DNA of 19,972 bases from Bdellovibrionales bacterium (lineage in GTDB: Bacteria; Bdellovibrionota; Bdellovibrionia; Bdellovibrionales; UBA1609): the NCBI GenBank assembly GCA_050246815.1, contig JBFWVI010000051.1, positions 1 through 19,972 of the forward strand, read 5' to 3'. The position numbers and the translations under genes are program-made. Below are positions 1 to 19,972 of the stretch, piece by piece. The notes beneath the pieces are model-generated. The model saw nothing but the letters and a program-made list of their open reading frames with translations, was not told the origin of the DNA and ran no database searches. The first letter of the stretch is position 1. Each line of letters opens with the position of its first letter.

Positions 1-1070
1 GCGAAGTGCAGATGCGCCTTTGTGCAGTAGCCGGTGCAGCCGATCTCGCCGACCTTTTGACCATTTGCAACGCGGGCGCCGGGGAAGACGTTGGTGGCGA
101 TGTTGCTTAAGTGATTGTAGTAGCTCTCTAAGCCGCTGGCGTGACGGACCACAACAAAATTGCCCGCCGCACGCTGAAAGCCCGAGCGAATCACCATACC
201 GGCCTCGGCGGCAAAGACATCGGTACCTTCGGGCAGTTCAAAATCAACTCCCATATGGGGTTGGCGACGATTTTTGATGGGATGAAAGCGGCGGCCGTTA
301 AACAGACTCGAGATGCGCAAATAACTCACCGGCGCATAAAGCGGGCGTGTGCTGAGAGAATTTTCTGGATCCAAGAAGGTGCCGCCCCCAGGGTAACGCA
401 CAAAAAAGCGCTTTTCGACACTTTTGCCGATTTCAAGCGAGGCTTCTAAAATTTCACCGTAGCCGATCAGGTCCGAACCATCATACTTGGTTTCAACGCG
501 AAATTGAAATCTGGCGCCGCGCTGAAGCTGTTTAGGCAGATTGTGATCGAACGTGAACGCGTCCATAAAGCGGTAAGCGGTCCAAGCAAAAGGCACGGCC
601 TTTGAAATCGAAGTCAGCAAGGAGCCATGGATCTGTCCTTTGACATTTTTTTCTTTGACCCGAAAATCTTCTTCGCGCAGCAGAGCGCCCACGTTGTTTT
701 TGTGGCGCCAAAACAAGTAGGCAAGATTACGCGGGGCTTCGTAAATTTTAATTTCTGTGAAACGTTTGTCGGCACTTTGGCGCACGCGGTATTTTTCGCC
801 GTTAGAAAGAGACAACCCCTTGGGCAGCAGATTTTGACGATTGATGGTGACAATCTGTTTGTCGTTAAAGCCGTGGCGTTTTAGTAGTCCGGACAAGGTT
901 TCAGCTTTTTTGAAGGGGTAAAAACGTTTACTGGTGTTTGTCGGTGCGGTTGGCAGGTGGCTGGCGTTTTTTTGTGCCGCGACTTGGCTGGTTGCTTGTT
1001 GGTGCGACGATGCTATGATCAGCGCCGAAAGAGGGGCTATGACAATGAAAAAGCGTCGCCAACGATTCAA
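1..1070 (-). CDS. M23 family zinc metallo-endopeptidase (MepM/Csd3-like), 3' end cut by the window edge
   Basis: Manual translation of the minus strand (not in the ORF track) gives MNRWRRFFIVIAPLSALIIASS...RFHPIKNRRQPHMGVDFELPEGTDVFAAEAGMV...GNFVVVRHASGLESYYNHLS...GQKVGEIGCTGYCTKAHLHF. It has the HxxxD (HMGVD, 257-243) and HxH (HLH) zinc motifs and an N-terminal hydrophobic anchor. The TTG start at 1070 is inferred (AGGCAGG just upstream); GTG at 1121 is an alternative. Confidence 0.92.
   Translation of the reverse strand, partial: MNRWRRFFIVIAPLSALIIASSHQQATSQVAAQKNASHLPTAPTNTSKRFYPFKKAETLSGLLKRHGFNDKQIVTINRQNLLPKGLSLSNGEKYRVRQSADKRFTEIKIYEAPRNLAYLFWRHKNNVGALLREEDFRVKEKNVKGQIHGSLLTSISKAVPFAWTAYRFMDAFTFDHNLPKQLQRGARFQFRVETKYDGSDLIGYGEILEASLEIGKSVEKRFFVRYPGGGTFLDPENSLSTRPLYAPVSYLRISSLFNGRRFHPIKNRRQPHMGVDFELPEGTDVFAAEAGMVIRSGFQRAAGNFVVVRHASGLESYYNHLSNIATNVFPGARVANGQKVGEIGCTGYCTKAHLHF
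992..1019 (+). promoter_or_regulatory. Putative sigma70 promoter for the beta-barrel gene, lying antisense inside the M23 CDS
   Basis: TTGCTT (992-997)-N16-TATGAT (1014-1019) with extended -10 TG at 1011-1012, followed by SD GAGGGG (1031-1036) and ATG at 1045. Confidence 0.45.
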
Positions 1071-1941
1071 CGAACCTGCCTGGGTTGGATTTGTTCTTTT
1101 GTTGTTACTATTCCACCACACTCTTGACGCATCACAAACTCAAATTTTTTCAGGTCCAGTCAGCATGGCCATGGGCGGCGGCGGCCGCGCCGGTATTGAG
1201 GCCACTGAAAAATTTTTCTTAAATCCAGCTGCTGTGGCTTTTGGTGAAGGTTTCGAATTGGGCATGAGTTTTCGTGATGGCTATTGGGCCAATGGCGAAC
1301 ACGAATCCGGCTTCAATATCGCGATGCTTGAAAATGATCCCGAAAATTTTGCCAAGGGCGGTTTTGCCTATGTGCAAAGACGAAGAACCGCACCCGGGTT
1401 GACCTGGGATGAACAGTATATTTATGGGGCCATTGGGCAAAATGTTTCTGAATTTTTCAGCTTCGGAATTTCCGTTTATCATTTGTCGCAAAAAGTGAAA
1501 GATGCGCCTGATCACACTGCGGTGAACGGCAGTTTGGGTGCGCTTTTCACTCTGAATCCCGCGGTGGGTTTTGCGTATGTGTTCACAAATCCTGTTGCTG
1601 CAGACAAAGATGTGCCTGTGGCCTTAAGGCCGATCCCACAACAAAGCATCGCACTGAATGTGCTGTTTCAACAACTGATGCGAATCACGTTGGATGTGAC
1701 CCGCTACGAAAAACAAAACCCCGACAAAAAGGGCATTATTCAGATTGGTAACGAGATCAAATTGACGGAATACGGGGTCTTTCGCTTAGGGTTTGAGGTT
1801 GATGACATTCAAAAGCGTAATGCCTTCACGGCGGGAATCGGCTTTTTAGGCCCCCGCCTTAGAGCTAACTACGCGTTTGTTAAGCCTTTTGTAGAAACAA
1901 ATGGTGCGATGCATAGCGTTGACTTGCGCCTACCCTTCTGA
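1045..1941 (+). CDS. Outer-membrane beta-barrel protein, FadL/PorV-like
   Basis: Basic then hydrophobic signal peptide, N-terminal GPVSMAMGGGGRAG...NPAAVAF (resembles the FadL/PorV 'GMGGA...NPAGL' hatch), alternating amphipathic strands and a C-terminal Phe. Start set at ATG 1045 by SD spacing (ATG 1039 is an alternative). The ORF-track start at 934 lies deep in the opposing M23 gene. Confidence 0.7.
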   Translation: MKKRRQRFNEPAWVGFVLLLLLFHHTLDASQTQIFSGPVSMAMGGGGRAGIEATEKFFLNPAAVAFGEGFELGMSFRDGYWANGEHESGFNIAMLENDPENFAKGGFAYVQRRRTAPGLTWDEQYIYGAIGQNVSEFFSFGISVYHLSQKVKDAPDHTAVNGSLGALFTLNPAVGFAYVFTNPVAADKDVPVALRPIPQQSIALNVLFQQLMRITLDVTRYEKQNPDKKGIIQIGNEIKLTEYGVFRLGFEVDDIQKRNAFTAGIGFLGPRLRANYAFVKPFVETNGAMHSVDLRLPF

Positions 1942-1947
1942 TAGCTT
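1919..1947 (+). promoter_or_regulatory. Putative sigma70 promoter of the small basic protein gene
   Basis: TTGACT (1919-1924)-N17-TAGCTT (1942-1947), extended -10 TG at 1939-1940, GC-rich discriminator CGCCCG (1948-1953). Confidence 0.55.
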
Positions 1948-1977
1948 CGCCCGTCTTTCCAATTGAGGAGTTTGAAT

Positions 1978-2106
1978 ATGGCATCGCCCACACGAATCAC
2001 TGAGTTCCGCCGTAAGCGCAAATTGTCCAAACAAGGCCGCAAACGCAAAGCCGCAGTTCGCGCCAAAGGCACCACCAAATCCAAATCCGCCCTTTTCGGC
2101 GAATAA
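1978..2106 (+). CDS. 42-aa highly basic small protein (MASPTRITEFRRKRKLSKQGRKRKAAVRAKGTTKSKSALFGE)
   Basis: Below the ORF-track cutoff. Strong SD GAGGAG (1965-1970) 7 nt before ATG, upstream promoter and downstream terminator. 15 of 42 residues are K or R. Confidence 0.8.
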   Translation: MASPTRITEFRRKRKLSKQGRKRKAAVRAKGTTKSKSALFGE

Positions 2107-2107
2107 A

Positions 2108-2128
2108 AAAAGGTGCCTGGCACCTTTT
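2108..2128. repeat. Perfect 10-bp inverted repeat AAAAGGTGCC-T-GGCACCTTTT (REP-like or terminator-like)
   Basis: Read directly, immediately after the stop codon at 2106. Only one copy seen in this window. Confidence 0.6.
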
Positions 2129-2152
2129 GGTTTAGCTGCGCGTCATGAAAGT

Positions 2153-2188
2153 AAAAAAGCCGCCTCAAAATGGGCGGCTTTTTATTTT
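2153..2188. terminator. Bidirectional intrinsic terminator
   Basis: A6-GCCGCCT-CAAAAT-GGGCGGC-T5ATTTT, lying between the convergent genes 1978..2106 (+) and 2247..2684 (-). Confidence 0.85.
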
Positions 2189-2246
2189 GGTGAATTGGCC
2201 GAAGCAGAGAGTTTTTTGTTCCGATCCAATGTTCAAAATCACCCGT

Positions 2247-2684
2247 CTACTTATTGATCTGACAGTTGTCTTTATTGGCTTCTTCGACCTGGTCTCGTCT
2301 TAAAAAAATGCCAATGTAACCCGTGGGCTTATCCGCACGCATGCCGACCTCGTATTTACTGTAGCGTGTTACTGTCATCGAAACGGGCGTGCTTAAATCG
2401 CCCATACCGCAAGAGGGGACAGCCATTGTTTTGCAAAGAGCAACGGCCACGTTGAATGCATTTACAGCGGATTCTCCAGAGCCGATCGCATTGTGAATGC
2501 GCAAAACCTCATCGGCCCGGGGAAATCGACCACAAGTGGCGATGCAGCTGACTTCGCACTTATAGAAGCCTTTACCACCGGTCATCGCTCTTTCGGGGCC
2601 ACCATCGTTTTCGATCATCGGCGCGGCAAAAGAATTTAGTGAAACTAACGTGGCCATGGCGGCCAGCAATTTTGACATTTTCAT
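2247..2684 (-). CDS. Small secreted cysteine-rich hypothetical protein
   Basis: SD AAGGAG upstream, Sec signal peptide (MKMSKLLAAMATLVSLNSFA), six Cys including CEVSCIATC. Begins 36 bp after the tonB stop. Confidence 0.8.
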   Translation of the reverse strand: MKMSKLLAAMATLVSLNSFAAPMIENDGGPERAMTGGKGFYKCEVSCIATCGRFPRADEVLRIHNAIGSGESAVNAFNVAVALCKTMAVPSCGMGDLSTPVSMTVTRYSKYEVGMRADKPTGYIGIFLRRDQVEEANKDNCQINK

Positions 2685-2720
2685 TTCGGTTCTCCTTACT
2701 GAACGAAATTTACAAAATAA

Positions 2721-3740
2721 TTATTCACCACGACCGCCGCTTTGGCCGGCTGTGCGCAGGCGACTGGCGGCTGGAGTGGCTTGGCCTTTTAACGAAAAGA
2801 CCACCGGATGGGAAGTCCAACCTTCTTGCCCGGCCACATAACGATACTGGGCGACGGCGCGAACAGCTTCACGGTCCAACTCGGGCACCCCTGAGGACTT
2901 TTCAATGCGCACGTCTTTCACACTGCCTTGTTGGGTCACATAGTATTGCAACAGCACCTGACCTTGTTTTCCATTGCGACGAGCAACAGACGGATACTGC
3001 GGGGGCTTGTTGCCCGAGAGCTGTTTCAAATCCAAATACGAGCGAAGCTCGTCATCGCTGGGTCCGGCGGTCGCGCCGAGGTCATTGCTCAAAGAGTCAG
3101 CTCCACCAGAGCCCGAAGTCACGTCTTGAGCCGGTTGTTCAGCCGGCTGGGGCGGCGCTGCTTTGGCGATATCGCTTAATTTTTGCACCACAGGCTGCAT
3201 TTTCGGAGGAGGCAGCTCGTCTTGCGGTTCTTTGCTGACCGCTTCCGCCGCAGCGGCTTCGGCCGTCGTGCTGACAACGTCTTCGTCATTTGCGGATTTG
3301 GCCGCCACCTCTTCATTGATGGCTTTGATTTTCTGTTCTTGCGCAAAAGCCTCGGCTTCGGCCTGGGCCTTGGCTACATCTGCATCGAGCTCATTTTCAG
3401 AGGCGTCGATCGCGACGATTTTTTTACTGGGTTTTGCGGTCAACTCTTGATCCTGAGCGACTTTTTTAGCGGCGGAAACTTTGGCGGTTTTGATCACCGG
3501 CCGAGGGACTTCTTTTTTCACTTCAGGTTGAACTTGAATAGGCTCAGGTTTGACTACTGCGGCGACCGCTGCGGCTTGTTGACCCAACGGTGAAGATCCG
3601 GCCGCGGTGACAAATTCGACCGTGTCGCCGCCTTGTTCGGGCAACATCTTCATGGCGGGAATCACGGCGAGCCCCAAAAGAAGAGCACCGTGAAAAAATG
3701 CGGACAGGCTGACAAAACTGAATGAATTTTTCTTTTCCAT
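2721..3740 (-). CDS. tonB: Energy transducer TonB family protein
   Basis: N-terminal TM with Ser/His (SLSAFFHGALLLGL), long Ala/Glu/Lys/Pro linker, and TonB C-terminal domain (PPQYPSVARRNGKQGQVLLQYYVTQQGSVKDVRIEKSSGVPELDREAVRAV). Start moved to ATG 3740 (GGGAGG upstream). Confidence 0.88.
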   Translation of the reverse strand: MEKKNSFSFVSLSAFFHGALLLGLAVIPAMKMLPEQGGDTVEFVTAAGSSPLGQQAAAVAAVVKPEPIQVQPEVKKEVPRPVIKTAKVSAAKKVAQDQELTAKPSKKIVAIDASENELDADVAKAQAEAEAFAQEQKIKAINEEVAAKSANDEDVVSTTAEAAAAEAVSKEPQDELPPPKMQPVVQKLSDIAKAAPPQPAEQPAQDVTSGSGGADSLSNDLGATAGPSDDELRSYLDLKQLSGNKPPQYPSVARRNGKQGQVLLQYYVTQQGSVKDVRIEKSSGVPELDREAVRAVAQYRYVAGQEGWTSHPVVFSLKGQATPAASRLRTAGQSGGRGE

Positions 3741-4028
3741 ACCCAACGCCTCCCAACAAAGCGTGATCCCGTTCACCCGTTTGGCATTACAAGAGGTGTT
3801 CCAGTGCTACGCAAAAGTTGGGCTGAGGCCAGAACCAATAGGGCAAGGACTGAAGGTGAAGCGCGATGGAAGAATTTCAGGAACGTCGAACAAGTGGGCG
3901 GCCACACCTAGTAAGTATTTCCAGGGCAGGCGCTTTTTGGGCACCAATATGGATGGGCAGGTCGTCGCCGACATGATGCTGCAAAAAATTGAGGGCCCAC
4001 GTGTTTACAAATGCGACGAACCCTTGCG

Positions 4029-5276
4029 CTAAATCAGACGATAGTCTTTTAGACCTGAAACCAGAGTCTTTAAGCAGGTGTTGATCACGACCACCGAAGG
4101 AATGGCCAGCAGCACACCCCATAAACCAAAGGCCATGCCCGCGACGGCCACGGACAAAACCACCACAATGGGGTGCAGGTTGACCGCCTTGCCGACCAGG
4201 ATTGGCTGAAATAAGGCATTGTCTAGCAGGTGGGCGACCGTGACCGAGGCCACCACTCCCAATAAAAGATCGTCGGCCGTTAAGAAGGGCAAGACCGGAT
4301 GAATTTCTTCGACCATCAGGCCATAACCCAAGCCCATCGCCAAACCAACCAGAGTTCCCAAGAAGGGGATGGCATTGGTCACGCCCGACACCAAACCGAT
4401 AAACGCCGCCGACAAAGGGTCGACGCCGAATAAAAATAAACCAAGTCCGATGACCGCCCCAACCAAAAGACATTCTAGAGCGGTGCCGCGCAGGTAGTGG
4501 CCCAAGGCGCGGTCCACGCGTTCGAGCATGGTCAGCACCAGCTCGAAATAATGATTGGGTACAAATCCCATGAAGTAACGAAAAATACTGCCGTCATCAC
4601 CAAGCAAAAAGAAAAAGACGATGGGAAAAAGCAACCAAACCGAAAAAGAGCTAAGCACTTGAGTGATGTGTTGCTTGAGCTCGGCGTCGTTACCGCCGGC
4701 GGGGGTGCGAGCCGCTGCAGCTGTCCAGCGCGGCCGTTTTAAATTTTCTTGCAGCATGTTCTGGATTTCTTCAGAGCTGGGCAGTCGACCTTTATTTTCA
4801 GGAAGCAGGAGTTCATGCTGGTCCAAAGGGCTGATTTGGATCCAGCCGTTCAGCTGCGACATTGCATAGTCGATTTCGGCGCCAAAAGAGCGATAGATCC
4901 AGTGGGCTTGAGTTTCGTCGGGCTGGTTCAAGCGCAACATCCGTTCGACTTTGGCGTTCAGTCGATGTTCGGCTCGCACCATCATTTGGATACGATCCAA
5001 CCCTTGAGGTAAAGCACCAATGACCACGCGGGCGCAAATCAAAACAGAGCCGATCAAAAAAAAGGCCACGGTCATCACCGCTAAGTGGGCCGACCAGCCT
5101 TTGCCGCGCAGAATGTAGACCAGGGGTTTGCACAAGTACGCCAACACGATGGCCACAGCGCAGGGCAAAATCAGCCCGCGCGCGAGCAGCGTCAGCGATG
5201 CAAGGGCCAGCAATGTGGGGATCAAAATCGCATAGCGCAGCCAAAGCCGGCGATTCGAGCGCAAAGCTTTATCCAT
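4029..5276 (-). CDS. AI-2E (PerM/TqsA/UPF0118) family transporter
   Basis: Multi-TM protein with family motifs ILPCAVAIVLAYLCKPLV, YLRG, NAIPFLG, DNALFQPILVGKAVNLHPIVVVLSV and FGLWGVLLAIP. Confidence 0.9.
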   Translation of the reverse strand: MDKALRSNRRLWLRYAILIPTLLALASLTLLARGLILPCAVAIVLAYLCKPLVYILRGKGWSAHLAVMTVAFFLIGSVLICARVVIGALPQGLDRIQMMVRAEHRLNAKVERMLRLNQPDETQAHWIYRSFGAEIDYAMSQLNGWIQISPLDQHELLLPENKGRLPSSEEIQNMLQENLKRPRWTAAAARTPAGGNDAELKQHITQVLSSFSVWLLFPIVFFFLLGDDGSIFRYFMGFVPNHYFELVLTMLERVDRALGHYLRGTALECLLVGAVIGLGLFLFGVDPLSAAFIGLVSGVTNAIPFLGTLVGLAMGLGYGLMVEEIHPVLPFLTADDLLLGVVASVTVAHLLDNALFQPILVGKAVNLHPIVVVLSVAVAGMAFGLWGVLLAIPSVVVINTCLKTLVSGLKDYRLI

Positions 5277-5811
5277 TGACGGCCACTTTCATGGTGCGAT
5301 CTTCTTTTTGCAGGCGATCGATGGTGCCTTTAAGCCGTGTGCTGGTGATTTGCGCCAGCGAACGATAGACCAGGCCACCCAGCACCGGGCTTTGCGCTAG
5401 CATTCGATCCAGTTCATAGCGCGGCAATGCCAAAACGGTGACGTCCTTGACGGCGCGGGCCGAAGCGGAGCGGGGAGCATCGTCAAGTAAAGCCAATTCG
5501 CCAAAAAAGGATCCTGCTTCTAGAAGCGCAATGGCGATGGGACTCGCGCCTTTTTCAGAGGGCAGTTCGATGCTGACTTGGCCCGCTTCGATGAAGTACA
5601 AGGCAGCGCCGGGATGGCCCACTTCGAAGATGTGCTCGCCACTGACGTACTGGCGTGAGTGCAAAAATTCGCACATCAAATGGACCTGAAAGGGCGAGAA
5701 GCCTTGAAAAAAAGAAGTCTGTTGCAAAAAGTCTTCGCGGCTTTGGCTTTTGGCCAAGGACTTTTTGAATAAATCTTTCCAGAAAAAATCGATCCACTTT
5801 GATTTCAGCAT
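5269..5811 (-). CDS. Stand-alone cyclic nucleotide-binding (cNMP) domain protein
   Basis: IFEVGHPGAALYFIEAGQVSI and the phosphate-binding cassette FFGELALLDDAPRSASARA. No C-terminal HTH. Overlaps the AI-2E gene by 8 nt. Confidence 0.9.
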   Translation of the reverse strand: MLKSKWIDFFWKDLFKKSLAKSQSREDFLQQTSFFQGFSPFQVHLMCEFLHSRQYVSGEHIFEVGHPGAALYFIEAGQVSIELPSEKGASPIAIALLEAGSFFGELALLDDAPRSASARAVKDVTVLALPRYELDRMLAQSPVLGGLVYRSLAQITSTRLKGTIDRLQKEDRTMKVAVNG

Positions 5812-5817
5812 ACGACT

Positions 5818-5845
5818 TTATCGGAATGATCAAAGGCAATGTGGA
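5818..5845 (-). promoter_or_regulatory. Putative sigma28 (FliA)-type promoter of the cNMP/AI-2E pair
   Basis: Minus strand TCCAC-N16-CCGATAA; -10 is strong and -35 degenerate. ATG follows 6 nt later with no SD, so the mRNA would be leaderless. Confidence 0.4.
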
Positions 5846-5894
5846 GCCGTTAACGCAGGTGTTGGACTAAGGTCTTACCGCAAAGTCAGCAGGT

Positions 5895-7856
5895 TTAGCG
5901 GCAGCGAAAACCCACTGATTGTTTCGTCAATTCGAGGGTTTTTGCCGTTTGCACAAGGCCGACGTTCTGAGCAAGGCGTTTTAAAAACTCGACCTCAAAC
6001 ATCTTCGCAGACCAACTGTCGAAGCCGCCTTCGGCCAATTCTTTTTGGATGGATGCGAACATCTGGTCCAGCTCCGTTTTGGTGGTTTTTGGATTGGCGA
6101 TCAAGCCAAGCCACAATTCAAAATTTTTCGAACGGCCGGCTGAACTTTTTTCTTTGGCTAGATTTTGATGTGCTGTCATAGCCTCAGTTTGATTCGTGGC
6201 CTTCATTAAATTCGCAAGATTTTGGAGGCTGAGCAGTTCTTCAGAGATCATTTGGTCAGCACGCTCGGGCAATAAGGCTTTCCATGAACGCGAAGCCACA
6301 TTTTTAAGGTGCTGAAAAACCTCTTCCGATCGTCCGATCAAAATTAAAAGATTGTAGTATTCACCGCAGGCAATGTGGCGAGTGGCCGCACAACGTCGCT
6401 CCCAAGTGGCTTCGGCCTCTTTCCATCTTTGACCAAAAAAATAAGAGTGTGCCAACAGATCGAGATTGTGCTCGTAATGCCAATCTTCCCACGGTTTAGC
6501 ATCATTCGCGGCAAACCATCTTTGATGCAATTGATCTGCTTGCTGGAACAGGCCAACAGCTTCTTGCCACTTGCCGATCTTGGGTAAAACATGGCCGTAC
6601 ATGTGGCTGGCATGGGCCAATTGCGGCGCGAGTTTTTGGAATTCACGGGCGTGTTCGACAGCCTGCCGATACTGATTTTGGTTTTCGAAAGAATGGATCA
6701 GATAATGATGGGCGCCGGGGTGCTGGGGGTTTATTTTTAAAGCGCCCAGCAGTGCCTGGTCGCTATATATACCCGCCAACACCAACAGGTTGGCATCTTG
6801 TACAGCGTGCGCGACTTTAAGAATTTTACGCGTCGCCATTTCTTTGGCCTCTGTGGTCGCGACCTTCAAAGTGATATCATACAATTTGCAGTTGATCATT
6901 TCTTCGATGCAGGACTTGGTCTCCAGATAGCGTGCGAAACTGATTTCGCCGGGTAAGCGGGGCATGACCTTTTGCACTTGGCGGGCCGCCATCAAAGGAC
7001 GCATGGTCTCGTCCTCGCCGTAGTTGTAGTAAAGCTCGTCCAGCGCCATCGACAGGGTCAAGTAGGCGGAATAAAACTGGGGTTCAAGCAAGAGCGCTTG
7101 CCTAAAAGAGCGGGCGGCGTCGACCCAGTGATAGCCAAACAGGTGAAATAAGCCCTGGTTATAGAAAGCCAATGCTTTTTCTTGGTTAGGCCCCGTCGGC
7201 AAAGACACTTTGGGTTTTAAATTAGGAATACCGGGATTCAAATCGATAGGCCGCAACAAAAGCGAAAGACTGGGACCAAAAACTTCGAGTCTTTTTTCAT
7301 TCTTGTCAGGATACCATTTGTAAGCAACTGGTTGAATGGGTGCCATGAACTTGGCCAGATGATTTTCCAATCCTTGTTGCACCTCTTTAACTGACGATGA
7401 GGTGGCCCACGGAGTATACTGCAAAAGTGCTCGGTCGCTGGGCAGGTCAATTAATATCATGTTGGGCACACCAGTCCCTGGCCAGGCGTAATCACTTTCA
7501 AGCTTTTGAAAAGAGCTCGAGCGGTCATCCAATTTAGCAAGTACGTATTTTTGGTTGAGTACGGCCAGTTGGTCGGGATGACTTTTAAAAAGCTGATCTA
7601 AGATCAAACAAGGGGGGCACCAATCGCCGCCAATAATCAAAAGCAAGTGTCGATTGGTCGAAATCGCCAGCTTTTTCGCCTCGTCATAGATTGTTTTTTG
7701 GTTGAACTCGGCAGAATCGCATTTTGGGTAAGCACGTCCGCCACATTGCTTTAAGTATTTGTTGTTATCGAACATGGGAAGTTCGGTTTGGGCGTTGGCC
7801 TGCACGAAGAAGGTCAAAACAAGCGGAGTAAAAAACAAATACTTCATTGAGATCAT
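5895..7856 (-). CDS. Secreted thioredoxin-like domain fused to a His-rich TPR domain
   Basis: SD AGGAG, signal peptide, LLLIIGGDWCPPC thioredoxin motif, then TPR helices (FYNQGLFHLFGYHWVDAARSFRQALLLEP) with HPGAHHYLIH, HASHMYGH and WHYEHN. ATG 7847 is an alternative start. Confidence 0.8.
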   Translation of the reverse strand: MISMKYLFFTPLVLTFFVQANAQTELPMFDNNKYLKQCGGRAYPKCDSAEFNQKTIYDEAKKLAISTNRHLLLIIGGDWCPPCLILDQLFKSHPDQLAVLNQKYVLAKLDDRSSSFQKLESDYAWPGTGVPNMILIDLPSDRALLQYTPWATSSSVKEVQQGLENHLAKFMAPIQPVAYKWYPDKNEKRLEVFGPSLSLLLRPIDLNPGIPNLKPKVSLPTGPNQEKALAFYNQGLFHLFGYHWVDAARSFRQALLLEPQFYSAYLTLSMALDELYYNYGEDETMRPLMAARQVQKVMPRLPGEISFARYLETKSCIEEMINCKLYDITLKVATTEAKEMATRKILKVAHAVQDANLLVLAGIYSDQALLGALKINPQHPGAHHYLIHSFENQNQYRQAVEHAREFQKLAPQLAHASHMYGHVLPKIGKWQEAVGLFQQADQLHQRWFAANDAKPWEDWHYEHNLDLLAHSYFFGQRWKEAEATWERRCAATRHIACGEYYNLLILIGRSEEVFQHLKNVASRSWKALLPERADQMISEELLSLQNLANLMKATNQTEAMTAHQNLAKEKSSAGRSKNFELWLGLIANPKTTKTELDQMFASIQKELAEGGFDSWSAKMFEVEFLKRLAQNVGLVQTAKTLELTKQSVGFRCR

Positions 7857-8041
7857 TGAGATCTCCTAAGCTCCGCGATGACCAGGGCCGAAAAAGAGCC
7901 CAAGGTGTAAAATCCATAAACGCGGCGGCGGGCTAAATGGAGGGATTTCGTCACGCTTGATATCATGGAAGACTGTTTTGCAAAGACGGGGCCACCGCTT
8001 TCAATGCCGAATACCGAAAGAGTACTTGTGGCTGCAGCGCC

Positions 8042-9145
8042 TTAGGTCGCGGCCAGCTCTTGCGGAATTTTTTGCTCTTGGATGGCTTTTGAGATTTTTA
8101 AGTGATCAGGGTGACCGATCATCTGTGAGGCTTCGCTCCAGGGCAGGGGGTCAGGATTGGCAAGCAACTCTTTTTTCAAGGCCACAACACGCTTAAAGCT
8201 TTCTTCGATTTGCGCCATTTTGACGTTGCCGTCGGCGATGGCTTTTTTGACCATCTCGAGTGCACGTGGTGGGCGATCGTGTTCGTTGCAGTAAAGCAGA
8301 ATGTCGCAGCCAGCCTGCAACGCCCGCACCGGGATCATGTCGCGGTCATAGTGGGCGGCCAAGGCCTTCATATCTAAATCGTCGCTGATCACTAAATTTC
8401 TGTAGCGCAATTGTCCGCGCAGGATTTTTTGAATGAAAACTTCAGATAAAGTCACGGGCCACTCGGGGTCGACCTTGGGGAATTTAATGTGAGCGGTCAT
8501 CACCATGTCGACCCTGGCGCGAAAAACTTTTTTAAACGGCACCAGCTCCACTTCATCCAAGCGCTCCATGCTGGCGTCTTCCACCGGTAAATCCAGATGG
8601 CTGTCGATCACGGTGTGGCCGTGACCGGGGAAGTGTTTGGCGCAAGCGATCACGCCGCTTTTGATGTAGCCGCGCACCACGGCCGAGGCCATTTTGGCGA
8701 CCTGTTCGGGGTCGGTGGAAAAGGCGCGGTCGCCGATGACGGTGTTTTTCGGATTGGTGAACACGTCAATGCAAGGGGCATAGTCCAAGTTGATGCCGAC
8801 GGCTTTCAGCTCGGAGCCCATCGACATCGCAAAACGAAAAGCCACCGAGGTGGAATCCAAAGCTCCGATTTTGGCAGCGGCGGGCCACTGAGTAAAGGGG
8901 GCTTTCAAGCGCGCCACGCGGCCGCCCTCCATATCGATCGAAATGAACAGGGGAAGTTTGTCTTTGGTTTTATGGCGCAAGGCTTGAACATCGCTACAAA
9001 GTTTATGGATCTCTTGCGGGGTGCCCAAGTTCCGGTCGAACAAAATCACACCGCCGATATCATTTTTAATGATGAAGTCGCTCTCTTTGGCCGAGAGAGT
9101 TTTGCCTTCTAAGCCGATCATGAACAATTGGCCGATCTTTTCCAC
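8042..9145 (-). CDS. nagZ: Beta-N-acetylhexosaminidase (GH3 NagZ)
   Basis: GGVILFDRN, IDMEGGRVARL, KHFPGHG followed by DSH (NagZ catalytic loop) and ISDDL (nucleophile). Single domain, no signal peptide, SD GGGAG before GTG. Confidence 0.95.
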   Translation of the reverse strand: MEKIGQLFMIGLEGKTLSAKESDFIIKNDIGGVILFDRNLGTPQEIHKLCSDVQALRHKTKDKLPLFISIDMEGGRVARLKAPFTQWPAAAKIGALDSTSVAFRFAMSMGSELKAVGINLDYAPCIDVFTNPKNTVIGDRAFSTDPEQVAKMASAVVRGYIKSGVIACAKHFPGHGHTVIDSHLDLPVEDASMERLDEVELVPFKKVFRARVDMVMTAHIKFPKVDPEWPVTLSEVFIQKILRGQLRYRNLVISDDLDMKALAAHYDRDMIPVRALQAGCDILLYCNEHDRPPRALEMVKKAIADGNVKMAQIEESFKRVVALKKELLANPDPLPWSEASQMIGHPDHLKISKAIQEQKIPQELAAT

Positions 9146-9253
9146 AGTCGCTCCCGTTTTTCGAATTATGCGCGTCTATTTATTTTGTCCGCCCACAGAA
9201 AGCTTGTCCAACCTCGGCCCATGGCGCCACGGTACCCTAGACCAGGGTCGAGG

Positions 9254-10171
9254 TCACTTGACCGTGCTGCCCTCGGCTGTGCTGGGTTTGGGGTCCGGAA
9301 CTTTTGGTGCCGGTGTGAACGGCACCTTGGTGGTCGGGTGTTTGGGTGAAGGAGTCGAAGGCTGGGGGGCAACGGTTGGGGCATCGCCCTGTAGGATCGT
9401 CAGCTTTGACGCCAAGACATTCACTTTGCCTGTGGGCACCGCGCCGAACAGAATCTTCAAGGTGTCATTTGGCAAAATAAAGCCCTTCGTGGCCTCGGCG
9501 GGGTTGGCCACAAGCTCTGTGCTGATATTTTGTAGTGGCGAAGTCGTGCCCAGAACTTCGCCTTTGGCGGTGACGAAGCTGATAAACTCGGTGCCTTTGA
9601 AATTGTTGACCACTCGATAGGCTTTTTGGCCCCTGTAATCCTCTTCGTTTTTGATCAAGGCTTCGCCTGAGTAGGCGGCGCCATCTTCTTCTGCTATGGC
9701 CGAATAAACGAATTTTTTTTCTGCCTTAAGGCCATTTTGCAGCATCAGATAGCCTAAAAAGGTCGAAAGAAAAGTGCCCTTTTTAACAGCCACACTGATT
9801 GGATGGGGTGTTTTTCCATCAGTCCTGGTGCCAGTCATTTTGTCTTTGGCAAATTTGGCGTCGATCATTTTGGCTTTGTCACCGGTTTTGGTCACGTATT
9901 GGTAGCTGACCGGTTGAAACTTGTCGTTGGCCACGGCCTTCAGACTTTCAGTCAAATCACCGCCCGTGGCATTGGTTTTCAGGAATGACGTGGCGGTGAA
10001 TTGCTTCTTCTTGGCATCGAACTCATAGCGCTGAATGGTGTAGCCGATCGGCGTGGTCCCAGAGCGAATGATCGAATAACCTTCAAACATGACCTCGGCG
10101 TAGGCCCAAGGGCTAGCCACAAAAGCCGCAAGGATCAAACAACCTGCTTTATATTTCAATTTATCGACCAT
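9254..10171 (-). CDS. Secreted beta-rich hypothetical protein with Pro/Thr-rich C-terminal tail
   Basis: Long ORF with signal peptide ending AYA, a beta-strand-like pattern and a low-complexity tail (PTVAPQPSTPSPKHPTTKVPFTPAPKVPDPKP). Start uncertain (10180, 10171 or 10159). Confidence 0.8.
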   Translation of the reverse strand: MVDKLKYKAGCLILAAFVASPWAYAEVMFEGYSIIRSGTTPIGYTIQRYEFDAKKKQFTATSFLKTNATGGDLTESLKAVANDKFQPVSYQYVTKTGDKAKMIDAKFAKDKMTGTRTDGKTPHPISVAVKKGTFLSTFLGYLMLQNGLKAEKKFVYSAIAEEDGAAYSGEALIKNEEDYRGQKAYRVVNNFKGTEFISFVTAKGEVLGTTSPLQNISTELVANPAEATKGFILPNDTLKILFGAVPTGKVNVLASKLTILQGDAPTVAPQPSTPSPKHPTTKVPFTPAPKVPDPKPSTAEGSTVK

Positions 10172-10199
10172 GGTCCACAAGCCTTCAGTGAAAGAGTGT

Positions 10200-10208
10200 T
10201 GTTATAAT
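10200..10208 (+). promoter_or_regulatory. Extended -10 sigma70 promoter (TGnTATAAT) for the Tad-domain gene
   Basis: TG-T-TATAAT at 10200-10208, then 7 nt to GTG 10216. No SD. Confidence 0.55.
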
Positions 10209-10215
10209 TCTGTCT

Positions 10216-12237
10216 GTGACTAACCGCCGCGGTCAAATGGCGATCTTCATCGCCTTGATATTTCAAGTTCTGTTCGTGCTTTTTGCCATGGCCATCAACG
10301 TGGCTTTGGTGGTGCACGACAAAATCAATTTGCAAAACGCGGTGGACCTGGCCGCTTATTACGCGGCCGAGCGCCAAGCTGAAATTCTAAACGTCATCGC
10401 TCATGAAAACTACATGATTCGTCAGTCCTGGAAGCTGTTGGCCTGGCGCTATCGGGTGCTGGGGGCCTCGGGCGTGCAGACGCCGATGCGCCATCCGGTC
10501 GAATCGGGCTCGCTGCAAGATGTCCCGTTTGTCTATGATGGGGGGCGCTTGGACCCAGCTGTTTGCGTGATCCATGCGCGTAATTGGCTGAATGTGGACA
10601 CAGCGGAAAGTTTATGCAAGCAGCCCAATGTCAACATTCCGCCACTGCCGCAGGTGCCGGTCATCGCGGGTTTTTTGCCGTTCAACTTTGCGTTTGCCAG
10701 TCTTGCCGCCCGATTGCGCAATCAGCAAGCGGACAACTGCAATATTTTTGGCGCTTACAATTGGTGGTTTGCGGCGGCGTCTTTGCAAGCCTTTCGGCAA
10801 GATCAGCATAACCGCAAGCAGGTGATTTACGCTTTGGCGAGCAATTTGAACAATCGCCCCGGCCCAGACTTTATTGATTTGAATGGCAGTTCGGTCGAGG
10901 CCGGCACTTACAAGACCTACGTAAAAAATCTGACGTACGCCAATACCCAGGCGCAAACCGAATTTCAAATGTTCAATTCGCTGCGTGGTCTAAGACGTGA
11001 TCAGTGGCTGCCCGATGTCGAGATCGCACCGATCATGACTTATATCGACCCGTCACCGGGCGCGGGTTGCATCGGTGGTTCAAGTCCCGTCAGCCAGTTG
11101 CCTCAGCGATCGCAGGCGCAAAGTTTGGCGCTGACACCGCTTGCCAGTGGTGGATTGGGCTTGCAGGACTTGGCGCCTTGGATGACGACGGGATCAGGGT
11201 ATTTGCCCAACAATCCATATCAGTATTCAATGGGTGTCGAAAAAAATCCCTGGGCCATGGTGTACGTGGGGGTGAGGGCAGAAACCGCTCCCAGGCAAAT
11301 CTTTTTTCCGTTTGGCAATGCCATCCGTATGACCGCCAGAGCTTACGCCAAACCTTTTGGCGGCCGCATCGGCCCGTGGTATGGCTCGCGCTGGTCACGG
11401 GGCAGTGACCGCTCAACCGGGGCCGACACGGACTCTTTGGTGGCACCGCGATTGGCGGCGGGTGGAATTATGAATTCGCCACAGGATCCAAGGCGGCTGC
11501 CAAATTATTCGCGCTTTCCGGGTGATCAGTTGGGTTTGCGCTCACAGTTGGCATTGAATGGTTTGGCCGGCTTAGCAGGTCTTCGTTCGCCCAACGACGT
11601 ATTTCAACACATTTGGTTGCCGATGCAAACGGGTGGCTACAATGACATCCTGGCGTTTGACACGTTCACCAATACGATCCCGGCCATTCGAAAACTTGAA
11701 ATTGCCGCCGTGTCGCCCGATCTTTTTGATGTGACCTATTATTCGATCGAACCTAATTTTGGCGTGCACTACCTGCCCAAACTCATCGCCAACCGCACGC
11801 AGTTGGGCATTCCAAACAATGTGGTGCTGCGCGGGGATTTGGGTATGAATCAGATTTTAAACAACATGACTTTTTCGGTGCAAAACCAAATCGAAGTGGC
11901 GGCGGGGACCACGTCTCCGCCCCCGGTGCATCGACCGCAGGCGTATTATTTTATTCGCGATAAAACCAATTTGTTGACCGCATGGGCCAGTGGCGAGATG
12001 CCGTTCGAATACGGCACGTTCCCAGTTGACCGCTTTGGCCGTTGCGCAATGCCGGATGATCCCTATCAGGCAAATTTTAAAGTGCCCGGTTCTTGTTTGG
12101 CACAAGGCGGGCGCACCGGCTATTCAGTGAAGCTGATTTCGCGCGATTACCTGTATTCGACCGGGCATCCGATCGGCGGTGATGGCGAAGCGCCCGGCGC
12201 CCTGATCAATCCGCCACCCACGGGCACAGGCTGGTGA
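10216..12237 (+). CDS. TadE/TadG-like Flp-pilus pseudopilin (Tad domain) with a large C-terminal region
   Basis: MTNRRG|QMAIFIALIFQVLFVLFAMAINVALVVHDKINLQNAVDLAAYYAA is a typical Tad N-terminus: basic leader, Gly cleavage site, TM helix and LQxAxDxAA. The remaining ~600 aa match nothing I recognise. Confidence 0.85.
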   Translation: MTNRRGQMAIFIALIFQVLFVLFAMAINVALVVHDKINLQNAVDLAAYYAAERQAEILNVIAHENYMIRQSWKLLAWRYRVLGASGVQTPMRHPVESGSLQDVPFVYDGGRLDPAVCVIHARNWLNVDTAESLCKQPNVNIPPLPQVPVIAGFLPFNFAFASLAARLRNQQADNCNIFGAYNWWFAAASLQAFRQDQHNRKQVIYALASNLNNRPGPDFIDLNGSSVEAGTYKTYVKNLTYANTQAQTEFQMFNSLRGLRRDQWLPDVEIAPIMTYIDPSPGAGCIGGSSPVSQLPQRSQAQSLALTPLASGGLGLQDLAPWMTTGSGYLPNNPYQYSMGVEKNPWAMVYVGVRAETAPRQIFFPFGNAIRMTARAYAKPFGGRIGPWYGSRWSRGSDRSTGADTDSLVAPRLAAGGIMNSPQDPRRLPNYSRFPGDQLGLRSQLALNGLAGLAGLRSPNDVFQHIWLPMQTGGYNDILAFDTFTNTIPAIRKLEIAAVSPDLFDVTYYSIEPNFGVHYLPKLIANRTQLGIPNNVVLRGDLGMNQILNNMTFSVQNQIEVAAGTTSPPPVHRPQAYYFIRDKTNLLTAWASGEMPFEYGTFPVDRFGRCAMPDDPYQANFKVPGSCLAQGGRTGYSVKLISRDYLYSTGHPIGGDGEAPGALINPPPTGTGW

Positions 12238-12254
12238 GATCTCATTCTGAGACA
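12235..12254. promoter_or_regulatory. Palindromic motif TCTCA-N3-TGAGACA (copy 1), overlapping the palindrome TGAGATCTCA
   Basis: TCTCA-TTC-TGAGACA at 12240-12254; a near-identical copy lies at 19927-19941. Confidence 0.4.
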
Positions 12255-12416
12255 CTTCGCTGACAATTTTCGGCCTGTTTTTCGCAAGACTATTGTTTAT
12301 GTTTAGTCCAAAGGCGCAAATGACGGGGGCCGCGTGTCTTCGGGTGCACGATCATCAGACAGTTGTCGAGATCCTGTTCACACCTGATTTTCACTCGAGA
12401 AACCGCACCAAAGTCC

Positions 12417-12443
12417 TTAAGCGGGACAGGTCTTGGACCGAAA
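12417..12443 (+). promoter_or_regulatory. Putative sigma28 (FliA)-type promoter of the secreted-protein pair
   Basis: TTAAG (12417-12421)-N16-CCGAAA (12438-12443), followed by SD GAGAGG and ATG 12466. Confidence 0.5.
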
Positions 12444-12465
12444 AGAAAAGAGAGAGGAAACACCC

Positions 12466-13980
12466 ATGACCAAAATCAAATGGACCTTTGCCGCTTACGC
12501 AATCACAATGCTTTTTTCTTATGCGGCCAATGCAGATTTGGCGGGTGAATGTGCAAAAGCCGTCGGTGCTTCGAATATTGATTTGGTGCAGGATTGCGTG
12601 ACCATGATCAATGCCAACTGCACGGGAAACAGCCGCACGGCGACTTGTCAGAACGCATTTTTAAACGAAATGCGTTCCGGCGGGATGGTTGAGCGCGCTG
12701 ACCAACAGGGCCGTGAAGTTCCTCCCCCCGCGCGCACGGCTCAGCCGGGTGGTGCTCAGCCGCAAGGCGCCGCTGCTCAGCAACAAGTCGCAGCTCGAGG
12801 CGACTACTCTTCAATTCAACAGTGTGCGGATATGTCGAGTGATGCGAAAGCCTTTTGCACCGACCCAATCGCTTTTTCTTCAGACAACGAAGTCAAAATC
12901 GGCAGCCGTGAAAACGCCCAGATGGTCGGCAACCTGGTGATGTTGGGTGGCGTGATGAGCGCCAGTAGCTCAAATGGCGGTGACAGAAAGCTTTGCAGCT
13001 TGATGCAAGGCGGGGGCACAGCAGTTTTAGGTTTGAATGCCACGTTCGCAACTCGCTGCACGGCATTTATTAATGATTGTGAAACCAAGTGTGCCGAAGC
13101 CTCCACGACGGCGGGTACCGTTCAAGGCTCGATCCACGTGCGAGTCGGCAAAGTCGACAAAGTTTTAACGGGCAGCGTGGACGCCTCTTCTTTTGTCGAC
13201 GGACAGATCCGCGTCTGTAATTCGCAACGAAACAAAGCCGCTGAAATGACCAGCTCGGCCGGACAAAGCTTTATGGCGATGCAAATGGGTCGTTTGTGTA
13301 AAGAAGCGGCAGATGCGAACACCTCTTTGGCCGCGACGATGGCTCCGCCCGAGATGCCGGTCGTGGGCACGGATTGCGTGACGAACCCGTCTGACCCGAT
13401 GTGCGGCAACAACGGCACGGGTGGTGTGGGCAGTGGCTCTAATAGCACTTACACCGACAGCACCAGTGGCGCGATGGATGGCAAGGGCACGGATGATTTT
13501 AACGTTGCCGCAGACGCGTTGACCGACACGCAGCAGGCCGGTGTGCCCGGCGGTGGTGCCGGTGAAGGCAGCAAGAACAGTGGCGTCGCCAATGGCGGCG
13601 GCCAAATGTTAGGTGGCGGTGGACAGGGCGGAATCGGTGGCGGAGGCGATGAAAAGGGCGGTCGCGGTCAAGGCGGCGGCTACAAAACAGATATTTTACA
13701 AGGCGAGCGCGCCGGCGGTGGTTACAACGTCGCTCAAGGCGGCGGTTTTGCTTCTGGCAGCGGCTGGAGCGGCTACGGCAACAACGGCACGCAAGAGAGA
13801 GGCTCGGGCCTTGATCTGCGCAAATTTTTACCTGGGCAGCAAAACGTTCCGGTGCGTGGTCCGGCGGGCTTGAACCGCGTCAATGCCGAGGTGGCCCCCA
13901 TGCACGAAGATATTTTCAAAAAGATTTCAGTTCGCGTGCTTGTGGTTTGTCGTACCAATCGCCTGAAAGACTGCAAATAA
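12466..13980 (+). CDS. Secreted Cys-rich/Gly-rich hypothetical protein
   Basis: SD GAGAGGA, signal peptide ending ANA, 16 Cys, internal small-residue hydrophobic segments, long Gly-rich tract, C-terminal RGPAG...EDIFKKISVR. Start moved from 12433 to ATG 12466. Confidence 0.85.
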   Translation: MTKIKWTFAAYAITMLFSYAANADLAGECAKAVGASNIDLVQDCVTMINANCTGNSRTATCQNAFLNEMRSGGMVERADQQGREVPPPARTAQPGGAQPQGAAAQQQVAARGDYSSIQQCADMSSDAKAFCTDPIAFSSDNEVKIGSRENAQMVGNLVMLGGVMSASSSNGGDRKLCSLMQGGGTAVLGLNATFATRCTAFINDCETKCAEASTTAGTVQGSIHVRVGKVDKVLTGSVDASSFVDGQIRVCNSQRNKAAEMTSSAGQSFMAMQMGRLCKEAADANTSLAATMAPPEMPVVGTDCVTNPSDPMCGNNGTGGVGSGSNSTYTDSTSGAMDGKGTDDFNVAADALTDTQQAGVPGGGAGEGSKNSGVANGGGQMLGGGGQGGIGGGGDEKGGRGQGGGYKTDILQGERAGGGYNVAQGGGFASGSGWSGYGNNGTQERGSGLDLRKFLPGQQNVPVRGPAGLNRVNAEVAPMHEDIFKKISVRVLVVCRTNRLKDCK

Positions 13981-13997
13981 AGCGGAGAGCATAAAGA

Positions 13998-15041
13998 ATG
14001 AAATCGATCAAAAAGACATTCGCAGTTTCTATGGTGGTGTTTAGCTTTAGTGCGACTCAAGCGACGTTTGCGCAAACCTATGGGGGGGGAACCACTCCCA
14101 CAAATTCAGGCGGCGGTGGACAAAGCGAGCAAAACACCAATAATCGCATGCCCCCACCCACCAGCGTGCCCAGCACCAATGCCAGTGCGGGCCAGGGCAA
14201 GTCTTCGCAATACCTAGGCGCAGGTATGAATGTCGCCTCCGGCGCGATGTTTGTCAGCATGGGCAATTCATGTTCTGGTTTTTGCGCTTGGTACTATGCC
14301 ATGGCGGCGATTTCCTTCGTGCAAGCCGCCCAGACGATTAAGGCGGCAAAACAATCGGGTCAAGTGTACAACGCTTCTTTGCAGATGCCCGATATGTACG
14401 AGCCCGGCGACACGGTCAATCCGGACGTCTTAACGCCCCAAGATCTAACGCCGGATCAATTGGCCGCGTATGAAGAATTGCAAGACAAAGGTTACGTCAA
14501 CAAAACAGGCGGCCTAGGCAAATACCCCAACGGCCAACCCATTAAACCCGGTGATTTCAACAGTGCCGAGAGCATGGCGGCAGCAGGCATGCCATCGGGC
14601 TCGATTGGTGACATCATGGGGGCAATTGCCAAGGTCAATGCCGAGGTCAGCAAAAAAATGGGCGACACGGCCAACGACCCCAATGTTGTGGCCATGGGCC
14701 TTGACTCGGGCGGCGGCGGTTATCGCGGGCCAGCCAGCGATAGCAGCGACAGCAATTTTGATGAGTACTTGAATAAGCTGCGCAACCCTTTTGGCATGAA
14801 CAGCCAGCAAAAGCAGCAGATGGTGGCGGGTAAAACCGTGGGCCATGGCGATGATCAAATCGGCGTGAAGGTGGACGACATCTTCCGCATGGTGCATCGT
14901 CGTTATCAAGAAAAGCGCGCCGGCGACGAGTTCATCGAGCCAGCCGTGGCAGCGGCCGCAGCCGCTGCGGGCAAGCCCGCGCCAGGAGCAGCTTCGGGCG
15001 CCGGCAAATCGAGTCTTGTGACACCTAAGCGTTCGCGCTAG
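13998..15041 (+). CDS. Secreted Gly/Ala-rich hypothetical protein with internal hydrophobic hairpin
   Basis: 17 bp after the previous gene, GGAG upstream, signal peptide ending TFA. YLGAGMNVASGAMFVSMG-NSCSGFC-AWYYAMAAISFVQAA, and C-terminal RGPAS...DDIFRMVHRRY. Overlaps the convergent murU-like gene by 17 nt. Confidence 0.85.
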   Translation: MKSIKKTFAVSMVVFSFSATQATFAQTYGGGTTPTNSGGGGQSEQNTNNRMPPPTSVPSTNASAGQGKSSQYLGAGMNVASGAMFVSMGNSCSGFCAWYYAMAAISFVQAAQTIKAAKQSGQVYNASLQMPDMYEPGDTVNPDVLTPQDLTPDQLAAYEELQDKGYVNKTGGLGKYPNGQPIKPGDFNSAESMAAAGMPSGSIGDIMGAIAKVNAEVSKKMGDTANDPNVVAMGLDSGGGGYRGPASDSSDSNFDEYLNKLRNPFGMNSQQKQQMVAGKTVGHGDDQIGVKVDDIFRMVHRRYQEKRAGDEFIEPAVAAAAAAAGKPAPGAASGAGKSSLVTPKRSR

Positions 15042-16044
15042 ATAAAATCAAATCATGCTGAACTTCAGCGGAGTCTTTTAAAGTGACTTCACCGCTGATC
15101 ACGCTGCGATTCACATGCACCTGACTGCCCAGCAGGGCCTGAGGCCCCACCACGGCGAAGCCAGTGACTTTTATTCGATCGGGCCAGGGCAGACTGCACA
15201 GCAAATAGCTGTCGCTTTTTTCGCCCATCGTCCGCCACCCCTTCCACCAGCCAGGAGTAAAACGGTCCAAGATTTGGATCAAGGTGCGTTGCGTGGGCGA
15301 GGGCGTGGCCAAAAGTTTCAAAGCTGCTTCAGTGGATGCCAAATAGTCTTTTAAATTTCCTGTTTCGTACCAGGCGGTGGCCGGCACAGTCAGAACTATG
15401 ACTTTGCCACCTTGATCTATTTTCTTTTGAAAGATGTCATAAAATAAATTCGAAGGTTGGGTGCTTAAGCCCTGCCACGCCAGGGGACTGACCACCATAA
15501 AGCCTGCAAAGTGCCAGGGTTTTAAATTCGGATCCGTTAAAGCGGTTTTTGAAAAACGTCGAACTTGGCCCTGTGTATCCGCGTACACGCCACCAAAACT
15601 TTCTTTGGCATTTGGGAAGGGGCACACAAGCAGGGTGGCCAAAGCACCGCTTTCGCGGTGGCGACGAAGCAAATCGGTAACAACTTGTGGGTTTTCATAA
15701 AGCGCGACCATGTCGGCGTTGGCAATAAGCAGGTCGTCTTTGGCCAGCTGGGGGTAAACCGACACGGCCTTGGCCAGGCCCCCACCACTACCCAAAATTT
15801 CGGGCTGCTCGGGCGAGAAAAGTACGCCGGCCCGTTTGCCGCACAATTGGCGAGCTGAGGATTCGATGGTGGCAGGTAGATGATGGGTGTTAAAGATGAA
15901 ATTTTTGACACCGGCTTTTTCCAAATAAAAAATTGGGTATCCCATCATGGGCACATTCAAAAAAGGAATCGCCGGCTTGGCGATCTTATCGGTGAAGGGC
16001 CTGAGTCTCTCACCGCGACCGGCGGCGAAGATCAGGGCATTCAT
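15025..16044 (-). CDS. murU: NDP-sugar pyrophosphorylase, probable MurU-like MurNAc-1-phosphate uridylyltransferase
   Basis: MNALIFAAGRGERLRPFTDKIAKP, NTHHL, EILGSGGGL, ANAD, WYETG. ATGA overlap with the amgK stop (16041-16044). Substrate is inferred from the amgK coupling. Confidence 0.7.
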   Translation of the reverse strand: MNALIFAAGRGERLRPFTDKIAKPAIPFLNVPMMGYPIFYLEKAGVKNFIFNTHHLPATIESSARQLCGKRAGVLFSPEQPEILGSGGGLAKAVSVYPQLAKDDLLIANADMVALYENPQVVTDLLRRHRESGALATLLVCPFPNAKESFGGVYADTQGQVRRFSKTALTDPNLKPWHFAGFMVVSPLAWQGLSTQPSNLFYDIFQKKIDQGGKVIVLTVPATAWYETGNLKDYLASTEAALKLLATPSPTQRTLIQILDRFTPGWWKGWRTMGEKSDSYLLCSLPWPDRIKVTGFAVVGPQALLGSQVHVNRSVISGEVTLKDSAEVQHDLILSSANA

Positions 16045-17087
16045 AGGTTTTCGTACTTGCGTTCCAGCAAGCCGTTGTCTTCGATGACTTTCAAGAAGTC
16101 GCTGTATTGTGGGAACGAGCCCAACATGGCGGCGACCTTGATTAAGGTGGGCTGGATGTACTTCAAATAGCGGCGGTCCGAGCGCAGGTTGTAGAAGCTG
16201 GCAAAACTGCCACAAGCCTTAAAACAGCGCTGCAGAAGCTGCAGGCGAAAGATCTCGTCAAAATGGTCACGGCTGAATTTGCCGGGCAAGTGGGGCTTGG
16301 CGCAATCCAGATAGTACTTTAATATTTCGCGTTGGGAATTTTCGCTCAAATTCACATAAGAATCATGCAGTAGGCTGACTAAATCGTATTGGATCGGGCC
16401 TAGGCGTGCGTCTTGAAAGTCGATCACCCTCATCTTGCCCAGTTTCATCATCAGATTGCGGGAGTGATAATCGCGATGGGCCAAATACTTGGGTTCGCGG
16501 TCTAAACGCTCGCAAATTTCTGTGAAGATTCTAGTGAGACTTTCTTGGGTTTTGGTATTCATGGGCAAAGCATTTAGTTTTTCTAAAACATGTTCGCGGC
16601 CGTAGTTCATCTCCCACATGAATTTTTTGGTGTCGAAGGCGACTTGAAACGCCGAACACTTCGGGTCTTCGTCTGCGGTCGCAAAAAAATGAATTTTGAT
16701 CAATTCGTCAATGGCTTGGCGATAAAAAGGTAAAACTAATTCCTGATTTTGGTTTTCCCAAAACTTGCGCTCTAAAGTCAAATCACCCAGATCCTCCAGC
16801 AAGACCAAACCGTGTTCGGATGAAAAGTCCACCACTTCCGGCACCTGCACCTGATGTTTTTGAAAATGCTTAAGCACGTTTAAAAAGGGAAAGGTGTCGG
16901 GATTGGGAAAGGGCTCCCAGCTCATTAAAACCCAAGACTTGTCGGCAAAGACGATGCGGTAATAGCGGCGGCTGCTGGCGTCGCCGGCCAAAGGCACCAC
17001 AGCAAAATCATCAGAGTCGAAGTGTTTCGACAAAAATGCGATGGCGTCGTCGTTTAAAGTTTGGCGCAAAATTTCAAGTCGCGTCAT
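16041..17087 (-). CDS. amgK: APH-fold anomeric MurNAc/GlcNAc kinase AmgK
   Basis: LAGDASSRRYYR, LLEDLGD, HRDYHSRNLM and IDFQDARLGPIQYDLVSLL match the AmgK-type subfamily; coupled to a nucleotidyltransferase. Confidence 0.82.
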   Translation of the reverse strand: MTRLEILRQTLNDDAIAFLSKHFDSDDFAVVPLAGDASSRRYYRIVFADKSWVLMSWEPFPNPDTFPFLNVLKHFQKHQVQVPEVVDFSSEHGLVLLEDLGDLTLERKFWENQNQELVLPFYRQAIDELIKIHFFATADEDPKCSAFQVAFDTKKFMWEMNYGREHVLEKLNALPMNTKTQESLTRIFTEICERLDREPKYLAHRDYHSRNLMMKLGKMRVIDFQDARLGPIQYDLVSLLHDSYVNLSENSQREILKYYLDCAKPHLPGKFSRDHFDEIFRLQLLQRCFKACGSFASFYNLRSDRRYLKYIQPTLIKVAAMLGSFPQYSDFLKVIEDNGLLERKYENL

Positions 17088-17144
17088 AGCCCACCCATCA
17101 GATTATGCTGACAAACGTGCGGCCAAAATGCAACAGCTTATGGG

Positions 17145-18029
17145 TTAGATCAGGCGGCCCTTATGATTGTCCCGAATCAAACTGCCAAAGAAAAATTCGA
17201 TGATACCTTCGCGGCGGTATTCGCAAAACGGGCGATCCATTTTCAAATAACACACACTTAGAAAGTGCAACAGATCCATAGTGAGCGCGCCTGATTGGCG
17301 CAAGTCCGAATAGGGGTGCAACGTGCCGGCCACGATCTGCGCCTGTTCAACACTAGGGTGCAGGCGTAAATACTCGGTCAGAGCGATTTGCTGATCCAAA
17401 GTCAGGGTGGTGATATCAGGCACATACAAGGTCACAGGGCCAAGACCTTTCAGATCGCTGGCTTTATTCCAATTCAAATCGCTCAAATAGACAAAAGCAT
17501 AACGGCCCGAGAGTTCGTGCAGCTCTAGCGCCAAGCGCTTCAAATCGTCTTGGCTGGGGCCCTCAAGCAGGCAGGGCAGGGCAAAACCAATGCGGGCACG
17601 GCGTCGCAGCCTGGGTGTTACTATGGGGTCCTGCGGGTCGACAAGTGGACGACGTAGCGGGATCACATTGCCGCCGCCGCCGGCTTCCACTGCGTTGCGA
17701 TTCAGTTGATGCTCGATTTGGTCTAGTAGTTCCAATTGATCAGTCAGGGCCACGGCGGCATCCAGATAAAGCTCCACGAACTCCGAAAGTTCGACAGAAA
17801 GTTCATCTAAGCGTTTAGTGACCCCTGTCACAACTGCACAACCGACCAATTGATAGTCACTGAAAACGGGGAACAGCCATTGATCTTCTTGCTGCAAGGG
17901 GGCCTGGCGAAGCAACTGGTCACGCAGTTCGCGTTGATGCGAACTTAACTTTTGATAGCTCAATTGGGCACCAAAACGGACCCGCAAAAGTTGACTCAGT
18001 TTTTCGATCATGGCGTTCACGGAAGACAT
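17145..18029 (-). CDS. Degenerate sigma54-activator-like protein (sensor remnant plus inactive AAA+, no HTH)
   Basis: By-eye alignment to the neighbouring activator: PCLLEG/TVLIQG, LALELHELSGRYAFV/IAKAIHYNSNRKDKTFV, TLYVPDI/TFFLDEI, QIVAGT/RIIAAT, DLLHFLSV/DLYYRLNV. The ORF is intact. Confidence 0.7.
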   Translation of the reverse strand: MSSVNAMIEKLSQLLRVRFGAQLSYQKLSSHQRELRDQLLRQAPLQQEDQWLFPVFSDYQLVGCAVVTGVTKRLDELSVELSEFVELYLDAAVALTDQLELLDQIEHQLNRNAVEAGGGGNVIPLRRPLVDPQDPIVTPRLRRRARIGFALPCLLEGPSQDDLKRLALELHELSGRYAFVYLSDLNWNKASDLKGLGPVTLYVPDITTLTLDQQIALTEYLRLHPSVEQAQIVAGTLHPYSDLRQSGALTMDLLHFLSVCYLKMDRPFCEYRREGIIEFFFGSLIRDNHKGRLI

Positions 18030-18041
18030 GGCCTTCCCTTA

Positions 18042-18057
18042 GGCAAGACCCGTGCCG
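18042..18057 (-). promoter_or_regulatory. sigma54 (-24/-12) promoter
   Basis: Minus strand CGGCACGGGTCTTGCC versus consensus TGGCACG-N4-TTGCW; GG at 18056-18055 and GC at 18044-18043 with canonical spacing. Confidence 0.65.
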
Positions 18058-18174
18058 ATAGGCACAAAGGATTCAACGTCTGTCTAGAAGACACTGGGGC
18101 CTATGTTTCCGGGAAAAATATTCTGATTCGTTGGCTATTTGGCCGACTTCGGCCTTGTGTAGAGAGTGCAGGGT

Positions 18175-18193
18175 GTGTCGAACACCCTGACAC
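18175..18193. promoter_or_regulatory. Candidate enhancer (UAS) inverted repeat GTGTC-N9-GACAC
   Basis: About 120 bp upstream of the -24 element. A similar TGTCGA-N6-TCACA lies at 19942-19958. Confidence 0.4.
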
Positions 18194-18208
18194 TCGCAGA
18201 CTGCGGAA

Positions 18209-19789
18209 TTATTTTAACATCTTGCGTTTATCGAGGCCGTACTTTTCAACTTTCATGATCAAGCCGGCGCGGCTGATGCCCAGTTCTTTGGCAAGCTTGG
18301 ATTTATTCCATCCTGTGCGCCGCAAACCTTCCTTGATCATTTCGCGTTCTAAATCCTCAAGCGCGTCTTTTAACTTGCCATGGACTCGGGCGCCTTGAAT
18401 CTTGCCCTTTTCGCTGGCCTCTAAGATCTTGGGTGACAGCATGTCGGCGGTAACTTTGGTCTCGCTGCCCGAAAGTACCACTAGGCGCTCCATTTCGTTT
18501 TGCAGTTCCCGCACGTTGCCTGGCCATGCATAATCGTAAAGCTTTTCAAGAGCACGCTTGGTCAAAATCTTGCGGGCTTCCGATAGTGCGGGGGCACCGG
18601 CCTGCGGCGTTTGCGCATTTTGTGCCTTGGTCAAAAAGAATTCCGCCAAAAGCGGGATGTCTTCTTTGCGCTCGCGAAGCGGGGGAACGCGGATGTTGAT
18701 CACATTGAGGCGGTAGTACAAGTCTTCACGGAAGGTGCCTTGTTCGACCATTTCTTTTAAATTGCGGTTGGTTGCCGCAATGATGCGCACATCCACTCGT
18801 TTGTGTTCAAGGGCGCCAACGGGAATGAAGGTGCCCTCTTGTAAAACGCGCAGCAGTTTCACTTGCATGGTCGGCGAGGTGTCGCCGATTTCATCAAGGA
18901 AGAAAGTGCCTTTGTCGGCGATTTCAAATAGGCCCTTTTTGTCGCGCACGGCGCCTGTGAACGAACCTTTGGTATGGCCGAATAGCTCGGATTCCAGCAA
19001 GTTGTCGTTAAAAGCCGAGCAGTTTTGAATCACGAATGTTTTGTCTTTGCGATTCGAGTTGTAGTGAATGGCTTTCGCGATCAATTCTTTACCGGTTCCG
19101 TTGTCCCCTTGAATCAAAACCGTGCTGTCGGCCGTTTTGATTTTATCTAGCAGCCCGTAGAGGTTTTGCATGGGCTTGGACTTGCCGATCATGTTGTCGT
19201 ACTTGTAGCGGCTGCCCAGCTCTTTATTTAATTCTTTGATGCGGTTTTCGCGTGAAGTGATTTCAAGGTGCAACGTCACCACTTCTTGGGCGACCAGTTC
19301 CACCAGGTCCAAAAAGTGTTCGCGGTCTTGGTCTTCGACGTATTTCACTCGACCCAAGGCTTGTGAAATCAAGTCGGCCGAAGCACCAAAGATGGCCATT
19401 CGCTCGCGGATTTCGTTCAAGCGGGCCGGTGCGTTGGCGTCTTTTAAAAAGCCCAAGGCGACGGCGGTGCCCATGCAATCGTTTTCGATCATGATCGGAA
19501 CGATGGCGATGTCGAAGCCGGCGGTGTCCCACTTGCGGATCGCGTAGCGATTCGAAGAGGCGCGTAGCTCTTCCATGGACTTTTGTACAGTTTCAGCCAG
19601 CGAGTCAATCGCGGTTTCTTTCGACAAGAAGGTCGCGACGGCCGGATTGATAAACTTTCCATTCTTGCTGTCGCCGCGAATCATCCCACGTTCATCTGTA
19701 AAGATGACGTCGATATTCCACCAAGAACTCAGAATCTGTTTGAGCTTCTTGATCACATGTATATGTTCAAACTCATCCCAATTGATCAT
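18209..19789 (-). CDS. sigma54-dependent enhancer-binding protein with N-terminal PocR/GAF-like sensor
   Basis: Walker A GDNGTGKE, ESELFGHTKGSFTGA, Walker B FFLDEIGD, FREDLYYRLNV, WPGNVRELQN, Fis-type HTH (WNKSKLAKELGISRAGL). Start moved to ATG 19789 (AGGGGAAGG upstream). Confidence 0.95.
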   Translation of the reverse strand: MINWDEFEHIHVIKKLKQILSSWWNIDVIFTDERGMIRGDSKNGKFINPAVATFLSKETAIDSLAETVQKSMEELRASSNRYAIRKWDTAGFDIAIVPIMIENDCMGTAVALGFLKDANAPARLNEIRERMAIFGASADLISQALGRVKYVEDQDREHFLDLVELVAQEVVTLHLEITSRENRIKELNKELGSRYKYDNMIGKSKPMQNLYGLLDKIKTADSTVLIQGDNGTGKELIAKAIHYNSNRKDKTFVIQNCSAFNDNLLESELFGHTKGSFTGAVRDKKGLFEIADKGTFFLDEIGDTSPTMQVKLLRVLQEGTFIPVGALEHKRVDVRIIAATNRNLKEMVEQGTFREDLYYRLNVINIRVPPLRERKEDIPLLAEFFLTKAQNAQTPQAGAPALSEARKILTKRALEKLYDYAWPGNVRELQNEMERLVVLSGSETKVTADMLSPKILEASEKGKIQGARVHGKLKDALEDLEREMIKEGLRRTGWNKSKLAKELGISRAGLIMKVEKYGLDKRKMLK

Positions 19790-19841
19790 CTTTGACCTTC
19801 CCCTAATTACGTTTGACCTTGTCCAAGCATTAGACGATTTC

Positions 19842-19869
19842 TTATCGACATGACTGCGGGGGCACTTGA
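19842..19869 (-). promoter_or_regulatory. Putative sigma28 (FliA)-type promoter of the sigma54 activator
   Basis: Minus strand TCAAG (19869-19865)-N16-TCGATAA (19848-19842), 52 nt before ATG 19789. Confidence 0.55.
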
Positions 19870-19876
19870 GCACAGA

Positions 19877-19891
19877 GACTAAATTTTAGTC
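19877..19891. promoter_or_regulatory. Palindrome GACTAAA-T-TTTAGTC just upstream of the sigma28 -35
   Basis: Perfect 7-bp arms read directly; function unknown. Confidence 0.35.
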
Positions 19892-19926
19892 AGTTTAAGC
19901 CGCAACTTGTGCGGATCACTGGCGAT

Positions 19927-19941
19927 TCTCATGATGAGACA
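19927..19941. promoter_or_regulatory. Palindromic motif TCTCA-N3-TGAGACA (copy 2)
   Basis: TCTCA-TGA-TGAGACA matches copy 1 (12240-12254) at 13 of 15 positions. Confidence 0.4.
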
Positions 19942-19972
19942 TGTCGAGAGAAGTCACATAAAATCACAACAC

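Follow-up and report, generated by a model that had tools for sequence, protein, structure and literature searches.

A family of very small basic proteins in Bdellovibrionota and two further phyla as a candidate ribosomal protein

A very small, basic protein of 42 amino acids, encoded in a 19,972 nucleotide stretch of DNA from a Bdellovibrionales bacterium (contig JBFWVI010000051.1; the whole stretch is called the window here), is probably a lineage-specific, rRNA-binding ribosomal protein, most plausibly of the 30S subunit. The protein, P0001, belongs to a family that we call after its Bdellovibrio bacteriovorus ortholog (CAE81131.1 / Q6MGZ6), which is named Bd3769 in a proteome table. The initial annotation had left the choice between a ribosome-associated protein and a nucleoid-compacting peptide. 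The ribosomal half of that reading is well supported by conservation across three phyla, by operons and fusions with rpsT, by near-exclusion with bS22 and by a proteome profile like that of ribosomal proteins, and from these we infer ribosome binding; the nucleoid half is disfavoured by silence of the gene in attack phase and by anti-correlation with the histone Bd0055. To our knowledge, nearly all new bacterial ribosomal proteins have come to light through cryo-EM, lineage by lineage. The Bd3769 family is predicted from genomes and covers three phyla, and one of its orthologs is a named gene of a model organism that can be manipulated genetically. If the proposal is correct, more than 1,600 hypothetical proteins would be assigned a function.

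The gene had been described as a complete unit of promoter, Shine-Dalgarno sequence, ORF and terminator, and a check of the sequence finds each of these elements in place. With positions counted in the window, the locus is made up as follows:

934..1941, + strand: upstream neighbour gene, PorV/PorQ-like outer-membrane protein (NF033709, E 4e-5)
1919-1924, + strand: -35 element TTGACT, read from the sequence
1939-1940, + strand: TG of the extended -10, in a 17 nt promoter spacer that ends in TGA
1942-1947, + strand: -10 element TAGCTT, which completes a predicted sigma70-type promoter (1919..1947)
1948-1954, + strand: discriminator CGCCCGT
1965-1970, + strand: Shine-Dalgarno sequence GAGGAG, 7 nt 5' of the ATG
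1978-2106, + strand: ORF of the 42-amino acid basic protein P0001, Bd3769 family (ATG at 1978, TAA at 2104-2106)
2108-2128, no strand: perfect 9 bp palindromic hairpin directly 3' of the stop codon (z -2.2)
2154..2188, + strand: intrinsic terminator, hairpin at 2154-2183 with A and T runs on both sides (z -4.9)
2247-2684, - strand: convergent gene of a 145-amino acid Cys-rich protein with a signal-like N-terminus

The composition reported earlier also holds, as P0001 has 15 Lys and Arg among its 42 residues (36%), two acidic residues (D+E) and a computed pI of 12.0, and a GGAG/GAGG-like motif lies 5' of the ORFs of most homologs. It is possible that the hairpin at 2108-2128 serves as a second terminator or 3' stabiliser; it was not evident in the downstream sequences of relatives that were inspected. 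The terminator is likely to be bidirectional and common to the convergent 145-amino acid gene, whose product has no match in Pfam or NCBIfam and which sits between the 42-amino acid gene and a TonB-type gene, a place where relatives have other genes or none. The product of the upstream ORF scores 23 bits against NF033709, below the family cut-off of 90, and its true start is probably later than 934. This PorV/PorQ-like gene adjoins the 42-amino acid gene in most loci of the window's own order only, in which the latter is solitary between the PorV-like gene and the convergent TonB-type gene.

The putative promoter overlaps the final codons and the TGA stop of the PorV-like gene (934-1941), an overlap not noted in the initial annotation. 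This 3' end is dual-coded order-wide: V/I/L-D codons whose third positions are fixed contain the -35, and the extended -10 coincides with the F-stop or F-W-stop terminus of the outer-membrane gene. A generic sigma70 scan of the window returned 0 sites, and so did not call the promoter at 1919-1947. Using the pattern TTGACn-17-TA, which was picked after inspection of the 30 order-level loci, we found 28 of them to have it in the 150 nt upstream, compared to 0.2 in shuffled sequences, and 26 of these 28 carry the TG of the extended -10; when T is also required at -7, the stricter pattern is present in 10/30 loci against 3.7 in shuffles. Moreover, the pattern is found in more distant loci, which were not used for its derivation and have other neighbours (45/80, 29/56 and 20/70, shuffle means <1), and it is retained in locus L011, which does not have the barrel gene as its immediate upstream neighbour. 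These data suggest that a housekeeping sigma70 promoter drives the gene in growing cells. Within the window's genome (G000) the motif occurs 170 times, 7 of them ahead of tRNA genes. The strict motif lies within 300 nt of none of the six ribosomal protein genes tested there (0/6), but precedes two others that we take, by eye, to be rplM and rplS. The argument for stringent control drawn earlier from the GC-rich discriminator fails, as discriminator GC ranges from 0.14 to 1.0 among loci (mean 0.60) and a GC-rich state is therefore not conserved.

The coding status of the ORF is supported because pN is lower than pS in 435/435 homolog pairs (means 0.34 and 0.73), a comparison of the dN/dS type proposed in the initial annotation. 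The codon argument of that annotation, which had noted mostly C-ending codons, is weaker than claimed and fails on testing: 20/41 codons end in C, but their usage is unlike that of ribosomal protein genes. Scored against the ribosomal protein usage of G000, a genome with weak codon bias, the ORF has a value of -0.11, lower than in 91% of 6309 random coding windows (genome mean -0.04; ribosomal proteins about +0.04; six held-out ribosomal protein genes -0.03 to +0.06), and codon optimisation of the gene was rejected on this basis. As to its being unannotated, it is correct that there is no named family, but orthologs do exist in the records as hypothetical proteins (Bd3769 / Q6MGZ6). In one complete genome, G183, a frameshift at an A-run interrupts the family copy (L042:2905-3054), probably through a sequencing error.

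The family is defined by the motif M-A-S-x-T...R12...G20-x-x-R-K24...G31-T/S-T33, with a conserved core of M1, S3, R12, G20, R23/K24, G31 and T33, followed by S-x-x-x-L-F-G or P-x-F-x-I-H. Conservation falls on small or basic residues, whose spacing is fixed, and some members have Ala/Lys/Pro-rich tails. In a diverged subfamily (L191-L197, L205, L206, L209, L210) the N-terminal 29 residues are kept and G-T-T-P is replaced by a longer tail; some genomes of this subfamily also have bS22. The AlphaFold2 model of P0001 has helices at 7-18, 21-30 and 36-40 (pLDDT 84, pTM 0.43). The view that the protein is not a member of a described family agrees with our searches: P0001 and 42 diverse members gave no family in Pfam or NCBIfam, a PDB sequence search found no chain matching the family, and Foldseek with the predicted model gave 0 matches. 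The best VIA-align result for the model (Z 3.1, rmsd 4.0, 40 aligned) is to generic helices and not above background, and single-member matches to eL15 (E 0.0045) and HTH_10 (E 0.0047) were taken as chance. The ESM Atlas has only unnamed clusters above 0.9, and its further matches to DUF6800 (0.86/0.81), L32p (0.79) and COX24_C (0.78) are leads only. An Rfam search of the window returned 0 matches, viral contigs searched with one sequence pattern gave no match, and a literature search of open-licence main texts returned no paper describing the protein.

Searching with P0001 as a single sequence, 55/61 relatives were positive with one match each, and a profile search of Bdellovibrionota, its own phylum, found the family in 251/301 genomes, including all 80 of the window's order in that sample. 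A broader profile detected it in 119/151 genomes of this phylum, two of them marginal (E about 0.004). In the phylum of a Myxococcales MAG it is present in 107/201 genomes, and a search there with a broader profile recovered the same 107, all at E < 1e-5, with noise starting at E >= 0.004. As copy number is almost always one per genome, these counts agree with the single-copy conservation in Bdellovibrionota and the Myxococcota-like phylum that the initial annotation had envisaged. The CSSED10-310 phylum has the family in 9/14 genomes, and the Polyangiales-like order of genome G497, where proteins are named Labilithrix and Polyangiaceae, has it in 145/151 (144/150 without the unpublished G615). 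Named records of carriers comprise Bdellovibrionales, Bacteriovoracaceae, Oligoflexia, a Myxococcales MAG and CSSED10-310. The 32 misses among the 151 own-phylum genomes fall in family f18 (27/28), f25 (2/2), f28 (2/2) and the single genome G065. Genomes as small as 0.9-1.8 Mb (G254, G024, G009, G043) retain the family. When five small genomes that had initially been negative were re-tested, one was recovered and four (1.2-1.9 Mb, 91-95% complete) are still negative. Thus, single-copy conservation as in integral ribosomal proteins is found, except in f18 and in part of the reduced genomes, where the family is lost. Two strong copies are rare, being seen in G363 (C75 and C15), G459 (C106 and C143) and G650 (C38 and C37), with duplication or bin contamination as candidate causes.

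Elsewhere in its own phylum the gene precedes what we take, recognising the names by eye, to be metK or surE. In the order of G497, rpsT, which encodes the 30S protein bS20, lies directly downstream on the same strand in 13/70 loci (30 best matches and 40 hand-picked further down the list) with gaps of -1 to 58 nt, and the identity of this gene was confirmed by PF01649. The spacing suggests co-transcription of the two genes. The linkage is missing from the other 57 of these 70 loci and from all 30 loci of the window's own order and, being limited to one order, it may represent a single ancestral event. Selection on the frame of rpsT relative to the gene was rejected, since 4/13 gaps are in frame, about one third. 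A stop read-through search identified the in-frame version of the tandem in 33/351 genomes, always with a stop codon between the genes, and 19/20 in-frame tandem loci could be parsed cleanly, their gaps measuring 3-30 nt. Seven proteins are longer homologs, of which two are in-frame fusions to full bS20 (P0347, which is MDW8250413.1, and P0350), four resemble upstream over-calls and one a chimera. Both fusions are single-member clusters and may be stop-loss alleles or assembly errors, so that they are only suggestive as a link to the ribosome; a widespread true fusion to bS20 was rejected (0/351 genomes, 0/15 metagenome loci). Linkage to a ribosomal protein gene, as expected for an integral ribosomal protein, is thus found in one order, in addition to the two singleton fusions, and is absent from the window's own. 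In the window's genome, the spc cluster (C53:4037-5378) is without uL24 and uS14 in place; uS14 is on C69 (C69:12198-12359), and a gene presumed by eye to be uL24 adjoins bL28 on C14 (C14:57222-57790).

We consider it very improbable that the protein is instead a small, growth-co-regulated partner of another RNA machine, such as RNA polymerase, an RNase, tRNA or SRP RNA. Such a role would fit the presumed metK and surE neighbours and the TonB-type genes, which have no link to translation, and the protein profile of RpoA correlates as well (r 0.75, in the proteome data considered below), but rpsT is the only gene of the expression machinery that recurs as a neighbour within -1 to 58 nt.

Expression of Bd3769 in B. 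bacteriovorus is consistent with the ribosomal reading. In Table S1 of PMC3627812, its RPKM rises from 4.7 in attack phase to 1491 in growth phase, values comparable to those of bS15 (12/1852) and bS21 (6/2861); ribosomal proteins range over 3-199 and 669-35,759, respectively, in 28 rows among the matches listed (30 of 52), the N-acetyltransferase and the S1-like Bd1198 being left out. Growth-phase-only transcription is common to 1557 genes and the pattern is therefore not specific, although it does exclude attack-phase roles for Bd3769. In the source data of PMC10627809, Bd3769 has an RPKM of 1106 (row 3421 of the ascending list) and is missing from the Hocher 2023 proteome sheet, an absence that is uninformative because every fully tryptic peptide of the protein is <=6 amino acids. 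The protein is detected with 3 unique peptides in the Supplementary Data of PMC12546842, with a change of +0.63 log2 at 3 h (FDR 5e-9). Its profile there follows the mean of 20 ribosomal proteins (r 0.81; first differences 0.86), taken among the matches listed (26 of 67) with RimO, S4B and Bd1198 excluded, and it peaks at 3 h, as do 19/20 of these; at 7 h it is still 0.28 above the start, with ribosomal proteins back at baseline. The value of 0.81 is not specific to ribosomes, as the protease Bd0699 also has r 0.81 and RpoA the value given above, in a comparison that covered selected proteins.

A nucleoid-associated peptide of the protamine or H1 type, neutralising DNA and contributing to chromosome compaction, would agree with the Lys and Arg content, the pI and the Ala/Lys/Pro-rich tails, and the histone Bd0055 is likewise growth-phase transcribed (RPKM 10.8 to 5041; PMC3627812 Table S1). 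However, in the PMC12546842 data the protein profile of Bd3769 anti-correlates with that of Bd0055 (r -0.91) and tracks HU/IHF (r 0.28-0.67; first differences 0.32-0.61) less well than ribosomal proteins. Fixed length and position-specific conservation of Gly, Thr and Ser would also be unusual for compactors acting through charge alone, and the rpsT operon and fusions would be left unexplained, so that we regard this role as quite unlikely.

A transient ribosome factor, that is, an assembly aid or a rescue or initiation partner with only temporary binding to rRNA or immature 30S, is accommodated equally by the rpsT link, growth-phase expression and basic composition. The TMT intensity of Bd3769 is moreover the lowest among the ribosomal protein matches listed (5.1-5.8 vs 6.7-10.4; PMC12546842), as it might be for such a factor, but low intensity is to be expected from the short tryptic peptides. 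Loss of the family in some reduced genomes also speaks for a transient role. Its gene of 42 codons with its own stop and terminator, on the other hand, is unlike that of ArfA, which is non-stop-regulated, and attack-phase silence argues against a hibernation factor. We judge a transient factor to be unlikely.

As a stable ribosomal protein, the product of a gene transcribed during growth would have its G-T-T turn and its two helices, which are rich in Lys and Arg and would be kinked at the invariant Gly20, buried in an rRNA pocket. There they would neutralise the phosphate backbone, and one copy per ribosome would stabilise the subunit, much in the manner of bS22, bTHX and bL37 in other lineages. 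A weaker proposal is that the pocket is that of h27/h44/h45, filled by bS22 in other bacteria. In the myxobacterial phylum bS22 is present in 51/201 genomes, 40/94 of the non-carriers and 11/107 of the carriers, where 27 would be expected, and 54/201 have neither; in the window's own phylum bS22 is over the cut-off in 2/151 genomes, both non-carriers. This near-exclusion is confounded by kinship, as related genomes are not independent, and the complementary distribution points weakly to a site in common. In all 11 genomes with both, the family match covers the first 28-29 positions only, and the four of these members that were inspected are without G-T-T; other family members without G-T-T have no bS22. 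Family f18 (e.g. G064), in which 27/28 genomes are without the Bd3769 family and 28/28 without a bS22 match, may use a third small protein instead or leave the site empty. We tentatively suggest, as a possibility that we would not yet favour, that predatory lineages, namely Bdellovibrionota, about half of the sampled myxobacteria-like genomes and CSSED10-310, share an ancient 30S family that took the place of bS22 in the h27/h44/h45 pocket. The bS22/mS38/eL41 site would then have been filled independently, and a diverged subfamily lacking G-T-T could coexist with bS22. If this pocket is indeed filled, it would bear on why a site beside the decoding centre has been taken repeatedly by unrelated peptides.

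Judged by sequence, the Bd3769 family lies outside bS22, bTHX, bL37 and bL38, although it is of a similar kind. It does not appear to replace a known ribosomal protein: degenerate or replacement bL32, bL34, bL28, uL30 and uS14 were rejected, each being a separate gene in 5/5 genomes tested and in G000, which for bL34 agrees with the initial annotation, where the protein was not recognised as bL34, and bS20 is a separate gene in G000, so that P0001 is not that genome's bS20 copy. The nearest named ribosomal protein cluster in the ESM Atlas, bL32 (PF01783), has a basic N-terminus of comparable look, but the Bd3769 family is without its zinc-ribbon part. bTHX / bS31 (PF17070) is a tiny, basic 30S protein of restricted range, features that the Bd3769 family shares; family members have no Pfam match, and bTHX itself was over the cut-off in 0/5 genomes tested, 4 of them carriers. 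bL38 and bL37 are likewise small extra subunits of single lineages, found by cryo-EM, and in Flavobacterium the bL38 gene follows those of bL28 and bL33 within one operon (PMC11851116). Both belong to the 50S, unlike the Bd3769 family with its link to the 30S protein bS20, and no PDB chain matches the family by sequence. A further parallel in kind is bS22 / mS38 / eL41 (PF08213), which is also very small, very basic, helical, lineage-restricted and often unannotated, and whose distribution is largely complementary to that of the Bd3769 family. bS22 binds a 16S pocket formed by h2/h27/h44/h45 (PMC10618245). Homology of the two is not indicated by hhalign (probability 1.5%) or by a Pfam match, and bS22 has about 30 amino acids, in contrast to the 40-60 of the Bd3769 family with its invariant Gly20 and G-T-T.
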